This document shows positions 1 to 64,000 of a DNA stretch of 64,000 nucleotides, piece after piece. This DNA is from an uncultured Ruminococcus sp. (GTDB lineage Bacteria; Bacillota; Clostridia; Oscillospirales; CAG-272). The notes beneath the pieces were generated by a model, which saw nothing but the letters and a program-made list of their open reading frames with translations, had not been told where the DNA came from and did no database searches. How positions within the stretch are numbered: position 1 is the stretch's first letter; the number at the start of each line of letters is the position of its first letter. Both the position numbers and the translations under genes were made by a program. The stretch is taken from contig CAYSEF010000005.1 of NCBI GenBank assembly GCA_964430105.1, positions 183-64,182 on the forward strand. The letters run 5' to 3'.

Positions 1-1
1 C

Positions 2-127
2 ATGCCCTACACACTCGCTAAGGATACAAGAACAGGCTACGAAGACGGTAATATTCAGGCAGTCATGGATGGCGAGATTGACGGATTCATCAACGCTTAT
101 CTCAAAATGAATGCTGCGAATAACTAA
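2..127 (+). CDS. 3' end of an upstream gene (partial, product not identified)
   Basis: The frame is open from the left edge and ends at TAA 125-127 (...[22 protein letters not shown]). It is too short to name. Confidence 0.4.
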
Positions 128-129
128 TC

Positions 130-909
130 ATGAAAAAAGAAGAATCCAGATTTGCGAATAGTACATTATTCGAGGGAATGACCTCTATCCGTGCCGTACT
201 GAACGCAATGGACAATGGAATCAGCGATAGAAAGCTTCTGCGAATACTCGTTGACGAGGATAAGCTCAAGGCTCGCTCTAAAGAACTCGGTTGGTTAAAA
301 CACAAATCTGAGGAATACGGGTTTGTAATTGAAATTCTGACCTCAGGTGAAATAGACAAGCTCACAACAGGCAATACTCACGGCGGAATCATTGCAGAAT
401 GCTCGGCTCGAACTATTCCTAACCTTTCCGCATCAGAGCTAAAGTCCAATGGATTTTATGTCATGCTCGAAGGTATTGAGGATCCTTATAATTTCGGGTA
501 TGCACTGAGATCTCTTTATGCCTGTGGAGTCGATGGTATTGTTTTGTCTCCTCGAAATTGGATGACAGCTGCGGGTGTCGTTTGCCGTTCTTCTGCCGGA
601 GCCTCTGAAATGCTTCCGCTTTATGAGTCGGAACCGTTGGTATCTGTTGAGTATTTCAAAAAAATGGGCTATAAGGTTCTTTGCGCAGGAATACGCGATT
701 CCGTTTCTTCGTTTGATTGCGATATGCACAATCCTGTTTATCTCATCGTTGGCGGAGAAAAGCGCGGAATTTCAGGTGCACTTCTTAATGTGGCAGATGA
801 AATCGTTCGTATCGACTATGGACGTGAATTTGGCGGAAGCTTGTCTGCTGCATCTGCCGCTACAATGCTCGGCTACGAAGTAATGCGACAAAATAGGGAA
901 ATCAAGTAA
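130..909 (+). CDS. TrmH/SpoU-family RNA 2'-O-methyltransferase (RlmB/YacO-like)
   Basis: 259 aa. It has the SpoU knot-region motifs (LIVGGEKRGIS, C-terminal SLSAASAATMLGYE) and an N-terminal substrate-binding extension. Confidence 0.8.
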   Translation: MKKEESRFANSTLFEGMTSIRAVLNAMDNGISDRKLLRILVDEDKLKARSKELGWLKHKSEEYGFVIEILTSGEIDKLTTGNTHGGIIAECSARTIPNLSASELKSNGFYVMLEGIEDPYNFGYALRSLYACGVDGIVLSPRNWMTAAGVVCRSSAGASEMLPLYESEPLVSVEYFKKMGYKVLCAGIRDSVSSFDCDMHNPVYLIVGGEKRGISGALLNVADEIVRIDYGREFGGSLSAASAATMLGYEVMRQNREIK

Positions 910-950
910 AAACACGCTCGAATAAATTCCAAATAAAACGTAAATTTCAA

Positions 951-1002
951 GAGGCTGTCCACATTTCGGAAATTTTTTCCTTAGTGTAGTAGCCTCTTTT
1001 TT
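951..1002 (+). repeat. conserved-loop hairpin terminator element, copy 1
   Basis: GAGGCTGTCCAC-ATTTCGGAAATTTTTTCCTTAG-TGTAGTAGCCTC followed by a T-run, directly after the methylase stop. Same family as 22325, 24600, 31905, 42243 and 55835. Confidence 0.75.
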
Positions 1003-1078
1003 ATACCACCCAATCCTTTACAAAATTGCAGTATCATGATATAATAGTTGTGATAATATTCATAAATCACAGGAGAAC

Positions 1079-1288
1079 ATGATGAATATTCCAAAAATCC
1101 TAGTCGGTGACAAGCTTGAACTGAAGAAAAAGCATCCTTGCGGTACCTCAGTATTCTCGGTACTTCGAATAGGCAGTGACATCCGTATAGTCTGTGATGG
1201 CTGTGGACGCGATATGGTAATTCCTCGTGAGAAGCTTGAACGTTCTATTAAAAAAATTCATCATGAGGAAGTAAAAACCAATGAATAA
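1079..1288 (+). CDS. DUF951-family small protein
   Basis: 69 aa with the typical KKHPCG...CxxCG pattern. The stop overlaps the next start (ATGAATAA). Confidence 0.7.
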   Translation: MMNIPKILVGDKLELKKKHPCGTSVFSVLRIGSDIRIVCDGCGRDMVIPREKLERSIKKIHHEEVKTNE

Positions 1289-4121
1289 AGCATTATCCCC
1301 TATAAAAAAACACTCATTTCAGTTGAGTGCCAACGCCTCTACCTTGCTTATGTGCTTCGGACTGCCATTTATCGGAATGGTGCTGATATACTACTTTCTT
1401 CGTGTATGGCCGGCAGGTGAAAATTCTGTCCTTGTGCTTGACCTGAATGCACAGTATATCTACTACTTTGAACAGCTCCGAGATATCTTAACCACAGGCG
1501 AATCAATCATATATTCCTTTGAACGTGCGCTGGGCGGTGAATTTATGGGAATTTTCGCATATTATCTCTCCAGCCCGTTTTCACTTATCGTCGCACTATT
1601 TCCCAAAGAAAATATTACAGAAGCCCTTTATTTCATTTTAATTCTGAAAACCGGCTTTTGCGGTCTGACATTCGGATATTATCTAACAAAAACTCGCAAT
1701 ATTCAGCCGATTTACCGTGTTATTTTTTCGACATTATACGCTCTTTGTTCGTATGTTGTAGTAATGCAGCATAATGTCATGTGGATCGATAATGTCATTG
1801 CTTTTCCGCTTATACTTCTTGCAGTGGATGAGCTTATCAAGCATGGCAAGTTCAAAATGTACGTTCTCGCACTTGTCTATTCCGTTTTTTCAAACTTCTA
1901 TATCGGATACATGACCTGTCTTTTCATTCTGATTTGGTTTTTTGTTCGATATTTTATGCTCTCACCCACAGAAAGAAACCCTCATGGCGAAAGTAAACAT
2001 TTTATAAAAGCACTTACCAGAATAGCTATATGGTCTATTCTTGCAGTTCTGATTTGTGCGATTATAATTTTCCCAACATATTATTCTCTTACTTTTGGTA
2101 AGCTTGAATTCAGCGATCCGAAATACGAACCCGAACAGCTCTTCGAATTCGCTGATCTTCTGACCAAAACCTTCTTCGGCTCATACGACACTGTTCGTCC
2201 GTCAGGTATGCCATTCATCTATTGTGGTACTTTTGCACTTGTTTTGGCACCGCTTTATTTCTTTGCAGACGATATTCCCACCAGAAAAAAAGTTGGTATG
2301 GCTGTAATGATGCTTATTCTTATTATTAGCTTCAATTTCAGTATTGCGGATATCGTATGGCACGGTATGCAACGTCCTAACTGGCTCAATGCACGATTCG
2401 CATATATGTTTGTCGGACTTGAGCTTATAATGGCAGCAGATGCATTTGTAAATCTACCAAAAATCGGAAGAAAAACCGTGACCTGCTCCGCTGTTTTGTG
2501 GTGTGCACTTCTTGTTATTCTTTCGAAGATAGGCTACGATCATCTGCACGATTTCATGTCTGTATGGCCCGGAATCCTCTGCTTTGTACTCATAGCATCG
2601 ATACTTCCATCATGCATACGCTCGATGAAAGACCCCAATTCATGCAGAATGGCTGCTACTGCGCTGTTGTTTGTAATTTTCCTTGAAGCTGTTGGCAACG
2701 GTGTAGTAATGCTCTATAGCCTTGATGATGATGTGGCTTACTCAAAACGCAGTTCATATCGTCAAATGGTCGATACATACACCCCCGCAGTAGAAACATT
2801 TCTTGACAAAGACAGCGATGATTTTTATCGTGCCGAAAAGCTTGTACACCGCAAGAAAAACGATAATTTTGCACTCGATCTCAACGGAATGACAAACTCG
2901 ACTTCCACATTAAATGCTCGTGCGATAGCTTTGCTTCAGCAATTCGGCTACGCATCGCAGTCACATTGGTCAATGTACGCAGGTGCAACTGCCGTAACCG
3001 ATGCTCTGTTTGGAATTAAATATGTCATAGCAGATGAGACCGATAACAAGGATGTAATGGAATATATCCACGATCTGTACGACCTTTACGCCTCCACCGA
3101 CAAGCACCTCGATGTTTATGAAAATCCGTATTCTCTTTCTATCGCATATTCTGTGAATGAAAAAACTCTCAAATACGACCTGCCTGCGCCTATTTCGGAA
3201 GATGAAGAAAAGCCACAGGAAAAGGATTATGTCGATCCATTCACATATATGAACGAGCTTCTTTCGGCAATGACCGGTGAGAAAATCAAGGTTTGGAAAC
3301 GTGTTGATGTTGCAGAATCAAGTGAACAAGGCGTTAAAGAGATCCATGTAACAGGTCACCGTTCATACGAACAAAACGATACAGCTACTGCAAAGCTGTC
3401 GTGGACTCTCGATGTTGAATCAAGCGACAAGATATATGTCTATTTCCCGTCAAAATATCCACGCAAAGCTGAGCTTAACGTAAACGGCAAGGATATTGGT
3501 GACTATTTCGACGGCGAAGATTTTTCTATCCGTGAAATCGGCTCATTTGAGGAGGGCGAAAAAGTCAAGGTCAGCCTTTACTTAGATGAAGAAAAGATAT
3601 ATATCCGCTCCGGCTGTTCTTTCTTCTGGTATTTCGATGAATCAGCTTTTCTTGAAGCTATTGCAATGTTAAAGGATGGCACAATGGATGCACATTCCGA
3701 CAGTGACGACCACATTTGGGGTACTATCAATGTTCCAAGTGGCGACAGCGTTGTATTCACTACTATTCCATACGATGCAGGCTGGAAGGTAACAGTTGAT
3801 GGAATAGAAGTTGAAACTGTTCCTGTGCTGAATGACACACTGCTTGCATTTAATATAACCGAAGGCGAGCATGAGCTTGAATTCAAATATGAGCCTGACT
3901 GCATAAAATACGGCTTGCTTATCTCAGGTGCCGGTCTACTCATATTTGCTGCTGCATGGGTCATTGATTCTGTTATGTCAAAAAAGAAAAAGCAGGCTGT
4001 TGCTGATATTTCGGAAATCAAAGATTCTCATAACGAAGACGAAGAAATCGATATTCCTGATCAAATTGTAGCTGACGATAATACAAAACACATAGACGAT
4101 GAGGTAATAACAGATGATTGA
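1281..4121 (+). CDS. YfhO-family polytopic membrane protein (glycosyltransferase-like)
   Basis: 946 aa. Many N-terminal TM helices, a large extracytoplasmic C-terminal domain, a final TM and an acidic tail, as in YfhO proteins. Confidence 0.75.
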   Translation: MNKALSPIKKHSFQLSANASTLLMCFGLPFIGMVLIYYFLRVWPAGENSVLVLDLNAQYIYYFEQLRDILTTGESIIYSFERALGGEFMGIFAYYLSSPFSLIVALFPKENITEALYFILILKTGFCGLTFGYYLTKTRNIQPIYRVIFSTLYALCSYVVVMQHNVMWIDNVIAFPLILLAVDELIKHGKFKMYVLALVYSVFSNFYIGYMTCLFILIWFFVRYFMLSPTERNPHGESKHFIKALTRIAIWSILAVLICAIIIFPTYYSLTFGKLEFSDPKYEPEQLFEFADLLTKTFFGSYDTVRPSGMPFIYCGTFALVLAPLYFFADDIPTRKKVGMAVMMLILIISFNFSIADIVWHGMQRPNWLNARFAYMFVGLELIMAADAFVNLPKIGRKTVTCSAVLWCALLVILSKIGYDHLHDFMSVWPGILCFVLIASILPSCIRSMKDPNSCRMAATALLFVIFLEAVGNGVVMLYSLDDDVAYSKRSSYRQMVDTYTPAVETFLDKDSDDFYRAEKLVHRKKNDNFALDLNGMTNSTSTLNARAIALLQQFGYASQSHWSMYAGATAVTDALFGIKYVIADETDNKDVMEYIHDLYDLYASTDKHLDVYENPYSLSIAYSVNEKTLKYDLPAPISEDEEKPQEKDYVDPFTYMNELLSAMTGEKIKVWKRVDVAESSEQGVKEIHVTGHRSYEQNDTATAKLSWTLDVESSDKIYVYFPSKYPRKAELNVNGKDIGDYFDGEDFSIREIGSFEEGEKVKVSLYLDEEKIYIRSGCSFFWYFDESAFLEAIAMLKDGTMDAHSDSDDHIWGTINVPSGDSVVFTTIPYDAGWKVTVDGIEVETVPVLNDTLLAFNITEGEHELEFKYEPDCIKYGLLISGAGLLIFAAAWVIDSVMSKKKKQAVADISEIKDSHNEDEEIDIPDQIVADDNTKHIDDEVITDD

Positions 4122-4770
4122 AACATTATATGGACAAATTTTTGAATCCGATGCAACCACCTGCACTATCATTCTCGAATGTTGTGGAGTAGGTTATCAC
4201 GTCACTGTGACCGCAAATACCTTCTCTCACCTGCCAACTCCCAAGCACTCCCCGGACGGAATTTCACTTTTAAGCGAACCTGTACGCATATACACTCATA
4301 TGGCGGTCAGAGAGGATGCTGTTGAGCTTTTCGGATTTTACTCACGCGAGGAATTGAATATGTTTAAGCTTCTCATCAGCGTGTCCGGCATTGGTCCAAA
4401 GGCAGCTATGTCCATATTGTCACTGTTCACACCTCGTGGTCTGGCATCAGCTGTTGAAGCAGGCGATGTAAAATCAATATCTCGTGCTCCCGGTGTCGGT
4501 GCAAAGACTGCCGCAAGAGTTGCACTTGAATTAAAGGACAAGATTCCAAAGATATTCCCGTATTTCACAAGCACATCCGATGACGGAAATGAAATTTTGA
4601 AAACAGCACCCTCTGCCCAAAATTCAAACAAGCTCTCAGATGTGCGTGATGCGTTGACTGTGCTTGGTTACTCCAGATCTGAAATCGCAGCAGTAATGAA
4701 AAACGTCGATCTTGATGGCGAAGTTGAAGATATCATAAAATCCGCACTCACTGTGCTAATGAAGAACTGA
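4114..4770 (+). CDS. ruvA: Holliday junction branch migration complex subunit RuvA
   Basis: 218 aa with HhH motifs (ISVSGIGPKAAMSILS, APGVGAKTAARVALELK). The start overlaps the yfhO stop (ATGATTGA). Confidence 0.9.
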   Translation: MIETLYGQIFESDATTCTIILECCGVGYHVTVTANTFSHLPTPKHSPDGISLLSEPVRIYTHMAVREDAVELFGFYSREELNMFKLLISVSGIGPKAAMSILSLFTPRGLASAVEAGDVKSISRAPGVGAKTAARVALELKDKIPKIFPYFTSTSDDGNEILKTAPSAQNSNKLSDVRDALTVLGYSRSEIAAVMKNVDLDGEVEDIIKSALTVLMKN

Positions 4771-4850
4771 TACTGCATTATATCAAAGTGCATTAGGTTT
4801 CTTCTAAAAAGAAAGAATTCGATAAATTTAGTTTAATGTGTAGGAGAATT

Positions 4851-5915
4851 ATGGACTCTAACGAATTTGATTTTGAAAACAGAATAATGTCGTCAAGTTA
4901 TGTTGCTGAGGATCAGGAAAACGAAAATTCCCTTAGACCGCATACGCTCGACGAGTACATAGGTCAGGAAAAAGCCAAGGAAAACCTGAAAATTCTCCTG
5001 GAGGCCGCCAAGCTTCGTGGAGAATGTATGGATCATGTGCTTCTCTATGGCCCGCCCGGACTTGGTAAAACTACGCTTTCCGCAATTCTCGCAAACGAAA
5101 TGGGCGTGAATCTGCACATAACCTCAGGTCCGGCTATCGAAAAAAAAGGCGATCTTGCGGCACTTCTCACGAATCTCGGTGAAGGTGATGTGCTTTTTAT
5201 CGATGAGATACACCGCATTTCCCGTACACTTGAAGAAATTCTCTACCCTGCGATGGAGGACTTTGCATTCGACCTCATACTTGGTAAAGGGCCGGCAGCA
5301 CGAAGCATTCATATGCAGCTTGCACACTTCACTCTAATAGGAGCAACAACTCGTGCAGGTCAGCTCTCAAAACCATTGCGTGACCGTTTTGGCGTTCAGA
5401 TGAGACTCGAGCTGTACACGCCTGAGGAGCTTGCAACCATCGTACACCGTTCAGCCTCCATTTTGGATGTTCCGATAGATGATGATGCGGCTATAGAGAT
5501 AGCATCACGTTCACGTGGCACTCCAAGAATTGCAAACAGACTTCTTAAAAGAGTTCGAGATTATGCGCAAGTCAAAGGAAACGGTCGGATAACACTGCCT
5601 ATTGCTAAAGACTCACTTGAAATGCTTGAAATAGATGAGCTTGGACTTGACAATACAGACAGACGAATGCTCGAAACTATAATCCGCTTCTACAACGGAG
5701 GCCCTGTCGGACTTGAAGCACTGGCAGCAACTATCGGAGAAGAAGCTGTTACGCTTGAGGATGTGTGCGAACCTTATCTTCTACAGATAGGATTTTTGGC
5801 TCGCACTCTGCGTGGACGCATGGTAACAAAGCTTGGATATGATCATCTTGGTATACCATATCCCAATAAAATTGACACACGAGATGATGGTCAAATTTCG
5901 CTTGTCGAAGAATGA
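4851..5915 (+). CDS. ruvB: Holliday junction DNA helicase RuvB
   Basis: Walker [15 protein letters not shown], sensor motifs. Start chosen at ATG 4851, preceded by AGGAGA (4842-4847); the ORF track begins 15 nt earlier. Confidence 0.92.
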
Positions 5916-5940
5916 ATTTAATACAGCTTAATTTATAACA

Positions 5941-5997
5941 AAAAATTGCGTGTCGCATTACATTTAAGAATGTAATTTGCAACACGCAATTTTTTTA
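5941..5997. terminator. bidirectional two-tier hairpin terminator between ruvB and the UDG gene
   Basis: Outer stem ATTGCGTGT/ACACGCAAT, inner stem ATTACATT/AATGTAAT, flanked by an A-run and a T-run. Confidence 0.75.
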
Positions 5998-5998
5998 T

Positions 5999-6553
5999 TT
6001 ACATTACGCCATCAAGGTACGCTTTTATACGTTTCATATCTCGCAGCATATCTTCTTTTTTGGAAGCATCTCTCAAAAGTGCGGCAGGATGATACACTGC
6101 TGTCATCGCAAATGCGCCTTTTTTCACGATATTTCCATGTTCTCTTGTAATTTTATAGTCAGGTCTAATTAACCTTGCTGCGGATATTCTGCCTAAGCAC
6201 ACGATGATTTTCGGACGGATAAGCTTAACCTGCTCACGAAGAAATCCGATACAAGCATCTCCTTCTTCCGGCAATGGATCACGGTTATGTGGCGGACGAC
6301 ATTTGAGGATATTCGCAATATAGACACTCTCACGCTCTATCCCTACTGCTGTCAAATATTTATCGAAAAGCTGTCCTGCTGCACCGACAAACGGTATTCC
6401 GGTAGCATCTTCCCTCTCACCGGGGGCTTCTCCAACAAACATAAGATCAGCTGAACGATCACCTGTGCCAAACACAAGATTTGTTCTTGTTTTGTACAGC
6501 TGACAGCCCTGACAAACTGCACATTTCTCGTAAAGCTCGTTCCAATCCATCAT
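5999..6553 (-). CDS. uracil-DNA glycosylase, family 4
   Basis: 184 aa with GEAPGEREDATGIPFVGAAGQLF and the HPAALLR motif, plus N-terminal Cys residues typical of family 4. Confidence 0.85.
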   Translation of the reverse strand: MMDWNELYEKCAVCQGCQLYKTRTNLVFGTGDRSADLMFVGEAPGEREDATGIPFVGAAGQLFDKYLTAVGIERESVYIANILKCRPPHNRDPLPEEGDACIGFLREQVKLIRPKIIVCLGRISAARLIRPDYKITREHGNIVKKGAFAMTAVYHPAALLRDASKKEDMLRDMKRIKAYLDGVM

Positions 6554-6575
6554 CGCACCTCTATCGTGTGTTGGT

Positions 6576-7046
6576 TTAATTTCTATTTGCCTTCTCTGCG
6601 TCTATCGCAAGTACAAGCATCAAGGCGTGCAAAGAATCAGTAGGAGATTCTACATCGATACAATATGTATCTGTGAAATTTAACAGCTCCTTCGACACTG
6701 TCGCAACGAGTTTATCATTCTTATCGAATATCTCATAATCCCATTCAAAAAAGTCACCGCTAACATTCCAACCAAGGTAATCGATATTAAACGACGGTTT
6801 GAAGAATGAAAATTCCTTCGATATCTCTCCTGCGTAATTATCACCTATGTATATTTCAAATTTCGGCAGGAAGGTGAGAATTTCCTGTTGCAAAGTCGCA
6901 ATGTGAATACCATCTTCGCTATAGACATTTAGTCTTTTTCCAAGCGACAGCTCACCTTTTACAACAAAAACCGTATTTCCCTCTTCGTCATAGATATCGT
7001 ATGAATCAAACCAGGAAAATAAGCGTTGTTTGAGGAGCAGTTTCAT
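6576..7046 (-). CDS. LURP-one-related / YxjI (tubby C-terminal-like) family protein
   Basis: 156 aa. The N-terminus (LLKQRLFSWFDSYDIYDEEGN) and overall pattern match this family. Confidence 0.65.
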   Translation of the reverse strand: MKLLLKQRLFSWFDSYDIYDEEGNTVFVVKGELSLGKRLNVYSEDGIHIATLQQEILTFLPKFEIYIGDNYAGEISKEFSFFKPSFNIDYLGWNVSGDFFEWDYEIFDKNDKLVATVSKELLNFTDTYCIDVESPTDSLHALMLVLAIDAEKANRN

Positions 7047-7071
7047 AGATCATTTGCCTCCGTCAGTAAAT

Positions 7072-8475
7072 TCAATCCGATTTTACATCAGAAATAACAC
7101 ATTTCGCCCAGAAACCAGATTTTAACATAGGCACACCAATGCATAATTTGATTATATCAGAGAACTGTACGATCAAGTACACCCATAAAATGCCAAGACC
7201 GGTAAATCTGCAAAAGATGAGCGAAAGCATCGCCGGAACTATCCATGTATAAACACAGTCGAACAGGAAGGTAATACCGGTTTTTCCACCCGAACGTATT
7301 GTGAAATAAATAACATGTATTGTTGCATGAACCGGTAATGACAGACCTGCCACTGTAAGGCACTGAGTTGCAAGCTCACGAACTTCAGGTTCTACGTTAT
7401 AGAGAAGCGGAACGAACGGTGCAACCACTACAAACAGCAATGCGATAATCACATGAGAAGCAAATGTAACGAAGATGAGCTTATTATCGACATCTATCGC
7501 ACCCTCACGATCACCTGCACCGAGCTTTTGTCCAACCATGATAGATACTACAGAACCCATTGCGAACATTATAACACAGAAAAGATTCCATGCTGTAGTC
7601 GTAATATTTGTTGCAGCGATAACTACTATACCACGGCTTGCATAGTTACTGTTAATGAAGGTTTGACCGAGTGACCATAAAATCTCGTTCATCAAAAGCG
7701 GAGTACCGGTAATAGCGATCTTCTTTACAAGATTCATAGGCACATGCAAGCTTTTATAAGCACCTTCAACGAAGCGGAATTTATCCTTTTTACGGTGTGT
7801 AACGACCAAAACAAGAGCTAATTCCACAAATCTTGATAACACAGTAGCTACAGCCGCACCGGATACTCCAAGACGCGGAAAGCCGAGCTTACCATGGATA
7901 AGCAGATAATTGAAGATGAGATTGACCAATATAGCGATGATACCACCGACCATAGGAATAACAGTTTCGCCTGTTTCACGCAAGGTTCCTGCATAAACCT
8001 GTACTATTGCGAACGGTACAAGTCCGATAAGAGCAATTTTGAAATATGCTCTTGCCTCTGTTATGGTAGCTGTTATCTCATCGGGAGTATTGTTCTCGTT
8101 TTGCAAAAACAGCATAACAAGGTCATCACCGAACACAGCAAAAATAACTATTGCCACAACAGCAGTCACGACTGCGAAGATCATCTTAAAGCGGAATGTA
8201 TCTCGCATACCCCGCCAATCACGAACTCCGAAAAACTGCGTTCCAAATATAGAAGCACCTGAAAGTCCGCCGAATATGGCAAGATTGAAGATAAAAATGA
8301 GCTGATTTACGACAGACACCGCGCTCATAGAGTAAGTTCCAAGTGCACCAACCATGATGTTATCGAGCAGGTTAATAAAATTTGAAATTCCCTGCTGAAT
8401 TACAAGAGGTACGGCAAGCGCAACAAGGGTACGATAAAACTGACGGTCGCCGATGTATTTTTGTTTGAATGACAT
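7072..8475 (-). CDS. MATE-family efflux transporter
   Basis: 467 aa, about 12 predicted TM helices, MatE-like N-terminus (RQFYRTLVALAVPLVIQQGISNFINLLDNIMVG). Confidence 0.85.
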   Translation of the reverse strand: MSFKQKYIGDRQFYRTLVALAVPLVIQQGISNFINLLDNIMVGALGTYSMSAVSVVNQLIFIFNLAIFGGLSGASIFGTQFFGVRDWRGMRDTFRFKMIFAVVTAVVAIVIFAVFGDDLVMLFLQNENNTPDEITATITEARAYFKIALIGLVPFAIVQVYAGTLRETGETVIPMVGGIIAILVNLIFNYLLIHGKLGFPRLGVSGAAVATVLSRFVELALVLVVTHRKKDKFRFVEGAYKSLHVPMNLVKKIAITGTPLLMNEILWSLGQTFINSNYASRGIVVIAATNITTTAWNLFCVIMFAMGSVVSIMVGQKLGAGDREGAIDVDNKLIFVTFASHVIIALLFVVVAPFVPLLYNVEPEVRELATQCLTVAGLSLPVHATIHVIYFTIRSGGKTGITFLFDCVYTWIVPAMLSLIFCRFTGLGILWVYLIVQFSDIIKLCIGVPMLKSGFWAKCVISDVKSD

Positions 8476-8567
8476 GATTTTTAAGTTAACCTTTATAATA
8501 GATCTATCCGATTTTTGATAAATTTGCTGATTTCCGAACTGTTACTGCAGCTCAATGAAATGCAAAC

Positions 8568-9986
8568 TTATTTCAGATTAAATCCAAAGAAATTCTTAGC
8601 GTTATTATAGCAAATATCCGCTACAATAGTTGCAAGTGCTTCGGGATCAAAGGGATAAAGTCCATCTTCAACCCATTCACCGATGAGGTTGCACATAATA
8701 CGACGGAAGTATTCGTGTCTTGGATAAGAAGTGAAGCTACGGCTGTCAGTAAGCATACCGTTAAACTTACCAAATGAAGAAAGGTTTGCAAGCTGCTTCA
8801 TCTGAGCCTTCATACCGTCGATATTATCGTTGAACCACCATGCTGAACCCTGCATTACCTTAGGATAGCCATCAGCACCAGTCTGGAATGCACCTATCAT
8901 AGAGCCAATAGCGGCATCACAGGTCGGGTCGATAGAATAAAGAATAGTTCTCGGCAGACCGTCGATTTCTTCCATAGAGTTGAGAAGCTCGATTATAGCA
9001 GTAACATTGGTATAACCGATTATGTCAAAGCCGGTGTCGGGACCAAGCTTCTTAAACATCTTTGCATTAGGATTGCGGTATACGCCCATGTGGAGCTGCA
9101 TTACCCAACCACGCTTTGCATATTCTGATGCAAGGAATCTAAGCATTTCGCATTTGAGAACGCAAAGCATTTCAGCAGTAACATCCTTACCGTCAGATGC
9201 AAGTGCAGCTTCCATAGCCTTATTTGCGGCATATTCATTCGGCTTAACGAACATCGGGAATTCATCAAGTCCGTGGTCAGCAGTACGGCATCCCATTGAA
9301 TCAAAGAAATCGATACGACGAACGAGAGCTTCCTTGAGGCTTGCAACATCCTTAACCTCAACGCCGGAAACCTCACTGAGCTTCTTGTAGTAATCTGCAA
9401 GACCGGGCTTGTTTATATTGAAGCACTTATCGGGACGGAATGCAGGAAGAACCTGTGTTTCAAATGTAGTATCTTCTGCAATAGCCTTGTGATATTCAAG
9501 GGAATCACACGGGTCATCAGTTGTACAAAGAAGATCAACATTTGACATACGAATAAGTCCGCGAACGCTCATTTTAGGATCAGCAAGCTTTTCAGAGGTC
9601 AAATTCCATATTTCATCTGCTGTCTTTTCGGACAAAATGAGATCACAGTCGAAAAATCTCTGAAGCTCGAGATGAGTCCAGTGATATAACGGATTTCCGA
9701 TAAGAGAAGGCATACACTTTGCATAAGCGCAGAACTTTTCGTAATCGGAAGCATCACCGGTAATATATTTTTCATCAACGCCACAGCTTCTCATTGCACG
9801 CCACTTATAATGGTCACCACCAAGCCAAAGCTCTGTGATATTGGCAATCTGCTTATCTTCTGCGATTTCTTTTGGAGAAACATGGCAGTGATAGTCGATG
9901 ATCGGAAGATTTTCTGCGTAAGTATGGTAAAGTATCTTCGCTGTTTCATTGTTCAAAAGAAAGTTCTTTCCCATAAATGTTTTCAT
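8568..9986 (-). CDS. uxaC: glucuronate (uronate) isomerase
   Basis: 472 aa with the N-terminal IIDYHCHVSPKEIAED motif and full-length UxaC-like sequence. Confidence 0.88.
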   Translation of the reverse strand: MKTFMGKNFLLNNETAKILYHTYAENLPIIDYHCHVSPKEIAEDKQIANITELWLGGDHYKWRAMRSCGVDEKYITGDASDYEKFCAYAKCMPSLIGNPLYHWTHLELQRFFDCDLILSEKTADEIWNLTSEKLADPKMSVRGLIRMSNVDLLCTTDDPCDSLEYHKAIAEDTTFETQVLPAFRPDKCFNINKPGLADYYKKLSEVSGVEVKDVASLKEALVRRIDFFDSMGCRTADHGLDEFPMFVKPNEYAANKAMEAALASDGKDVTAEMLCVLKCEMLRFLASEYAKRGWVMQLHMGVYRNPNAKMFKKLGPDTGFDIIGYTNVTAIIELLNSMEEIDGLPRTILYSIDPTCDAAIGSMIGAFQTGADGYPKVMQGSAWWFNDNIDGMKAQMKQLANLSSFGKFNGMLTDSRSFTSYPRHEYFRRIMCNLIGEWVEDGLYPFDPEALATIVADICYNNAKNFFGFNLK

Positions 9987-10066
9987 TTTTTCTTCTCCTT
10001 ACAAATATTAATTTTATTTTAATTTGTTTTATTCAAAAAAATTTTGTGCTTCTCCACTTGCGTTTA

Positions 10067-10939
10067 TCATGAGAAATCATGTCTTAAGTATTCAAGTGTG
10101 CGGGTGATTTTTTCTATATTCAGCCACTCACCCTCCATTATCGGAGATTCGAGTGTTATCGTGCCTCTGTAATCTATTGCATTAAGCAATCGTGCAACTT
10201 CCGGAAAATCTATAGAGCCTTCACCGGGATGAAGTATTGGTCGCAATGCTGAAAACTCACGATATTTCCCTGCAAAATCGCTGATATGGATATGCTCTAT
10301 CTTATCTGTCAGCTCTTTATCGGACAAAATTTCACTTATCTGCTCATGCAATTTACCGAATCTTGTATCGAAAATCAGCCCTGCATTTCCTAAATATGGC
10401 AGAAGCTTATGCCAGTTCGTGCGAGGATCTGTGTGATTCGACGGGATATTTTCGCATAAAATACGAACCCCATACCGACTTGCGATATCGTTCAATTCCG
10501 ATATCTTTGATATATTATAATCGATATGACCGTCAGATGCGATACCACCCCAAAGGTGAAGAACCATGCGACCAATCGAAAGCTTCTCTGCTACAGTGCA
10601 GTTTAATTGAAAAAGACGTACAGCTTCACTGTATTCTTCCTCTGCCTCATGCTTTTTTCCTTCAAAATCAAGAGTTGCAGCTTCCGAAAGCATTGTGCCG
10701 ACATCCTTTTCGCAGTGTATCGTTGCCGGAAACAAGCCTGATTCTCGCACAGCTGAAACAACGTCGTCCACTTTGTCATAGTAGAACTTTAACATCATCA
10801 GCTCAATACCGTCGCAAATTCCTCTGTCAGCAAGTTTCTTGATCTCTGAAAGCGCACGTCTGTAATCGAATCCGTTGGATTGACCTACCATTGTACCGGT
10901 AGAAACATACAGCTGTCGCATTTCACGCTCTGATTGCAT
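10067..10939 (-). CDS. sugar phosphate isomerase/epimerase (xylose-isomerase-like TIM barrel)
   Basis: 290 aa with the pattern of AP-endonuclease-2 / xylose isomerase-like TIM barrel proteins (…HLWGG…, …HISD…). Specific substrate unknown. Confidence 0.6.
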   Translation of the reverse strand: MQSEREMRQLYVSTGTMVGQSNGFDYRRALSEIKKLADRGICDGIELMMLKFYYDKVDDVVSAVRESGLFPATIHCEKDVGTMLSEAATLDFEGKKHEAEEEYSEAVRLFQLNCTVAEKLSIGRMVLHLWGGIASDGHIDYNISKISELNDIASRYGVRILCENIPSNHTDPRTNWHKLLPYLGNAGLIFDTRFGKLHEQISEILSDKELTDKIEHIHISDFAGKYREFSALRPILHPGEGSIDFPEVARLLNAIDYRGTITLESPIMEGEWLNIEKITRTLEYLRHDFS

Positions 10940-11151
10940 TGTTTAACCTCATCTATTCGATATTTTTCTATCGTATATAATACTATAAGGAAACGATTTT
11001 GTCAACAAAAAGCGTTTGTTTTATCTCCGATTTTGATTTTTTACTGAAATTTGTAATTTATCTCTTGTGCTTCTACTCAAAATATTGTATAATGTAAATT
11101 GGTATTTTTTATTATCATAAACGTAAACTCTTTCAAAGGAGCTTTTAATAA

Positions 11152-12777
11152 ATGGCAGAAAAAACCGAAATTCTTGATACTTCCGATATCAGTTTACTTT
11201 ATCCTGATGCGGATAGCCTTCGTCGTCATATGCTTGGGCAGGAAAATGCACGTCTTTCCCAAATCACAGCAGAACAGCTTGAGCTTTATTTTTTGATGGA
11301 TCTCAAGACCTGTGATTTTGGCAGCTTTTACACCTGCGATCCTGAGGTAATACTCTATCGTCAGGATACCTTTGAGGATATGGTAGACAATCCCGAGCTT
11401 GCCCATATACTTCTCAAAATGATACCATTTCTCTCTGATATCACCGAGCTTCGTAAGATGGGTGCCGACTCAGCTGCTTCAACAGAATCTTATCTATACA
11501 GCATTACCGAAGTTGAACTTTATACTTCTCTTCTCGATCTCCTGCGTGACAATCTTCTTCCGCTTGCACCAAAGCTGAAAAGCTCCGCATTCCGTCGTTT
11601 TGCAGAACGTATAAACACTCTCACCGGAAGTGAATACTATAAAAACCTCAATAATCAGCTTAAAGAGCTTACATCTCGTGTTCGTGAAATTAAAAGTGTG
11701 ACTATCGGTGTAAACTTCGATTCACAGCTTCGTGTTGACCGTGCAGGTGTGCTTTCTATAAACAACGAATATTTCAAGTCAGGTGAGCTTCTCGATAAAA
11801 TGCTCCGTCTTGACTTCAAAAATGACGAAATGACCTGTATTGCACCTCTTGTAGCATTCAAAAAAGGTCAGTCTGATAACCAGCAGATGGCACTTGCAAA
11901 CGCATTTAATTCTGCTATCACAGATGTTTTCCGTCAGTCTATACGCTCCTGGAAAAAAGTCATTCAGCACTATGTTCTTGAAAACACAGACTTCCTCATT
12001 CGTCTTATGCCTGAGATAGAATTTGTTACAAAGGCTACTGAGCTTTTGACAAAGCTGAAGGCTAAAGGATGCCCACTGTGTCACCCCGAAATTCGTCCTA
12101 TGTCGGAAAAAGCATTCTCCGCAAAAGGACTTTGCAATCCTATTGTTTCTGTAAAATTAGACGCTCCCGTTGTTCCAAACGATTTTGTTTTCGATAACGA
12201 CGGTATGATCTTTGTTTTAACAGGTCCTAACCGCGGTGGTAAATCAGTCATTACCTGTGCTGTAGGTCTTGCGTTCGTCATGGCTCAGCTTGGTCTGCCC
12301 GTATGTGCGGATTCTTGTATTATCAGCCCTGTCGATGAAATATTCACACACTTCCCAACCGGCTCTGAAGATACTATCGACAAAGGCAGACTGGGTGAAG
12401 AATGCTCCCGTCTTAGCACGATTTTTGAAGATGTTACCGAGGACAGCCTTGTACTTCTTGACGAATCATTGTCATCCACAGGATCGTTTGAGGGCGCATA
12501 TATCGCTTCAGAGGTACTTCAAGGCTTCTCGCTCGTTAAGTGCCGTGGTATCTTCTCAACTCACCTGCATGATCTTGCGGCTTCAGTTGACTCAATCAAT
12601 GCAGCATCTCTCCCCAAAGGCGGCGTTAAGATAGACAATCTTGTAGCAGCTATAAAAGAAGGCTCTCGCAGCTTTAAGATACTTCGTGAAAAGCCTGACG
12701 GAAAGAGCTACGCACGAGATATTGCGGATAAATATGGTTTGTCACTTGATAAAATCATTGAGAAAATACAAAAGTGA
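11152..12777 (+). CDS. MutS-related ATPase (MutS domain III/V only)
   Basis: 541 aa with Walker A LTGPNRGGKS, Walker B LVLLDESLSSTGSFEG and STHLHDL. No mismatch-recognition N-domain. Confidence 0.75.
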   Translation: MAEKTEILDTSDISLLYPDADSLRRHMLGQENARLSQITAEQLELYFLMDLKTCDFGSFYTCDPEVILYRQDTFEDMVDNPELAHILLKMIPFLSDITELRKMGADSAASTESYLYSITEVELYTSLLDLLRDNLLPLAPKLKSSAFRRFAERINTLTGSEYYKNLNNQLKELTSRVREIKSVTIGVNFDSQLRVDRAGVLSINNEYFKSGELLDKMLRLDFKNDEMTCIAPLVAFKKGQSDNQQMALANAFNSAITDVFRQSIRSWKKVIQHYVLENTDFLIRLMPEIEFVTKATELLTKLKAKGCPLCHPEIRPMSEKAFSAKGLCNPIVSVKLDAPVVPNDFVFDNDGMIFVLTGPNRGGKSVITCAVGLAFVMAQLGLPVCADSCIISPVDEIFTHFPTGSEDTIDKGRLGEECSRLSTIFEDVTEDSLVLLDESLSSTGSFEGAYIASEVLQGFSLVKCRGIFSTHLHDLAASVDSINAASLPKGGVKIDNLVAAIKEGSRSFKILREKPDGKSYARDIADKYGLSLDKIIEKIQK

Positions 12778-12835
12778 GTTTTTGGCTCAAAGCTCCGCAA
12801 ACACCACTTACATCTATATATAAAGGAGAACTACA

Positions 12836-13312
12836 ATGACCGAATTACTCCGTCTCTTGGAAAATGATGCACGTCTTTCACCGAAAGCACTTGCTTTGAT
12901 GCTCGACAAAGAAGAAGGCGATATCAAAAAAATGATCGAGGATTGCGAAAATGACGGCATTATTCTCGGATATCATACAGTTATCGACTGGGATAAAACT
13001 AATACCGAATATGTTACTGCTATGATAGAGCTGAAGATAACACCACAGCGCGATCATGGCTACGATCATGTGGCAGAAAAAATATACAACTATCCCGAAG
13101 TTGAATCCCTCTACCTTATGTCCGGTGGATTTGACCTTGCTGTATTTATCAAGGGCAAGACAATGCGTGAAGTCGCTTTCTTCGTTGCAGAAAAGCTCGC
13201 TACAATTGAGGATGTTATTTCCACCTCAACTCACTTCATGCTCAGAAAATATAAGGATAACAACGTTATCTACGGCGCTGTTCCGGTTGACGAGAGAGGA
13301 AATATTATCTAA
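12836..13312 (+). CDS. Lrp/AsnC-family transcriptional regulator
   Basis: 158 aa with an N-terminal wHTH and a C-terminal RAM-like domain. The stop overlaps the next start. Confidence 0.8.
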   Translation: MTELLRLLENDARLSPKALALMLDKEEGDIKKMIEDCENDGIILGYHTVIDWDKTNTEYVTAMIELKITPQRDHGYDHVAEKIYNYPEVESLYLMSGGFDLAVFIKGKTMREVAFFVAEKLATIEDVISTSTHFMLRKYKDNNVIYGAVPVDERGNII

Positions 13313-14478
13313 TGCTCGATTATTCAAATATCCTCTCACAAACTGCACAGGATATAAAGCCTTCCGGCATACGCAAATTTTTTGATCTGCTCAGTGACCG
13401 CAAGGATGTTATCTCACTCACAGTTGGCGAACCCGACTTTGTAACACCATGGCACATTCGTGTAGCTGCTATGGAATCCCTACAAAAAGGCAAGACCTAT
13501 TACACATCAAACAGCGGTACTGTCGAACTCCGTGAAGCTATTTCCGATTACATGGAACGTCGTTTTTCGCTGAAATATGCGCCAAAGGACGAAATTATCG
13601 TAACTGTAGGCGGAAGTGAAGCTATTGACCTCGCAATGCGTGCGTGTATCAATCCCGGTGATGAGGTAATCATCCCTCAGCCTGCGTTTGTTTGCTATGG
13701 CCCTATTGCTGAGCTTGCAGGTGGCGTTCCTGTTTTCATCAACACAAAAGAAGAAAACCGCTTCAAACTCACAGCGGATGAGCTTAAGGCTGCTATCACA
13801 CCAAAAACAAAGCTTCTTGTGCTTCCCTATCCTAACAACCCGACCGGTGCAGTAATGACTCGTGAGGATCTTGAGGCAATTGCAGATGTTCTGCGTGATA
13901 CTAACATTATCGTTCTGTCTGATGAAATATATTGCGAGCTTACATATAACGACAGTCACACATCCTTCGCATCAATTGACGGTATGCGTGAACGTACTAT
14001 CATCGCAAGTGGTTTCTCTAAAGCTTATGCTATGACAGGCTGGCGTTTGGGCTATACGCTTGCTCCGCGTGAAATAACAAAGCAAATGCTGAAGATACAT
14101 CAATACGCTATCATGTGCGCTCCTACAATGTCGCAGTTCGCAGCAGTTGAGGCTATGCGTAATGGAGATAGCGATGTTGAAATGATGCGAAACGAATATA
14201 ATCGTCGTCGCAGATACATTGTCGGTGGACTTCGTGGAATGGGTATCGATTGCTTTGATCCCGAAGGCGCATTTTATGTGTATCCGAATATTTCAAAATT
14301 CGGGCTTTCATCCGAGGAATTCTGCCAGCGACTTGTCGATGAAGCAAATGTTGCGATAGTACCCGGCACAGCTTTTGGCGAATGTGGAGAAGGCTTTGCA
14401 CGAATTTCCTATGCATACTCTGTAGAGCATATCGCAAAAGCTCTCGAACGCATCGAAAAATTTATTAAAACTCTGTAA
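13312..14478 (+). CDS. class I/II PLP-dependent aminotransferase (aspartate aminotransferase-like)
   Basis: 388 aa with NPTG and the SGFSKAYAMTGWRLGY PLP-lysine motif. Confidence 0.85.
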   Translation: MLDYSNILSQTAQDIKPSGIRKFFDLLSDRKDVISLTVGEPDFVTPWHIRVAAMESLQKGKTYYTSNSGTVELREAISDYMERRFSLKYAPKDEIIVTVGGSEAIDLAMRACINPGDEVIIPQPAFVCYGPIAELAGGVPVFINTKEENRFKLTADELKAAITPKTKLLVLPYPNNPTGAVMTREDLEAIADVLRDTNIIVLSDEIYCELTYNDSHTSFASIDGMRERTIIASGFSKAYAMTGWRLGYTLAPREITKQMLKIHQYAIMCAPTMSQFAAVEAMRNGDSDVEMMRNEYNRRRRYIVGGLRGMGIDCFDPEGAFYVYPNISKFGLSSEEFCQRLVDEANVAIVPGTAFGECGEGFARISYAYSVEHIAKALERIEKFIKTL

Positions 14479-14631
14479 TTAAATCAAAATTAGCACATTA
14501 TTCAAAAAAATCCTCAAAATAATACTGTTTTTGTGAAATAAAAAACTCAAATCCTATTGCATTTTTTATTTGGATGTGCTATAATAACTATTGTTGACTA
14601 TTGTTTAATTCCATAAATGGAGGTATTTGAA

Positions 14632-14817
14632 ATGGCAAAGTGCTGCATCTGCGGTAAGGGCGTTACATTTGGTTGCAACGTATCTCACTCACATCGTAAG
14701 ACCAACAGAGCGTGGAAACCGAACATCAGAAAGGTAAAGGCTGTTGTTGACGGTACTCACACAACCGTAAACGTATGCTCTCGTTGTCTGCGTTCCGGTA
14801 AAATCAACCGCGCGTAA
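14632..14817 (+). CDS. rpmB: 50S ribosomal protein L28
   Basis: MAKCCICGKG...SHSHRKTNRAWKPN, with GGAGG 8 nt upstream. A TTGCAT-17-TATAAT-like promoter lies about 14560-14590. Confidence 0.92.
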   Translation: MAKCCICGKGVTFGCNVSHSHRKTNRAWKPNIRKVKAVVDGTHTTVNVCSRCLRSGKINRA

Positions 14818-14837
14818 TGCAATTTTATATGTCACTT

Positions 14838-14873
14838 AAAACTCCTTCTTTCAGATGGAGTTTTTGACTTTTT
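14838..14873 (+). terminator. rho-independent terminator after rpmB
   Basis: AAAACTCC-loop-GGAGTTTT followed by a T-rich tract. Confidence 0.6.
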
Positions 14874-15605
14874 ATGAGAAGTTTTTCTGAAATTATGCAT
14901 CCCGTTTGTCTTTGCTCCGCTGAAATTCCGAATGAGATACACGATAAGCTTTCTGACAGATTTCATGTTATCACACTTCCACCGGACAATATGCTTGCAA
15001 AGCCCGTGCGCTGTCATCCCGACATGATTTGCTCGATAGTTGATAAAAATATCATTTTTCCGACAAATTATGCCGAAAAAAATCTTAATGTTATCGACGA
15101 AATTAAGCTTGTCAGCGGATATTCCGTAATTTTGACAGATTCTCCACGTGGCGAAATTTATCCATTGGATGTTGGACTTAATTCAGCTATAGGATGCGAT
15201 TTTATTATATGTCGAAAAAAATCCACTGACAGCAAGCTGCTGGAAATCGCAAACAACAGTGGAAAATATGTCTTAAACGTAAGTCAGGGCTATGCGGGAT
15301 GCTCATGTATCGTTGCGAATAATTCTGTTTTGACCTCCGACAAAGGTATATTCAATATACTAATGCGTGAAAATATAGACGTGGAGTTGTGCGACAATAC
15401 GGGAATCGTTTTGCCCGGATACGACGTTGGCTTCATTGGTGGTTGTGGTGGTTATTTTGACGGAAGCATATATTTTTTCGGCAATTTCGATCTGCTTGAA
15501 TGTGCTTCAGCTATTCGAGAATTCGCTGCGAAGCATTCGCTCGACATATGCAAATTAAGCAATGCTCCGCTTACCGACTACGGTGGATTGAAATTTCTGC
15601 CATAA
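14874..15605 (+). CDS. hypothetical protein, possibly an amidinotransferase/GME-fold family (DUF6873-like)
   Basis: 243 aa with conserved-looking HPDM, YPLDVGLN and GYAGCSC motifs. The family name is from memory. Start uncertain (alternative ATG at 14895). Confidence 0.5.
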   Translation: MRSFSEIMHPVCLCSAEIPNEIHDKLSDRFHVITLPPDNMLAKPVRCHPDMICSIVDKNIIFPTNYAEKNLNVIDEIKLVSGYSVILTDSPRGEIYPLDVGLNSAIGCDFIICRKKSTDSKLLEIANNSGKYVLNVSQGYAGCSCIVANNSVLTSDKGIFNILMRENIDVELCDNTGIVLPGYDVGFIGGCGGYFDGSIYFFGNFDLLECASAIREFAAKHSLDICKLSNAPLTDYGGLKFLP

Positions 15606-15643
15606 TTAGTATATTAGTATAAATATTGTAATTCGAGGAAATT

Positions 15644-16438
15644 ATGTACGATTTTATCCCACAAATAATGCGTGAAGCTGCAAAAATTATGCTCTCAGCG
15701 CACGATATTGATTCAGTTATATCAGCAAAACCAGGTGATGTAAATTTTGTAACAGCTTATGATGTTGCTGTACAGGAATTTCTCTGCCAAAAGCTTCGTG
15801 AAAAGCTACCCGACGCAGTGATTATCGGTGAAGAAGAAACTGAACACCATACAGAATTATTGCAATCCTCACTCGCACTTATCATAGACCCTATCGATGG
15901 CACAACAAATTTCATACACAACTATAGAACCAGTGCAATTTCAATAGGTGTTTGCGATCACGGAACTATGGTTTATGGTGCAGTTTATGATCCATATTCC
16001 GACAGACTTTATCATGCAGAACGTGGTAAAGGTGCATTTGTGACAACAAAAAACAACGAAACCCCTATTCATGTTTCAAATCGCTCATTAAAGGATTCTC
16101 TTACAGGCTACGGAACAGCACCATACGACAAAACGGAGCTTTCAGAAAAGACTTTCCGTACTGCTCATAAGCTGTTCATGTACACACGCGATCTCCGTCG
16201 TTCAGGCTCAGCCGCACTTGATTTGTGCAACGTAGCGTGTGGCTCGTTTGATCTGTTTTTTGAATACAAGCTTTCTCCGTGGGATTTCGCTGCCGGTTCA
16301 CTTATAATAGAAGAAGCCGGTGGTGTTATAACAAAAATGGACGGCTCACCTATGACTTTCGAAAAGCCTTGTCCTGCTGTTGCCGGAAATCCTATTGCAC
16401 ACGCTGAAGCTTTGATGGGCAATTTCTTTGAAATTTAA
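15644..16438 (+). CDS. inositol monophosphatase family protein
   Basis: 264 aa with the IIDPIDGTTNF and WDFAAG motifs. Confidence 0.85.
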   Translation: MYDFIPQIMREAAKIMLSAHDIDSVISAKPGDVNFVTAYDVAVQEFLCQKLREKLPDAVIIGEEETEHHTELLQSSLALIIDPIDGTTNFIHNYRTSAISIGVCDHGTMVYGAVYDPYSDRLYHAERGKGAFVTTKNNETPIHVSNRSLKDSLTGYGTAPYDKTELSEKTFRTAHKLFMYTRDLRRSGSAALDLCNVACGSFDLFFEYKLSPWDFAAGSLIIEEAGGVITKMDGSPMTFEKPCPAVAGNPIAHAEALMGNFFEI

Positions 16439-16450
16439 CCAATATCTGTA

Positions 16451-16499
16451 AAAAAACTCCCGAAATCCGAGATTTTTCTCGAAAATCGGGAGTTTTTTT
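16451..16499. terminator. bidirectional terminator between the IMPase gene and hydF
   Basis: ACTCCCGA...TCGGGAGT stem flanked by an A-run and a T-run. Confidence 0.75.
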
Positions 16500-16501
16500 G
16501 T

Positions 16502-17713
16502 TTAACTGCGTTTATTCAGCATCTCTAAAACATTCGGAAACGGTTTAAGGCTTTGCTTTAAAATACCGTGCATATGCGCTATTGCAACACCATAATTAAC
16601 AATTGCTACACCGGCTTTTTCAGCCCTTGCAATACGGTTCTTCATTTCGGCTTCATTCAGCATACATCCGCCACAATGAACAATAAGCTTATATTCAGAC
16701 AGATTTTCCGGAAATTCACCACCACTTGTGAACGAAAAATCCGGTGATTTACCTGTGAATTTTCTAATCCAGGCAGGCATTTTCACAGTTCCGATATCTC
16801 CGCATTGTCTGTGATGTGTGCATCCCTCTGAAATCAAAACCTTGTCGCCATCCTGCAAATTTTCCAACATAGCCGCACCGTCAACAAGAGTAGAAAGCTC
16901 TCCCTTGTACCTTGCCATCAGTATTGAAAACGATGTCAGTGTCACATCATCGGGAACGATTTTTGACACCTCGCCAAAGGCTTGAGAATCTGTTATCACA
17001 AGCTTAGGCTTGACGGTCAGCATTTCTAAGGTGTGTTCAAGTTCAGTAACCTGACAGCATATGGGTGTACAGTGGCAATCAAGCAATTCACGAAGTACCA
17101 TCTGCTGCGGAAGGATTATTCTACCCTTAGGAGCAGCCTCATCTATCGGAATAACAAGTATAACCGCATCACCCTCAGTAACCAGATCAGCTAAAATGAA
17201 TTTTTCAACCTTCGCTGATTTACCGAGCTTGCCAAGCATTTCTTTAAGTTCGGTAACACCATCACCTGTAACAGAGCTTACCACAATTTCACGTTCACCG
17301 ACGTTTATTTTGCTGTCAGCCAAATCAGATTTTGTATATACAACGATGTACGGCAGTTTTTTCTCACTGAATAATTTCAGCAAATCTTTTTCGTCATCCG
17401 TCAATCCTATAGTAGAATCGACTGCAAGCACTGCTATATCAGTTTCACCGATTATCTGACGAGTTTTTTTGACACGAAGCTCACCAAGCTCACCTTCATC
17501 GTCAAATCCCGGTGTATCGATAATAACGACAGGTCCAAGCGGGAGAAGCTCCATAGCTTTTTTTACTGGGTCTGTAGTTGTGCCTTTTACATCAGAGACA
17601 ACGGACAGCTCCTGACCTGTTATGGCATTAACTAAAGAAGACTTACCTGCATTACGTTTGCCAAAAAAGGCAATATGCAAGCGTTCGCCCGATGTCATTG
17701 AATTAAGTGACAT
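16502..17713 (-). CDS. hydF: [FeFe]-hydrogenase H-cluster maturation GTPase HydF
   Basis: 403 aa with GTPase G1 GKRNAGKSS and the C-terminal cluster motif EGCTHH...HCGGC. Confidence 0.88.
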   Translation of the reverse strand: MSLNSMTSGERLHIAFFGKRNAGKSSLVNAITGQELSVVSDVKGTTTDPVKKAMELLPLGPVVIIDTPGFDDEGELGELRVKKTRQIIGETDIAVLAVDSTIGLTDDEKDLLKLFSEKKLPYIVVYTKSDLADSKINVGEREIVVSSVTGDGVTELKEMLGKLGKSAKVEKFILADLVTEGDAVILVIPIDEAAPKGRIILPQQMVLRELLDCHCTPICCQVTELEHTLEMLTVKPKLVITDSQAFGEVSKIVPDDVTLTSFSILMARYKGELSTLVDGAAMLENLQDGDKVLISEGCTHHRQCGDIGTVKMPAWIRKFTGKSPDFSFTSGGEFPENLSEYKLIVHCGGCMLNEAEMKNRIARAEKAGVAIVNYGVAIAHMHGILKQSLKPFPNVLEMLNKRS

Positions 17714-17758
17714 AATGCTCCTCCTGTTGGATACTGTTTTTTTCTTAAATTATAGCTC

Positions 17759-19216
17759 TTAGAATCTGAAATCACGTCTGTTGGAATTCTTTATATCTTC
17801 AATATTCTGTTCTGCTATCTTACGAACCTTATCCTTTGGAATACGCTTCAATTCTTCTTCGACAAGAGGATATCCAACCTCCTTGGTTTCATCAGAGGCG
17901 TAATCTACAAGATATTCTGTAAGTGTCATGAGAGCATTCGGGTGACAGCAGTTGAGTATCTGTCCGGATTTACAAAGGCTCATGAATCTATCACCGGTTC
18001 TTCCTTCACGATAGCAAGCAGTACAGAATGACGGAATATGTCCGTTTTCCATCAGCCATTTTACTACTTCGTCAAGGGATCTCTGGTCTGATACATCGAA
18101 CTGTTCGGTATCATGCGGACGTTCATCTGCTGAATATCCCGCATAACCACCAACGGATGTTCTCGAACCGCCACTTACCTGAGATACACCGAGTTTGAGA
18201 AGCTTGGAGCGAACCTGTTCAGTTTCACGGGTAGAAATAATAATACCTGTATACGGAACAGCAAGTCTTATACAAGCAGTAATTTTTGCAAAGGTTTCAT
18301 CATCAATACCATTATCAAACTGATCGGGATCTATATCGTCAGCACGCTTCAGTCTGGGTACGCTGATGGTATGCGGTCCAACACCATGTACTGCCTCAAG
18401 GTGTTCGGCGTGCATTATAAGACCTGCAAATTCGTATCTGTACAATTCAAGTCCGAACAGAACGCCAAGTCCAACGTCATCAATACCGCCCTCCATAGCT
18501 CTGTCCATAGCCTCTGTGTGGTACGCATAATTATGCTTCGGGCCGGTCGGATGGAGCTGTTCGTAGCTTTCCTTATGATATGTTTCCTGGAACAGAATAT
18601 AGGTTCCGATTCCGGCATCCTTGAGTTTACGGTAATTTTCAACTGTAGTTGCGGCAATATTTACATTTACACGACGGATATCGCCATTTTTATGATGTAC
18701 TGAGTAAATAGTATTGATACATTCGAGGATATATTCAATCGGGTTATTTACCGGGTCCTCACCTGCTTCGATGGCAAGACGCTTGTGTCCCATATCCTGC
18801 AATGCGATAACTTCGTTTCGCACTTCCTCTTGAGTGAGCTTTTTACGCGCGATATGCTTGTTTTTAAGATGATATGGGCAGTAAACGCATCCATTTACAC
18901 AATAATTGGAAAGATAGAGCGGTGCAAAAATAACTATTCTATTGCCATAGAATGCAAGCTTTATCTCCTCGGCGATCTCATATATCTTCTGAATTTTTTC
19001 GGGAATATCACACGCAAGCAATACGGAAGCTTCACGGTGAGTCAGTCCCTGACAATGACATCCTGTAGCAGTCTTTTGAGGACGTGCCTTTTCAAGAATT
19101 TCATCTATAAGAGCTTCGTTATGCTTATTTGCTTCGGCATATTCGAGTGTCGCACGGATTTCCTCGTCGTTTATAAACTCTTCCGCACGGAGCGATTTAG
19201 GATCATAGATTGCCAT
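17759..19216 (-). CDS. hydG: [FeFe]-hydrogenase H-cluster radical SAM maturase HydG
   Basis: 485 aa with radical-SAM CVNGCVYCPY and the C-terminal CTACYREG...C auxiliary cluster motif. Confidence 0.88.
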   Translation of the reverse strand: MAIYDPKSLRAEEFINDEEIRATLEYAEANKHNEALIDEILEKARPQKTATGCHCQGLTHREASVLLACDIPEKIQKIYEIAEEIKLAFYGNRIVIFAPLYLSNYCVNGCVYCPYHLKNKHIARKKLTQEEVRNEVIALQDMGHKRLAIEAGEDPVNNPIEYILECINTIYSVHHKNGDIRRVNVNIAATTVENYRKLKDAGIGTYILFQETYHKESYEQLHPTGPKHNYAYHTEAMDRAMEGGIDDVGLGVLFGLELYRYEFAGLIMHAEHLEAVHGVGPHTISVPRLKRADDIDPDQFDNGIDDETFAKITACIRLAVPYTGIIISTRETEQVRSKLLKLGVSQVSGGSRTSVGGYAGYSADERPHDTEQFDVSDQRSLDEVVKWLMENGHIPSFCTACYREGRTGDRFMSLCKSGQILNCCHPNALMTLTEYLVDYASDETKEVGYPLVEEELKRIPKDKVRKIAEQNIEDIKNSNRRDFRF

Positions 19217-19273
19217 AATTCTTTCCTTCTTTATTAAAAATAATATTTTGCTTAATTTTATCCGAGATATTAT

Positions 19274-19534
19274 TTATTCATCTCGTGAACCAACAGTAGA
19301 ATATGCTGTTTTTACGCTTATTCCGTCAAGCTTGCCTATCTTCCCCGAAAGTGCGGATATTATATCCTGTGGAGCATCAAGAGCAATGCTTATTATGTTG
19401 ATCTTTTTTTCGCGATACGGAATTCCCATTCTGCCTATGATGTATTGTCCGTATTCATGCAAGATGTGATTAAGCACCTCGACTGTATCGCCGTTTTCTA
19501 CAATGATACTCATGACAGCTACTCTGGTGTTCAT
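19274..19534 (-). CDS. TM1266-family iron-only hydrogenase system regulator (ACT-like)
   Basis: Starts MNTRVAVMSIIVENGDTVEVLNHILHEY..., with GGAGGA 4 nt upstream of ATG 19534. The ORF track extends further but without an RBS. Confidence 0.75.
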   Translation of the reverse strand: MNTRVAVMSIIVENGDTVEVLNHILHEYGQYIIGRMGIPYREKKINIISIALDAPQDIISALSGKIGKLDGISVKTAYSTVGSRDE

Positions 19535-19546
19535 GGTTTCCTCCAC

Positions 19547-19592
19547 AAAAAATAAAAATTGCCATCCCGACAGATTTTGACAGGTACGGCAA
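19547..19592 (-). promoter_or_regulatory. terminator/attenuator hairpin inside the 5' leader of the hyd maturase operon
   Basis: Minus strand reads TTGCCGTACC...GGGATGGCAA followed by TTTTTATTTTTT. It lies between a TTTACA-17-TATAAT promoter (19705..19677) and the RBS. Confidence 0.5.
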
Positions 19593-19912
19593 CAAAACCA
19601 CATTTGTGGCTAAATTCTATATTTACCGCACCTTTCACGCAGAATCTTCTTAATGTCAGGAGCTTTCTATGTGCCTATTATAACATATCGATTCGTTTTT
19701 GTAAAGAGAAAAAGCAATGCCAAATTCATTTTTTTTGTTCAAAATATCCAATTTAATATCAAAACTCCCATTTTAAGCAAGCTAAATGCTTTTCTCCTAT
19801 CAAGTATTTTTTCAACTAACAGCAAAATTTACATTCACACCATTGCATTTAACTATCAAATGAGGTATCATAAAGAAAACTCTATTAGAAAATCCATATG
19901 CTAGGAGATATC

Positions 19913-21223
19913 ATGAGCATGACATTTTCAAAATCTATTCCGGAATACTGTGGAGGTAAGCTGAATAACAGCCTTTACAATGCAGGTGGAATGCTTGCCG
20001 ATGACAGAAACGGTACTACACCGGAAGATTGCCCAATGCAGCTTATCACTGAAACAAACGAAAGCGAATTTGCATCATATATTGAAAATCTGAAAAATTC
20101 AGGATTTACTCTCAAATTTTACAATTCAACTCCCTCTCACATTGCAGCACAGCTTTCTTCTGATGATACAACTGTATATACATATTACACACGAGCATTA
20201 GGTGAAGTGCGAATTATCGAAGATCGTGCCGGTGTAACTGTTGACGATTTTTCTTATTCCTGCGAAACCGAAAAACCGCTGGATATCGTACAGTACGGAC
20301 TCTATTACGATAAAAACAATGATTGTACCGCCACCACTGTAAACTGCGGAATGATGTATATTGTTAGACTCGCAGATAACAGCCTCTTCATTATAGATGG
20401 CGGTCACAGATATCAATGCTCCGATGAAGCTGTAGCAGGTATGGCAAAATATATGCATCAGCTCACAGAAACAAGCTCTGACGAAAAAATTCGCATAGCA
20501 GGTTGGTATTTCACTCACGCACACGGTGATCATATTGCAGCCTGTGTACGACTTCTCAGAACTTATCCCGGAATATTTGATATTGAACGTGTAATGTTTA
20601 ATTTCCCATCGTTTGCAGTTAAACCGCAGGGCTACGACCACGACACATTCATACTCAAAGATACACTACGCGAATTCTGTCCGAATGTAAAATGCTTAAA
20701 GCTTCACACAGGTCAGAAATTCACTCTTGCGAATGCGGAATTTGATGTTCTTTATACTCATGAAGATGCTGTTAATTCCGATGACACGACGATATTCCCA
20801 TTCCGTGACTTCAACTGCACTTCTTCAATTCTGAAAATGACAAACGCAGGAAAAACTGTCATGTGGCTGGGTGATACAAATGTTGAAACCGAACAGCTTG
20901 TATCTAAGACAATACCACAGGAAATGTGGAAATCAGATGTTGTACAAGTAGCTCACCACTGCTTCAATTATCTTTCAACATTATATCCCTTTATAGATGC
21001 AAAATATGCATTCATGCCGAACTCATATTTTGGATCACACACACCCGAAAACACTCCTAAACTGGCAGATGTTATCGCACATCTATCTTCATCCGAAAAT
21101 ATCTGGTACGAGGAATACACAACAGCTATCAGACCCTCGAAAAACGGATTTGAAGTTACTCACAAGGAAAACTGCATTGGCGTTGAGCACGACGGAGTTG
21201 ATCTGTACGGCGTAAAGGCTTAA
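19913..21223 (+). CDS. MBL-fold metallo-hydrolase (cytoplasmic, long N-terminal extension)
   Basis: HxHxDH motif FTHAHGDHIAAC and no signal peptide. ATG 19913 follows AGGAG. Confidence 0.65.
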   Translation: MSMTFSKSIPEYCGGKLNNSLYNAGGMLADDRNGTTPEDCPMQLITETNESEFASYIENLKNSGFTLKFYNSTPSHIAAQLSSDDTTVYTYYTRALGEVRIIEDRAGVTVDDFSYSCETEKPLDIVQYGLYYDKNNDCTATTVNCGMMYIVRLADNSLFIIDGGHRYQCSDEAVAGMAKYMHQLTETSSDEKIRIAGWYFTHAHGDHIAACVRLLRTYPGIFDIERVMFNFPSFAVKPQGYDHDTFILKDTLREFCPNVKCLKLHTGQKFTLANAEFDVLYTHEDAVNSDDTTIFPFRDFNCTSSILKMTNAGKTVMWLGDTNVETEQLVSKTIPQEMWKSDVVQVAHHCFNYLSTLYPFIDAKYAFMPNSYFGSHTPENTPKLADVIAHLSSSENIWYEEYTTAIRPSKNGFEVTHKENCIGVEHDGVDLYGVKA

Positions 21224-21247
21224 ACAAAAGTTTATAAGGACATCAAC

Positions 21248-22303
21248 ATGAATAAAAGCATTAAAGTAACATCTCTGCTGTTAGTTCTCTCGCTGTTGAC
21301 AACATCGTGTTTACGCTATGTTGACGATTATGAAATTGACGAACAGACCGACACAGAAACAGAAATAATCGTAATTCCCGAAACCGAACCTGAAACTGAA
21401 CCGGAAATCGTAGAAACCGAGCCTGAGTCTGAGATAATCGAAACTGAACCGGAAATCGAAACTGTCGATACCGAATCAGAAACAAACGCAAGTATGACTC
21501 TGCCCGACGACGGTTCCGGAAAGGTATACGGCATTGAGCTTGACAAAGGTTCGATTCACATTACAGAAGGACTTTCTGATATGCCTTGGGTAACTATGTA
21601 TCCTGCAAATGCAACTGACAAGTCGGAAATTTGGTCATCAAGCGACACAAGCATTGCGACTGTCGATAAATACGGTCGAATCATGGGCGTATCAGCAGGA
21701 ATTTGTACAGTAACAGTAGCTGCCGGAGCAAGACCTGATTTGAAGGTAGAAATAGAAGTCACAGTACATCCTCGTGAAGATGTGACCGAACCAACATATA
21801 TAAACGGTATTCTCATTGTAAATAAAACATACGCTTATCCGGCAAATTACAACAGTGGCATTGATCAAAGCGCACAAACTGCACTTGATGCACTAATAGC
21901 CGCTGCTTCATTCGAAGGCATTGAGCTATTTGTAAGATCGGGATTCCGTTCGTTTGAAACTCAAACCGAACTCTACAATCGCTATGTTTCCAACGATGGT
22001 AAAGAGGCGGCTGACAGATATTCTGCACGACCGGGACATTCTGAGCATCAGACAGGTCTTGCGTTTGATATGAATTCTCTTGATGAAAGCTTTGGCGAAA
22101 CAAAAGAAGGAATATGGCTTGCAGAACACTGTATGGAATACGGTTTTATCATTCGCTATCCAAAAGATAAAGAGGATCTCACAGGATATATTTATGAGCC
22201 TTGGCACATACGCTACCTTGGCACAGATATTGCAAAGGCTGTAGCAGACAGTGGTCTATGCTTGGAAGAATATCTCGAAATAGATTCATGCTACGAATAT
22301 TAA
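21248..22303 (+). CDS. lipoprotein with acidic TEPE-repeat linker, Big_2-like domain and M15B (VanY-type) D,D-carboxypeptidase domain
   Basis: Lipobox LLTTSC. Repeats ETEPETEPEIVETEPESEIIETEPEIE. M15B motifs SGFRSFETQ, GHSEHQTGLAFD and EPWHIRYLG. Confidence 0.8.
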   Translation: MNKSIKVTSLLLVLSLLTTSCLRYVDDYEIDEQTDTETEIIVIPETEPETEPEIVETEPESEIIETEPEIETVDTESETNASMTLPDDGSGKVYGIELDKGSIHITEGLSDMPWVTMYPANATDKSEIWSSSDTSIATVDKYGRIMGVSAGICTVTVAAGARPDLKVEIEVTVHPREDVTEPTYINGILIVNKTYAYPANYNSGIDQSAQTALDALIAAASFEGIELFVRSGFRSFETQTELYNRYVSNDGKEAADRYSARPGHSEHQTGLAFDMNSLDESFGETKEGIWLAEHCMEYGFIIRYPKDKEDLTGYIYEPWHIRYLGTDIAKAVADSGLCLEEYLEIDSCYEY

Positions 22304-22324
22304 AATAATCAATACAAAACAAAA

Positions 22325-22381
22325 AGAGGCTGCTCGCATTTCGGAATTTTACTTCCTTAGTGCAAGCAGCCCAACTTTTTT
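22325..22381 (+). repeat. conserved-loop hairpin terminator element, copy 2
   Basis: GAGGCTGCTCGC-ATTTCGGAATTTTACTTCCTTAG-TGCAAGCAGCC followed by a T-run, after the VanY-like gene. Confidence 0.8.
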
Positions 22382-22405
22382 ATTCAGTTTTATACAAAAC
22401 TACAA

Positions 22406-22870
22406 TTACCTTTTAAGAGAATCACGGATTTCTCTGAGGAGGAGGATTTCTTCGCTGGGTTCGGCAGCTTTAGCTTCTTCTTCAGCTTTTTTAGCTTCTT
22501 CTTCAGCCTTCTTTTCTTCGTCTTCCTTCTTCTTGAGAGCATCCTTAACTTTATTCAGTGTTCTTACCATTACAAAAACGCTGAATGCGATAAGCAGGAA
22601 ATTGATTATTGCCTGAATAAAAGAACCATACATAATAGCTACTTCAGCAGTTTCTTCAGTTGCTTCTGTAAGCACTATCTTATAGTCAGTGAGGTTGATA
22701 TCACCAAAAAGTTTACCTATAAGCGGATTGATGATGCCACTTACGAGCTGATTGACTATCGCAGTAAATGCTGAACCAACAACTACACCGACTGCCATAT
22801 CCAAAACATTACCACGTGCTATGAAGGTCTTGAATTCCGTCCAGAACGTGCTTTTCTTCTTGTCTGCCAT
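22406..22870 (-). CDS. mscL: large-conductance mechanosensitive channel MscL with Lys/Glu-rich insertion
   Basis: RGNVLDMAVGVVVGSAFTAIV... and C-terminal LLLREIRDSLKR. ATG 22870 follows GGAGGA. KKAEEEAKKAEEEAK is encoded by a tandem DNA repeat. Confidence 0.88.
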   Translation of the reverse strand: MADKKKSTFWTEFKTFIARGNVLDMAVGVVVGSAFTAIVNQLVSGIINPLIGKLFGDINLTDYKIVLTEATEETAEVAIMYGSFIQAIINFLLIAFSVFVMVRTLNKVKDALKKKEDEEKKAEEEAKKAEEEAKAAEPSEEILLLREIRDSLKR

Positions 22871-22884
22871 GATTTCCTCCAAAA

Positions 22885-23103
22885 TTAAACTGTCTTATTT
22901 TCTTCGTCTGTGTTCTTTTCGATAATGATCTTTGAGGTATCTATCTTACCATGAATTCGTTCATGATATGCCACATTTGTGCGAATGAGGTGCAGAAGGT
23001 GATTATTAACATCTCTACCATCAGCCTGCGCTACAGCGAGCATTTTTTTGTACATATCCTCATCGATACGAACCGAAAAGGTTATTTTATTTTTTTGTGC
23101 CAT
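22885..23103 (-). CDS. Arc/ribbon-helix-helix-type small DNA-binding protein
   Basis: 72 aa; the N-terminal ITFSVRIDEDMYKKMLAVAQADGRDVNNHLLHLI fits a beta-alpha-alpha RHH. A TTGAAA-17-TATAAT promoter lies upstream. It is 14 nt from mscL. Confidence 0.6.
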   Translation of the reverse strand: MAQKNKITFSVRIDEDMYKKMLAVAQADGRDVNNHLLHLIRTNVAYHERIHGKIDTSKIIIEKNTDEENKTV

Positions 23104-23335
23104 TTGTGCCTCCCGTATATTGGGTGATTGAGTATATTATAGCACAAGTTTTGTCGCATTTCAAGAGATATCGAAGCTTAATCCACACAAAGCTGCTATG
23201 AATTAAATGCTTTCGTAAGCGTAACCATACGATTGACTTTAACTTAAAGATATGCTATAATGTGCGTGACTTTATTAAGGTACTTTCTTCACTATAAATT
23301 TGAAGTGTGTATCAACTAACTCAAAGGAGGCCAAC

Positions 23336-24580
23336 ATGGCAACACCGAATTATCGCCGTACAAAATTCGCCTGTTTTTATGCCTATCTTTCAATGTCATC
23401 GGTATTCGTCCTTCCGCCAATACTTTTTACGACATTCCATGAAACATACGGTATTTCTTACACGCTCCTCGGCACGCTTGTACTCATCAATTTCTGTACA
23501 CAATTAGCAATCGACCTTGTATTCACATTCTTTTCAAAGTATTTCAACATACGAAATACTGTCCGTACAATGCCTCTTTTAACAAGTGTCGGAATACTCC
23601 TTTACGCTATCCTTCCTAATATTTTCACCAATCACTCATATCTTGGACTTGCGATAGGTACGTTCATTTTCTCTATTGCAGCAGGACTTTGTGAGGTTCT
23701 TCTCAGTCCAACGATAGCTGCTCTTCCCTCTGAACATCCTGACAAGGATATGAGTATGCTGCACGCTCTCTACGGTTGGGGCGTTGTTGGCAGCGTTATT
23801 ATCAGCTCCGTTTTCTTCGCTATATTCGGTACTGAAAATTGGATGTATCTTGCATTTTTCTTTGCACTTCTCCCGCTTATCGCATCATTTTTGTTCTGGA
23901 CATCACCAATACCCGATATGGATATCCACTCATCCGAAACAGGTTCAGGCTCACGAAATCGTTTTCTTGTACTGTGTGTAATCTGCATTTTCCTTGGAAG
24001 TGCATCCGAAAACTCTATGACAAACTGGATATCAAGCTATATGGAAAGTGCTCTGCAAATTCCAAAGGCAGTTGGCGATATCTTGGGATTGGCAGTATTT
24101 GCACTGCTTCTCGCAATGACACGAGTTTTGTACTCGAAATACACACCTAACATTACAAAAACTTTAATGTTCAGCATGATGGGTGCTGTAGTCTGCTATC
24201 TTATTGCCGGACTTTCAAGCAATGTAATTATTGCATTTTTAGCGTGCATTTTCACCGGCTTGTTTACAGCAATGCTTTGGCCGGGAACCTTGATATTGAT
24301 GGAAGAAAAAGTTCCTCATGCCGGAGTTGCGGCATATGCTTTAATGGCTGCCGGCGGTGACTTTGGCGCATCAGTTGCACCACAGCTTCTCGGAATAATC
24401 GTCGATAAAGTTTCTGTAAGCAGCTTTGCAACAAATATGAGCATTAGTTCAGGTATGACACCTGAGGAAATCGGAATGAAGATTGGTATGCTCTTTGCCT
24501 CAATATTCCCGCTTCTCGGAACACTTTTACTTGTATATATCTGGCGTTCCGGAAAGAATAAAGCAATCAAACAAAAATAA
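23336..24580 (+). CDS. MFS transporter
   Basis: About 12 TM helices. ATG 23336 is preceded by AAGGAGG. A TTGACT-17-TATAAT promoter lies about 23233-23261. Confidence 0.75.
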   Translation: MATPNYRRTKFACFYAYLSMSSVFVLPPILFTTFHETYGISYTLLGTLVLINFCTQLAIDLVFTFFSKYFNIRNTVRTMPLLTSVGILLYAILPNIFTNHSYLGLAIGTFIFSIAAGLCEVLLSPTIAALPSEHPDKDMSMLHALYGWGVVGSVIISSVFFAIFGTENWMYLAFFFALLPLIASFLFWTSPIPDMDIHSSETGSGSRNRFLVLCVICIFLGSASENSMTNWISSYMESALQIPKAVGDILGLAVFALLLAMTRVLYSKYTPNITKTLMFSMMGAVVCYLIAGLSSNVIIAFLACIFTGLFTAMLWPGTLILMEEKVPHAGVAAYALMAAGGDFGASVAPQLLGIIVDKVSVSSFATNMSISSGMTPEEIGMKIGMLFASIFPLLGTLLLVYIWRSGKNKAIKQK

Positions 24581-24599
24581 AATATTTACTAAAGCAAAA

Positions 24600-24655
24600 G
24601 GCTGATCGCATTTCGGAATTTTACTTCCTTAGTGCTATCAGCCTCTTATTTTTTT
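24600..24655 (+). repeat. conserved-loop hairpin terminator element, copy 3
   Basis: GGCTGATCGC-ATTTCGGAATTTTACTTCCTTAG-TGCTATCAGCC followed by a T-run. The loop is identical to copy 2 and the stem co-varies. Confidence 0.8.
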
Positions 24656-24802
24656 ATATCGGCAACTAAATTTTTTCTTTTACTTCAAATTATGTGCGTA
24701 ATTTTTGCATTTTAACAAAACTCAAACATTTCGTAATCAAATCGCAAACACTGCTAAGGTATAATTCAGTCATCAAATACAGATTACAAAAGAGGTAAAA
24801 AA

Positions 24803-25171
24803 ATGAACAACAACGACAAAAACTTTATCGCACAGAAGATCCGCACACAGTATATGGAAAAGCAAACCACTGAGCTTGACGAGCTCCGTGCTCTTGATGC
24901 ACAGGTAAAGCGACCGGCAAATATTTTCGGTTACGTTTTCGGCTCGATAGGTGCAATTATCATGGGTGCAGGCATGAGCCTTATTATGACTGATATCAGT
25001 GAAACCTTAGGAATCGCTGATCCTATGGTACCCGGAATCATCGTCGGAGTAGTCGGTCTGGCTATGGCACTTGCAAATTATCCACTCTACAAAATGATAC
25101 TCAGCAAGAGAAAAGATGCTTACGCAAGCGAAATTCTCGCACTTAGTGATAAGATAATTTCAAAAAACTAA
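24803..25171 (+). CDS. small membrane protein (2 TM), function unknown
   Basis: 122 aa with an N-terminal helical region followed by two hydrophobic helices. Confidence 0.5.
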   Translation: MNNNDKNFIAQKIRTQYMEKQTTELDELRALDAQVKRPANIFGYVFGSIGAIIMGAGMSLIMTDISETLGIADPMVPGIIVGVVGLAMALANYPLYKMILSKRKDAYASEILALSDKIISKN

Positions 25172-25247
25172 TCCACACTAAATTTAAGCTTACATTAAAG
25201 TAATATCGTCGTGAAATAATTATATATTTCAGATATATTCAAATGGT

Positions 25248-26219
25248 TTACTTAAACTCCACGCAATTCTGACGTCTTACTTCGTCCATAATATCAAGTG
25301 TAATATATGTGTTTTCGTGGAACTTATCCGCAGACATTTCTCCGTTTATAATTTTCACGAAATCCGCAACCTCATAGATCATGTTGCAATCATCTCTGTT
25401 TGGTACAAGTGTTATTTTTTCCTGACCTCTCATGCACAATTCAACACCATCCATTACAGAGAGCTTTCCGAGCAAAACGACTCCGTCTTCACCGGTAATG
25501 ACCGATGGATTGTAGGATTCAGTTATTTTTGAATACACAACTTCAGCCTGCATATCACCATAGTCGAGAAATATCGTGCCCATTCCTTCAAAGCCATTAT
25601 GAAGCTTGATTGATCTTGCGTACACAGATTTTGGCTTTCCAAACAGCATTACACAAACGTGCACAGCATAGCAGCCGATATCCATTATTGCAGCATTACC
25701 CAATTCAGGCTTGAATGCATTGAGAACTTCACCTGCTTTGAACTTGTCGTATCTTGAAGAATACTGGCAAAAATCAAAAACTGCACGACGGATAGTTCCT
25801 ATCTTACCCATAGCTTCTCGTGCTGTTTCTATTGCAGGATCATGTCCCGGACGCATTGCCTCTATAATAACAACATTCTTTTCCTTTGCAAGCTTTGTCA
25901 ATTCTTCAAATTCATCTCTGCACAATGTCGCAGGTTTTTCAAGAAGGACGTGCTTACCATGGTTAATGGCATTTTTTGCATATTCATAATGCAGAAAATT
26001 TGGGCTGGCAATATAAACCGCATCAATATCTGACGACAAAAATTCTTCCATGTCTGTGTAAATCTTGTCGATTCCATGTTTGTCGGCAAATTCAGTGCCT
26101 TTTTCCGCTGTTCTGGAATATACTGCATGATTTTCAATTCCATCCGAGAGCTTTACACTGTCGCAGAGCCAATCCGAAACGAAATTTGTACCTATAACTC
26201 CAAGTTTAATATTACTCAT
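25248..26219 (-). CDS. Gfo/Idh/MocA-family NAD(P)-dependent oxidoreductase
   Basis: 323 aa with an N-terminal Rossmann segment (KLGVIGTNFVS) and the EKP motif (LLEKPATL). Confidence 0.8.
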   Translation of the reverse strand: MSNIKLGVIGTNFVSDWLCDSVKLSDGIENHAVYSRTAEKGTEFADKHGIDKIYTDMEEFLSSDIDAVYIASPNFLHYEYAKNAINHGKHVLLEKPATLCRDEFEELTKLAKEKNVVIIEAMRPGHDPAIETAREAMGKIGTIRRAVFDFCQYSSRYDKFKAGEVLNAFKPELGNAAIMDIGCYAVHVCVMLFGKPKSVYARSIKLHNGFEGMGTIFLDYGDMQAEVVYSKITESYNPSVITGEDGVVLLGKLSVMDGVELCMRGQEKITLVPNRDDCNMIYEVADFVKIINGEMSADKFHENTYITLDIMDEVRRQNCVEFK

Positions 26220-26372
26220 GATTCTCCTCCATTCTGATGACTGTAAGCATCAGAGCATATACCTAATTATACCATATATTCACAAAGCGTGCAATCATAA
26301 CGCAAAACTTTAATTTACAAAAAAACAAAAACGGAACAGGGGTATTTCCCATTCCGTTTTTTATTTTTTCTA

Positions 26373-27185
26373 TTATTTGTTGTCGATTGTGACATTGAGG
26401 TGGTTGTACGGTATTTCTATCTCGAACTTGTCGAAGGCTTTCTTTACATCCTCCCACATATCGAAATACACAGTCCAATAGTTCGCAGATTCACACCAAA
26501 TACGAAGCTTGATTGTAACAGCGGATTCACCATGAGCAGCTACAAAAACCTCCGGTGCAGGCTCTTTTAAGATAAGGTCGTTCATAGAGGAGGTTGCAAG
26601 AAGAACCTTACGAACGAGATCAATATCGGTGTCATAAGCCACATTGAAATCGAAATCGATACGACGAGTTTTTTCAGTAGAAAGGTTATTGATAGTGGAA
26701 TTTGCAAGAGTAGAATTAGGTACTGCAATATCCTGATTATCGCCTGTTGTGATTCTTGTGTAGTAAATTCCAATTTCAGTGACAACTCCGCTGACATCGC
26801 CGGCAATGATAAAGTCTCCTACATGGAACGGCTTGCAGAACATAATGATAATACCACTTGCGATATTTGAAAGTCCGCCTTGAAGTGCAAGACCTATTGC
26901 CAAGCCACACGAGCCAAGTACAGCTACAACAGAAGATTCAGGTACACCAAGTACAATCACAGCTGTCAATACAACAATAAGCTTCAATCCGATTCCGACA
27001 AAATTAGTTACAAAATTTTGTACATTTATGTCTGCCTTCTGAAATAACTTAGTTTTGGTAACAGCCTTTGTCAATGCTTTAACAACAGCAAAACCAACTG
27101 CAATTATCAGCAATGCCAAAATCAGGTTCAGCACAAACGGAACAACATAAGCGTTCACAAAGCTGGAAATCCACACCATATCCAT
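26373..27185 (-). CDS. small-conductance mechanosensitive channel (MscS family)
   Basis: TM helices followed by PFHVGDFI...GVVTEIGIYYTRITTGDNQDIAVPNS. ATG 27185 is preceded by GGAG. Confidence 0.85.
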   Translation of the reverse strand: MDMVWISSFVNAYVVPFVLNLILALLIIAVGFAVVKALTKAVTKTKLFQKADINVQNFVTNFVGIGLKLIVVLTAVIVLGVPESSVVAVLGSCGLAIGLALQGGLSNIASGIIIMFCKPFHVGDFIIAGDVSGVVTEIGIYYTRITTGDNQDIAVPNSTLANSTINNLSTEKTRRIDFDFNVAYDTDIDLVRKVLLATSSMNDLILKEPAPEVFVAAHGESAVTIKLRIWCESANYWTVYFDMWEDVKKAFDKFEIEIPYNHLNVTIDNK

Positions 27186-27296
27186 AATATACTCCTTAAA
27201 AATAAGATAACGCATTTATTATACTATATGGATGCAGGAAATTCAACCTGATTTTCGAGAAATTTGTGAAACTTCTATTAAGCAAAGTATACTGAA

Positions 27297-29588
27297 TTAC
27301 TTTGAGTTTTTGCGCAATTCAACTCGTCTTATCTTACCGCTGATAGTCTTAGGAAGTTCGGGCAAAAATTCAACGATTCTGGGATACTTATACGGTGCGG
27401 TATGCTCCTTAACGTAATTCTGTATCTCCTTGACCAATTCGGGTGAGCCTTCCTTACCGGGAACAAGCACAATAGATGCCTTTACGACCTGTCCGCGGAT
27501 TTCATCAGGTGCAGCTGTAATAGCACATTCCAAAACATACGGAAGTTCCATGATAACAGATTCGATTTCAAAGGGACCTATGCGATAGCCCGATGACTTA
27601 ATAACATCATCAACTCGTCCGACATACCAGAAATATCCATCTTCATCACGCCATGCGGTATCGCAGGTATGATAGTAACCGTCATGCCAAGCCTCTTTTG
27701 TAGCTTCTTCATTACCATAATAACCACTGAACAAACCGGCAGGAACACCGTTTTTAGTGCTGATAACGATTTCACCTGTTTCACCGACTTCGCAGGATTT
27801 TCCGTCAGGTGTAAGAATATCTACATCGTAAAGTGGTGATGGATGTCCCATGGAGCCCGGCTTAGGTGTATCACCGACAAAGTTACCTATTACAAGTGTT
27901 GTTTCTGTCTGACCAAAGCCTTCCATAAGCGACAAGCCTGTGTACTCCTTAAACTTGTAGAATACCTCAGGGTTGAGTGCTTCACCTGCTATTGTAGCGT
28001 GCTTAAGAGATGAGAGATCGTAATTTTCGATACCGGCCTTTATGAAGAAACGGAACATTGTAGGCGGTGCACAGAATGTTGTAATCTGATATTTAGCGAA
28101 CAGCGGAAGGAGATCAGCCGCATCGAATTTTTCAAAATCATATGCAAAAACACATCCTTCGCACAGCCACTGACCATAGAGCTTACCCCAAAGAGCTTTT
28201 CCCCAGCCTGTATCGGAAATTGTAAAATGGATACCGTTCGGATCAGCATTGTGCCAATATCTGGCAGTGATATAGTGACCGAGCGCATATCTGTAGCTCT
28301 GAGTAGCGAGCTTAGGATAGCCTGTTGTACCACTTGTGAACATCATATACATGATATCTTCACCACATGGAGTATTTTCACGACGTTCAAATACAGGAGA
28401 GAAGCTCATAAATTCGTCATTGAACGAATGCCAGTTATCCTTATGACCATTGACAATGATCTTTGTGATATCCTGCGGAACGAGCTTTTCTGCAAGTTCA
28501 GCCTGATGAGCTGTATCTCCATCCGCTGTACAAATGATAGCGGTTACATTTGCTGCTTTATAGCGATATTCAAAATCATGTTCAACGAGCATATGTGTTG
28601 CAGGAATAGCAACCGCACCAAGCTTATGCAGACCCATCATAGCTACCCAGAACTGCCAATGTCTTTTGAGAACGATCATTACCTTATCGCCTGTACTGAT
28701 TCCGAGAGATTCAAAATAGTTAGCGGCACGGCTTGACAATTCGGAGATATCCTTAAATGATAAGCGAGTTTCTTTCTTATTAACATCAAGATGAAGAAGT
28801 GCAGTCTTATCAGGAGTTTTAGCGGCAATAGCATCTACTGTATCGAATGCAAAATTATATTTGTCTTCGTTATGGAATTTGATTTCCTTAAGCTTGCCGT
28901 TTTCCTCGATACATTCGATGAATCGCATAGCAACCGGATCCTCGGGAAGCGGTGCAAGCTTGTCTTGAACAGTCGGCTCAACTTTTTCTTCTTCCTGTTC
29001 GGGATAATCATAAGCTGCTCCGCCTGCTGAAATTACGATAGCGAGAATATCACAGTCTGCACCGTCGTATGCGATCATACCGTGTGGCTTTGAGCTGTCA
29101 TAATAAATCGAGTCACCGGGTTCAAGAATTTCTGTATGTCCATCAATAACTACTTTAAGCTTACCTGATAGGATATAGTCGTATTCCTGACCTTCATGTC
29201 TGCTGAGCTTGATAGGCTGATTCTGTTCTTCTTCGGAATACTTTACAGTTACATGGAACGGTTCAGCGATCTTATTTTTGAAAAGCGGTGCAAGGTTATT
29301 GTAGCGGAAGCCTTTACGACGCGCAATAGGAAGACCGCCTCCGGCTCTTACAATACCGTATTCAGCAAGAGTTGGGCTGGAACCTTTGAGAAGGTCAGTG
29401 GTGTCAACGCCAAGACGAGCCGCGCACTTATAAATAAAACTGAAAGAAAAGTCGGCTTCACCTGCTTCAAGCTCACGATAAGCTTCCAGGGTAACACCTG
29501 TACAAGATGCCATTTCTTCTTCGGAAATTTCGCAAATCAAACGAGATTCACGAATTCTGTCCGCAACTTCTTTAAGGATTTTTTCCAT
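27297..29588 (-). CDS. fusion protein: XRE-type HTH + cupin domain + AMP-forming acyl-CoA synthetase (MACS/ACSM-like)
   Basis: 763 aa. Residues 1-70 are HTH_XRE-like. Roughly 115-190 is a cupin (GQEYDYILSG...GDSIYYDSSKPHG). Roughly 230-763 is an adenylate-forming enzyme (MFTSGTTGYPK, GFGQTET, GYYHTCD, GRVDDVIKSSGYRIGPFEIE, PKTISGKIRR). Confidence 0.8.
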   Translation of the reverse strand: MEKILKEVADRIRESRLICEISEEEMASCTGVTLEAYRELEAGEADFSFSFIYKCAARLGVDTTDLLKGSSPTLAEYGIVRAGGGLPIARRKGFRYNNLAPLFKNKIAEPFHVTVKYSEEEQNQPIKLSRHEGQEYDYILSGKLKVVIDGHTEILEPGDSIYYDSSKPHGMIAYDGADCDILAIVISAGGAAYDYPEQEEEKVEPTVQDKLAPLPEDPVAMRFIECIEENGKLKEIKFHNEDKYNFAFDTVDAIAAKTPDKTALLHLDVNKKETRLSFKDISELSSRAANYFESLGISTGDKVMIVLKRHWQFWVAMMGLHKLGAVAIPATHMLVEHDFEYRYKAANVTAIICTADGDTAHQAELAEKLVPQDITKIIVNGHKDNWHSFNDEFMSFSPVFERRENTPCGEDIMYMMFTSGTTGYPKLATQSYRYALGHYITARYWHNADPNGIHFTISDTGWGKALWGKLYGQWLCEGCVFAYDFEKFDAADLLPLFAKYQITTFCAPPTMFRFFIKAGIENYDLSSLKHATIAGEALNPEVFYKFKEYTGLSLMEGFGQTETTLVIGNFVGDTPKPGSMGHPSPLYDVDILTPDGKSCEVGETGEIVISTKNGVPAGLFSGYYGNEEATKEAWHDGYYHTCDTAWRDEDGYFWYVGRVDDVIKSSGYRIGPFEIESVIMELPYVLECAITAAPDEIRGQVVKASIVLVPGKEGSPELVKEIQNYVKEHTAPYKYPRIVEFLPELPKTISGKIRRVELRKNSK

Positions 29589-29630
29589 AATGTATAGCCT
29601 TTCTGATATATTTTTCGTGTTTTGATATGT

Positions 29631-29939
29631 AAAAAAACAAAAAAGTCCGTCTCATTTTGAGACGAACTTGTGATTTTCAAATTCGCGGTACCACTCAAAT
29701 TGCATATTACTATGCCACTCTGCGGACTCAAGCAAGTCCTGTGCCATCACGCAGCACCAGCGGGGAACCATTACTCAGCGTGAATTTACAGACAAAACAC
29801 ACTTTTCCTTTCCCGACTCGGAAGTGATTGGATATCTGTCTACCGTGCTCGCATTCCACCCGCGCGAACTCTCTGTAGCGGTGCATGACCGAAATCCGTC
29901 TTCGTCACAGTCTTTAGTTACCGTATAGGTTGTTTAATT
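29631..29939 (-). promoter_or_regulatory. T-box riboswitch leader (apparent specifier AUC, Ile) with intrinsic terminator
   Basis: The minus strand carries a GA/K-turn motif, AG bay AGAGAG, distal loop GGTGGAA and T-box sequence AATTTGAGTGGTACCGCGAA (complement of 29682-29701). The terminator AAGTTCGTCTC/GAGACGGACTT plus T-run competes with an antiterminator carrying the UGGU bulge. Confidence 0.85.
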
Positions 29940-29945
29940 TTCGTT

Positions 29946-29975
29946 ATTATACCACAGTTAGCAGTCGTTTGTCAA
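29946..29975 (-). promoter_or_regulatory. sigma-70-type promoter of the T-box leader
   Basis: Minus strand TTGACA (29975-29970), 18-nt spacer with TG, TATAAT (29951-29946). Confidence 0.6.
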
Positions 29976-30125
29976 GAATATTTTCTCAAAAATCTGCATA
30001 AAATTCAAAACTTACCCATTTTTGTGCTGAATTTTATGCAAATTTTTCAATTATTATTGAAATAACTGTATATTTGTGCTATACTGACTACAAGTTAATA
30101 TTCACAAATCACAGGAGAAGATCAC

Positions 30126-30821
30126 ATGAAATACAAAACCGAATTGCATTGTCACAGCAAAGATGCCAGCGGATGTGCACATGAATCTGCTGAAGGTATC
30201 GTCGAGAAGTATAAAAAATACGGCTACACCACTATTTGTCTGACGAACCACTTCACTCCATTCCCGGACATGGAGAATCCTGAAAAATGGGCTGCTAATG
30301 TTGAGCACAAGTATGCAGCTTACGAAAAGCTCAAAGCTCTTGCGGGAGATGATCTGAATATACTTTTCGGACTTGAATTCAGATTCGTACAGAATTCAAA
30401 CGACTATCTTGTTTTCGGATTTGACAAAGATTATCTCATAAATCATGGTTGTGATATTCTGAAAATGGGAGTTCACAGATTCACCGAAATGGCACGTCAA
30501 GACGGTATCATAACGATTCAAGCGCACCCGTTCCGCTATGGTATGACTACAACACCGCCGGATCATGTAGACGGTATCGAAATTTTCAATGGTCATCCGG
30601 GACATAATTCTAACAACGACATTGCTGAAGCATGGGCAAAGAAATACGGCAAGATTATTACTTCCGGCACCGATCACCACGACCCACATCACATTCCCGA
30701 CGGTGGTATTATTACCGATGTACCGATAACCAGCGTTGAGCAGTTTGTAAATATTCTCAAGTCCGGTGAATACGAGCTTTACAGAGATTTCACCTTCGGT
30801 AAGGGAAACAGCGAATTATAA
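30126..30821 (+). CDS. PHP-domain metal-dependent phosphoesterase
   Basis: 231 aa with N-terminal ELHCHSKDASGCA (HxH), later HP... and DHHD metal-ligand motifs. Confidence 0.7.
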   Translation: MKYKTELHCHSKDASGCAHESAEGIVEKYKKYGYTTICLTNHFTPFPDMENPEKWAANVEHKYAAYEKLKALAGDDLNILFGLEFRFVQNSNDYLVFGFDKDYLINHGCDILKMGVHRFTEMARQDGIITIQAHPFRYGMTTTPPDHVDGIEIFNGHPGHNSNNDIAEAWAKKYGKIITSGTDHHDPHHIPDGGIITDVPITSVEQFVNILKSGEYELYRDFTFGKGNSEL

Positions 30822-30864
30822 TTTATCACAAGCCATTATCAATCCCACGCAACAGGAGAATATT

Positions 30865-31893
30865 ATGAAACAAATCACATTAGGTAGCACGGGAATTACT
30901 GTTCATCAAAATGCTTTCGGTGCACTTCCGATTCAGCGAGATGACACCGCTACAGCTGTAAAGCTACTTAGAAAAGCTTATGATGGAGGCATGACATTTT
31001 TCGACACAGCACGAGCTTACTCTGACAGTGAAGAAAAAATCGGAATTGCCCTCTCGGATGTAAGAAAAAATATTTTTATAGCCACAAAAACCGGTGCTCA
31101 AACTCCGGATGAAATGAAGAAGCATATCGAAACCTCGCTATCTCTTCTTAAGACTGACTATATCGATATATATCAGTTCCACTGTGCAAATCAATGCTAC
31201 GCACCCGATGACGGAACAGGAATGTATGAAACAATGCTCGATTTCAAGCGACAGGGGCTGATTCGTCACATTGGTATTACCTGCCATAAAATCGGTGTTG
31301 CCGAGGATTGTGTTAAGTCCGGATTATATGAAACAATGCAGTTCCCTTTCAGTTACATTTCCGGAAATCGCGAAATCGCTCTTGTAAATCTCTGTCGTGA
31401 AAACAACATGGGATTTATCGCAATGAAAGGACTTGCAGGTGGTCTTATAACAAATTCTCGCACTGCAATGGCTTTTATGACTCAATTCGACAATGTTGTG
31501 CCGATTTGGGGAATTCAGCGTGAAAATGAACTCGATGAGTGGCTCTCTTACATGAATGAAACTCCTGAGCTTGACGCTGAGATGCTTTCTCTGATCGAAC
31601 AGGACAAGAATGAGCTTGGAATTGACTTCTGTAGAGGCTGCGGATATTGTATGCCATGTCCTAAGAACATCATCATAAACCAATGTGCAAGAATGTCTCT
31701 CATGCTCAGACGTGCACCGTCCCAAAGCTGGCTCTCGGATTATTGGCAGGCTGAAATGCAACGTACAACAGAATGTATGAACTGCGGTGCGTGTATGAAA
31801 AAATGTCCATATGAGCTTAACACGCCTGCATTACTCAAAAAGAATTACGAAGATTATCAAAAAGTCCTTGCGCATGAAGTAAGCGTGATGTAA
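30865..31893 (+). CDS. aldo/keto reductase with C-terminal Cys-rich (4Fe-4S-type) extension
   Basis: AKR motifs (FFDTARAYSDSEEKIG). The C-terminus has CRGCGYCMPCP and CMNCGACMKKCP. ATG 30865 follows AGGAGA; the ORF track starts earlier. Confidence 0.78.
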   Translation: MKQITLGSTGITVHQNAFGALPIQRDDTATAVKLLRKAYDGGMTFFDTARAYSDSEEKIGIALSDVRKNIFIATKTGAQTPDEMKKHIETSLSLLKTDYIDIYQFHCANQCYAPDDGTGMYETMLDFKRQGLIRHIGITCHKIGVAEDCVKSGLYETMQFPFSYISGNREIALVNLCRENNMGFIAMKGLAGGLITNSRTAMAFMTQFDNVVPIWGIQRENELDEWLSYMNETPELDAEMLSLIEQDKNELGIDFCRGCGYCMPCPKNIIINQCARMSLMLRRAPSQSWLSDYWQAEMQRTTECMNCGACMKKCPYELNTPALLKKNYEDYQKVLAHEVSVM

Positions 31894-31904
31894 AATTCAA
31901 AAAA

Positions 31905-31955
31905 GGCTGCCCGCATTTCGGAAATTTCCTAATGAATGCGAGCAGCCTCTTTTTT
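31905..31955 (+). repeat. conserved-loop hairpin terminator element, copy 4 (variant loop)
   Basis: GGCTGCCCGC-ATTTCGGAAATTTCCTAATGAA-TGCGAGCAGCC followed by a T-run. Confidence 0.7.
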
Positions 31956-31969
31956 ATTACTGTTTTTTA

Positions 31970-33451
31970 TCAGTTGTGAGATTCGTAGTTCTTATTAATA
32001 ACTTCGATTGTCTTATTAAGAACCTTTTCTCTTCTTTTTGCTTCAGAAACGATATCACGAGTATCGTTATAGAACATCTTAGTGATGAAACCGTCACGGA
32101 TATCACCGCAGAAGTAGGAGTCACCAAGGTCGAGAAGTGCGGTATCGAAAATAAGGTCAACCATATCAGCAGATTCTTCGTCACGAGCATACTTACCCTT
32201 GAGCGCAATATCCTTGTATGTAGGAAGTACGGAATTGAAGGATTCGCAGGTAATTGCTTCGAGAATAATGGAAGAACGCTCAACATCAGGAGTAGATGTA
32301 GGAACAACAGAAGTATCAAACATAGAAACACGGCTGATATATTCTGCCTGGTTTTCATCCCACTTCGGGAAAGGAAGAATACCGAATTCGCTTTCCATAT
32401 CACGCATAGTGTCGATCCAATAGAAAATAGTACCGAGGAACAGACCCTGGTTATTACGGAACATATTGTGATATGTAGTACCTTCGTTGGATTCGTCGTT
32501 TGTCAAATACCATGCGTTATTGTCGTTACAAATTGCAAAGATCTTTGTAAATACGTCAACAAAGTGTTCATCTTTGGATATCTTTACTACAGGATAGTTA
32601 TTTTCATCCTTCTGAACGTAAAGTGCGCCACCTGCCTGGATAAATGAGCAATGAGTATACTTAGAGGAACCGAGAAGACCCCATGTATCGCTTGCATCGT
32701 ACACACCGTCACCGTTTGCATCATTGGTAACCTGGCCTGCCATTTCGCCGAACTTATCGAATGTCCACTTGCCTTCTCTTACGAGAGTATATGGATCTTC
32801 AAGGCCGTTATTCTTAAGAAGCTCCTTATTGAAAAGAAGTACGTTGAGGTAGTCGATAACAACAAGGTTAGCTGAACCGATAGCTACATAGTTACGATCA
32901 CCGAATGCGATAGAATGAGTCAGATCTGCATCCCAATAAGGCATATCGAGCTTGATATGTTCGAGAGTGTCGATATCAATACAATAATTTCTCTGAGCCA
33001 TGTTGTTCGCCTGAGTACAACGAACATTCATGAGAGAATAAGTCTGGTCACCGGCAGTAACAAGAGTAGTAGGATCACCTTCGTTAGAGTAAACCTGTTC
33101 TGTGAGATTTACATCGAAGCGTTCTTCGATCATTGAATTTCTGTAGTAAATAGCGTCATTGAGTGCTTCTGCGTTCAGTTCTTCAACAAGGAACTGATAG
33201 TGAGTTGTGTTGGTACGGCTGAAAATATTATAGTCAGCTCCGTTGTATTTAACTTCGGGAAGACCATCATCAATTTTCTCTACGGTATCTGCGGATGCAT
33301 CAACATCAACAACAGATTCGTCAGCTACAGAACCATTTGTTTCTGTAGGAGTGTTTTTTGTTTCGTCTTCATTGACTCCGGATTCGGAGCAAGCAACTAT
33401 AGACGGTGCAAGCATTGCACAGAGCAAAAGAAGGGAAATTACCTTTTTCAT
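31970..33451 (-). CDS. extracellular solute-binding lipoprotein (large ABC substrate-binding-protein type), orphan
   Basis: Signal/lipobox MKKVISLLLLCAMLAPSIVAC, about 490 aa, LipO/family-1-like. ATG 33451 is preceded by GGAGG. No permease or ATPase gene is adjacent. Confidence 0.6.
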   Translation of the reverse strand: MKKVISLLLLCAMLAPSIVACSESGVNEDETKNTPTETNGSVADESVVDVDASADTVEKIDDGLPEVKYNGADYNIFSRTNTTHYQFLVEELNAEALNDAIYYRNSMIEERFDVNLTEQVYSNEGDPTTLVTAGDQTYSLMNVRCTQANNMAQRNYCIDIDTLEHIKLDMPYWDADLTHSIAFGDRNYVAIGSANLVVIDYLNVLLFNKELLKNNGLEDPYTLVREGKWTFDKFGEMAGQVTNDANGDGVYDASDTWGLLGSSKYTHCSFIQAGGALYVQKDENNYPVVKISKDEHFVDVFTKIFAICNDNNAWYLTNDESNEGTTYHNMFRNNQGLFLGTIFYWIDTMRDMESEFGILPFPKWDENQAEYISRVSMFDTSVVPTSTPDVERSSIILEAITCESFNSVLPTYKDIALKGKYARDEESADMVDLIFDTALLDLGDSYFCGDIRDGFITKMFYNDTRDIVSEAKRREKVLNKTIEVINKNYESHN

Positions 33452-33597
33452 TTTTGCCTCCAATTTATTTAATGACTAAAAATATGGTGGGTACATTATA
33501 GCACAAAAACTTAAATATTTCAACTACTAAAATAAAATTTGCGATAATAATCTTGAATTATTTACATTTCAACATCTATTCACATTGCTTTTAGATT

Positions 33598-34827
33598 TTA
33601 TTCGCTTTCAGCTGATGAAACACGATTTCCCCATTTATCCGTAAGAAATGCACGATCATCTTTTGACTTATGCCAAACTCTGCTGTCCTCCCAGATAAAA
33701 TCACATTCACCGTTATATCCTGCACAAGCCACTACAATCGAGTCACCTGCCGATATAACAGCTCCATCGGGAAATCTAAACAATTCTTTTCCTGTTTCCG
33801 AAGTAATGTACCATCCGGAAATATCAACGTCTGTTTTTTCTTCATTTTTGATTTCAACAGTTTGATCTTCCTTTGAAACAGACAAAATACGCACATCCTT
33901 TGGATTTTCCGCTGTTTTAAGTTCATTCACTTCTATTTTGCCGGTGTTTTTGACCTTGACTAATATTCCAAGCTCAGATTCATCTGTCACATAAACCTTT
34001 GCACCATGCTCGCCAAGCCCATCAATGATACTGTCATGTGCACTGTCAGCATCCTCATCTCTGTCTGTCGATATTACTGCTACCTGCGGAGTTGTCGCTT
34101 CTATAAATTTTACCGAAGTTGCATCTTTTCTCCCGTGATATCCAACCTTCAGAATATCGCAATCAAGTGGCATTTCATTATAGATAAGCGAGGTTTCCTC
34201 ATTATATTTCATATCGCCTGTAAATAACGCTGTGATTCCGTTGACATTTAACCTAAGCACAAGAGAATTTTCGTTATCATCGGGATTATAACGAATAGGC
34301 CCCATAACCTCAAACCAAACACCGTCAGAAATCTCCACAACTGCCCCAGGGTCGAGTGCAATTCTCTCGGTTTCACCGATAATACTGTCAACAGTTTCCC
34401 ATTCTGCTGATATTGACGACGTATATACAGTTTCGACAGGATATTCCTGTGCTATAGTTTCATATCCGCCAACATGGTCTTTATCTGAATGAGTAAAGTA
34501 TACTGCATCAAGCTTTTCCACAGCCATCATCTCAAGAGCCGGCAGAACAGTAGCAGGAGAAGCGGAAGTTCCTGTATCAATAAGTGCAGTATAGCTATCC
34601 ACCATGACAAGAATACAGTCAGCTTTACCTGCATTTGTAAACAGTATCTGTACATCATGCTCTCCTGACGGTTGAATTGTCATGTAATCCTGCAATATTT
34701 CACGGTCTTCTCTCCCCTTCGCTACTTCAACTTGAACGGAAGCTTTTGATTCCTCTGTTTCAGTGGAAGTATTATTACATCCTGTAAGCAACAAAGCCGC
34801 TAATACTATCAGCAATATTTTTTTCAA
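33598..34827 (-). CDS. lipoprotein with MBL-fold (ComEC C-terminal-like) hydrolase domain and C-terminal lamin-tail domain
   Basis: Lipobox LLLTGC, MBL motif YFTHSDKDHVGG, C-terminal ~100 aa LTD-like (EIKNEEKTDVDISGWYITS...GDSIVV). TTG start preceded by GGGAGA. Confidence 0.65.
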   Translation of the reverse strand: MKKILLIVLAALLLTGCNNTSTETEESKASVQVEVAKGREDREILQDYMTIQPSGEHDVQILFTNAGKADCILVMVDSYTALIDTGTSASPATVLPALEMMAVEKLDAVYFTHSDKDHVGGYETIAQEYPVETVYTSSISAEWETVDSIIGETERIALDPGAVVEISDGVWFEVMGPIRYNPDDNENSLVLRLNVNGITALFTGDMKYNEETSLIYNEMPLDCDILKVGYHGRKDATSVKFIEATTPQVAVISTDRDEDADSAHDSIIDGLGEHGAKVYVTDESELGILVKVKNTGKIEVNELKTAENPKDVRILSVSKEDQTVEIKNEEKTDVDISGWYITSETGKELFRFPDGAVISAGDSIVVACAGYNGECDFIWEDSRVWHKSKDDRAFLTDKWGNRVSSAESE

Positions 34828-34886
34828 TATTTTTCTCCCTTCAAGTATTGAATCCGTATACTTTACAATTCCGACATTCTGTCATA

Positions 34887-36686
34887 TTACGCTTTTCCGC
34901 TTAGTCTTGCGAATCTTGCAATGATTTCAGCCGCATCAGCTCTTGACGATGCTTCTCTCGGGAAAAGCAGTCCGACATTATCTATCAATTTATTGTCAAC
35001 GCAATACGCTACGCTGTCAACTGCCCATGCTGAAATATATGCACGATCTTCAAACAACACAAATGTATCAGAAGAATCGCCATCACCGTAATTTTGACTT
35101 TTTCCAAGCTGAGCAACTATTTTTATCATTTGTTCATGCGTTATCTCACCAAGAGGATCAAAGCGATTTGCACCAACACCGTTGACCAGCCCTTCCTCAG
35201 CTGCCCATTCTACATACGGAGTATACCACTGTCCCTCGTCTACATCATCAAACATAACTTCTGTATAATTTTCGCTCTTCACATTACACAAACGTCCCAA
35301 AACCGTTACGAACATTGCTCTTGTAAGAGGTGCGTTTGGTGCAAATTTGGTTGAAGACACGCCGTTGAACAATCCTTTATCATATACAAATCTGACCGAT
35401 GTATAATAGCTTGACAAACGTGATACGTCATTAAACGGAAATACTCTGCTGAGGTTATCGAAAGTGAAATCAGTTATCGCAAATGTGTCGATCCTACGTT
35501 TATCACTGTCCTGCGTAAGATCCGGTGCATCTGCAATCAAATATTCGAGAGTATTTTTGTAAACTCGTGAGCCAAATATTCGTTCACCTTGCTCAGATGT
35601 AAGATAAGTGTTCATGTTACCTGTTCTCGGAGAATAAATAATGACTTCAAACGGAGTATTTATCAGTATATGCTCAAGCATTTGCGAAACACCTGAAAAA
35701 ATCCCTACCCAATATCTCTCTTTTTCACCTTCAACATACCATTTATCATCAAAAATAAACACATTTGACCTATATCCACCTGATATATCAGATACAGCCA
35801 ACGTATTTTTTACGCTGTCTATGTAGTACCAAGAACCATTCACATACACCATTCTCGATGACACATTACTCCATATAGTATCGGTATATGTTGAAGATGA
35901 GCACTTTATCGAGCTTTCCCAACCATAGTGAGGTTCACCGGTCTTTGTAATCATTCTATCGTCAAGCAAAAAATTCTCGTGCATGACACGTCCCATTCTA
36001 TCCGGAGAAGGGTCATCGTAAACCAGATCAACATGGTACCAATTTCCATTTATCTCAACAAGATTCCATGCATGGTTCATTTCCTCTGACGTGACCATAA
36101 CAGCGTTTATGCCAAGCTCACGCAATACTGCGATATATGCAAGAGAATACGCCTGACAAACACCCTTACGCTCTGTAAATAGCGAATACGCATCAAAAAA
36201 ACGTCCATCGTTATCATACTCAAACGCATCTATCATATAGTCATGTACCCACAGTGCTTTTTCAACCTCTGACATTTTTGAGTCTACCAGTGAAACTATA
36301 TATGCAAGCTCATTTTCATAGTTTATCTTAGCATTTTCCAGCTGTTCACCGCTCAATTTATAGTTAAAGCGCACTTCAGTAACGATTTTTGTAAATGCTT
36401 CATCTCGATAGTAATATGTTATTTTGTTTTCAAGATAGAAAAATTCAGGCACTGACGTTAGAATATCACTGAAAATATTCAAAATATCATCTGTTCTGAT
36501 ACCATATTCAAGCATTTCGACACTGTCGTCGCCCCTTGCGATAGCTTCATACATGGCATTGAACGCTTCGTCGTAGTGACTTATCGAATCACGATACGGA
36601 GATGCTGTATATGTTATCGCAGACACTGATGTTGCCATCATAACTGCAATTACAACGGTTAGTATTATCAAATATATTTTTTTCAT
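34887..36686 (-). CDS. secreted transglutaminase-like cysteine protease-fold protein with three C-terminal SLH repeats
   Basis: Signal peptide. Cys-His-Asp core (GVCQAYS...NHAWNLV...YHVD). Three SLH-like repeats (FNDVS..., FDDVDEGQWYTPYVEWA..., FEDRAYISAWA...). Confidence 0.75.
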   Translation of the reverse strand: MKKIYLIILTVVIAVMMATSVSAITYTASPYRDSISHYDEAFNAMYEAIARGDDSVEMLEYGIRTDDILNIFSDILTSVPEFFYLENKITYYYRDEAFTKIVTEVRFNYKLSGEQLENAKINYENELAYIVSLVDSKMSEVEKALWVHDYMIDAFEYDNDGRFFDAYSLFTERKGVCQAYSLAYIAVLRELGINAVMVTSEEMNHAWNLVEINGNWYHVDLVYDDPSPDRMGRVMHENFLLDDRMITKTGEPHYGWESSIKCSSSTYTDTIWSNVSSRMVYVNGSWYYIDSVKNTLAVSDISGGYRSNVFIFDDKWYVEGEKERYWVGIFSGVSQMLEHILINTPFEVIIYSPRTGNMNTYLTSEQGERIFGSRVYKNTLEYLIADAPDLTQDSDKRRIDTFAITDFTFDNLSRVFPFNDVSRLSSYYTSVRFVYDKGLFNGVSSTKFAPNAPLTRAMFVTVLGRLCNVKSENYTEVMFDDVDEGQWYTPYVEWAAEEGLVNGVGANRFDPLGEITHEQMIKIVAQLGKSQNYGDGDSSDTFVLFEDRAYISAWAVDSVAYCVDNKLIDNVGLLFPREASSRADAAEIIARFARLSGKA

Positions 36687-36862
36687 CAATTTAATTATAA
36701 TTCACAGCAGTTGAGCTGATACATTTATTTTAGTACGACATTTTCACTTTAATACGCGAAAGTAGTGAATTATATATGGATTTTATATTTATCAAATTTG
36801 AATAAACGGATAAAAAAGTCGAATAGCCGAACATAAAAGCTCGGCTAAGGTTATATTTTTTA

Positions 36863-37657
36863 TTAGATAAATTTATCTATCAGCGAGTGCATATCCTTCA
36901 TAAGCTGTTCAAGTCCGACTGTACTTCCACATTCAAATGCAAGCCAACCATTATAGCCTGTTTCCTGAATTGCGCTGAAAATATTGCTGTAATTCAGCTC
37001 TCCTGTGCCAGGCTGCTTTCTTCCCGGATTATCGGCAATATGGAAATGTCCGATAAGATCGATATTTTCCTTAATATTGCGAATAACATTACCCTCTGTT
37101 ATCTGCTGATGATAGATATCAAACAATATTTTACAATTCGGACTGTCAACTGCCTTTATGATTTTTGCGGCATCCTCTGTTGTTCTGAGGAAATGGCCCT
37201 TATGGTCAACAAGAACATTGAGTGGTTCAACAACTATCATTACACCCTCGTTCTCTGCGATATTTGAAAGCTCCTTCAGCGTTCCTATACAGATATCGAA
37301 CTGTTTTTCTCTTGAAATATCAGCTCTTTCATTTCCTGTTGTTGCGATAATATTTGGAACTCCAAGAGCCTTTGCGGCCGCTACAGCTTCTCTGAATGAT
37401 TCAACGAACGCTTTTCGTGAGTCTTCCCAAACCATTCCGTGTCCCCAGGATATGAGCTTCTTATTTTCATCATTTGATGATTCAATAACGATAGCTGTAG
37501 AGGTAACTCCATACTCATCGAGTGTTGCTTTTGCTTTATCAAAATCGAGTCCGAGGAAACCGAGCTGTTCAACACCTTTGAAACCGTTCTTTGCGCCGGC
37601 TATATTTCTCTCGTACCAATCACCTGCGAACCATCCGCCTGCTGCCGAAAATTTCAT
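36863..37657 (-). CDS. TIM-barrel sugar phosphate isomerase/epimerase (hydroxypyruvate isomerase-like)
   Basis: 264 aa with VVEPLN and HFHIADNPGR motifs. The terminator TAGCCGA/TCGGCTA lies downstream at about 36826-36856. Confidence 0.65.
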   Translation of the reverse strand: MKFSAAGGWFAGDWYERNIAGAKNGFKGVEQLGFLGLDFDKAKATLDEYGVTSTAIVIESSNDENKKLISWGHGMVWEDSRKAFVESFREAVAAAKALGVPNIIATTGNERADISREKQFDICIGTLKELSNIAENEGVMIVVEPLNVLVDHKGHFLRTTEDAAKIIKAVDSPNCKILFDIYHQQITEGNVIRNIKENIDLIGHFHIADNPGRKQPGTGELNYSNIFSAIQETGYNGWLAFECGSTVGLEQLMKDMHSLIDKFI

Positions 37658-37785
37658 ATATATTGCCTGCCTTTCATAAAATAGTCCATATATCTATCGT
37701 AATTTTACAGTAAAACAGTGTGTTTGTCAAGGCGATTTTGTGAAAAATATCCTCTTTATTTATATCTATAAAATACTTTTTTCAC

Positions 37786-37814
37786 TTGAAAAAGCTTGCC
37801 GTCCGTGGTATAAT
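37786..37814 (+). promoter_or_regulatory. promoter P1 upstream of the tilS-ftsH cluster
   Basis: TTGAAA-17 nt-TATAAT with TG at the extended -10 position. Confidence 0.55.
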
Positions 37815-37846
37815 ATAATGATATGTTTTTTGCCTTTCATTACCGA

Positions 37847-37875
37847 TTGACATTTGTACCTTTGTGAAGTATAAT
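37847..37875 (+). promoter_or_regulatory. promoter P2 (consensus) upstream of the tilS-ftsH cluster
   Basis: TTGACA-17 nt-TATAAT, exact consensus hexamers. Confidence 0.6.
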
Positions 37876-37906
37876 TTTTTTATACCACCGAAAGGCAGAA
37901 CAAATA

Positions 37907-38149
37907 ATGTCCGATAAAAAATTTGCTTATTTTTTCAGGCAAGTCTCACAGGGAGTTTTGACGCTCCTACTCGGCGTGAGCATTGCACTGTTTTATAAAA
38001 TTTCTAATATAACAGCGTCAGAAGCACTACATACATATCATTCATTTCCATATATGCTTGAGCATATTCTTGTCGGATTAGTGCTTTATCTCGCATTTTC
38101 TCTCATCATCATAAAAATTCACCTATCAAAATTGCATGATAGAAGTTAA
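37907..38149 (+). CDS. small membrane protein, unknown function
   Basis: 80 aa with two hydrophobic helices. First gene after the tandem promoters. Confidence 0.4.
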   Translation: MSDKKFAYFFRQVSQGVLTLLLGVSIALFYKISNITASEALHTYHSFPYMLEHILVGLVLYLAFSLIIIKIHLSKLHDRS

Positions 38150-38177
38150 TCCTGCAAAAAATAAACGGAGACTGAAT

Positions 38178-39617
38178 ATGACCGAACTCATAGAAACCTT
38201 CGTAGAAACGACAGAAAAATACCGCAAGCTTCTCTTAGAGCGTGGCTGTGTTATCGTCGGATATTCCGGTGGTGCAGATTCGTCATGTCTGCTCCGTTTG
38301 ATGTACGATTTTTGCCAAAAGTACAGCATACGTTTGATCGCCGCTCATGTTAATCACGGAATACGCGGAGATGAAGCTGACGCTGACGAGAATTTCTGCA
38401 GAAACGTCTGCGATTCACTTGGGGTAGAATTCAGATCAATTAAAATCGATGTTCCTGCTCTGGCTGAAAGTGAAAAAATCGGTTTAGAAGATGCCGCACG
38501 TCGTGTAAGATATGCCTTTTTCGATAAAATTTCGGAGGAAGCAACCGGTTCAGCGTATAATGCAATTATTTGCACCGCACATAACGCAGACGACAATCTT
38601 GAAACTGTAATTTTCAATCTCCTTCGAGGTAGCGGGCTTCACGGTCTTGGCGGGATCGATCCTTTGCGTGACGGACGCTATTTCAGACCTTTACTTTATG
38701 TAAGCGGTACAGATATACGAAATTGGTGTAACGAAAACGGTGTTGAATATCGCATAGATTCGACAAACTCAGATACAAACTACACCAGAAATCACATCAG
38801 ACACAATATTGTACCTGAACTTGCGAAAATCTGCGATGACCCTACTGCATCTATATCACGAATGACTGCACTTGTGCGCACTGATGACGACTATATATCA
38901 AACATAGCAGAGCAACAAATACAAAGTGGGGACACTTCTATTTCGCTGAAAAAGCTTAATTCACTGCATACTGCGATATCTTCACGAGTTCTGCGTAAGC
39001 TATATGATAATGCTAAGGATTCAACTGCAACTATCGAAGAAAAACATATTCGTGAAATACTGCGACTTATCGGTGAGAACAAAACATCAGCAGAGCTGTC
39101 ACTTCCCGGAAAAATGCGTTACAAGCAGGACAGATATAATGCGTGGTTTGAATTTGATGAAGTGCGTCGTGGAATCACCAAGACGGAGAAAATCAAGTCA
39201 ACAAAAGCTTTGTTCAGCTATCCTTTAGATGGTGATTTTTTTCACAATGATCTGTATTCGATACATTTTTCACACACAAAACACAATCATCACATCACAA
39301 ACTATAATATAGATGAAAATATTTACAAATTATCAATACTCACGACGTTGAGATTTGATAAAATAAAGGGTGTACTGCGGATAAGGTATAAAAATAATGG
39401 GGATGTTTGCTTCTATAGCGGACACACTCATAAATTAAAGCGAATGTTCAGCGATAAAAAGCTGACTGAGCGTGAAAAAGAGCTTTATCCGATACTTTAC
39501 GATGATGACGGCGTGATCTGGGTTCCGGGCTATCCTCCGCGTGACGGGATGGATTTTTCCGAAAACGGTAACGCACTGTACATCACCTTTTCGACAAACG
39601 AAAGTATATTAAAGTAA
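38178..39617 (+). CDS. tilS: tRNA(Ile)-lysidine synthetase
   Basis: PP-loop [13 protein letters not shown] and the HVNHGIRG motif. ATG 38178 follows GGAGA. Confidence 0.88.
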
Positions 39618-39714
39618 ATTTAAGCATTATTGCAGCACAACAACGAAGCATTTAAGCTTTATTGGCTACATCTGCTTTTTTTACTACTTACTACCATATC
39701 TTTTGGAGGAAATA

Positions 39715-41865
39715 ATGAAGAACGGTTTTAAAATAGCGATTTTCTATATCGTTCTCATAGGCATCATCCTGATCGCAACGGCTTCTCTTTGGGATTCTCT
39801 CCCTCAGGAAACTCTCGTTTACAGCGACATTGTTGACCTTTTCAAAAATGAAGATGTCAAGCAGTTTGAAGTCGATGAGGAAAACAACCTTACAATGATC
39901 GTCAGAGTCACGCTACAAGACGGCACTGAAGGCGAAACGCTGGTAACATATCAGCTACGAAGTCTTGATCTGTTTATAAGCGACCTTGGCGAGCTTATCG
40001 AAGCACAGCACTCAAGCGGAATCATCACGGCATACGATTATCCACCGCCGTACAATATACCATGGTGGGTATCGCTTATACCTTATGTTGTCGTGATAGT
40101 TCTTCTTATCGCTATGTGGATGTTCGTAATGAATCAGGCTACAGGCGGTAAGGGTTCAAAAATCAACTCTGTAGGACGTTCAAAAGCAAAACTCGTCACA
40201 GCCGACAAAGCAAAGGTTTTCTTCAAGGATGTTGCCGGAGCTGACGAAGAAAAGGCTGAACTCGAAGAAATCGTAGAATTCCTGCGTAACCCGGAATATT
40301 TCACTAAGCTTGGTGCAAAAATTCCTCACGGTGTTCTTCTTGTAGGCCCTCCCGGAACAGGTAAAACACTCATTGCTAAAGCTGTTGCAGGCGAAGCAGG
40401 TGTTCCTTTCTACTCTATCTCCGGTTCCGATTTCGTCGAAATGTACGTCGGTGTCGGTGCCTCGAGAGTTCGTGACCTTTTTGATACCGCAAAGAAAAAT
40501 CCCGCTGCTATCATTTTCATAGACGAAATTGATGCTGTAGGTCGTCACAGAGGTGCAGGTCTTGGCGGTGGACACGATGAACGTGAACAGACACTTAACC
40601 AGATCCTCGTTGAAATGGATGGTTTCGGCTCATCTGACGGTATTATTGTTATGGCTGCAACAAACCGTCCCGATATTCTCGACCCCGCACTTCTCCGTCC
40701 GGGTAGATTCGACCGTCAAATCACAATGAACGCTCCCGATGTCAAGGGACGTGAAGATATTCTCAAGGTTCACGCAAAGAACAAACCCTTTGAGGCTGAT
40801 GTTGACCTTTCTGTGATTGCAAAAACCACAGTCGGATTTACAGGTGCAGAGCTTGCTAATCTTCTTAACGAAGCTGCACTTCTTGCGGCACGAAAAGGCA
40901 AGCACCTTATCGGCATGAACGATCTCGAAGAAGCTATGATCAAGGTTATCGTAGGTCCTGCAAAGAAATCCAGAGTTATCAGTGAAGCCGAAAAGAAGCT
41001 TACAGCATATCATGAAGCAGGTCATGCTATAACTACTTGGGTACGTCAGCCCGATGACCCTGTTCACCAGATATCTATAATCCCCAGCGGTCGTGCAGGT
41101 GGCTACACTCTATCATTCCCGAAGGAAGATAAGTCATATATGTCACGCAGTATGATGGAATCTGAGATTGTAACACTTCTCGGCGGTCGTGTGGCAGAAG
41201 CACTCATCCTTGGCGATATTTCAACAGGTGCATCCAACGATATTCAGCGTGCTTCCTCAATCGCCCGTCAGATGGTCACAAAATACGGTATGTCCGAAAA
41301 GCTCGGTCCTATTCTCTACGGCAGCGAATCCTCAAGCGATGAAGTATTCCTCGGTCGTGATTTTAATCAGACTAAAAACTATTCCGAAGAAACTGCATCT
41401 ATTATCGACAGCGAAGTTAAATCTATCGTTGAAAAAGCATACAGCGAAGCAATGGATATCCTTCGTGAAAACGTTGACAGATTGCATTTCGTTGCAGCTT
41501 ACCTCATGAAGAATGAGATTATGGAAGAAGAACAGTTTGTACGCGCAATGAGCGAACCCGATATCACCATCGAGGATCTCGAAGAAATGGTTGCTGAAAA
41601 GCGTCGTAAATCTCGTGAAGAAAATGAAGCTCATGCACGTCACGTTGCAGAACTTGAAAGACAGCGTGAAGAAGAACGTGCTCGTGAAGCAAAAAAAGAT
41701 GAAAACAGCTTCACACAGATCATGATGCCTGATTTTTCACCGATGAAGAATGAAGATTCGCACGACGATATGCCGGACGAAAATCCAAATTCAAGCGATT
41801 CCGTTGACGACGACGATACAAACGATACTAACGACACTAACGACACTAACGATAGCGAAAATTAA
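39715..41865 (+). CDS. ftsH: ATP-dependent zinc metalloprotease FtsH with acidic DTN-repeat tail
   Basis: Walker [21 protein letters not shown] 39715 follows GGAGGA. C-terminal ...[19 protein letters not shown]. Confidence 0.93.
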
Positions 41866-41869
41866 ATCG

Positions 41870-41912
41870 AAAAAAGCATCATTCGACGTAAAAATCGAAC
41901 GATGCTTTTTTT
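41870..41912 (+). terminator. rho-independent terminator after ftsH
   Basis: AGCATCATTCGA...TCGAACGATGCT followed by TTTTTTT. Confidence 0.75.
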
Positions 41913-42014
41913 ATTACTCAAGCTTTCTTATAACTTTTTTAGAAAATTCATAACTCAGCGGAACTTTTTCCCATTTTTCGTCGTCTAATATACAAACCAA
42001 TTCGGAGGTGCAAC

Positions 42015-42224
42015 ATGAAAAAACTCATTTTAACCGCTGCACTGTCTCTGCTCCTCCTTGCAGGGTGCATGACTGCGGATGTCACAAGCGCCATAAACAA
42101 TATGCAGAACGAAACACAAGCCATTCTTGAAGAAACCAAAGCCCGAGCAGAAGAAACACTGAAAATCGACGAAAATCTACCGAATGAAATTTCTGCCGGC
42201 TGTAAATACGATTTTTGTAAGTGA
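42015..42224 (+). CDS. small lipoprotein, unknown function
   Basis: 69 aa with signal/lipobox LLLLAGC. GGAGG lies upstream. Confidence 0.5.
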   Translation: MKKLILTAALSLLLLAGCMTADVTSAINNMQNETQAILEETKARAEETLKIDENLPNEISAGCKYDFCK

Positions 42225-42242
42225 ATTTTACTGATTTAATAG

Positions 42243-42296
42243 AAAAAGGCTACCCGCACTAAGGAAGTAATTTCCAAAAATGCGAGTAGCCTTTTG
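42243..42296 (-). repeat. conserved-loop hairpin terminator element, copy 5 (minus orientation, after prmA)
   Basis: Minus strand reads GGCTACTCGC-ATTTTTGGAAATTACTTCCTTAG-TGCGGGTAGCC followed by a T-run. Confidence 0.75.
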
Positions 42297-42323
42297 TTTA
42301 ATTTTCAGCAAGCAAAGCTGTTT

Positions 42324-43259
42324 TTATTTTCTCTTTACCGCAGCAGCGTACCAGCCATTTTCGTATCTCTCGTCCTCAACCTTATATCCGGCTTTGTCAA
42401 GTGCCTCGAGAACTTCATTTGCCCTTTCAGCAATAATGCCTGAAACGATGAATACGCCATTTTCAGCCAAATATTCACCTACATCAGGAGCAAGACGGAT
42501 GATAATATCAGCAACGATATTGGCAACAACTACCTGATATCCGCCATCAACCTTCGGAGTCTGCTTCAGAAGATCGGAAACAGCACAAGTTACGTTCGGA
42601 GTATCATTAAGTTCTGTATTTTCTTTTGCAACACGAACCGCCACAGGGTCGATATCACAGGCAAAGCAATCACCTGCGCCAAGCTTTGCGGCAGCTATTG
42701 CAAGAATACCAGAGCCACATCCTACGTCGAGAACAGTACATCCGTCTGTCGTATAGGTTTCTACAAAGCCTGCACAAAGACGTGTTGTCTCATGTGTACC
42801 GGTACCAAATGCCATACCGGGATCCATAAGCACGACGATTTCTTCGTCTGAGGGTTCATATGTTTCCCAAACAGGAACAATAACGAGTTTTTTACCCGTT
42901 TTTATTGGCTTATAATACTGCTTCCAAGAATCTGCCCAGTCTTCTTCTCTCACGCCTTCGTGAACAAGTTCATATTCAATACCGATATCATCGAGTCTCT
43001 GCTTAATAAACAGTTCACTTTCAGCAGGAGATTTTATTGTAGGTATGAATACAGAAACCGCAGCTTTTGTTCTGTCAGCTTCAAGGATAGATTCATCAAT
43101 AAGGTCTCCATATACCCCGTCAAGGATTGTATCTACGTCAGAAAAATCCTCGATCATCAGTCCGTTGTCGACCATGGACATCACGCTCGATACCGTGTCG
43201 ACATCTCTTGAATTGCATTTTACCTTGATCTGTACCCAGCTCTTGTTATCGTCCATCAT
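42324..43259 (-). CDS. prmA: ribosomal protein L11 methyltransferase
   Basis: 311 aa with SAM motif DVGCGSGILAIAAAKLGA. Located downstream of dnaJ, as is usual. Confidence 0.88.
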   Translation of the reverse strand: MMDDNKSWVQIKVKCNSRDVDTVSSVMSMVDNGLMIEDFSDVDTILDGVYGDLIDESILEADRTKAAVSVFIPTIKSPAESELFIKQRLDDIGIEYELVHEGVREEDWADSWKQYYKPIKTGKKLVIVPVWETYEPSDEEIVVLMDPGMAFGTGTHETTRLCAGFVETYTTDGCTVLDVGCGSGILAIAAAKLGAGDCFACDIDPVAVRVAKENTELNDTPNVTCAVSDLLKQTPKVDGGYQVVVANIVADIIIRLAPDVGEYLAENGVFIVSGIIAERANEVLEALDKAGYKVEDERYENGWYAAAVKRK

Positions 43260-43330
43260 TACTCCGTTCCACTGCTTAATGCAGCTTATTTAACATTTCA
43301 ATTATTATAGCTTAATATTTTCGCAAACCG

Positions 43331-44467
43331 TCAGTCTTTCTTTCTGAACAGTTTAGAGAAGCTTGATCTCTTCTGATAATTCTTTTCACCACAGGATTCT
43401 GCAAATTTACGCAACAGTTCCTTCTGTTCGCCATTCAAATTCTTCGGTACTTCCACGTTAACGGTGATATACAAATTACCACGAATCTTTGAATTAACTC
43501 TTGTTACGCCTTTATTTCTCAGTGTAAATACAGTACCTGTCTGTGTACCTTCGGGAATTGTAAATTTCTGTGAACCTTCGAGTGTGGGGATATCGATTTC
43601 TGCACCCAATGTAGCTTCTGTATAGGTTATCGGCACTTCGCAGTAAAGATCATCACCGTCACGCTCAAATACAGAATGAGGACGAACACTGATTATAATA
43701 TTAAGGTCGCCCGCCATACCGCCATTCATGCCGTCAGAGCCCTGATATCTAAGTCCGATCTGCTGACCATCATCGATACCTGCGGGAATATTAACTTCGA
43801 GCTTTTTGGAAACACGAACAAATCCCGTACCCTTACAGTGATCACACTTCTTTTCGATCAGCTTACCTGTACCACGACACGCATCACAAGCCTTCGAGGT
43901 CTGCATTACGCCGAATGCTGTACGTTGCTGAACTCGAACCTGACCTGTACCTCTACAGGTAGGACAGGTTTTAGGCGATGTACCCTTTGCAGCACCTGAA
44001 CCTGAGCATTCTTCACATTGCTGAACTTTATTGTATGTGATTTCTTTTTTGCAGCCAAATACCGCTTCTTCAAATGTCAATGTAAGACGAACATTGATAT
44101 TATCGCCACGAATCGGGCCATTTCTTCTTGAAGCACCGGAGCTTCCTCCAAAGAATGACGAGAATATATCATTTATATCGAATCCGCCAAAATCACCGAA
44201 GCCACCAAAGCCTGAACCTCCCATACCTGACGAAGGATCAAATGCGGCATGACCGTACTGATCATATTTTTGACGCTTATCAGGGTCAGAAAGGACATCA
44301 TAAGCTTCATTGACTTCCTTAAAGTTTGCTTCTGCTTCTTTATCGCCGGGATTGAGGTCGGGGTGATACTTCTTAGCGAGTGATCTATACGCTTTTTTTA
44401 TCGCTGCGTCATCTGCGCCCTTCTCAACGCCCAGCACTTCATAATAATCTCTTTTTGTATCTGCCAT
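43331..44467 (-). CDS. dnaJ: molecular chaperone DnaJ
   Basis: J domain (DYYEVLGV...HPD), G/F region, four CxxCxGxG repeats. Start taken at ATG 44467. Confidence 0.93.
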
Positions 44468-44644
44468 GGAATCAATCTCCAATAATCTCTAAGTATATGG
44501 GGATTTCCCCCTTCACCACGTATAGGGCAGAGAAAATCCCTGCCCTTGTGGTATATCAAAATTTTATTAAATCTGCACCTGTCATCGCTTGTATTCTTCG
44601 GAGCGATTCGATAGCACAAACAATCTAAGCGATACTATGCTTGC

Positions 44645-46486
44645 TTATTTGTCGCTCTTATCTTCAAAGTCAGCGGAATAGTAAGTGTTACCATTCTGAC
44701 CACCCATATCAGCACCGCCCATATCCGGACCAGCCTGACCGTTCTGCTGAGACTGAGCGTACATCTTTTCAGCGATCGGGTAGAATGCCTTTTCGAGAGC
44801 TTCTGTATCAGCCTTAATCGCTTCGAGATCTTCACCCTTAACTGTTTCCTTCAGCTTTTCGATAGCAGCACGTACAGGTTCCTTTTCGCTGTCAGATACC
44901 TTATCGCCCATATCGGAGAGAGACTTTTCGCTCTGATAAATTGTCTGTTCAGCACGGTTCTTGATTTCGATAGCTTCCTTCTGCTTCTTATCAGCTTCAG
45001 CAAACTTTTCTGCATCACGAACTGCCTTATCGATATCTTCCTGAGACATATTGGTAGAGGATGTGATAGTGATGTGCTGTTCCTTACCTGTGCCCTTATC
45101 AGTTGCATATACGTTTACGATACCGTTAGCGTCGATATCGAAGGTAACTTCGATCTGAGGAATACCTCTCGGAGCGGGAGTAATACCATCGAGGATGAAT
45201 CTACCAAGTGTAGTATTACCTGCAGCCATATCACGTTCACCCTGGAGAACATGAATTTCAACGGAAGTCTGACCATCAGCAGCGGTGGAGTAAACCTGAG
45301 ACTTCTTTACAGGAATTGTAGTGTTTCTATCGATAATTCTGTTGAACACACCACCAAGAGTTTCGATACCAAGGGACAGAGGAGTTACGTCAAGGAGGAG
45401 AAGGTCCTTAACATCGCCACCAAGAACGCCCGCCTGAATAGCAGCACCGATAGCAACGCATTCGTCAGGGTTGATACCCTTGAAAGGATCCTTACCAATG
45501 AATGACTTTACAGCATCCTGAACAGCAGGAATTCTTGTGGAACCACCTACGAGAAGAACCTTATCGATCTGAGAGATAGAAAGACCTGCATCAGCGAGAG
45601 CCTTCTTTGTGGGGATCATGCTACGTTCAACGAGGTCTGCAGTAAGTTCATTGAACTTTGCTCTTGTAAGAGTACCATCGAAGTGCTTAGGACCTGTAGC
45701 ATCAGCTGTGATAAAGGGAAGGTTGATGTTGGAAGAAGTAACGCCGGAAAGCTCGATCTTTGCCTTTTCAGCAGCTTCCTTGAGTCTCTGGAGAGCCATC
45801 TTATCTTTTCTGAGGTCGATACCGCTGTTTTCCTTCATAAATTCAGTAGCGATCCAATCGATGATTCTTTCGTCGAAGTCGTCACCACCGAGCTTTGTAT
45901 CGCCGTTAGTAGCGAGAACTTCAAACACGCCATCGGAAATTTCGAGAATGGAAACGTCGAATGTACCACCACCAAGGTCGAATACCATTACCTTCTGTTC
46001 GGTTGCATCCTTATCAACGCCATAAGCAAGAGCTGCTGCTGTAGGTTCGTTGATGATACGGAGAACTTCAAGACCGGCAATCTTACCTGCATCCTTAGTA
46101 GCCTGACGCTGAGCATCGGTGAAGTAAGCAGGAACAGTGATAACAGCCTGATTTACTGTTGTGCCAAGGTAAGCTTCTGCATCAGACTTGAGCTTCTGGA
46201 GAACCATAGCGGAAATTTCCTGAGGAGCATACTTCTTGTCATCGATAGCTACCTTATAGTCAGAACCCATATGACGCTTGATTGAAGCAACTGTTCTATC
46301 GGGGTTAGTGATAGCCTGACGCTTAGCAACCTGACCAACAAGTCTTTCACCTGTCTTAGAGAATGCTACAACAGAAGGAGTTGTTCTTGCGCCTTCCGGA
46401 TTAGGGATAACTGTAGGTTCGCCACCTTCAAATACAGCAACGCAAGAGTTTGTAGTACCTAAATCTATACCAATGATCTTAGCCAT
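44645..46486 (-). CDS. dnaK: molecular chaperone DnaK (Hsp70)
   Basis: 613 aa with [10 protein letters not shown] and DLGGGTFD motifs. Confidence 0.95.
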
Positions 46487-46552
46487 TTTTGTAATACCTC
46501 TATTTCTATTATTTATTGTTGTTTATTATTGTTAGTTTGTTATTTATTATTG

Positions 46553-47149
46553 TTAGTTTGCGGTTTTTACCATAGCGTAACGCAAAACCTTATCGCCATA
46601 CATATATCCCTGCTGAAGGACTTCGACGATCTCACCTTCTTTATACGCTTCATCTTCAACATGGAGCACTGCATTATGGAGTTCCGGATCAAATACCTCA
46701 CCGGCCACACCAAATGCTTTAATGTTCATTTTTTCAAGCGTTTCAGGGAGCTTTGAAAGTATCATCGTAAGACCTTCCGCAACTTTTTCCGCATCATCTG
46801 AGGAATATTTTGCGGCATACTGGAGATTATCGATGATTGGGAGAAGACCCGAGAGAGTATCAGAAACCGCATCGCTATAGATATTTTTGCGTTCGTTCTG
46901 AGTTCTCTTACGGAAGTTATCGTATTCTGCCGCGATTCTCAGCACCTGCTCAGACGCTTCATTTGCACGTTTGGTTTCTTCGTCGAGCTTCTTTTTCAGT
47001 TCCTCGACTTCAGCCTTGAGCTTTTTATCAGCCTTCTTATCTTTTTTGGATTCTTTTGTTTCTTCAGCTACAGCAGCTTCTTTATTTTCTTTTGTTTCCG
47101 CAGCTGTTTCTGTTTCCGGTGTATCCGGCACTTTCTTTTCTTCTGTCAT
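46553..47149 (-). CDS. grpE: nucleotide exchange factor GrpE
   Basis: 198 aa with a charged N-terminus, then the GrpE core (…AEYDNFRKRT…, C-terminal LRYAMV). Confidence 0.9.
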   Translation of the reverse strand: MTEEKKVPDTPETETAAETKENKEAAVAEETKESKKDKKADKKLKAEVEELKKKLDEETKRANEASEQVLRIAAEYDNFRKRTQNERKNIYSDAVSDTLSGLLPIIDNLQYAAKYSSDDAEKVAEGLTMILSKLPETLEKMNIKAFGVAGEVFDPELHNAVLHVEDEAYKEGEIVEVLQQGYMYGDKVLRYAMVKTAN

Positions 47150-47179
47150 TTGCTTCCTCTATTTTGGATATATTTTAAC

Positions 47180-48256
47180 TTATTCGTTTTCGTCCGACTG
47201 TTTTTTCGGCGAATCAAGAGCTTCTGCAACGCCACGCGAAAGTCTATCTATAGTTGCAATTACTCTGCCATAATCCATTCGTGTCGGACCGATTATTCCT
47301 ATCGCACCTACCGTCTGTCCATGATCGACTATTGCTTTGAACACAAGTGTCGAGTTATCCATGACCTTGACAAGATTTTCTCTGCCTATGAATACCTGAA
47401 CTCCGTCACCATGCTGTGCTTCATCAGAAAGAACTTCGAGCAAAGCCTCTTTCTTTTCAAACAGAGCAAGCATATCGCGAAGTCTGTCCATATCATAAAA
47501 TTCAGGATACGACAGCAATCGATTTATACCTTCAAAGCGAATCTCGCCACCGTCAAAAACTGAAATAGTCTCGCAAACAGCCTTGACTACAGGCGATACA
47601 AGGTAATCAAATTCGCCCATCATGCGTTCCATTTCCATCATCATCGGCAAAGTGATTTCAGATGCTGTAATACCCGTAGCCTTCTCGTTCAGAACACTTG
47701 CAAGAAGCATTGCCGCTTCTGTTGGGATAGAACGATTTGAGCGAATATACTTTGTTTTCACTATACTGCCAATGACCATTATCAGCACCAGCGTTGTTTC
47801 GTCAAGTCGCATCAGCTCATAACGAGTAACCGTGATCCTCTGCTGTCGTGGTTTAAGCGAAAGTGCAGTATAATTCGTAAGCTTTGATGCCAATGTAACC
47901 GCAGTCTGCATTATCGAGTCAAGCTCATTTTGCTTTTGATGAAGCGAATTTTGCAGTTCTGTTATCTCGCTTTGAGTGAAGTTATATTGGTCTATCAGCC
48001 AGTCAACGTAGAATCTGTAACCTGCCTCAGATGGAATTCTGCCTGCTGATGTATGTGGCTGTTCAAGATAGCCAAGCTCCTCAAGCTCTGCCATCTCATT
48101 TCGTATCGTAGCAGACGAACACGATATCTGCTTATTCTGTGTCAGAAGTTTGCTTCCAACAGGTTCGCCGTGTCTGATATGCACATCCACGATTGATTTC
48201 AGAATCAGTTTTTTTCTATCGCTGAGCTCGTCTTTTCCGTTACTCAACCTCATCAC
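47180..48256 (-). CDS. hrcA: heat-inducible transcription repressor HrcA
   Basis: 358 aa with an N-terminal wHTH (LSDRKKLILKSIVDVHIRHGEPVGSK). First gene of the operon, with CIRCE upstream. Confidence 0.9.
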   Translation of the reverse strand: MMRLSNGKDELSDRKKLILKSIVDVHIRHGEPVGSKLLTQNKQISCSSATIRNEMAELEELGYLEQPHTSAGRIPSEAGYRFYVDWLIDQYNFTQSEITELQNSLHQKQNELDSIMQTAVTLASKLTNYTALSLKPRQQRITVTRYELMRLDETTLVLIMVIGSIVKTKYIRSNRSIPTEAAMLLASVLNEKATGITASEITLPMMMEMERMMGEFDYLVSPVVKAVCETISVFDGGEIRFEGINRLLSYPEFYDMDRLRDMLALFEKKEALLEVLSDEAQHGDGVQVFIGRENLVKVMDNSTLVFKAIVDHGQTVGAIGIIGPTRMDYGRVIATIDRLSRGVAEALDSPKKQSDENE

Positions 48257-48308
48257 CTTCCTGAAATCGGTCGAATCAGTAAATTATTCGAGCGTTTCGT
48301 TATTGGAT

Positions 48309-48335
48309 TTAGCACTTAAATATATCGAGTGCTAA
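48309..48335 (-). promoter_or_regulatory. CIRCE operator (HrcA binding site)
   Basis: Minus strand TTAGCACTC-GATATATTT-AAGTGCTAA, one mismatch from TTAGCACTC-N9-GAGTGCTAA. It lies about 55 nt upstream of hrcA. Confidence 0.9.
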
Positions 48336-48495
48336 ATTCTGATAATACTTTACCATTTTGCACTCATTCATTCAAGTACAATCTTAATATTATTTGTTAA
48401 TTATTTGTGAATTCACCTGCAAATTCAAAAAAACGGTGGAATTCAGTTAGCATTCCACCGTTTAGTTTAGTTAAATTGTATGCTTTCGGTACAAG

Positions 48496-49344
48496 TCAGA
48501 TTCGCTTCTTAACGCTCACAGAAGAACACAAACAAGCTCCGAATGCGCCTATTACAGCAAAACAAAGCCACATACAGGTTTTATCCGCCGTAGCAGGTGA
48601 ATATTCCACGCTTTCAGAAACATTGTCTGGCACTCTAACAGGTGATTCGTCAGCTGCATAAGAATGTTCAGCGTAATATCCCGTTTTCTCAACATAATCT
48701 GTTCCGTGAACGACGTAAATCTCGTCAACCGCTATGTTGGCATTGCGAACAACAAATCCCATACCGCCTTCATTCACCAGAAGAACATTGTTGCGCTTTA
48801 TTTTATATTCTACATCATTATATGTAAAAATAATTTCATTCAGCACCCATGAACGAATCGGAATCTTTACGTTTACATATTCTCCACCTGCGATAGCTTC
48901 CCTCAAAACAGCATCAGGCTCATCAAAGTTGTCAACAGTTCCGTTAGCACGGATAACAAGTGCGCTGATATTTGAAGGTTCATCGCCACGACAAGTAAGA
49001 ATCGGTGCTAAATAACCGTTTTCAGTATGGATATCGGTAAATCTAAACGTAAATTCAATGGTATATGATCCTTCATCGTTTCTTTCGACTTCAGGAAATA
49101 TAACATAAACCCTTCCCGTGTCATAAGTTTCTACTTTAAGCGACTCATTCGGGCATCCTATCATTGAATTGTATGAAGTAGCAGAACCGATACTCAAACC
49201 GCTTTCAAGTATATCTGAAACTGCGCTGAAATCCTGATGATACAGCACATCACCAACCACACGTTCAGCATCCATTGCCGAAACATAAGAAAAACAGGAG
49301 ATAAGTATCACGAGTACCATTATCAACGGGTAGAATCTCTTCAT
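48496..49344 (-). CDS. secreted beta-rich protein with C-terminal SPATA motif + TM + KKRI tail (possible sortase substrate)
   Basis: Signal peptide MKRFYPLIMVLVILISCFSYVSA. The C-terminus is ...YSPATADKT-CMWLCFAVIGAFGACLCSSVSV-KKRI. A terminator lies at 48428-48466. Confidence 0.5.
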   Translation of the reverse strand: MKRFYPLIMVLVILISCFSYVSAMDAERVVGDVLYHQDFSAVSDILESGLSIGSATSYNSMIGCPNESLKVETYDTGRVYVIFPEVERNDEGSYTIEFTFRFTDIHTENGYLAPILTCRGDEPSNISALVIRANGTVDNFDEPDAVLREAIAGGEYVNVKIPIRSWVLNEIIFTYNDVEYKIKRNNVLLVNEGGMGFVVRNANIAVDEIYVVHGTDYVEKTGYYAEHSYAADESPVRVPDNVSESVEYSPATADKTCMWLCFAVIGAFGACLCSSVSVKKRI

Positions 49345-49507
49345 ACTGCCTCCTGCACATTTATTCTATGTATATATTATATAATTATATGCACATTTCG
49401 TCAAGAGTTTAATAATTATTTTGAGGTTTTTCGACCAATTACACAATTTCCAGCTATTCATTTTGGTAATTTTGCTTTTTCCACATTTTAATTAACAATA
49501 TTTCAAA

Positions 49508-49550
49508 AAAAGAGACGTTCTTCGAAATCTCGTCCGAAAAACGTCTCTCA
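49508..49550 (-). terminator. rho-independent terminator after the GH-like operon
   Basis: Minus strand AGAGACGTT...AACGTCTCT followed by TTTTTTTT. Confidence 0.75.
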
Positions 49551-49562
49551 GTTATTCTATTA

Positions 49563-52500
49563 TCACTTGCTCATCTTTTCAAAAGCAGCAAGTCTTTCTT
49601 TGTAATATTCATTGCACGTTGCATCATACAAAAGTTCAGCAGCCTTTACAGCAACACCATAGATATCAACATCGTTTGGCTGATATTTCATACCATATTG
49701 TGCTCTGTCAAGACCTATTCTTTCGTACGCGAAACGGAAATCTTCTTCTGCGCATTTACGAGCATATCTTGCGAATGTCAAATCATGCTCAGCGTAAAGC
49801 AACGACGCTCTTGCCTCGACAGTCGCAGCCATAAAGTTTGCATAAGGATCGTTGTTTGCAGGAATCTTGATATCATCCCCGTCACCGATAATGCCCTTTG
49901 TCCAAACCGCAATAGGTGCTGAAACGCAACGATATCCATCCTCAAATCTTGTACGGAGCATCCATTCGATACCATGTCTTGCTTCGTCTATCAAAGCGTA
50001 ATACAGCTCAGAGTTGCTTTCCTTTGCTTTTTCAGCAAAATCAAGAAGCTCAGTTACTGTTTCGACAGATTTACACAAATCATGCGAATAATCGTCAACA
50101 TCATGCCAACCTCCACCAATCGGTGCAAGTCTTCCGTCGGGATGAACAGCAAAGCAGTCCTCATGGCAAGGGATATGAACACCGGGAACATCATATCCAC
50201 ATCTTCTTAAACGCAATTCAACTATCTTTTCCCAAGCTGTATCCTGCCATGTTTTTTCACCACAGCAATCGCAAGCAGTTTCAGACTCGCCTTTTTCAAG
50301 TGCCAATTCTCTGAAATTAAGCACAGAGTAAGCAGACATATTCGCCTGTGCACCTGTAAGCGGATGCACAACATTGACTGAAATCACACAGTCACGAGGA
50401 ATATCGTTAATATCCCAAACAAGCTTTTTCCACTTGCCATTTGCTATCTTGAATCTCTTTGTATATGTGTCAGCCTTCTTTTCACCGTCTATTTCATCCA
50501 CATTTGTAAGCGCAAGCTCGATATTAACGCCCTGATATCCCTCACAATCAGCGCAAGCCCACACTGTAAGCTTATTCCATTCAGTTAAATCTGCCTTATC
50601 CTGTGCGACACAAAGCTCTGCTGTACCGTGATCAAGTCTTGTCTGAATCGGAATTCTCGGGCCACGAGGAGCCTCAACCGATTTTACAATAGTATTAGGA
50701 GCTGTTACCTTAATAACGCTTCCATATTCTTTATCATTGACAGCTTCTGCATAGCCGGGGCCTCTAAAGGTGAAGCCATCATAGGAATCAAGAGCACAAA
50801 TAACCTTCTTTTCGGCTGAATCCTTCGATACGCAGCAATTATCGTCGCATATTTCCGCTATCTTTGAGGCTTCAAGCCTCTTTTCACCATCACCGTAAAG
50901 GTCAGCGAGAACCCACAAAAGTCTTGATGTAGTGTGTACCCAAACTTCCTTATAAACCGCGTTATTCATTTGCGGGAAATTCGGACAGTCGTGGTCACCA
51001 TCAGTCCAAATACCTACGGGAACACCACCAACAAGCTGATGCGAGAACATTACGAACAGATCGGGATAATTATAGCCTTCACCATACATTGTGCACTGCG
51101 AGAACGGGTTCATACCGAGTATCCACTCAACCTGTCTTTGAGCTATCTTATTAAGCTCCTCGTCCTCGAGAACTCTTGCAGCCTGAGTTACACATTTTGC
51201 TTTTGTAAGGCAGGTTCCGTTATATCCACGGAAATCAGATGCAACGGGGAAAATTCTGAGGTAATATTCATCAGAAAGGCGTATACCACTTCTTATCTGA
51301 CCATCAAAATCTTCTCTGCCTCTTCCGCCGCCAAGACGATAAATTGCATTCGGAAGGAGTCCATACGGCTTTGTAAATTCAGCTATAGTCTTAATATATT
51401 CTCCGTAAAGTGCAAGACCTTCCTTCCATTTGTGTGCATCGGGATGATTCGGTGCAGCTTCGTACATACGTGCAAGACCCATAACCGGAGCCTGTTCGTG
51501 TGCACGGTGATTATATGCCATTGGTTCAGCATTTTTACTGTTTGAATTATAGAAGAAGCCTCTTATCGGCACATCCCAGTTCGGCATTTCCTGCTGCTGG
51601 CATTCAAGCACGATATTTGCAAGGATAGCGCCTTTTTTCAGTATTTCTTCGTCACCACACACTTTATAGATAGTTCCGGCTGCAACTGCGCCCTGACCTA
51701 TTGTTTGAGTATTGATACCACGCTGGAACGCTCTGAGATATGCAAAATTGAAGTCTTCAATAGCACACTTCAAGCAATATTCAGCAAATGCCGGATCAGA
51801 TTCACGGAACGCTTCATACCCTGCCGCTTCAGCACCGGCACCACAGAAATTCTCAAATGGATCATATTCAGCCGGAAGAACAAGATCGTCCATATCGCCG
51901 AGAATATTGTTTGTCCATGTACCTACACGAGTCCAGCGAGCACGATAACCGTCACCAAATCTTGTTTTAAGGCACCAATCAAGTCCCCAACGTGCTTCGT
52001 CAAGAAGTCTGTTATACATTGCAGGATCGGAATTCTTTACACGCATTGCAAGATCAATCATGGCATGAGCGGATTCTGAGGTATTGCAAAGTCCCTGCGA
52101 CATATCACCGGCATCGTGCCAACCGCCACCTGAGGAAACAAGTCTTCCGTCGGGATGCTGTGCGTATGTATCGAGGTGACATACACGGTGAACTCCTTCA
52201 ACCTCACAGCCACAGCGTTCCTGATAGAAGAAATTCATCGCCTTCCAAATAGGTGATGCATATGCCTCGTTATCTATTTGGAATTTTCCAGTTTTTTGTT
52301 CGCCTAACTTAAGCACATATTCGCCAACTTTATCGAAGCCTGTGAAATCCATTGCGACATAAGTGCCGAAATTCGTTTCCATTTTTGTTACAGGAGCAGT
52401 ATATTCCACTTCACCTGTTTTAGCATCAAGAAGCTCGAATGTATCAGCGGTTGTGTCCTGAGTATATGCAAACTTAGGCATACCGGGCTCATAACCGACA

Positions 52501-53183
52501 TGGCAGAACGCTATTCTGTCGTTAAGCTCCCAGCCTTCATAGAAATCCTCATCGACCTTTTCAAGATGGATAGGGCCAAAGTGGAATTTCTTCCAAAGAT
52601 CGCTTCCCTGCTGTCTTCCGTCTACTGTACAACGAAGCTGAATACCTATAATACGATCACGGTGAGTGTTTGGAATTTCCCATACGATATGGTTCCATTC
52701 ACCGGAATTGAGCTGTAGGATCAGTGTATCAGCAAGCAAGCCTGAACGATGAAGATCTTCTTCTCTGTCATTTACAAGTGTAATAAGGAAATACACATTA
52801 TCATAAGTAGGAAGATCAGGATATATTTCAAATGTAAGCCTGTTATATTCTCGCCAATCCTCACATGGGAACTGAACCAGAGTATGTGTATCACCGTACA
52901 CCTTCATTCGTGACATTGCAAGTCTTTCAATAGTGAACTGTGCAGGCGGGGACATTAATACGGTAGGTTTTCCGTCATACAGCACGTCACTGCTCATTTC
53001 AAGTGTACCTATTCCGCTGAGTCTTAGATTATCAAGCGAATCCATAGCATGAAGCAGTCTGCTTTCCTTAGCAGGCTTTGAATAGATACGCGTTGCATGT
53101 GCCTTTGAAAGATCCGGCTTCATTGCACGGTATGCATTTTGGCTTTGTGCCAGAAGATCCTTTAACTCTTTTGTATATGCCAT
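49563..53183 (-). CDS. cytoplasmic GH9-like protein with internal duplication (full module + truncated second module)
   Basis: 1206 aa with no signal peptide. Module 1 has a CelD_N-like Ig domain (RIAFCHVGYEPGMPKFAY...FFYQERCG) and an (alpha/alpha)6-type region with GGGWHDAGD. Module 2 (about aa 795-1206) repeats the beta-domain and the first half of the barrel, with GGGWHDVDD. Confidence 0.6.
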   Translation of the reverse strand: MAYTKELKDLLAQSQNAYRAMKPDLSKAHATRIYSKPAKESRLLHAMDSLDNLRLSGIGTLEMSSDVLYDGKPTVLMSPPAQFTIERLAMSRMKVYGDTHTLVQFPCEDWREYNRLTFEIYPDLPTYDNVYFLITLVNDREEDLHRSGLLADTLILQLNSGEWNHIVWEIPNTHRDRIIGIQLRCTVDGRQQGSDLWKKFHFGPIHLEKVDEDFYEGWELNDRIAFCHVGYEPGMPKFAYTQDTTADTFELLDAKTGEVEYTAPVTKMETNFGTYVAMDFTGFDKVGEYVLKLGEQKTGKFQIDNEAYASPIWKAMNFFYQERCGCEVEGVHRVCHLDTYAQHPDGRLVSSGGGWHDAGDMSQGLCNTSESAHAMIDLAMRVKNSDPAMYNRLLDEARWGLDWCLKTRFGDGYRARWTRVGTWTNNILGDMDDLVLPAEYDPFENFCGAGAEAAGYEAFRESDPAFAEYCLKCAIEDFNFAYLRAFQRGINTQTIGQGAVAAGTIYKVCGDEEILKKGAILANIVLECQQQEMPNWDVPIRGFFYNSNSKNAEPMAYNHRAHEQAPVMGLARMYEAAPNHPDAHKWKEGLALYGEYIKTIAEFTKPYGLLPNAIYRLGGGRGREDFDGQIRSGIRLSDEYYLRIFPVASDFRGYNGTCLTKAKCVTQAARVLEDEELNKIAQRQVEWILGMNPFSQCTMYGEGYNYPDLFVMFSHQLVGGVPVGIWTDGDHDCPNFPQMNNAVYKEVWVHTTSRLLWVLADLYGDGEKRLEASKIAEICDDNCCVSKDSAEKKVICALDSYDGFTFRGPGYAEAVNDKEYGSVIKVTAPNTIVKSVEAPRGPRIPIQTRLDHGTAELCVAQDKADLTEWNKLTVWACADCEGYQGVNIELALTNVDEIDGEKKADTYTKRFKIANGKWKKLVWDINDIPRDCVISVNVVHPLTGAQANMSAYSVLNFRELALEKGESETACDCCGEKTWQDTAWEKIVELRLRRCGYDVPGVHIPCHEDCFAVHPDGRLAPIGGGWHDVDDYSHDLCKSVETVTELLDFAEKAKESNSELYYALIDEARHGIEWMLRTRFEDGYRCVSAPIAVWTKGIIGDGDDIKIPANNDPYANFMAATVEARASLLYAEHDLTFARYARKCAEEDFRFAYERIGLDRAQYGMKYQPNDVDIYGVAVKAAELLYDATCNEYYKERLAAFEKMSK

Positions 53184-53228
53184 TTATTCTATCTCCTTGA
53201 ATTATATATCTGTTTGAATCATTTTAAT

Positions 53229-55616
53229 TTACTCAGTGATACCGAGCATTTCAAGATATCTTGCAAAGCTGATAAACTTTACGAAAGGTACAGACGCATA
53301 CATTTCCAGCTCATCATCCTGTGTACGCAGTGCCTTATCCCAAATATCCTCAAGCATCGTCATAAGCGGATACTCAACGCCATGTTCAAGTGCTTCTCTG
53401 AGCATTTGTTCAAATTTTTCTTCTGTTCTCCAAACTCTGTTGTGACCTGTCACGCTTCCGTTTTGGAGATTTCTGTCATCCCATGGGCAGTTATTGTAAT
53501 CCATAGAATGATATCTCGGAATTACCCAAATTCCTGTTCCATCAGGCCCTACCCAATCGGCAACCTCAGCATCTATCGCAGATTCATAGCCATACGGTGC
53601 CCACTGAGTTCTGTTTGAAACTGCATACAAGCCAAACGAACGAAGTATCTGTGGCATCTGAGCGTAGGTTCCGTGTTCCTGGTTATTGAACACCTTTACA
53701 TCATAGTCGCAGTTTTCCTTGATCGCCTTCATACCATAGTACATCTGACGAATATTGGATTCACCGCTGACAATAAGCGCAAACGGTTCACACCATGTAC
53801 CACCTGTTATTTCGACTGTGCCATCCTTGAGATATTTTTTCAGCTCCTCGAGATATTCAGGCTCGTTAATACCCATTCTTACCCAGCAACTTCCGCCAAC
53901 TTCCCACGCATTGGTATATCCCGGATATTTTTTGGTACGTTCCATTTCGATTTCCATTGTAGGAGTATGCTTTTCAAGCGGACGAACAAATCCATCATGA
54001 TAGCCGGATACAAAATAGAGGTACTTTCCATCTGTATTTGTAATAGGTGAAGCTCCGCACGAACCATCACATTCAAACTGGCTCTTAAGCTCCCATCCGC
54101 TTGGAGTATCGGCAAACACCTTAGCCTGAAGCGTTTCAGGGCCTTGTACGGGTTCAGCCTTACCTTGAATAAGAATAGTCTTGATTTCCCACGGACGCAT
54201 TTTGAAAGCTTTTCCGATAACGCTGACAGCTTCAAGATTATGCTTGCATTCTGTATAAACCGTATCTTCGCCACCGAATGTAAGCTCTACTTCATCAGCC
54301 TGACCTGCCCATTCAGCTATACGAAGATAAATTTTGCCCTCTCTCTCAAACAGTGCTGTTGCAATAGTAGAATTTGCTTTAATTCTAAGCAAAGAGGTTG
54401 CTTCAATAGTATTTGTACCGTCATCAATACCTGTATCTGTCGCAAATATCGGACGATTAAATTCATGTGATCTTTGAGTAAGCTCTGCTATACGCCAATC
54501 TCCTGTATACGGCAAGAAACGATAGTGATGAACGTGCTTACCGGTGAGTAACAGCTGCTGTGGTCTGCCGTAAATATAGTCATGTGGTGAGAATGAAAGT
54601 ACATGACGGCAAGAGGATTCTTCATACTCGTGACCGTATGCACATTGACCGATATTCATGTGTGCAAGACCATATCCGCTTCCCTGCAATGCAGTATAAT
54701 GCAAGCTTTCAAGTGAACGTGCTTTAGGATCTGCGTGCCATGTAAGGAAAGGCGACACATAAAGAAGCTGTGCGTTTTTCTCCTCAAGAGAATAATTCAT
54801 ACAAAGCTTTTTTTCATGCTGGAAATAATGTGTACGACGAGGTTCGGGTTCAAAATCCTTGATATCCGGACCAAAATTACAGCCATCACCATAATCAAAC
54901 TCGGTAGTTACATCGATATAACCGGAAGTCAGTGTAAAATGATGTGTATAGCTTACATCGCCAAGCTTACCTTCGAGAATAGCATGACGATTTCCTAAAT
55001 CATCAACATATGTATCCTTTACAGCAGGAGGAGCATTTCTTGAATCGAGCAATTTATTATCTACTTCAACCGTAAGATTACCGAGGAACGCTTTTTTACC
55101 ACCTACAGTTATCTCAAAAGTACCATCGGGCATAAGCTCTGCCGAATATGATTTACAGCTGTTATTCGCTACTCCCGCAGACTTTTTTGTCTTTCCGATA
55201 TAACCAAACGCCGGCACAGGTTCTCCGTTAGCATTGCATCTGCTCCATGAAAGTGCGTTTATCTCTACGTCACCGCCAAGCTTTTCGGCGATATACTTTC
55301 CTGCATCAGCCTTAATTGAATCTGCCATAGGGCCTGCTTCTTCACACCATGCAATACCCGCTTCATCCTGCATACAAACATGAACGTCATGGTTTTGGCT
55401 ATTAAGCAGTGTTTTCCATGCTTCATCAAGTCTATCGGAATAGCTGTCAGCGCCAAGCATTACTGCCATAGCTGCCGTTGTTTCAGCATCAAGCAGTTTA
55501 TTCTCGACTTCCTGTTGCATTATACGAACTCTGTCACCCCTTACACCCCACGGAAATGTTGAAACGAAGTCCTGCTGAGTGAGTTTTACTGTCGGAAAAG
55601 TCTTCTTTGCGCTCAT
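53229..55616 (-). CDS. cytoplasmic GH38-like protein with circularly permuted domain order
   Basis: 795 aa. The N-terminus resembles the GH38 middle domain (AWKTLLNSQNHD). Roughly aa 130-485 looks like the GH38 C-terminal beta region (HHYRFLPYTGDW..., ...RPWEIKTILI). Roughly aa 530-795 looks like the GH38 N-terminal catalytic domain (ITGGTWCEPFALIVSGESNIRQ..., MPQILRSFG). AAGGAGG RBS. Confidence 0.6.
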   Translation of the reverse strand: MSAKKTFPTVKLTQQDFVSTFPWGVRGDRVRIMQQEVENKLLDAETTAAMAVMLGADSYSDRLDEAWKTLLNSQNHDVHVCMQDEAGIAWCEEAGPMADSIKADAGKYIAEKLGGDVEINALSWSRCNANGEPVPAFGYIGKTKKSAGVANNSCKSYSAELMPDGTFEITVGGKKAFLGNLTVEVDNKLLDSRNAPPAVKDTYVDDLGNRHAILEGKLGDVSYTHHFTLTSGYIDVTTEFDYGDGCNFGPDIKDFEPEPRRTHYFQHEKKLCMNYSLEEKNAQLLYVSPFLTWHADPKARSLESLHYTALQGSGYGLAHMNIGQCAYGHEYEESSCRHVLSFSPHDYIYGRPQQLLLTGKHVHHYRFLPYTGDWRIAELTQRSHEFNRPIFATDTGIDDGTNTIEATSLLRIKANSTIATALFEREGKIYLRIAEWAGQADEVELTFGGEDTVYTECKHNLEAVSVIGKAFKMRPWEIKTILIQGKAEPVQGPETLQAKVFADTPSGWELKSQFECDGSCGASPITNTDGKYLYFVSGYHDGFVRPLEKHTPTMEIEMERTKKYPGYTNAWEVGGSCWVRMGINEPEYLEELKKYLKDGTVEITGGTWCEPFALIVSGESNIRQMYYGMKAIKENCDYDVKVFNNQEHGTYAQMPQILRSFGLYAVSNRTQWAPYGYESAIDAEVADWVGPDGTGIWVIPRYHSMDYNNCPWDDRNLQNGSVTGHNRVWRTEEKFEQMLREALEHGVEYPLMTMLEDIWDKALRTQDDELEMYASVPFVKFISFARYLEMLGITE

Positions 55617-55834
55617 TATGTAGTCCTCCTTTGATTTACCGGATGTAGCATTATTTATAATCTATAGTTTAATCTATCTTTGCACCGATAGATATAGCCA
55701 ATTTATACAAGCTAATAATAACATAAGCCTTCGGCATTGTCAAGACAATTTTGTAATATATGTATTATTTTTTTATTGACTGTCACAACTTTTAATAATT
55801 GAAGCAACTGAGCTTTTGTGTTAGTAAGGTTAAT

Positions 55835-55883
55835 AAAAAAGTGCTGTCACACAAAGGAATTGATTTCCTAAATGCGACAGCAC
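55835..55883 (-). repeat. conserved-loop hairpin terminator element, copy 6 (minus orientation, after pepF; most diverged)
   Basis: Minus strand reads GTGCTGTCGC-ATTTAGGAAATCAATTCCTTTG-TGTGACAGCAC followed by TTTTTT. Confidence 0.65.
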
Positions 55884-55904
55884 AAATATTATTTACATAA
55901 GCGA

Positions 55905-57680
55905 TCAGCCGATAATAGCTGCAAGTTCATCGATGGTTTCATCGAATACCTTCATGGCGTTCTTCACAACATCGGGCGAAGTAAGGTCGATTCCCGCAAT
56001 TTTCAGCTCATTGATCGGGTAATCGGAGCCACCTGTTGAAAGGAACTTGAGATAATTTGAAGCATCTCCTGTTTCAAGGATATTTGAAGCTATAGCTACA
56101 GCAGAGGAGAAGCCGGTCGCATACTGATATACATAATATGCGTTGTAGAAATGTGGGATATATGCCCATTCATACTTCACAGGATCACGGAATTCCGCAT
56201 CGGGATAATACTGCTTAACGAGGTCGGCATACAGCTCATTCATCGCTTCAGCTGTAATAGGTGTACCCTGTGCATCGAAGGTATGTGCCTTATGTTCAAA
56301 TTCAGCGAACAATGTCTGACGGAACACAGTAGTTCTAAAGCCTTCAAGGAAGTGATTGAGAATATAAGCGCGTCTTCTGCTGTCAGTTTCAACCGAAAGG
56401 AGATATTTTGTAAGAAGAACCTCATTTACAGTAGAAGCAACCTCTGCTACGAGGATCTTGTAATCATGGTTTGCGTGATCCTGCGCTTCAGCAGAAAGAT
56501 ATGAATGCATTGCATGGCCAAGCTCATGTGCGAGAGTAAATGCATCGTCAAGTGTATCGGTATAGTTCAATTTTACGAACGGATGAACGCCATAAACACC
56601 TGCTGAAAATGCTCCTGATTCCTTACCGGGAGTTTCATATACATCGATCCAATTATCCTTATATGCACGACGAATAACATTCTGATATTCTTCGCCAAGC
56701 GGTGCAACAGCCTTCAAAACAAGCTCGCAACCGGTTTCATAAGGCATTGGATATTCTACATCGCCAACCATAGGAGTATAGAGATCGTAAACATCAAGCT
56801 TTTCTACACCGAGTACCTTTTCACGAAGCTTTAAGTACTTGCTCATAGACGGAATAGCCTCATGAACAGCTTCGATAAGTGCATCATAAACTTCTTCGGG
56901 AACATTTGAATATGAGAGTGAAGAAGCTCTTGCGGAGGAATAACCTCTCAGTTCGGAGAATGTATTGTTCTGCTTTACATTGCCGGCATAAAGGCTTGCG
57001 AAGGTGTTGATAAACTTACCATAGGTGCCAAACATTGCTTCAAATGCAGCTTCACGGACAGCTCTGTTCTTAGATTCACGGAAAACACTGAAATTACCTG
57101 CTGTAAGCTGTTCTTCCTCACCGCTGTCACCAACGACCATGGGAAGCTCCATTTCAACATTTGTGAGCATATCATATGTATCTGACGGGGTATTGGTGAT
57201 ATTTCCGATTTTTGCCAGAATTGCTTCGCTCTTTTCATCGAGAACATGGTCACGAAGTCTTGTTGCATTCTCAATTATATGTGCATACTTTGCAAGAGGC
57301 TCATACTTCATGAATTCAGCGAGAGTTTCAGTAGGAATTGCCATAAGCTCAGGGCCGGAAAAAGAAGTAGCGGTATTAGCCTTAACAGCGAGCATCATTG
57401 AACGGTTCATAAGGTTCTGTGCATTTGTATCGCCACCGTCGATTACCTTTTGAAGCATTGCATATTCGATAACGAGCGTAAATTTCTGCTCAAACTTATC
57501 CATTTCTTCATACGCATTAAAGAGAGCCTCAGCAGATGTTCCGAGAGTTCCTTTAAGTTCAGCGAGGGAGGCTATCATAGCATCGCATTCAGCATAAGCA
57601 GTTTCCCAATCATCCTGTGTTGCGAAAAGATGTGTGAAGTCCCATTTATAAGAAGCGGGGATATCGTTTCTGTTTTTCAT
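55905..57680 (-). CDS. pepF: oligoendopeptidase F (M3B)
   Basis: HELGHAMH zinc motif and full-length PepF-like sequence. ATG 57680 follows AAAGGA; the ORF track starts 48 nt earlier. Confidence 0.88.
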   Translation of the reverse strand: MKNRNDIPASYKWDFTHLFATQDDWETAYAECDAMIASLAELKGTLGTSAEALFNAYEEMDKFEQKFTLVIEYAMLQKVIDGGDTNAQNLMNRSMMLAVKANTATSFSGPELMAIPTETLAEFMKYEPLAKYAHIIENATRLRDHVLDEKSEAILAKIGNITNTPSDTYDMLTNVEMELPMVVGDSGEEEQLTAGNFSVFRESKNRAVREAAFEAMFGTYGKFINTFASLYAGNVKQNNTFSELRGYSSARASSLSYSNVPEEVYDALIEAVHEAIPSMSKYLKLREKVLGVEKLDVYDLYTPMVGDVEYPMPYETGCELVLKAVAPLGEEYQNVIRRAYKDNWIDVYETPGKESGAFSAGVYGVHPFVKLNYTDTLDDAFTLAHELGHAMHSYLSAEAQDHANHDYKILVAEVASTVNEVLLTKYLLSVETDSRRRAYILNHFLEGFRTTVFRQTLFAEFEHKAHTFDAQGTPITAEAMNELYADLVKQYYPDAEFRDPVKYEWAYIPHFYNAYYVYQYATGFSSAVAIASNILETGDASNYLKFLSTGGSDYPINELKIAGIDLTSPDVVKNAMKVFDETIDELAAIIG

Positions 57681-57720
57681 AATTATTTCCTTTCTGGTTT
57701 TTCTTATGTGTTCGTAATGC

Positions 57721-59289
57721 TTATCCACGCTTGAGCATTGATTTCAGCTCCTGCATGGTTACAATTTTAAAGAGAAGCACGAGTACAGCATAAACAACTA
57801 CAGCCACACATATAGCGAGAAGTCCACCCATTCTGACTCCCGCAAGTGAGGACAATGGTTGATAAGCAAAATATGCAGCCGCACCCATTATGAGTGATGC
57901 CACGACAGTTTTAATTGTAGTTGTGATAATCGCACCACAGCCTTCCAAATATTGACGTAAGAAGAACAGATCGAGTGCAATCATAACAACGTAGCAAACG
58001 CAGGTAGCAATAGGAGCACCGAGAATGTTTATATTCTCCACTCCGACAAGCACAGCGTTCAACGCACATTTAACGCCACCACCGACACACAATGCTATAA
58101 GCGGTTTGTTTACTTGACCGAATGCCTGTAAAATCGCTCCGGATATAGAAACTACCGCATAAAGGATGACCGCAATACCAAAAACAGCAAGAAGCGGTGC
58201 ACCGGCTGAAGCTTCATCGGGTGTATTGAAATAAATAATATTCATGATAGGGTCAGCGAGAACTGAAATTCCAACACCGGCAGGAAGAGCAAGCATAAGC
58301 GCATACTTGAAGCAGGTCGTCATATTCTTCGCAACACCTTCTTTATCCTTCGCAGTAAATGCTGCTGTAAGAACAGGCAAGATACTTACCGAGAACGGTA
58401 CGATAAAGGCAGAGGGGAAATTGAATATTTTCTTTGCATTGCCGAATACGCCATACAGCCAGTTTGCATCTTCGTAAGTGTAGCCAAGACCATCCTGCAA
58501 AACACGCATTATAACTGTTGTATCAATGAGGTTTACAAGACTCATTACGGAAGCTCCGAGAGATACCGGTATTGCTATACGGAACAGTTCCTTTAATATA
58601 GCCTTATCGGAACGAACGGGCATACCTGACTTCTCTATATTGGCATCGTGACGTTTTTTATTGAACAGAAGATACACAACCGACAAAACAGCTCCGACAG
58701 AAACGCCGGCTATAGCACCTGCCGAACCTCCGACATACGAAAGCTCAGTTTTCATAAGAACAAACGCAAGCGCACATCCAAGTCCCAGCTTTGCAACTGC
58801 TTCAATGACCTGTGACACTGCGGTATGTGTCATTATGGAGTAGCCCTGGAAATAACCACGCAAAGCTGACATAATAAAAGCACAAAATGCGGTAATTGCA
58901 AGCACTCTGATTGACAAACTTGTATTTGGGCTTTTTATAAATGCCGCAAGCCAATCGGCTCCTATAAACATAACTGCGGCAATGACAGCACCGATGAGCG
59001 TAAATACACGAACGGAAACCTTATATATTCGTTCCGCTTCATCAGTATTACCTGATACAAGAGTTTCGCTTACCATTCGAGAAACAGCTACCGGAAGACC
59101 GGCTGAAGCGAGAACGGCAAACATATTGTAAATATCGTAGGCAGTATAGAAATAACCCATTCCTTCCCCACCAAGCATATTTGCAATAGGGAGAGTGAAC
59201 AGGAGTCCAGCAAGCTTTACAAGTGCTGTTGAAATCGTAAGAATAAACGCGCCATGCAGAAACGCGCCTTTTGATGAAGTGTTTTTCGT
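57721..59289 (-). CDS. MOP-superfamily flippase (MurJ/SpoVB-like polysaccharide biosynthesis protein), apparent ACG start
   Basis: About 14 TM helices. The conserved first helix (KGAFLHGAFILTISTALVKLAGLLFTLPIANMLGGEGMGYF) lies upstream of the first in-frame ATG (59178). SD AAGGAAGG (59305-59298) sits 8 nt before ACG (59289-59287). Confidence 0.65.
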   Translation of the reverse strand, partial: TKNTSSKGAFLHGAFILTISTALVKLAGLLFTLPIANMLGGEGMGYFYTAYDIYNMFAVLASAGLPVAVSRMVSETLVSGNTDEAERIYKVSVRVFTLIGAVIAAVMFIGADWLAAFIKSPNTSLSIRVLAITAFCAFIMSALRGYFQGYSIMTHTAVSQVIEAVAKLGLGCALAFVLMKTELSYVGGSAGAIAGVSVGAVLSVVYLLFNKKRHDANIEKSGMPVRSDKAILKELFRIAIPVSLGASVMSLVNLIDTTVIMRVLQDGLGYTYEDANWLYGVFGNAKKIFNFPSAFIVPFSVSILPVLTAAFTAKDKEGVAKNMTTCFKYALMLALPAGVGISVLADPIMNIIYFNTPDEASAGAPLLAVFGIAVILYAVVSISGAILQAFGQVNKPLIALCVGGGVKCALNAVLVGVENINILGAPIATCVCYVVMIALDLFFLRQYLEGCGAIITTTIKTVVASLIMGAAAYFAYQPLSSLAGVRMGGLLAICVAVVVYAVLVLLFKIVTMQELKSMLKRG

Positions 59290-59327
59290 AAGTAAGACCT
59301 TCCTTGCAGTAAAATAATAACGCTTTC

Positions 59328-59356
59328 ATTTTATCACAGCTTGAAGATAAAGTCAA
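59328..59356 (-). promoter_or_regulatory. promoter of the MurJ/SpoVB-like gene
   Basis: Minus strand TTGACT-17 nt-TAAAAT. Confidence 0.5.
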
Positions 59357-59509
59357 TAAACTTCATGTGAACTATGAAATCATATAACGCTTTACTGTTC
59401 AGAAGCATTTTTTTACAGTTTATTCTGCAAATTCTGTTTACTCATTGTTAAACAGCAAAATTCCTGCTATAATTAACACAGAAGATTACATTATATCGAG
59501 GTATATTCG

Positions 59510-60520
59510 ATGAACGAAATTTTATCTGAATTCTATATTTGTTCGTGCGAAAACGATGGCGGTATGTATCGCTTTGTTTTTACAGATGACGAAAATCTTA
59601 TTTGTACACAAAAAATCGACATTCCAAATCCGCTTTGGGCTGAAGTAACGGAAGAAAAGCTTTGCGTATGCGCATTAGGCAAAAATTGGGAAAGTGGCAA
59701 AACTGACAACAGCGAAGGCTATGCAGAATTTTCCCTTGCATCAGGTGAGTTGATCGGTGATATTACTCCGCTTGACAGCAATGAAGTTTGTCATTTATGC
59801 ATAACGAATGATAAAGTGTATCTGGCAAGCTATGGTGACGGAAGTATTATCACCAAAATGCCTGATGGCACACTGCAAAAGCTAACTCATAAGGCAAGCG
59901 AAGCAATTCCGCTCGGGAAAAATATCGAACGTCAGGAAAGACCTCATGCACACCATTGCCTGCTTTCACCGGATGGAAAATTTCTGTTGGTATGTGACCT
60001 TGGGCTTGACTGTGTATTTGTATATGACCTTGATTTGAAGCTAATATCATACGCTAAAATCCCATGCAGTCACGGAGCAAGACATTCTGTTTTTTCAAAG
60101 GATGGCAAAAAAGTCTACATTCTCGGTGAAATGGGTACATCCGTTACTGAATTTTTATGGGATAACGGATATCTTACACCAAAAAACACAGTAAGCATTA
60201 GAGTACAAGATAAAATCACAGCCGACGGTGCAGCGGCAATACGTCTTTCAAGCGATGGCGAACATTTATACTGTACAGACAGGGGAGAAAATATGATAGC
60301 ACACCTTACGACAAGCGAAGGCTTAAAGCTGATCTCGCAGACTCAGTGCGGTGGTATACATCCCAGGGATTTCACGCTTATATCAAACGGAAAATATGGC
60401 GTGTGCTGTAACAGATTTTCAAACAACATTGCACTATTCAGAATAAACAACGAGCATGAACTTGAATTTATCAGATCGTATGATATTCCCTCGCCTGTGT
60501 GCGTCAGTGAAATAAAATAA
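59510..60520 (+). CDS. 7-bladed beta-propeller lactonase family protein (6-phosphogluconolactonase-like)
   Basis: 336 aa with HAHHCLLSPDGKFLLVCDLGLDCVFVYD, typical of this family. Terminator at 60524-60575. Confidence 0.65.
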   Translation: MNEILSEFYICSCENDGGMYRFVFTDDENLICTQKIDIPNPLWAEVTEEKLCVCALGKNWESGKTDNSEGYAEFSLASGELIGDITPLDSNEVCHLCITNDKVYLASYGDGSIITKMPDGTLQKLTHKASEAIPLGKNIERQERPHAHHCLLSPDGKFLLVCDLGLDCVFVYDLDLKLISYAKIPCSHGARHSVFSKDGKKVYILGEMGTSVTEFLWDNGYLTPKNTVSIRVQDKITADGAAAIRLSSDGEHLYCTDRGENMIAHLTTSEGLKLISQTQCGGIHPRDFTLISNGKYGVCCNRFSNNIALFRINNEHELEFIRSYDIPSPVCVSEIK

Positions 60521-60586
60521 CAAAACACCGCCAACGTTCACTACACTGATGTGCAACCATTGGCGGTGTTTATTTGTTTAATTTAA

Positions 60587-61024
60587 TTAAAAATCAACGT
60601 CTTCGTCTTCATCATCAAGAAGAGGCTTCTGGCAAGCAGGGCAGATAACATCTTCGGGATTTACAGTATCATCGAAGTAAACCTTACCACCGCAGTTCGG
60701 GCATTCTGCAACATAGAATTCCTCGTCGTCTTCATCTTCGTCATCGTCGTGGCAGTGACAACCGCAATCACAGTCATCATCATCTTCATCGTCGCAATCA
60801 CATTCATCATAAATGATTTCTTCAATGCTGCCGAGATCTTCATCGAGTTCTTCGAGATATTCGTTTGCAATATCAAGCTCGTCGGTGAGGTCTTCAATTT
60901 CGTCAGCCATCTGAGAGCAGAGTTCTACAAGAGCTGAAATGATCTTTCCTTCCGGAGTAGTCTTATCGAGCTCAACACCGTCCATAAGACCCTTGATATA
61001 TGCGCTGTATTCCTTTGTTTTCAT
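60587..61024 (-). CDS. highly acidic Cys/His-rich protein with C-terminal zinc ribbon
   Basis: N-terminal helical region, then DECDCDDEDDDDCDCGCHCHDDDEDEDDEE, then CPNCGG...CPAC. ATG 61024 follows AAGGAG. Immediately downstream of efp. Confidence 0.6.
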   Translation of the reverse strand: MKTKEYSAYIKGLMDGVELDKTTPEGKIISALVELCSQMADEIEDLTDELDIANEYLEELDEDLGSIEEIIYDECDCDDEDDDDCDCGCHCHDDDEDEDDEEFYVAECPNCGGKVYFDDTVNPEDVICPACQKPLLDDEDEDVDF

Positions 61025-61155
61025 GTTTGTACTCCTTTTCAATTTAATAAGATATCAATTAAGGCTACTCAAAAACTGGGCAGCCTTAACATTGTTGTCA
61101 TATTAACTTTGTCTACGCCACTGATGCTGAAAAACACCTGTGGGAACGTCTCCAC

Positions 61156-61713
61156 TTATGCTCTTTCGAGATATTCGGAGGTACGAGTATCGATCTTGAT
61201 CTTGTCGCCGGTATTGATAAAGAGCGGTACGCGAATGGTAGCGCCTGTTTCAACTGTAGCGGTCTTAGATGCACCTGTAGCTGTATCGCCACGAACACCG
61301 GGTTCGCAATCAGTGATCTCGAGTTCAACGAACATCGGAGGTTCAACTGCAAAAGGCTTGTCCTGGTAGGAGTGAATCTTACAGATCATTTCTTCCTTAA
61401 CGAACTTGAAGTTATCACCGATGAGATCCTGTCCGATCGGCACCTGCTCGTAGGATTCCATATCCATGAAGTAATACAGATCGCCATCATTGTAGAGATA
61501 CTGCATTTCCTTGCGTTCGATTCTTGCATCGTTATATTTGTCGGTAGGAGAGAATGTTTTTTCAACGACAGCGCCGGTGATAACATTTCTCAGCTTGGTA
61601 CGAACGAAAGCCGCGCCCTTACCGGGTTTAACGTGCTGGAATTCGATAACCTGCATTACCTGACCGTCCATATCAAAAGTTACGCCATTCTTAAAATCGC
61701 CTGCTACAACCAT
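61156..61713 (-). CDS. efp: translation elongation factor P
   Basis: 185 aa with [15 protein letters not shown]. Confidence 0.93.
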
Positions 61714-61877
61714 ATTTGTGTTTATCCCTTCTTTGGGATAAGCTCCTTTCGTGTTATAAGAGTTACAATATAATTACACTCTATTGTATAACATTTCAGC
61801 GCATATTTCAAGAGGTAAAGGAAGATTTTTTGAAAAAATATTGATATTTTCCCAATAAAAGCAATATTTGCTCTACC

Positions 61878-62648
61878 TTACGCCTGAGCTGCGTCTACGA
61901 TCTTTGCAAATTTTTCAGGAACGAGAGATGCGCCGCCGATAAGACCGCCATCAACGTCAACCTTAGAAAGAAGTTCAGCCGCATTGCCATCGTTCATGGA
62001 GCCACCGTACTGAATTGTAAGAGCTTCTGCAACGTCATTGTTATAAAGACCTGCAACAACATTTCTGATAATTCCGCAAACTTCTTCAGCCTGATCCGGT
62101 GTAGCGGTAAGACCTGTACCGATAGCCCAAACAGGTTCGTATGCGATGATAACATTCTTCATCTGTTCAGCGGGAATACCTGCAAGGTCGAGCTTTGTCT
62201 GCATAGAAACGATTTCTTCGGTGATACCTGCCTGACGTTCTTCAAGAACTTCACCGAGGCAGAGGATAACCTTCAGACCTGCATCAAGAGCTGCACGGGT
62301 TCTCTTATTAACAGTTTCATCAGTTTCGCCAAAGTACTGTCTTCTTTCGGAGTGACCGATAATAACGTATTCAACGCCACATTCAAGAAGCATATCAGCA
62401 GAAATTTCGCCTGTGAACGCACCCTTAGCTTCAAAGTGAACATTCTGAGCACCGATCTTAACATTTGTACCCTTTGCAGCTTCAACAGCAGTAGCGATAT
62501 CAACGAACGGAACGCAAAGTACAACTTCGCAACCATTCTTACCTGCAACGAGTTCAGCAGTTTTTTCAACAGCAACCTTAGCTGCGGAAGGAGTCATATT
62601 CATCTTCCAGTTGCCGGCAATAATAACCTTACGAGAATCCTTTTTCAT
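61878..62648 (-). CDS. tpiA: triose-phosphate isomerase
   Basis: IIAGNWKMN, GHSERR and AYEPVWAIGTG motifs. Start taken at ATG 62648. Confidence 0.93.
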   Translation of the reverse strand: MKKDSRKVIIAGNWKMNMTPSAAKVAVEKTAELVAGKNGCEVVLCVPFVDIATAVEAAKGTNVKIGAQNVHFEAKGAFTGEISADMLLECGVEYVIIGHSERRQYFGETDETVNKRTRAALDAGLKVILCLGEVLEERQAGITEEIVSMQTKLDLAGIPAEQMKNVIIAYEPVWAIGTGLTATPDQAEEVCGIIRNVVAGLYNNDVAEALTIQYGGSMNDGNAAELLSKVDVDGGLIGGASLVPEKFAKIVDAAQA

Positions 62649-62774
62649 TTTTATATACCTCAATTCATTGTATTTTGTTGAAGAATAACGGTAAAAAAAG
62701 AAGCATTTTCATTTTTCACCTGTCATAAAAAAGGGGGAAAGCAGATAGCCGTCCCCCAAAAATATCAAAACGAA

Positions 62775-63965
62775 TTATTCCTTGTCCTGGAGGCAAGCAA
62801 TACCGGGAAGCTCAAGACCTTCGAGGAATTCGAGGGATGCGCCGCCACCTGTGGAGATGTGAGTCATCTTGTCAGCATAGCCGAGATTTTCAACTGCTGC
62901 TGCGGAGTCACCACCACCGATAATGGAGATAGCACCGGAATCAGCAACTGCCTTAGCAACTGCCTTTGTACCGGAAGCAAAGTTTTCCCATTCGGAAACG
63001 CCCATAGGACCATTCCAAATTACAGTGCCTGCGCCTGCGATAGTCTTGGAGTAGAGTTCCTGAGTCTTTTCACCGATATCAAGACCCATCCAGCCATCCG
63101 GAATAGAGTCGGAGTAAATACGCATGAATGTAGTATCTTCCTTATATTCACGACCGATTACGTTGTCAACGGGGAGAAGGAAGTTAACACCCTTTGCACG
63201 AGCCTTAGCAAGGAGGTCACGAGCGAGGTCAAGCTTGTCTTCTTCGCAGATGGAAGTACCTGTAGTATTGCCGAGAGCACGGAAGAAGGTATAAGCCATA
63301 CCACCACCGATGATAAGTGTATCAACCTTTTCAATGAGGTTGTTGATAACACCGATCTTATCGGAAACCTTAGCACCACCGAGGATAGCAACGAAAGGTC
63401 TCTTAGGATCGCTGAGAGCGCCACCCATGATGTCGATTTCCTTCTGAATGAGGTAACCGCAAACAGCAGGGAGGTAATCAGCAACGCCTGCAGTAGAAGA
63501 ATGTGCACGGTGAGCTGTACCGAAAGCATCATTTACATAGATTTCTGCAAGAGAAGCGAGTGCCTTGGAGAATTCGGGATCGTTCTTTTCTTCTTCCTTG
63601 TGGAAACGAACGTTTTCGAGAAGCATAACTTCTCCGTCCTTAAGTGCAGCAGCCTTAGCCTGAGCATCAGGACCGATAACGTCAGCAGCGAGAGCAACTT
63701 CAACGCCAAGTCTTTCGGAAAGTCTCTTAGCAACGGGAGCGAGGGAGTACTTCATATTGAATTCGCCCTTCGGTCTGCCCATGTGAGAGCAAAGGATAAC
63801 CTTAGCGCCCTGACCCATGAGGTACTGAATTGTCGGAAGTGCGCCGGTGATTCTGTTTTCATCAGTGATAACGCCGTCCTTGAGCGGAACATTAAAGTCG
63901 CAACGGACGAGGACTTTTTTGCCCTTTACGTCGATATCTTCAACGGATTTCTTGTTGTAAGTCAT
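62775..63965 (-). CDS. pgk: phosphoglycerate kinase
   Basis: 396 aa with VRCDFNVP and GGGDS motifs. Confidence 0.94.
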
Positions 63966-64000
63966 AATGATACCTTTCCTTAGTAAAAAAGATTTTCATA

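Follow-up and report, generated by a model that had tools for sequence, protein, structure and literature searches.

An HTH-cupin-acyl-CoA synthetase fusion behind an isoleucine T-box in Oscillospirales: a probable ligase for branched-acid salvage

The window, as we call the whole stretch of 64,000 nucleotides that was analyzed, carries on its minus strand a promoter, a T-box leader, a gene for a fusion protein, and a gene for an MscS-like channel; the parts of these that are given below lie on that strand as well. The fusion gene (P0001, 27297..29588) is a single open reading frame that starts with an ATG at 29588, ends at 27297, and encodes 763 amino acids. Its host belongs to the Clostridia, from gut or rumen. 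The promoter (29946..29975) is of the sigma-70 type, TTGACA-18-TATAAT with a TG extension, and matches the consensus at 12 of 12 positions. The MscS-like gene (26373..27215) lies downstream of the ligase, with no terminator between the two genes. It was rejected as an operon partner because the pairing is not kept beside orthologues, and it is probably outside the system.

The encoded protein begins with an XRE-like HTH, continues with a Cupin_2 barrel, and ends in a MacsMa-type acyl-CoA synthetase that is complete, which confirmed the fusion in one 763-aa polypeptide that the sequence-only reading of this DNA had proposed. In Pfam scans, AMP-binding (residues 253–624, E 4e-63), AMP-binding_C (residues 674–752, E 4e-20), and Cupin_2 (residues 127–184, 48 bits against a cut-off of 27) were matched, whereas HTH_3 (residues 12–66) scored 21.5 bits, slightly below its cut-off of 23. 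Many orthologues and stand-alone partner proteins exceeded the HTH_3/HTH_19 cut-offs. The AlphaFold2 model of the window protein contains five helices at residues 2–67, a beta barrel at 86–186, a disordered acidic linker at 191–207 (pLDDT < 50), and the ligase from about residue 219; as a monomer it shows no confident contact between module and ligase. On the DNA, the five-helix domain (residues 1–70, acidic, with a family net charge of about -5) occupies 29379..29588, and the cupin barrel (residues 76–190) occupies 29019..29363. The barrel holds an invariant triad, H131, E135, and H169 (codons at 29196–29198, 29184–29186, and 29082–29084). An acidic, variable, and partly disordered linker (residues 191–218, 28935..29018) leads to the AMP-forming synthetase (residues 219–763, 27300..28934).

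Of 301 genomes sampled from the same order, at least 109, Ruminococcus flavefaciens included, carry the uninterrupted fusion. All of the best 150 order-level matches, which come from 109 genomes, begin at or before query residue 8 and extend to residue 699 or beyond. About three-quarters of these 150 have no stop inside the match; the remainder have one or two, likely from read-through past gene ends. Independent sources contribute more than 120 protein clusters of this length, ∼760 aa, the fusion is present in the isolate genomes of R. flavefaciens SAb67 and Neglectibacter timonensis, and all fused forms were monophyletic in a tree (SH-aLRT 100). The possibility that the fusion is artificial, with a frameshift or a chimeric contig making one gene out of a regulator and a ligase, which the sequence-only reading had named as grounds for refutation, was thus itself refuted. 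Split HTH-cupin and ligase gene pairs do occur in other species, one of them behind an Ile T-box, and lend an artificial joining its only support, but against the near-complete coverage, equal lengths, isolate genomes, and monophyly described above we regard it as virtually excluded. The association of the HTH-cupin with this ligase lineage is ancient, and the module is either fused or encoded by a separate gene upstream. The system is present in at least a third of the sampled genomes of an order that is dominant in gut and rumen, and a spread of this extent gives it relevance for cross-feeding, for nitrogen economy, and for predicting the amino-acid auxotrophies of uncultured Oscillospirales.

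All of the ligase motifs listed earlier from the translation were found again. The ANL motifs A3 (TSGTTGxPK), A5 (GQTE), the A8 hinge (GRxDD), and the A10 catalytic lysine are present, and the window protein has its P-loop at residues 418–426, the pocket sequence GWGKALW at 461–467, GQTET at 559–563, the hinge GRVDD at 657–661, and the catalytic lysine at K752, which is invariant in 84 of 84 family members. One of the listed motifs, GYYHTCD, is a deviant motif III. Whereas 83 of the 84 members have YHTGD, the window copy alone has YHTCD, with a TGC codon at 27663..27665 that places Cys642 where the motif III glycine should be; the tyrosine and aspartate are intact, and the signature Y-x-x-G-D is not met. 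In Acs1Mt, the G501A substitution lowered kcat more than 200-fold (PMC3438747). The window copy may be a weak enzyme, or Cys642 may be a consensus error.

The best solved relative of the ligase was MacsMa (3ETC), which matched residues 239–760 with 628 bits and gave a Foldseek E-value of 8e-67. The preferred substrate of MacsMa is 2-methylbutyrate, and its pocket, taken here from a secondary source, has Trp259 together with a glycine that replaces Acs Trp416 (PMC10455477). The corresponding residues here, W467 and G559, are invariant in 84 of 84 members. The same source states that MacsMa adenylates C3–C8 acids, from propionate to octanoate, and that the CoA step is efficiently completed only with 2-methylbutyrate (PMC10455477); with so broad an adenylation range, homology alone cannot give the substrate. 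The best NCBIfam model was MbcS (NF047394), at 439 bits, far below the equivalog cut-off of 850, so that by these scores the window ligase is a relative of MbcS and not an MbcS equivalog. MbcS selectively activates exogenous 2-methylbutyrate and isobutyrate (PMC10026030).

The gene is preceded by a T-box leader (29655..29917) with a stem I, a specifier loop, a T-box sequence, and a terminator/antiterminator. RF00230 matched 29917..29655 over the full model (1–219) with 63.5 bits and E 3e-12, below the gathering score of 93; the leaders of orthologues score 78–110 bits with the same model. The upstream T-box that the sequence-only reading had presumed is real. The specifier codon is AUC (Ile; 29826..29828) in the context CCA-AUC-A-CUUCCGAG, and the ileS T-box of the same genome has an identical register, AUC-A-CUCCCGAG. 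The T-box core, AGUGGUACCGCG (29684..29695), presents a UGGU bulge for pairing with the tRNA 3' end, and an intrinsic terminator with a 12-bp stem followed by a U-run spans 29643..29669. The leader thus has a specifier codon in the stem I loop, a UGGN bulge, and competing terminator and antiterminator structures. Only 25 tRNA genes were found in the assembly, and a tRNA-Ile, for which the leader calls for anticodon GAU and discriminator A, is not among them.

Among the 80 best loci, 78 had upstream sequence, and 74 of these carried an identical T-box core upstream of the orthologous gene. ATC stood at the specifier position in 72 of the 75 T-box leaders that precede orthologues. A T-box is nevertheless usual and not universal, since relatives have at least five fused copies without it.

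In many species a second fusion lies in tandem behind a Val (GUA/GUC) T-box. At eight loci the second fusion has its own T-box with GUA at the specifier position, and there are more cases elsewhere. The pocket motif differs between the two classes: it is GWGKALW in the Ile-gated fusion and GWAKAMW, which is narrower, in the Val-gated fusion. With specifiers extracted automatically by anchoring on stem I pairing, GWGKALW went with ATC in ∼70 copies (54 unambiguous, the others having ATC among several candidate calls) and GWAKAMW with GTA/GTC in 11 copies. Two exceptions to this match look gene-converted. All five pocket-proximal class positions of the window protein are of the Ile type. Class-specific positions are denser in the HTH-cupin module (10–12 per 100 residues) than in the ligase (3.2 per 100 residues). 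No Leu-type (isovalerate) fused paralogue was found among ∼110 fused copies. These pairs offer testable candidates in which each acid would have its own ligase behind a T-box for the matching tRNA, and Gly/Leu versus Ala/Met is a candidate signature by which two pocket residues predict the acid taken by each copy.

An Ile-gated ligase could also serve isoleucine synthesis by making propionyl-CoA, which would be reductively carboxylated to 2-oxobutyrate and pass through ilvBNCD. A 2-oxobutyrate synthase route from propionate occurs in some anaerobes, and ilvBNCD is present in this genome. The C3–C8 range of MacsMa includes propionate (PMC10455477). The restriction of the efficient CoA step to 2-methylbutyrate in that enzyme speaks against this route, as do the Ile-type side chains Gly463 and Leu466, which are smaller than the Val-type Ala463 and Met466, the opposite of what a C3 substrate predicts. 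Moreover, the Val-gated paralogue makes sense only with isobutyrate, which implies a logic of one acid per amino acid. We consider the propionate route very improbable.

Rumen cellulolytic bacteria have been known since the 1960s to require isobutyrate, 2-methylbutyrate, and isovalerate and to make valine, isoleucine, and leucine from them through reductive carboxylation, which is why cattle are given isoacids in their feed. In the rumen, 2-methylbutyrate and isobutyrate are known precursors of isoleucine and valine (PMC7356843). In the literature searched, we found no assignment of the genes for the acid activation step or of their control, no description of the present system, and no biochemical or genetic data for any member of the fusion family.

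A later part of the proposed pathway adjoins the fusion in one relative, where the gene order is Ile T-box, first fusion, Val T-box, second fusion, NTPase, VorD, VorB (562 bits, cut-off 399), the beta and gamma subunits, and IlvE (475 bits, cut-off 307). There VorDABC and IlvE come after the Val-gated copy, in the same orientation and with little space between genes. The 2-oxoacid:ferredoxin oxidoreductase and branched-chain aminotransferase that the sequence-only reading had suggested looking for elsewhere in the window's genome have counterparts there: an NTPase-VorDABC cluster, with VorB at 550 bits, and two genes for class-IV aminotransferases, which are candidates for IlvE at the family level only. 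The VOR and aminotransferase genes are unlinked and have no T-box. The genome also encodes a complete de novo isoleucine route, ilvA and ilvBNCD, so that a ligase route would be salvage beside de novo synthesis and not obligatory.

Taken together with the MacsMa/MbcS kinship, ATC in 72 of 75 leaders, the Val paralogue, and the VOR/IlvE context, which support the earlier proposal of 2-methylbutyrate activation for isoleucine, the fusion is most likely a branched short-chain acid ligase that takes 2-methylbutyrate, although both activity and substrate are inferred. Without uncharged tRNA-Ile on the AUC-specifier T-box, transcription would stop at the terminator of the leader. When made, the ligase would convert exogenous 2-methylbutyrate to 2-methylbutyryl-CoA, a VorDABC-type 2-oxoacid:ferredoxin oxidoreductase would carboxylate this reductively to 3-methyl-2-oxopentanoate, and IlvE would aminate the latter to isoleucine, beside the ilvA/ilvBNCD route. 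The direction of flux is likewise an inference. We give a probability of about 0.65 to this reading as a whole, that is, an Ile-gated 2-methylbutyrate ligase for isoleucine salvage whose HTH-cupin acts post-translationally.

The same product could instead be used mainly by FabH as a primer for anteiso fatty acids, with the ligase induced by isoleucine shortage. Isoleucine is the normal source of the anteiso primer, from which we infer that isoleucine starvation would starve primer synthesis as well; the best NCBIfam model, MbcS, is a primer supplier in S. aureus; and the acyl-CoA product could go to both fates. However, an unfused ligase paralogue already lies within the fab/acc operon of the window's genome, so lipid primers could come from that separate copy, and the VorDABC and IlvE genes that follow the relative's Val-gated sister fit amino-acid synthesis. 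T-boxes, moreover, generally control the supply of their cognate amino acid. A main role in lipid synthesis is therefore improbable.

The sequence-only reading had further suggested that the HTH-cupin part adds ligand sensing or DNA binding with autoregulation. Of the two, ligand or metal sensing is now the better reading, and DNA-binding autoregulation found no support. The evidence on this point is indirect. The HTH has a net charge of -4.9 in the fused proteins (range -2 to -9 over 84 members) and -6.1 in an alignment of mostly stand-alone partners, compared with -4 in HppE and +3 in 1Y9Q. Recognition-helix positions 34–39 vary among members, 88% of which carry Glu or Asp at position 35. 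No conserved inverted repeat was found upstream of orthologous loci. Directly upstream of the -35 element, the window has a 13-bp perfect inverted repeat, TGCATAAAATTCA-N20-TGAATTTTATGCA, which was rejected as an operator; it is absent from orthologous loci, unique to the window, and for that reason not counted as evidence of autoregulation. A MIR444 match at 29985–30055 coincides with this repeat and is meaningless in a bacterium.

DNA binding is not excluded by these data, because HTH scores of relatives lie above the Pfam cut-offs, R11 and R16 do not vary, and the highest TM-score was obtained with 1Y9Q. The protein could be a trigger enzyme like BirA, PutA, or NadR, at once ligase and transcription factor, with a working XRE-type domain that would bind DNA depending on a cupin ligand or on the ligase's catalytic state and would control the protein's own or other genes, e.g. 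vor or ilvE. In addition to the two arginines and the window's inverted repeat, this is consistent with HTH_3/HTH_19/HTH_31 scores above cut-off in many orthologues and stand-alone partners, with profile matches to the HTH domains of 434 repressor, SinR, and the PbsX family, and with the similarity to 1Y9Q, an annotated HTH_3 regulator (TM-scores 0.63/0.70; sequence match E 1.5e-4 to 3e-9). On the other hand, an HTH that is acidic in 84 of 84 members resembles the non-DNA-binding alpha domain of HppE, the variable and acidic recognition helix and the lack of a recurring inverted repeat at orthologous loci are unfavorable, a 1:1 ratio of factor to induced enzyme would be unusual, and a dedicated RNA switch already controls the gene. 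We regard a trigger enzyme as unlikely; judged from such sequence features, from the HppE homology described below, and from the split gene pairs, "regulator" is a doubtful reading of the N terminus, and the module probably acts on the enzyme rather than on DNA, although there are no binding data.

The cupin points to a metal site. All 84 fused proteins have the triad H131/E135/H169, and in the N-terminal alignment its residues are kept in 96, 95, and 94 of 96 rows, respectively. The triad aligns residue for residue with H138/E142/H180 of HppE, which we take to be the iron ligands of that enzyme. HppE matched the module over profile positions 8–183 (E 4.3e-7), which indicates full-length homology, and gave a Foldseek E-value of 3.5e-14 with TM-scores of only 0.47–0.49. 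Most likely, the HTH-cupin binds metal and ligand and, in a manner specific to each paralogue, gates or assists the ligase at the post-translational level; its function is inferred throughout. A more specific proposal, which we hold tentatively and at somewhat below even odds, is an HppE-type metal center that works with the ligase as a sensor or as a second catalytic site and is neither repressor nor relic. As a sensor, it may turn the ligase off once the cognate 2-oxoacid or amino acid occupies the His-Glu-His site, which, if true, would be a new kind of post-translational control of adenylate-forming enzymes. As a second catalytic site, the bolder option, it may carry out an unrecognized chemical step in the anaerobic conversion of branched fatty acids to amino acids. 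An HppE-like metal-cupin that consistently accompanies a CoA ligase, whether in one polypeptide or in two, could point to a new mode of control for ANL enzymes.

Compared with known systems, the module shares with HppE homology over its whole length (190 residues), the 2-His-1-Glu triad, and an acidic HTH-like domain; HppE, HEPD, MPnS, and Psf4 all combine an HTH-like alpha domain and a cupin with a mononuclear iron site. It differs in sequence, with an identity of ∼20%, and in structure, with TM-scores of 0.47–0.49 versus 0.63–0.70 for 1Y9Q. HppE-type enzymes act on phosphonates with O2 or H2O2, and none is tied to a CoA ligase, whereas the hosts of the fusion are strict anaerobes and the fusion has no phosphonate context; we infer that O2 chemistry by the module is unlikely. 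The XRE-HTH and cupin regulators, such as E. coli PuuR and Vibrio cholerae 1Y9Q, share domain order and fold with the module. However, their HTH is neutral to basic (+3 in 1Y9Q) compared with -5/-6 in the module, and they are free-standing and have operators, whereas the module is always found with a ligase and has no conserved operator. BirA-type trigger enzymes also join a DNA-binding-type domain to an adenylate-forming enzyme, an analogy of architecture only; BirA has a winged HTH and proven DNA binding, against which the sequence features of the fusion argue.

With regard to the ligase, MacsMa (MA4008, Methanosarcina acetivorans, 3ETC) aligns end to end with window residues 239–760 and shares the alternate pocket tryptophan (W259, W467 here) and the glycine that replaces the Acs tryptophan. 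Unlike the fusion, it is archaeal, lacks the HTH-cupin module, and has no known T-box, and its physiological role is not established. MbcS (SAUSA300_2542, Staphylococcus aureus), which represents the fusion's best NCBIfam match and activates 2-methylbutyrate and isobutyrate, also lacks the N-terminal module and supplies FabH in the making of branched fatty acids rather than serving amino-acid synthesis; its better functional analogue is the unfused paralogue in the genome's fab operon. No T-box regulon member of the acid-CoA ligase salvage type was found in the literature searched. The leader itself shares the class I transcriptional design of the T-boxes that control branched-chain amino acid supply genes in Firmicutes (ileS, ilv-leu, and transporters), including the AUC specifier of the genome's own ileS leader and the terminator/antiterminator switch, but here the controlled gene encodes an acid-CoA ligase, for salvage from fermentation acids.

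The open reading frame at 29588..27297 on the minus strand encodes a single 763-aa protein, and its Pfam domains confirmed the HTH-cupin-ligase fusion proposed by the sequence-only reading. AMP-binding (residues 253–624, E 4e-63), AMP-binding_C (residues 674–752, E 4e-20), and Cupin_2 (residues 127–184, 48 bits) were recovered, whereas HTH_3 (residues 12–66) reached 21.5 bits, slightly below its cut-off of 23. More than 120 protein clusters with 64–91% identity share the length and domains of this protein. A scan of one genome per species gave at least 596 relatives, the best 80 of which were full-length fusions in every case, with the isolates Ruminococcus flavefaciens SAb67 and Neglectibacter timonensis among their sources. 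When the order was sampled evenly, 211 of 301 genomes contained a homologue; the 150 best matches in this sample, from 109 genomes, covered nearly the whole query, and 35 of those 109 genomes carried two fusions within 5 kb. These matches, the clusters of equal length, and the presence of the fusion in isolates rule out an assembly artefact. Only about three full-length fusion clusters were obtained at 50% clustering, indicating a single compact family, and in a tree of ligase domains a branch with SH-aLRT support of 100 separated all fused forms from split and unfused ones.

Upstream of the gene, on the same strand, we found a perfect TTGACA-18-TATAAT promoter, a full-length match to the T-box leader at 29917..29655 (Rfam E 3e-12; its 63.5 bits fall short of the gathering score, 93), and a leader terminator at 29669..29643. 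The specifier loop reads CCA-AUC-A-CUUCCGAG, in a register identical to that of the ileS leader of the same genome (AUC-A-CUCCCGAG). The T-box core AGTGGTACCGCG was present upstream of 74 of the 78 best loci having upstream sequence. A strict pattern placed ATC at the specifier position in 72 of 75 leaders (those 74 loci and the window); in the remaining three, the stem is variant or the leader is truncated.

In eight of the best loci, a second HTH-cupin-ligase gene lies behind the first, with its own T-box confirmed by Rfam, and the specifier site changes from AUC-A-CUUC in the first leader to GUA-G-CUUC in the second. Twenty more regions, taken from other families within the order, show this Ile/Val tandem pattern, in one case with GUC. 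The pocket motif GWGKALW / GQTETTL accompanies ATC in about 70 copies (54 of the calls for GWGKALW copies are unambiguous, and the remainder have ATC among several candidates), whereas GWAKAMW / GQ(S/T)ESTM accompanies GTA or GTC in 11. Two tandem pairs, at loci L061 and L087, are exceptions: comparison of segments revealed that the ligase region of the Val-gated copy is Ile-type, matching the upstream copy, but its HTH-cupin part is still Val-type, which points to gene conversion within the tandem pair or to a collapse in the assembly. Judged from the motifs alone, the Val-type pocket should be tighter, because the side chains of Ala and Met are larger than those of Gly and Leu, and this would fit isobutyrate (C4) there and 2-methylbutyrate (C5) in the Ile-type pocket. 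At each of the five class positions close to the pocket, the window protein has the Ile-type residue. The module (the N-terminal HTH and cupin) is where the two paralogues diverge most: Ile-type and Val-type tandem copies are 47–53% identical in it and 72% identical in the ligase, compared with 62–76% and 78–79%, respectively, within a class; class-specific positions number 10–12 per 100 residues in the module and 3.2 in the ligase.

The proposal that a T-box precedes the fusion held for most of the best loci, but it is not universal, since at least five fused copies in relatives have none (L119, on contig C25 of R. flavefaciens SAb67, and L128, L131, L132, and L140). Some of these copies carry the pocket variant GWGKAVW. 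In the tree, L128, L131, and L132 cluster with the Val (GUC) copy L129, which comes from the window's own taxonomic family, with a fork support of 81%.

Downstream genes in relatives connect the fusions to a pathway. In the Ruminococcaceae bacterium UBA1730, one strand carries an Ile T-box, fusion A, a Val T-box, fusion B, and genes for a 220-aa P-loop protein, VorD, VorB (562 bits; cut-off 399), beta and gamma subunits, and IlvE (475 bits; cut-off 307); the start of this arrangement, as far as VorB, was found in three genomes. In the window's own genome, contig C19 encodes the P-loop protein followed by VorDABC (VorB 550 bits), which supplies the 2-oxoacid:ferredoxin oxidoreductase that the sequence-only reading had proposed to look for, and a PFOR gene is also present. 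The branched-chain aminotransferase sought with it is less certain: there are two class-IV aminotransferase genes, which are candidates for IlvE at the family level only. The P-loop protein (about 220–230 aa; C19:34419-35117, and 6647-7309 of L117, the UBA1730 locus; motifs GHYGSGKTN and DIVNPYFRT) is always encoded directly upstream of VorD-VorB-beta-gamma, in this genome and in relatives. It had no NCBIfam match and only a sub-threshold nSTAND3 match in Pfam, and it may assist the reductive-carboxylation oxidoreductase as an accessory NTPase.

Ile T-boxes in the window's own genome were located on ileS and the salvage ligase. The de novo route, ilvB, ilvN, ilvC, ilvD, an unnamed 392-aa gene, and ilvA, follows a Val (GUC) T-box at C20:22554-22833, and ridA-leuA-leuC-leuD-leuB follows a Leu (CUC) T-box at C2:7263-7524. 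With ilvA behind the Val T-box, the threonine dehydratase of the isoleucine route would answer to tRNA-Val, not tRNA-Ile. ARAGORN found no tRNA gene for Ile, Ala, Asn, Asp, Phe, or Tyr among the 25 detected in the assembly, which is an estimated 97% complete; tRNA clusters, probably sited next to rRNA operons, are missing from the bins, and this limits the matching of T-boxes to tRNAs. The same genome also encodes an unfused MacsMa-type ligase (544 aa, sharing 48% identity with the fused ligase; C51:2569-4203, minus strand), embedded in a fabF-accB-fabZ-accC-accD-accA-ligase-acpS operon, that is likely an MbcS-like supplier of branched fatty-acid primers from exogenous acids.

Taken together, the comparative results agree with the classical pathway of the rumen, which makes Ile from 2-methylbutyrate and Val from isobutyrate (PMC7356843). 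On this reading, a shortage of the matching charged tRNA would induce the corresponding activating ligase. The conversion of a branched acid to isoleucine, as originally suggested, is thus well supported by the T-box specifier, the Val sister, the pocket motif, and the link to VOR and IlvE; the substrate of the window ligase and the direction of flux are inferred, and no member of the family has been assayed.

The window copy itself has an unusual residue at codon 642 (27663-27665, minus strand), where TGC encodes Cys and turns the ANL signature motif III from YHTGD into YHTCD. YHTGD is found in 83 of the 84 family members, including the nearest relative (91% identical), and Cys occurs only here, through a single-base change from GGC. 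In Acs1Mt, the Gly501Ala substitution lowered kcat more than 200-fold (PMC3438747). Cys642 may mean that this strain has a weak form of the enzyme, or it may be an assembly error in the consensus. At the other near-invariant family positions, the window protein departs from its relatives only three times (T50S, T277S, and G385N), and so the gene is not in decay.

An MscS-type mechanosensitive channel gene (26373-27215, minus strand) begins 81 nt after the ligase gene with no terminator between them. A promoter-like site of its own lies at 27246..27218, and 26361..26327 holds a strong terminator. Co-transcription with the ligase gene under the Ile T-box is possible in part, but relatives do not keep the two genes side by side. 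A perfect 13-bp inverted repeat, TGCATAAAATTCA-N20-TGAATTTTATGCA, lies at 29985-30055, in the region between the promoters from which the ligase gene and a PHP phosphoesterase gene (30126+) diverge; an Rfam match to MIR444 there is spurious. This repeat was not found upstream of orthologous ligase genes, and it may therefore be an operator of the PHP/aldo-keto reductase operon or of an unrelated factor.

The HTH-cupin module, the element particular to this finding, is a partner of the ligase, not an add-on. It also exists as stand-alone proteins of 187–199 aa that are 52–62% identical to residues 1–196 of the window protein. A [Clostridium] cellulosi-type contig has a promoter, an Ile T-box (ATC), and separate genes for HTH-cupin (192 aa) and ligase (557 aa); in a Gallacutalibacter contig the two genes lie 4 nt apart without a T-box, and R. 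flavefaciens and Acutalibacter have an additional, more distant split pair (181–182 aa and 558–559 aa).

A full-length AlphaFold2 model, built on an alignment of 84 sequences, predicted a five-helix bundle (residues 2–67) followed by a beta barrel, a disordered acidic linker (residues 191–207), and a ligase that is confident from about residue 219. No confident module-ligase interface was seen in this monomer model. Residues 84–104, the most conserved stretch of the module, stayed below a pLDDT of 50 there; when the N-terminal 200 residues were modelled alone (overall pLDDT 88.6), this stretch formed beta strands with a pLDDT of 84–88.

The suggestion that the N-terminus is a DNA-binding regulator is probably wrong. 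The HTH is acidic: its net charge is -4.9 (range -9 to -2) across 84 fused proteins and -6.1 in an alignment mostly of stand-alone partners. At position 35 of the recognition helix, 88% of members have Glu or Asp, and the residues at positions 34, 36, 38, and 39 are variable. Nor do the sequences upstream of the promoters at orthologous loci share an inverted repeat. These observations make DNA binding by the module doubtful, and a trigger enzyme, that is, a ligase acting also through DNA binding, is still possible but unlikely.

Foldseek gave HppE, 1Y9Q, HEPD, MPnS, and Psf4 as the best matches for the module. Its profile aligned with HppE over positions 8–183 (E 4.3e-7), placing H131, E135, and H169 on H138, E142, and H180 of HppE, which are its iron ligands, and all 84 fused proteins keep this triad. 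The most economical inference is that the module binds a metal and a branch-specific ligand and acts on the ligase; candidates for this ligand are the acid and its CoA ester, the 2-oxoacid, and the amino acid.

The enzyme kind itself is known, and in the published record that we searched the system is an undescribed variant, which is relevant to an old question of rumen microbiology and offers clear experimental handles. The aligned alpha domain of HppE is acidic (-4), as is the HTH of the fused family, unlike the HTH of 1Y9Q (+3). The best solved relative of the ligase is MacsMa (3ETC; 628 bits over residues 239–760), in agreement with Foldseek. MacsMa prefers 2-methylbutyrate and has an alternate pocket Trp259 and a Gly at the position of the Acs gate Trp (PMC10455477); it shares these pocket residues with the present family, in which their counterparts, W467 and G559, never vary; the catalytic K752 is likewise invariant. 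MbcS of S. aureus, selective for 2-methylbutyrate and isobutyrate (PMC10026030), provides the top NCBIfam model, but the score of 439 bits is far under the cut-off of 850. The window protein is thus related to both MacsMa and MbcS and an equivalog of neither.

Follow-up and report, generated by a model that had tools for sequence, protein, structure and literature searches.

T-box leaders of the Rfam RF00230 family, such as the isoleucine-specific leader of ileS in Firmicutes, share a common plan: a K-turn, a Stem I with an AG bay and a distal loop, Stem II, the Stem IIA/B region and Stem III, together with a T-box sequence that bears a UGGN bulge and a competing terminator. AUC is the usual isoleucine specifier in these RNAs (PMC7778990). 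The leader described here follows the same plan and uses AUC, but it controls an acyl-CoA synthetase fusion, and not an aminoacyl-tRNA synthetase, a canonical ilv gene or a transporter. No description of acyl-CoA synthetases as a class of T-box target was found in the literature searched, and Wels et al. (2008) make no mention of CoA or acyl.

Two described acyl-CoA synthetases bear on the enzyme. MacsMa from the archaeon M. acetivorans has 2-methylbutyrate as its preferred substrate, and in its pocket a glycine replaces the tryptophan of Acs while an alternate tryptophan, Trp259, is present (PMC10455477). It lacks the N-terminal HTH–cupin module of the protein considered here and has not been described with a T-box. 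MbcS from S. aureus, an aerobe-capable coccus, activates 2-methylbutyrate and isobutyrate, and isovalerate only poorly (PMC10026030). It differs from the present protein in feeding the priming of membrane fatty acids and in having no N-terminal fusion.

Since the 1960s it has been known that rumen anaerobes, cellulolytic ruminococci among them, need isobutyrate, 2-methylbutyrate and isovalerate, which give rise to valine, isoleucine and leucine, respectively. In rumen fermentation 2-methylbutyrate is the precursor of isoleucine, isobutyrate of valine and isovalerate of leucine (PMC7356843, citing Robinson & Allison 1969, Allison & Peel 1971 and Allison et al. 1962). Reductive carboxylation of the type described by Allison and co-workers in these anaerobes in the 1960s requires activation of the acid, a ferredoxin-dependent 2-oxoacid synthase and a transaminase. 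The route has been described physiologically, and in the literature searched no activating enzyme or regulation has been assigned to it for the branched acids.

The locus lies in a 64-kb stretch of DNA from an uncultured Ruminococcus sp., hereafter the window. The likely reading, developed below, is that a transcription-attenuating tRNA-Ile T-box turns on the activation of 2-methylbutyrate, so that isoleucine can be made from it through reductive carboxylation. Inferred in this reading are the substrate of the enzyme, which way flux runs, and the dependence of read-through on tRNA. What is shown is the anatomy of the RNA, its codon and its conservation, a paralogous valine system with an oxidoreductase operon, and the relatives of the enzyme.

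Anatomy of the leader RNA

All features described here lie on the minus strand and are given in window coordinates. The RF00230 covariance model matches the leader over 29917..29655, full-length (model positions 1–219) and without truncation, at 63.5 bits (E=1.5e-13 in a 501-nt scan), which rules out chance as the explanation. The score is below the Rfam gathering score of 93 in this release. For this reason no match appeared when the whole window was scanned at gathering thresholds, and the leader surfaced only in the E-value scan. Upstream lies a sigma-70-type promoter (29946..29975) in which TTGACA (29975..29970) and TATAAT (29951..29946), the latter with a TG extension, are separated by 18 nt. 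It matches 12 of 12 positions and is the top site within the 5.4-kb region scanned. An operator for the HTH of the encoded protein was sought in a palindrome upstream of this promoter, but the palindrome is absent from close relatives and the idea is not supported.

Stem I (29815..29912) is defined by the RF00230 alignment and by a dedicated covariance model, R1, which scores it at 99.1 bits. Its basal helix with the GA/K-turn (29912..29900 with 29824..29815) has the strands GAC-UGU-GA-C-GAAG and CUUC-C-GA-GUC. Above the specifier loop a further helix (29897..29891 with 29836..29830) leads to the AG bay, AGAGAG (29874..29869), and to the distal helix and loop (29869..29847), the loop itself being GCGGGUGGAAU (29863..29853). 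The folding energy of Stem I is unexceptional relative to shuffles (z = +1.35); its support comes from covariation and not from energy. Stem II, with an AGUA element in GAGUAAUGG, occupies 29814..29763 and the Stem IIA/B region 29762..29741, each aligned to the corresponding RF00230 columns.

Two hairpins follow. The first, GGACUU-GCUU-GAGUCC (29724..29739), is inserted with respect to the Rfam model, setting this leader apart from other RF00230 T-boxes. It is kept in nearly all related leaders, with changes on both sides of the helix (GGGCUU/GAGCCY, GGAAUU/GAUUCC, GGAGUU/GACUCU). Just downstream lies the hairpin which the Rfam alignment assigns to Stem III, GCAUA-GUAA-UAUGC (29702..29715).

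The T-box sequence, AAUUUGAGUGGUACCGCGAA (29701..29682), contributes to an antiterminator (29699..29656) with a 7-nt bulge, UGGUACC (29693..29687). Folded alone, this segment adopts exactly that structure (-11.4 kcal/mol, z = -2.7). From its sequence, the UGGU of the bulge is predicted to pair with the ACCA end of an A73 tRNA. The intrinsic terminator, AAGUUCGUCUC-AAAAU-GAGACGGACUU followed by a U-run (29631..29669, with a 12-pair hairpin at 29669..29643), has a folding energy of -15.2 kcal/mol (z = -5.8) and none of 200 shuffles was as stable. Nucleotides 29669..29656 serve both as the 3' strand of the antiterminator and as the 5' arm of the terminator. The two structures are mutually exclusive and the terminator is the more stable.

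An earlier note, made from sequence alone, had proposed a T-box leader at this locus, with the TTGACA-18-TATAAT promoter, the K-turn/GA motif, AG bay, distal loop, T-box sequence and terminator, and an antiterminator alternative with a UGGU bulge. All of these held, each element being recovered where the note had placed it, albeit with a model score below the gathering threshold. Its Stem III, GGACU-UGCUUG-AGUCC (29739..29724), held only in part, being a real and conserved hairpin but the inserted one rather than the Stem III of Rfam.

Conservation in related loci

A T-box motif was found upstream in 64 of 80 homologous loci. The carriers belong to the Oscillospirales of rumen and gut, Ruminococcus flavefaciens among them, and cultured examples are R. 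flavefaciens SAb67 (locus L030) and Neglectibacter timonensis SN17 (locus L017). Model R1, built from a hand-annotated seed, picks up 78 copies of Stem I, one in the window and 77 in related loci. The paired fraction of cells in its alignment is 88.8%; shuffles give 67.4%, sliding the partners never gives more than 47.4%, and none of 500 shuffles reached as high a level of pairing. Compensatory changes are seen in 21 of the 24 Stem I base pairs. This alignment is fitted to the model, which favours structure. A model-free attempt with MAFFT and RNAalifold on 52 Stem I sequences recovered the distal helix alone, because the variable helices were misaligned, and was replaced by R1.

Twelve related leaders in eight loci score between 55 and 107 bits with RF00230, and only two of the twelve pass the gathering score. 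These low scores arise from insertions and deletions common to the whole subfamily, located in the specifier loop and ahead of Stem III; in this too the subfamily differs from other RF00230 T-boxes. The architecture is nevertheless kept, with compensatory changes, in loci whose proteins are 58–81% identical to the window protein. One Ruminococcus clade has the same fusion protein, with its HTH–cupin module retained, and no T-box at all.

It could be argued that the leader is a decayed relic without regulatory function, leaving the gene constitutive or under the control of protein factors alone. In favour of this are the sub-threshold score and a Stem I no more stable than its shuffles. Against it, no functional element is lost, the terminator is strong, the compensatory changes extend across these diverged loci, and the low score reflects changes common to the subfamily rather than random decay. 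We consider the relic reading very unlikely.

The specifier codon

The specifier loop is small. Its 5' side is the dinucleotide AC (29899..29898) and its 3' side the five nucleotides A-AUC-A (29829..29825), within which the specifier AUC (Ile) occupies 29828..29826. A loop of 2 + 5 nt is typical of the subfamily and unlike that of other RF00230 T-boxes. The AGUA/GAA S-turn was absent from the specifier loop of the window leader and of the subfamily, as judged from the Rfam alignment and the aligned Stem I copies. Counting from the 3' end of the bulge, the specifier was read at positions 2–4, as in TBDB (PMC7778990). In the alignment of 78 Stem I copies the column holds AUC 55 times, GUA 20 times, GUC twice and CUC once; in one of the 55 AUC leaders (locus L017) the model misaligned the copy and the codon was taken from the regex result instead. 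Rfam alignments of orthologous leaders likewise put AUC at the specifier position.

The flanking bases are not conserved. U, C or A precedes AUC, and any of the four bases may follow it. In the window leader the codon is followed by A, whereas 26 of the 55 AUC leaders have C in place of the canonical purine; across these 55 leaders the purine expected on the 3' side of the codon is thus not conserved. Since the S-turn is missing and C is often found after the codon, presentation of the codon must differ from that in the T-box complexes solved to date.

These peculiarities leave room for a T-box in which some other triplet of the short loop (AAU for Asn, UCA for Ser, CAA for Gln or CAC for His) reads another tRNA. 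The unusual shortness of the loop without an S-turn, a gap placed inside the codon region by the Rfam alignment of the window, and the variable base after AUC all favour this possibility. Against it, only the AUC frame is conserved across the 78 copies while the flanking bases vary. The same frame gives GUA or GUC in the paralogous valine-type leaders, where shifted frames would give the stop codons UAG and UAA. The class of specifier also follows both the protein clade and a residue of the enzyme. GUA and GUC are synonymous, in agreement with what is predicted of a codon that is read as such, and UGGU, which fits an A73 tRNA, is present in all related copies. A different specifier is all but excluded, and the comparative evidence decides the question in favour of AUC.

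The earlier note's assignment of AUC to 29826–29828 therefore held exactly, as did its remark that the loop is shorter than textbook. Of the AUC-A whose conservation in orthologues it proposed to test, AUC (or a valine codon) is kept and the following A varies. By computation the note could have been refuted by failure to match the T-box model, or by that model or an alignment of orthologues placing a different triplet at the specifier position; all three checks came out in favour of its reading.

The controlled gene and its neighbour

The gene downstream of the leader (27297..29588) encodes a 763-residue protein in which Pfam recognises an XRE-type HTH (HTH_3, residues 12–66), a cupin (Cupin_2, 127–184), an AMP-binding domain (253–624, E=4e-63) and an AMP-binding_C domain (674–752, E=4e-20), as the note had proposed. 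Its top NCBIfam model is MbcS (NF047394), at 439 bits against an equivalog cut-off of 850. The protein is thus a relative of MbcS and not an equivalog. The closest solved structure is Macs of M. acetivorans (PDB 3ETC; E=1.5e-187 over residues 239–760). With MacsMa it shares an FGQTET segment, in which glycine replaces the Acs tryptophan, and the alternate tryptophan of a (K/R)YW segment. This mapping of pocket features rests on sequence alignment only, the segments being identical or conserved. The substrate range of MbcS mirrors the isoleucine and valine specifiers, and the missing leucine specifier, of the window protein family. The protein is likely to be a 2-methylbutyrate–CoA ligase fused to a regulator-like module, although the substrate is inferred from relatives and there are no enzyme data.

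The N-terminal module has no explanation in the main reading, and this counts against it. An alternative is that the fusion is chiefly a transcription regulator, in which the HTH would bind DNA while a branched acid or acyl-adenylate would be sensed by the cupin or ligase; a cascade controlling other genes would then have the T-box at its head. Several observations favour this view. HTH_3 or HTH_19 together with Cupin_2 makes up the N-terminal 190 residues in both the window protein and that of locus L045, these domains recur in precomputed Pfam lists of homologues, and the module resembles the stand-alone HTH_3-family regulator 1Y9Q over residues 7–174. One of the two residues that separate the isoleucine and valine classes (K54R) lies in the HTH, and the clade without a T-box retains the module. 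On the other hand, the ligase domain is well conserved with respect to an active enzyme and retains both segments related to the MacsMa pocket, the HTH_3 match of the window protein is below the Pfam cut-off (21.5 versus 23), and no conserved operator was found. A chiefly regulatory role appears unlikely.

The earlier note had named the fusion gene as the only one downstream of the leader, but it may not be the only one under the control of the T-box. A gene for an MscS-type mechanosensitive channel (27215..26373) begins after a gap of 81 nt and is followed by a terminator (26361..26327). There is no predicted terminator in the gap, and for this reason the ligase gene may not be the sole controlled gene; the gap also holds a promoter-like site matching 10 of 12 positions (27246..27218). 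The channel gene is not conserved as a neighbour in related loci. Co-transcription has not been established, and control of the channel gene by the T-box remains a possibility. Elsewhere in the 64-kb window there is no oxidoreductase, transaminase, second ligase gene, other T-box or tRNA gene.

Valine and leucine counterparts

In 15 loci a paralogue under GUA or GUC control comes after the AUC-controlled gene. The specifier class agrees with the protein clade, and just two residues separate the isoleucine and valine classes, K54R in the HTH being one. One residue of the enzyme covaries perfectly with the specifier: the motif reads GW-G-K in 54 of 54 isoleucine copies and GW-A-K in 19 of 19 valine copies. 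This residue, 463, may line the acyl pocket, by analogy with the GW(V/I)TG pocket residues of acetyl-CoA synthetase, an assignment for which there is no confirming paper or structure.

In locus L045 the genes after the valine-controlled paralogue (2971..5265 of that locus) encode a P-loop protein and the alpha and beta subunits of an oxidoreductase (Pfam POR_N, PFOR_II and TPP_enzyme_C). Homologues of the alpha subunit of 2-oxoacid:ferredoxin oxidoreductase follow the valine-type paralogue in eight loci with enough downstream sequence. The identity of the oxidoreductase was checked with Pfam in L045; in the other loci it rests on homology of the alpha subunit. The linkage of ligase to oxidoreductase is absent from the window, which holds no homologue, and is seen at the valine-controlled paralogue elsewhere. 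Evidence connecting the ligase with reductive carboxylation thus comes from other genomes, where it concerns the valine-controlled and not the isoleucine-controlled paralogue.

A separate family of CoA-ligase fusions has T-boxes which Rfam alignments read as leucine-specific (CUC). A T-box is present in 11 of the 72 loci of this family, so the leucine branch is a minority arrangement in a second ligase family.

A proposed mechanism

In the proposed mechanism the sensed tRNA would be tRNA-Ile with the anticodon GAU. When isoleucine is plentiful, charged tRNA-Ile would be unable to stabilise the antiterminator; the stronger terminator (29669..29643) would then form and transcription would halt ahead of the gene. 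When isoleucine is scarce, uncharged tRNA-Ile would bind with its anticodon paired to the AUC of the small specifier loop, its elbow docked on the platform formed by the AG bay and distal loop, and its free ACCA end paired to the UGGU bulge. These three contacts would keep the antiterminator closed, allowing the 763-residue protein to be made. Its AMP-forming ligase domain would convert 2-methylbutyrate from gut or rumen fluid to 2-methylbutyryl-CoA, from which a 2-oxoacid:ferredoxin oxidoreductase would make 2-oxo-3-methylvalerate by reductive carboxylation and a transaminase would make isoleucine.

Since its relatives activate 2-methylbutyrate and the valine paralogue lies in an oxidoreductase operon, the ligase most plausibly catalyses the opening step of an alternative route to isoleucine. 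The carriers, as rumen and gut Oscillospirales, also fit what has been described of reductive carboxylation, while the lack of an oxidoreductase near the window gene does not. The earlier note's contrast with biosynthetic genes is thus true of the annotation and probably not of the biology. No experiment ties the leader to tRNA-Ile or the enzyme to 2-methylbutyrate, and this limits the main reading. Also against it stand the sub-threshold RF00230 score, the shortfall from the MbcS cut-off, a specifier loop without an S-turn and often with C after the codon, and the Ruminococcus clade in which the fusion protein has no T-box.

A rival explanation accepts the same T-box and the same enzyme chemistry, and holds that 2-methylbutyryl-CoA mainly primes anteiso branched-chain fatty acids for the membrane. 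Isoleucine shortage would remove the usual source of primer, and salvage of the free acid would be switched on. The top NCBIfam model, MbcS, has an established role in priming branched-chain fatty acids (PMC10026030, PMC11167679), and the window has no oxidoreductase beside the ligase gene. Papers by Allison from 1962 are also reported to show that ruminococci incorporate branched acids not only into amino acids but also into lipids. Against this, the 2-oxoacid:ferredoxin oxidoreductase encoded with the valine-controlled paralogue is required for amino-acid synthesis and not for lipid priming, and a sensor of tRNA charging reports the demand of protein synthesis rather than the state of the membrane. 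Lipid priming as the main use is considered unlikely, albeit the two uses of 2-methylbutyryl-CoA are not mutually exclusive.

The preferred reading, synthesis of isoleucine, can be extended to a bolder one. Oscillospirales would possess a tRNA-gated salvage system for isoleucine, valine and leucine, in which each T-box controls a dedicated acyl-CoA ligase feeding a ferredoxin-dependent 2-oxoacid synthase, and the HTH–cupin module would make the isoleucine and valine ligases DNA-binding ‘trigger enzymes’ that report the availability of branched acids. This extension is compatible with the evidence but is judged unlikely. If true, a single gene would integrate amino-acid demand, sensed by RNA, with precursor supply, sensed by protein.

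Implications

Acyl-CoA synthetases emerge from this analysis as a new class of T-box target, served by a T-box subfamily with a minimal specifier loop. Because the subfamily lies mostly under the default Rfam threshold, such leaders are probably underrepresented in the annotation of gut and rumen genomes. The system also has practical relevance, since ruminants are fed branched-chain volatile fatty acids (‘isoacids’) as supplements. For the organisms themselves, the locus offers a candidate gene for the activation of branched acids, together with a control logic that would operate through uncharged tRNA, and a built-in specificity code in which the specifier codon covaries with a single residue of the enzyme.

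A T-box leader skipped by default annotation

The ligase gene (27297..29588, minus strand) is preceded by a sigma-70 promoter that matches the consensus at 12 of 12 positions, with TTGACA and TATAAT separated by 18 nt and a TG extension (29975..29946, minus strand). Of all promoter-like sites in the 5.4-kb region scanned it scores best, and a leader of ~350 nt separates it from the start codon at 29588. An Rfam scan of the whole window at gathering thresholds gave no match. A permissive scan of 29550..30050 returned RF00230, the T-box leader, as the sole strong match (29917..29655, 63.5 bits, E=1.5e-13), with an alignment which spans model positions 1-219 and is not truncated; the runners-up were microRNA models with E>0.02. 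Since the gathering score in the Rfam release used is 93 bits, default annotation would miss this T-box in spite of its clear statistical support. The spurious microRNA matches are produced by an inverted repeat at 29977..30058 (31-nt arms, 81% complementary, 20 nt apart), situated between the ligase promoter and the divergent promoter-like site of a PHP-domain gene at 30126. The repeat was not found 5' of the ligase gene in four loci carrying homologues (L001, L002, L004 and L006).

All elements of the leader lie on the minus strand. Stem I (29912..29815) contains a basal helix and the GA/K-turn strands (GAC-UGU-GA-C-GAAG with CUUC-C-GA-GUC), with an AG bay (AGAGAG) at 29874..29869 and the distal loop GCGGGUGGAAU at 29863..29853. 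It is followed by the Stem II and IIA/B region (29814..29741), an extra hairpin GGACUU-GCUU-GAGUCC (29739..29724), Stem III (29715..29702), the T-box sequence AAUUUGAGUGGUACCGCGAA (29701..29682) and a terminator leading into a U-run (29669..29643). An earlier note, made from the sequence alone, had labelled the hairpin at 29739..29724 as Stem III. That label failed: the hairpin, with 6 bp and a 4-nt loop, is inserted, with respect to the Rfam model, after the IIA/B region and before Stem III; the model assigns Stem III to the next hairpin downstream. It is missing from the Rfam consensus and common to nearly all related leaders, with compensatory changes, and is specific to this subfamily.

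Folded alone, 29701..29656 forms an antiterminator with a 7-nt UGGUACC bulge (-11.4 kcal/mol, z = -2.7). The terminator, which overlaps it over 29669..29656, is more stable (-15.2 kcal/mol, z = -5.8), a stability that none of 200 shuffles reached. T-boxes are normally arranged in this way, the terminator winning unless the antiterminator is stabilised; the response to tRNA itself is inferred. The folding energy of Stem I is unremarkable against shuffles (z = +1.35), so its reality must rest on comparison between sequences.

Conservation of the RNA and its specifier codon

For the downstream protein, a homologue scan with one genome per species yielded more than 594 relatives, from which the best 80 loci (L001-L080; 58-81% identity) were used. 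These come from rumen and gut Oscillospiraceae, Ruminococcus (including R. flavefaciens), Acutalibacteraceae and Christensenellaceae. The sequence UGGUACCGCG is found upstream of the gene in 64 of the 80, and several of the remaining 16 have truncated upstream sequence. RF00230 itself matches 12 leaders in 8 of the 80 loci at 55-107 bits, two of which reach 93. A Stem I covariance model, seeded with eight close relatives whose structure was annotated by hand, finds 78 copies in the window and the 80 loci, exactly one of them in the window. Standard pairs occupy 88.8% of the alignment cells; shuffling the columns lowers this to 67.4%, and sliding the partners by 1-3 columns lowers it to 47.4% or less. 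Both-sided changes occur in 21 of 24 pairs. The alignment was fitted to the model and so flatters the structure; even allowing for this, the slid controls fall far below it, and minimum-energy folds of individual sequences mostly agree with the model.

The 3' side of the specifier loop measures 5 nt in every aligned copy, with the specifier as its central triplet. This reads AUC in 54 copies, GUA in 20, GUC in two and CUC in one; AUC was also read by regular expression in L017, a locus which the model misaligned. Within the AUC class the preceding base may be U, C or A and the following base A (26), C (26), G (2) or U (1), so that AUC is the only conserved frame. In the valine-class leaders this frame yields GUA and GUC, synonymous codons for valine, as expected of a specifier, whilst a shifted frame would give the stop codons UAG and UAA. 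Because only this frame is conserved, valine codons occupy the same column and the position agrees with the frame used by TBDB (PMC7778990), AUC at 29828..29826 is the specifier; a provisional call of that triplet in the earlier note therefore held, on the alignment of 78 Stem I copies. The subfamily is structurally reduced: its specifier loop has only AC on the 5' side, or AG in the valine class, and lacks the AGUA...GAA S-turn known from textbook T-boxes. With so minimal a loop, codon presentation cannot be copied from solved complexes.

The controlled enzyme and its proposed role

The 763-aa protein combines a weakly matched XRE-type HTH_3 domain (residues 12-66; 21.5 bits against a cut-off of 23) with Cupin_2 (127-184), AMP-binding (253-624) and AMP-binding_C (674-752) domains. 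Public database names of its homologues are confined to 'AMP-binding protein', 'cupin domain-containing protein' or 'acetyl-CoA synthetase'. Among NCBIfam models, that of the acyl-CoA synthetase MbcS scores best, but its 439 bits do not reach the equivalog cut-off of 850; like the RNA, the protein thus stays under the curated threshold of its nearest family. The nearest solved structure, over residues 239-760, is the medium-chain acyl-CoA synthetase of Methanosarcina acetivorans, MacsMa (3ETC, E=1.5e-187). MacsMa prefers 2-methylbutyrate (PMC10455477), and both segments holding its reported pocket features are kept in the window protein. MbcS, from Staphylococcus aureus, activates 2-methylbutyrate and isobutyrate, and isovalerate barely (PMC10026030). 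Both enzymes have been characterised, with branched acids as substrates.

By carboxylation and amination, rumen anaerobes turn 2-methylbutyrate into isoleucine, isobutyrate into valine and isovalerate into leucine (PMC7356843, citing Allison and co-workers), and rumen methanogens do the same for isoleucine and leucine (PMC10658910). The simplest reading, and a likely one, is that 2-methylbutyrate activation for isoleucine synthesis is gated by tRNA-Ile, although only the anatomy of the RNA, its codon, its conservation and the gene neighbourhoods are directly shown, and substrate, flux direction and tRNA response are all inferred. Uncharged tRNA-Ile(GAU) would stabilise the antiterminator, allowing the ligase to be made; the ligase would turn 2-methylbutyrate into its CoA ester, and an oxidoreductase working in the synthase direction, with a transaminase, would finish isoleucine synthesis. 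The main competitor is lipid priming, in which the same ester could prime anteiso fatty acids. MbcS offers a precedent for this possibility, which can coexist with isoleucine synthesis. The HTH-cupin module may give the protein an additional regulatory function. Over its N-terminal 235 residues the protein resembles 1Y9Q, a stand-alone HTH_3-family regulator with a cupin (E=1.7e-4); no role of the module has been demonstrated and no conserved operator was found, the palindrome upstream of the window promoter not being conserved in close relatives.

No oxidoreductase, transaminase or second ligase is present within the 64-kb window. An MscS-type channel gene (26373..27215) follows the ligase gene, and an MscL gene lies ~4.4 kb beyond it, at 11411..11875 of L081, a locus on the same contig. 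MscS-like genes adjoin the ligase in L001, L005 and L011 also, though not consistently. In four loci (L034, L035, L068 and L080) the gene directly 3' of the isoleucine-controlled ligase encodes a 480-aa protein with ACT-like and metallo-beta-lactamase domains; with gaps of -3 to +10 nt, it is probably co-transcribed with the ligase.

Paralogues, codons and ligase families

Tandem pairs occur in 15 loci (L024, L036, L045, L046, L047, L053, L055, L061, L066, L067, L070, L072, L074, L075 and L077), always in the order AUC T-box and ligase, then GUA/GUC T-box and ligase, both ligases being HTH-cupin-ligase fusions. In L045 (59..8015) the valine-controlled ligase is directly followed by three genes, encoding a CbiA/ParA-like P-loop protein and then the alpha (POR_N, PFOR_II) and beta (TPP_enzyme_C) subunits of a 2-oxoacid:ferredoxin oxidoreductase. 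Alpha-subunit homologues occupy the same position in eight loci. This linkage is seen for the valine paralogue, not for the isoleucine gene.

Proteins behind GUA leaders form one clade and those without a T-box another. Only two alignment columns separate the isoleucine and valine classes, K54R, which lies in the HTH, and G463A. Among all copies with a readable specifier, across the ligases of the 80 loci, the motif is DTGW-G-K behind AUC in 54 of 54 and DTGW-A-K behind GUA or GUC in 19 of 19; the codon for residue 463 lies at ~28202..28200 of the window. By analogy with the pocket of acetyl-CoA synthetase, this residue putatively follows the conserved tryptophan in contact with the acyl group. 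If so, a bulkier side chain (Ala) for the smaller substrate of the valine class would make sense.

A weak point for the proposed link is the existence of a Ruminococcus-dominated clade of the same fusion in which no T-box, just a short leader with a strong promoter, precedes the gene (L026, L032, L037, L044, L050, L051, L058, L059, L060, L062, L069 and L071). Copies with and without a T-box (L040 and L044, respectively) coexist in one metagenome-assembled genome, RGIG6826.

A divergent CUC (leucine) T-box at 2531..2278 (minus strand) of L027 precedes a different fusion, of a xylose-isomerase-like TIM barrel and an AMP-binding enzyme, whose gene starts at 2175. The T-box motif recurs in 11 of 72 metagenomic relatives of this fusion with enough upstream sequence; besides L027, loci with such a leucine T-box include L125, L128-L132, L134, L137, L139 and L153. 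All ten leaders aligned by Rfam (nine of the eleven, and L027) specify CUC, and these T-boxes have the canonical S-turn specifier loop. From the specifier pattern, isoleucine and valine therefore map to the MbcS/Macs-like family and leucine to another ligase family. Isovalerate is not taken by the S. aureus member of the former, and the TIM-barrel fusion may possibly be the isovalerate/leucine counterpart.

Significance

As a mechanism the T-box is well established, and isoleucine is usually specified by AUC. In the survey of Wels et al. 2008, T-box targets comprised tRNA ligases (62%), biosynthesis (18%), transport (12%) and unknown genes (8%), with no mention of CoA or acyl. The full-text literature searched did not connect any T-box with an acyl-CoA synthetase or with the use of branched acids; an earlier listing passed over without discussion (Vitreschak et al. 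2008, TBDB tables) is not excluded. Incomplete as this search was, the target class, an acyl-CoA synthetase, and its implication are probably new. They should interest specialists in riboswitches and rumen microbiology, because a sixty-year-old nutritional observation becomes a set of direct experiments.

Follow-up and report, generated by a model that had tools for sequence, protein, structure and literature searches.

The window analysed here is a 64,000-nucleotide stretch of contig CAYSEF010000005.1 from an uncultured Ruminococcus sp. One part of it holds, on the reverse strand, two genes flanked by a promoter-like site, a Shine-Dalgarno sequence and a terminator-like hairpin:

49510..49549 (-), intrinsic-terminator-like hairpin (17-bp stem and T run), by pattern match only, immediately past the stop codon of the GH9 gene
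49563..53183 (-), downstream GH9 gene, predicted to be co-transcribed (Pfam GH9 and CelD_N matches)
53229..55616 (-), complete coding sequence of a permuted GH38-like protein (intact open reading frame of 795 amino acids plus stop; approximately 31 collinear full-length homologues)
55625..55632 (-), Shine-Dalgarno sequence AAAGGAGG, 8 nt before the ATG, read from the sequence
55715..55743 (-), promoter-like site (TTGACA, 17 nt, TG, TATTAT), by consensus match only, approximately 100 bp upstream of the start codon

Of the 12 consensus positions, 11 are matched by the promoter-like site, and its -10 element is extended by a TG. The two genes are separated by 45 bp, and the product of the second one (1206 amino acids) is a signal-less protein with an Ig-like domain, a GH9 domain and a partial internal duplication. 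Judged from the sequence, the hairpin probably marks the end of a two-gene operon. Translation of the reading frame at 53229..55616 gives the very sequence quoted in the original prediction, and the lack of a signal peptide reported there was confirmed; the homologues from Gram-negative bacteria carry Tat-like leaders (MKRRDFIK...). A wrongly chosen start was considered and rejected. In-frame stops directly upstream make a hidden N-terminal domain impossible, the Shine-Dalgarno sequence is strong, and the Tat leaders of the homologues immediately precede the same N-terminal motif.

Proteins having the same domain order were found in three phyla, Firmicutes, Bacteroidota and Planctomycetota. 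These approximately 31 homologues, all full-length and collinear, originate from independent assemblies and are 48-100% identical to the protein of the window, and one of them is encoded on a complete 5-Mb chromosome (CP070806.1). About 130 positions are invariant among them. An assembly or annotation artefact, such as a chimeric contig or a mis-joined reading frame, is ruled out for practical purposes by an architecture that is kept in independent assemblies and sources, the closed chromosome included, and by the intact promoter, Shine-Dalgarno sequence and reading frame of the window gene; its probability is negligible. The family is rare. In collections of genomes and metagenomes, no more than 6 and 11 loci, respectively, were retrieved, and the context statistics are therefore thin.

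The 795-residue protein can be divided as follows, from its N- to its C-terminus:

55533..55616 (-), aa 1-28, new N-terminus with the conserved PxVxLTQQDFVSTFPWGxRGD (invariant residues; alignment with canonical-order relatives)
55278..55532 (-), aa 29-113, three-helix bundle, equivalent of Alpha-mann_mid (Pfam mid-domain match at aa 33-78; modelled helices)
54165..55277 (-), aa 114-484, beta-sandwich region, equivalent of the GH38 C-terminal domains (hhalign to canonical 620-1054 of 1058; all-beta in the model)
54027..54164 (-), aa 485-530, linker from the old C-terminus to the old N-terminus (invariant P505, W508 and F514)
53232..54026 (-), aa 531-795, (beta/alpha)7 catalytic barrel, GH38 N-domain or GH57-like (Pfam GH38N and GH57, hhalign probability 99.6, domain-only model with Foldseek)

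The first 28 residues, of which D16, F17, S19, T20, P22, W23, G24 and D28 are invariant across the family, correspond to the segment that in canonical enzymes links the barrel to the three-helix bundle, and align with '...(D/E)(F/I/L)...PWG' of the canonical-order relatives. The bundle, modelled as helices 29-53, 60-72 and 84-113, contains NSQNHDVHV with His76 and Asp77. The beta-sandwich region terminates in ...MRPWEIKTILI. Motifs of the barrel include H540-D541, GGTWCEP, N645-Q-E647-H648, R669, Y702 and E756-D757, and the chain ends at ...FISFARYLEMLGITE.

That the domain order of GH38 is permuted in this protein had been proposed in the original prediction, and Pfam, phmmer and hmmsearch comparisons with PDB sequences, and hhalign coordinates all bear this out. 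Pfam matches follow a non-canonical order, with Glyco_hydro_38N (PF01074), normally N-terminal, near the C-terminus (aa 580-745, E-value 4e-14, 53 bits with the cutoff at 25) and Alpha-mann_mid matching residues 33-78 (E-value 1.5e-4, below the cutoff); no GH38C match was obtained in the 795 residues. The GH57 profile also matched, with 23 bits against a cutoff of 21.2 and over profile positions 48-166 of 291 only. A weak partial match to the NCBIfam mannosylglycerate hydrolase model (37 bits against a cutoff of 1138) was uninformative. In profile-profile alignments, family residues 29-484 pair with residues 540-1054 of the 1058-residue canonical GH38 (probability 99.3, E-value 1.6e-20), stopping within four residues of the canonical end, and family residues 581-709 pair with canonical 318-446 (probability 98.9). 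With a clade-wide profile the latter match extends to 549-794 against 287-517 (probability 99.6, 229 columns). Thus the GH38 order of barrel, helical bundle and beta domains is reversed in all of the approximately 31 family members.

Structural comparison agrees with this. The 40 closest PDB neighbours of the AlphaFold model (pLDDT 86.6, pTM 0.91) found by Foldseek are all GH38 enzymes, with TM-scores of approximately 0.45 for the full-length model, the level to be expected from a sequential aligner if one block alone can be covered. When the C-terminal block was modelled alone, the matches were catalytic barrels of GH57 and GH38 (TM 0.55-0.61). The modules are those of S. pombe Ams1 (6LZ1), B. 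longum Man38A (7UFR) and S. pyogenes SpGH38 (2WYH), namely a (beta/alpha)7 barrel, a three-helix bundle and beta-sandwich domains, and the family shares with GH38 the GG(T)W..E, SGES.IRQ and PQIL motifs, the Arg after the nucleophile strand and the 'RPWEI.T' ending. The domain order, however, is swapped, and Pfam recognizes only part of the N-domain, with the middle domain staying below the cutoff.

The closest relatives outside the permuted family have scores of 220-310 bits; in an exhaustive search, canonical-order proteins reached 270-310 bits. They are canonical-order proteins from Sedimentisphaerales and other uncultured bacteria (e.g., P0042, P0047, P0055, P0062 and P0066) with barrel-first Pfam domains, and, like the permuted family, they are unannotated. 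A family sequence un-permuted in silico aligns collinearly with 16 such relatives, which identifies the window protein as a natural circular permutant of a canonical-order GH38-like clade. H540, E619, R623, E647, R669, T670, D757, W67, Q74, H76, D77 and K270 are invariant in both groups, which also have in common the unusual motifs GYHGG / YDHLG, (Q/G/S)E(H/P), RT(H/Q), (E/D)D, QHHD and PWG. D541, E610, Q646 and N75 are found in the permuted family only. Both new termini are located in one short loop, between '...VKFISFARYLEML' and 'PxVxLTQQDF..PWG'. The linker (aa 485-530) aligns with the C-terminal tail 'DWxNSxWF' of P0047, P0048 and P0057, and the 45 residues are most probably derived from such a tail of non-permuted relatives. 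The unusual active site predates the permutation, and the non-canonical motifs are not its by-product, because the canonical-order sister clade has them as well. Permutation by duplication is plausible; no obvious tandem barrel-bundle-beta-barrel intermediates were seen among the top 150 matches of the exhaustive search. The permuted family and its sister clade appear to be part of a broader uncharacterised clade between GH38 and GH57.

It had been predicted that QEHG takes the place of PDxFG, and HMMER indeed aligns NQEHG with this nucleophile motif, placing Gln646 on the Asp. In the alignment to SpAms1, D402, F404, H615 and D616 correspond to Q646, H648, H76 and D77, respectively; D402 is the nucleophile of SpAms1, in which roles have also been assigned to H615 and D616 (PMC7609781, PMC2815779). 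In the GH38 structures the exchange of this residue is seen as LPDSFG in 7ufr and LPASFG in the nucleophile mutant 7ufu. Gln646 is invariant in all of the approximately 31 members, and the stacking Phe is replaced by His648. As for the second predicted replacement, SGYHD for HxHxD, SGYHDG is found at the expected site, the end of barrel strand 1, but the equivalence is positional only, as no tool, hhalign included, aligned GYHDG to HxHxD. H540 does not vary within the clade, whereas D541 is constant in the permuted family alone. H76 and D77 of the bundle (QxHD), which correspond to the His that binds Zn and the Asp that binds the substrate in GH38, are retained without exception; in GH38 the HD motif of the helical bundle binds mannose hydroxyls (PMC2815779).

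Next to Gln646 lies Glu647. In alignments (HMMER 39.7 bits, hhalign 97%) it corresponds to Glu123 of TLGT, the nucleophile in GH57 (PMC5347038), whereas the GH38 profile places Gln646, not Glu647, on the nucleophile Asp. Because of the GH57 alignment and its conservation, Glu647 rather than Gln646 is probably the residue to watch as a candidate nucleophile. Asp757, which is invariant in the whole clade and lies where the final strand of the barrel ends, would be the probable acid/base, although in hhalign it does not pair with the canonical acid/base Asp of GDGGGG. The clade has kept the domains of GH38 and, in the bundle, the His-Asp pair; it appears to have lost the Asp that serves as nucleophile and Zn ligand (Gln646 in the window protein) together with the HxD Zn motif, and has an invariant Glu at the position of the GH57 nucleophile. 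Such an enzyme may be a retaining glycosidase or transglycosidase, its metal site remodelled or absent.

Loss of the nucleophile Asp and of part of the Zn tetrad could also mean that the protein is catalytically dead and serves in carbohydrate binding or as a scaffold. This is very improbable, as the approximately 130 invariant residues, many of them polar, cluster on active-site motifs, E647, D757, H76, D77 and R669 do not vary even in the distant sister clade, and the gene resides in operons and PULs among enzymes. An ordinary Zn-dependent alpha-mannosidase, odd in its domain order only and with a neighbouring residue such as E647 taking over the Zn-ligand and nucleophile role of the Asp, is a more serious alternative. 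The overall fold and the best structural neighbours are those of GH38, and the conserved H76/D77, R669 and Y702 occupy positions that correspond to residues of the GH38 active site. Even so, we consider it unlikely: Gln stands for the Asp and His for the stacking Phe in the whole family, and the HxHxD motif is absent.

The gene neighbourhoods bear on the same alternative. Genes for GH76, GH92 and canonical GH38 enzymes are found near the family gene in loci L002, L003, L004 and L010, and the occurrence of GH76 with GH92 is a marker of alpha-mannan loci (PMC9213526). Co-occurrence with alpha-mannan enzymes would suit an ordinary alpha-mannosidase too, but in L002 and L010 the permuted gene adjoins true canonical GH38 genes, an argument for a non-redundant activity. 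In L008, L014 and L016 an ABC importer with a homologous lipoprotein binding protein lies upstream of the family gene, and the pairing with GH9 seen in the window recurs in L008, where a homologous GH9 gene follows. The contexts are few (approximately 13 independent loci) and heterogeneous. Some point elsewhere (GH20, GH123, CE4, URO-D-like genes and a glycyl-radical enzyme), NPCBM proteins, B12-binding genes, GH5, GH9 and GH2 occur as well, and some, such as L001, have no carbohydrate genes around the family gene; those of the sister clade (L012 and L013) gave no help on the substrate. Nevertheless, the alpha-mannan loci (GH76, GH92 and GH38) in Gram-negatives, and the ABC importers or the co-transcribed GH9 in Firmicutes, suggest that the family acts on mannose-containing glycans.

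Mannose specificity in GH38 depends on a Zn ion that binds sugar hydroxyls. Two of the four Zn ligands appear to be changed in the permuted family, and this specificity may therefore be lost. The protein could then act on another sugar or bond, as an alpha-galactosidase or alpha-glucosidase type of enzyme, as a GH57-like transglycosylase or on modified (methylated or phosphorylated) mannose decorations, and the mannan and N-glycan contexts would reflect removal of side chains. The resemblance of the barrel to GH57 fits such an activity: it scores against the GH57 profile, just above the cutoff, and its best structural match when taken alone is the Thermococcus litoralis 4-alpha-glucanotransferase (1K1W/1K1X; TM 0.60 to 1k1x). 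The remodelled metal site and the contexts with NPCBM, GH20, GH123, URO-D-like, B12-binding, GH5, GH9 and GH2 genes are in line with it as well. In comparison with GH57 itself, the remaining parts of the protein, the helical bundle with QxHD and the beta domains, align with GH38 instead, and of the five conserved sequence regions of GH57, region 1 (HQP) is not conserved in the permuted family, while regions 4 (which has the Asp acid/base) and 5 gave no alignment. As no alpha-glucan (starch or glycogen) genes occur in the family gene neighbourhoods and the GH38-type HD motif of the bundle, which binds mannose hydroxyls in GH38 (PMC2815779), is retained, a different sugar or bond seems rather improbable.

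The reading that we prefer, with a probability of roughly 60%, is that of a small conserved family of naturally permuted GH38-fold glycosidases using a Glu647-type mechanism and having a role in the degradation of mannose glycans. The N-terminus of the chain lies in the loop that comes after the barrel in canonical enzymes, and from there the chain proceeds through the three-helix bundle, the beta-sandwich domains and the linker to the (beta/alpha)7 barrel, and the enzyme would trim mannose-containing oligosaccharides. In the Firmicute of the window it would be cytoplasmic and produced from a two-gene operon with the GH9 enzyme, while in Bacteroidota and Planctomycetota it is predicted to be periplasmic, Tat-exported and encoded within alpha-mannan-type loci.

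A more far-reaching view, which we hold only tentatively and would not call probable, joins the permuted family and the sister clade into a new GH family or a deep GH38 subfamily representing a mechanistic link between GH38 and GH57, with the architecture of GH38, Glu as the nucleophile and a metal site that is altered or missing. Its target would be a linkage in fungal or algal mannans or in N-glycans that the known GH38, GH76, GH92 and GH125 enzymes do not cleave (e.g., capped, methylated or phosphorylated mannose), and the permuted branch, spread by horizontal transfer across three phyla, would represent the first natural permutation of whole domains in this fold. If the GH38 scaffold does use Glu as its nucleophile, the way in which GH38 and GH57 are linked in evolution becomes directly testable.

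The permuted family, conserved as it is, has so far remained unstudied, and no description of a permuted GH38 was found in the literature searched. Annotation pipelines name its members 'GH38 N-terminal domain-containing protein' or 'hypothetical protein', and CAZyme surveys of microbiomes from the gut, from termites and from marine or sediment habitats therefore overlook both the family and its sister clade. In mannan utilisation loci the family gene is often a neighbour of canonical GH38, GH76 and GH92 genes, which suggests an activity that is missing from the models of alpha-mannan and N-glycan breakdown. As permuted and non-permuted lineages both survive, their comparison shows directly where the break lies and where the linker came from, and the permutant would be useful for studies on protein evolution and for engineering of enzymes with the GH38/GH57 fold. 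Natural circular permutation with retention of the fold is known among glycoside hydrolases from the GH70 glucansucrases as compared to GH13 (PMC11299179). The GH38-like family is likewise a naturally permuted glycosidase lineage and would be a clean case of whole-domain permutation in a five-domain enzyme. The folds are unrelated, and while the break in GH70 interrupts the (beta/alpha)8 barrel, the GH38-like family has an intact barrel that has been moved as a whole relative to the accessory domains.

The gene of the GH38-like protein is intact, its sequence is the one quoted in the original prediction, and the operon to which it is predicted to belong is arranged in the window as follows:

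55743-55715, minus strand: predicted near-consensus promoter, upstream of the permuted GH38-like gene and before its Shine-Dalgarno sequence
53229-55616, minus strand: permuted GH38-like reading frame, 795 aa
49563-53183, minus strand: signal-less Ig-like and GH9 protein, 1206 aa, after a 45-bp gap
49549-49510, minus strand: predicted terminator with a 17-bp stem, after the GH9 gene

Stops lie in frame directly 5' of the GH38-like reading frame and a strong Shine-Dalgarno sequence (AAAGGAGG) precedes its ATG, so that the N-terminus is real and no extra domain is hidden upstream. The putative two-gene operon is surrounded by housekeeping genes (PepF, MurJ, hrcA-grpE-dnaK-dnaJ, TilS and FtsH). 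The GH9 protein, for which neither a signal peptide nor an NCBIfam match was found, is partly duplicated internally, aa 781-1206 being 33% identical to aa 35-484; its second GH9 module ends approximately halfway through the catalytic domain, with no continuation in any other reading frame. Just 3' of the terminator, a gene with its own promoter-like site (49404-49376) encodes a 282-aa protein (48496-49344, minus strand) that starts with a signal or anchor and ends in a hydrophobic tail; it has no Pfam match, and no homologue was found in the related loci.

Canonical GH38 enzymes run from the catalytic barrel through a three-helix middle domain to the C-terminal beta domains, and the claim that this order is circularly permuted here was borne out: the coordinates from Pfam, phmmer against the PDB and profile-profile comparison are all inverted. 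In Pfam, Alpha-mann_mid (aa 33-78, E 1.5e-4, below the cutoff) precedes Glyco_hydro_38N (aa 580-745, E 4e-14, above it), GH57 barely exceeds the cutoff at aa 550-663, and GH38C has no match anywhere in the 795-aa protein. With phmmer, residues 584-672 correspond to 347-437 and residues 38-90 to 580-630 of the Bifidobacterium longum Man38A chain (7UFR). In profile-profile comparison with a canonical GH38 alignment, the family formed by the window protein and its full-length homologues (window protein numbering throughout) matches positions 540-1054 of 1058 with residues 29-484 (probability 99.3, E 1.6e-20) and positions 318-446 with residues 581-709 (98.9); a more diverse profile lengthens the barrel match to residues 549-794 versus 287-517 (99.6), so that it runs to the protein's C-terminal end. 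Confidence in the AlphaFold2 model is high (pLDDT 86.6, pTM 0.91); GH38 enzymes make up all of its best 40 PDB neighbours (E approximately 1e-18), with TM-scores of about 0.45, as expected if a sequential aligner superposes just one of the two swapped blocks. Modelled separately (pLDDT 79.5), aa 521-795 match the catalytic barrels of Thermococcus litoralis GH57 (1k1x, TM 0.60) and of GH38 (TM 0.55-0.61).

Approximately 31 full-length homologues (793-909 aa, 48-100% identity) were found in a large protein database, all collinear with the query and with about 130 positions invariant. Their sources include an Eubacteriales MAG, an Oscillospiraceae MAG, Sunxiuqinia, a Phycisphaerales MAG in which the gene sits on a closed 5.06-Mb chromosome, a second planctomycete, and a Prolixibacteraceae MAG, one contig of which carries two copies. 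An assembly artefact is excluded, since the order is conserved in independent homologues including the one on the closed chromosome, and we consider the circular permutation real with a probability of roughly 95%. Searched exhaustively with HMMER, 1.84 billion cluster representatives yielded 4663 matches at E <=1e-3 and 133 at E <=1e-30, among which fragments and a single full-length cluster at 50% identity represent the permuted architecture; the family is thus compact and rare, with only 6 loci in 185,579 species genomes and only 11 in JGI metagenomes. Natural circular permutation is already known in glycosidases; an example is GH70, whose order is permuted with respect to GH13 (PMC11299179). 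For GH38, the searchable literature yielded no account of such a permutation, and neither the permuted family nor its closest relatives bear a functional name.

These relatives, the next-best matches of the exhaustive search (220-310 bits, versus approximately 76 bits for ordinary GH38), are proteins of 800-920 aa with canonical domain order, all unnamed or 'hypothetical'. This sister clade (examples among P0042-P0066; loci L012 and L013) is sizeable, uncharacterised and intermediate between GH38 and GH57, with heterogeneous genomic contexts; it has a conserved Glu where GH38 has the Asp nucleophile, and some members score higher against Pfam GH57 than against GH38N. When eight family members were un-permuted in silico (aa 521-795 joined to aa 1-520) and aligned with 16 such relatives, the two sets were collinear over the whole alignment, from which the breakpoint can be read. 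The C-terminus (...VKFISFARYLEMLGITE) and the N-terminus (..FPTVKLTQQDFVSTFPWG..) of the family meet inside one short loop of the relatives, and aa 485-530 form a linker between the old termini. The conserved motif of this linker, PxGWxxKxxF, corresponds in the alignment to a C-terminal tail, DWxNSxWF, that the relatives P0047, P0048 and P0057 already have. No tandem-duplication intermediate was obvious among the best 150 matches of the exhaustive search, and the candidate routes are duplication then deletion or fission then fusion.

In Schizosaccharomyces pombe Ams1 the zinc ligands are H290, D292, D402 and H615, with D402 as nucleophile, D493 as acid/base and D616 binding substrate (PMC7609781); in SpGH38 of Streptococcus pyogenes the equivalents are H13, D15, D125 and H351, the acid/base is D232, and R149, Y192 and F127 lie close by (PMC2815779). 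The sequences of 7UFR and 7UFU differ by LPDSFG versus LPASFG, which confirms the GH38 nucleophile within the PDxFG motif. This motif had been described as altered in the window protein, and indeed D402 aligns with Q646 and F404, which stacks on the sugar, with H648; H615 and D616 align with H76 and D77. One rival reading is an ordinary Zn-dependent alpha-mannosidase in which the order alone is changed. No alignment of H540 with the HxHxD motif was obtained. Invariant in both the permuted family and the sister clade are H540, E619, R623, E647, R669, T670, D757, W67, Q74, H76, D77 and K270, so the remodelled active site predates the permutation; D541, E610, Q646 and N75 are specific to the permuted family. 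That the protein is a pseudoenzyme is unlikely given this conservation.

Aligned with a fragment of the GH57 glucanotransferase from T. litoralis (HMMER 39.7 bits, hhalign 97%), a clade-wide barrel profile puts E647 exactly on Glu123; in GH57, Glu123 is the nucleophile and Asp214 the acid/base (PMC5347038). In the model, D757 sits where the last strand of the barrel ends; hhalign did not place it on the Asp of the canonical GDGGGG, so its acid/base role is only inferred. The family resembles GH38 in fold, in the HD motif of the helical bundle and in the C-terminal domains, and differs from it in domain order and in the Asp nucleophile; of the GH57 features compared, it has only the Glu at the nucleophile position. 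It most likely represents a functional, circularly permuted GH38-fold glycosidase. Tentatively, at somewhat less than even odds, Glu647 would act as a GH57-like nucleophile and D757 as the probable acid/base, with a metal site changed relative to GH38, on manno-oligosaccharides, in the cytoplasm of the window organism and the periplasm of Gram-negatives. Most Gram-negative members carry N-terminal leaders (alignment A1, P0016-P0031), and in approximately nine of these the twin-arginine (Tat-type) motif, MKRRDFIK...AG, is clear. Firmicutes-type members lack such leaders, and the window protein has no signal peptide. The compartment in which the enzyme acts thus appears to differ between the groups, and its export in a folded state may hint at a bound cofactor or metal.

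Neighbours of the family gene in Gram-negative loci

Sunxiuqinia locus: three GH92, GH76, canonical GH38, aldose epimerase, two NIF3-like genes, lactonase
Prolixibacteraceae PUL 1: SusC/SusD, GH76, NIF3-like pair
Prolixibacteraceae PUL 2: SusC/SusD, canonical GH38 directly downstream
Phycisphaerales locus: GH92
Other loci: GH123 and a second GH38-like gene; a GH2 beta-mannosidase-like gene; GH20 and NPCBM proteins

GH76 and GH92 together mark alpha-mannan loci (PMC9213526), and the theme common to the contexts, in a small sample of approximately 13 independent loci, is mannose-containing glycans. True GH38 genes repeatedly adjoin the family gene, which points to a non-redundant activity of the permuted enzyme; a rival to action on manno-oligosaccharides is another sugar or bond specificity, or transglycosylation.

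Among Firmicutes-type loci, that of the Oscillospiraceae MAG (L008) has a homologous GH9 gene (E 2e-44) directly downstream of the family gene, together with GH5, GH2, the genes of two ABC permeases and that of a lipoprotein binding protein. This lipoprotein, approximately 550 aa long and without Pfam match, occurs in three such loci (L008 7147-8823, L014 636-2285, L016 3818-5473; 46-83% identity between loci), in each case encoded immediately before the family gene. Two ABC permease genes precede it in L008 and L016; in L014 the only gene before it on the contig is cut off and matches one permease by tblastn. Its probable role is that of solute-binding protein in an importer feeding the permuted enzyme. 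Other Firmicutes-type loci show two CE4 genes and a GFO/IDH/MocA oxidoreductase, or nothing relevant.

Two Bacteroidota loci of the mannan type (L002 2086-3871, L004 12576-14362) have NIF3-like (DUF34) gene pairs next to the family gene, alongside a recurring conserved 342-aa protein without Pfam match. URO-D-family genes, a family that includes MtaA-like methyltransferases, lie near it in two unrelated loci (L008 16375-17406, L025 6372-7382), a B12-binding protein with a PocR/AraC regulator lies beside it in a third (L001 12719-14719), and a glycyl-radical enzyme with its activase beside it in a fourth (L014 4896-7813), which may hint at unusual sugar chemistry, e.g., methylated sugars. In the window, a lactonase-type 7-bladed beta-propeller (PF10282, 336 aa, 59510-60520, plus strand) lies 3.9 kb from the permuted gene, and its homologue directly precedes the Sunxiuqinia family gene (L002 9133-9903, 32% identity, E 4e-31), which may reflect a functional link or coincidence. 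A 497-aa window protein without Pfam match (31970-33463, minus strand) weakly resembles (23% identity, E 6e-16) a lipoprotein of locus L015 (6685-8169), whose gene lies on the opposite strand approximately 1 kb downstream of the family gene and is separated from it by a GFO/IDH/MocA gene.
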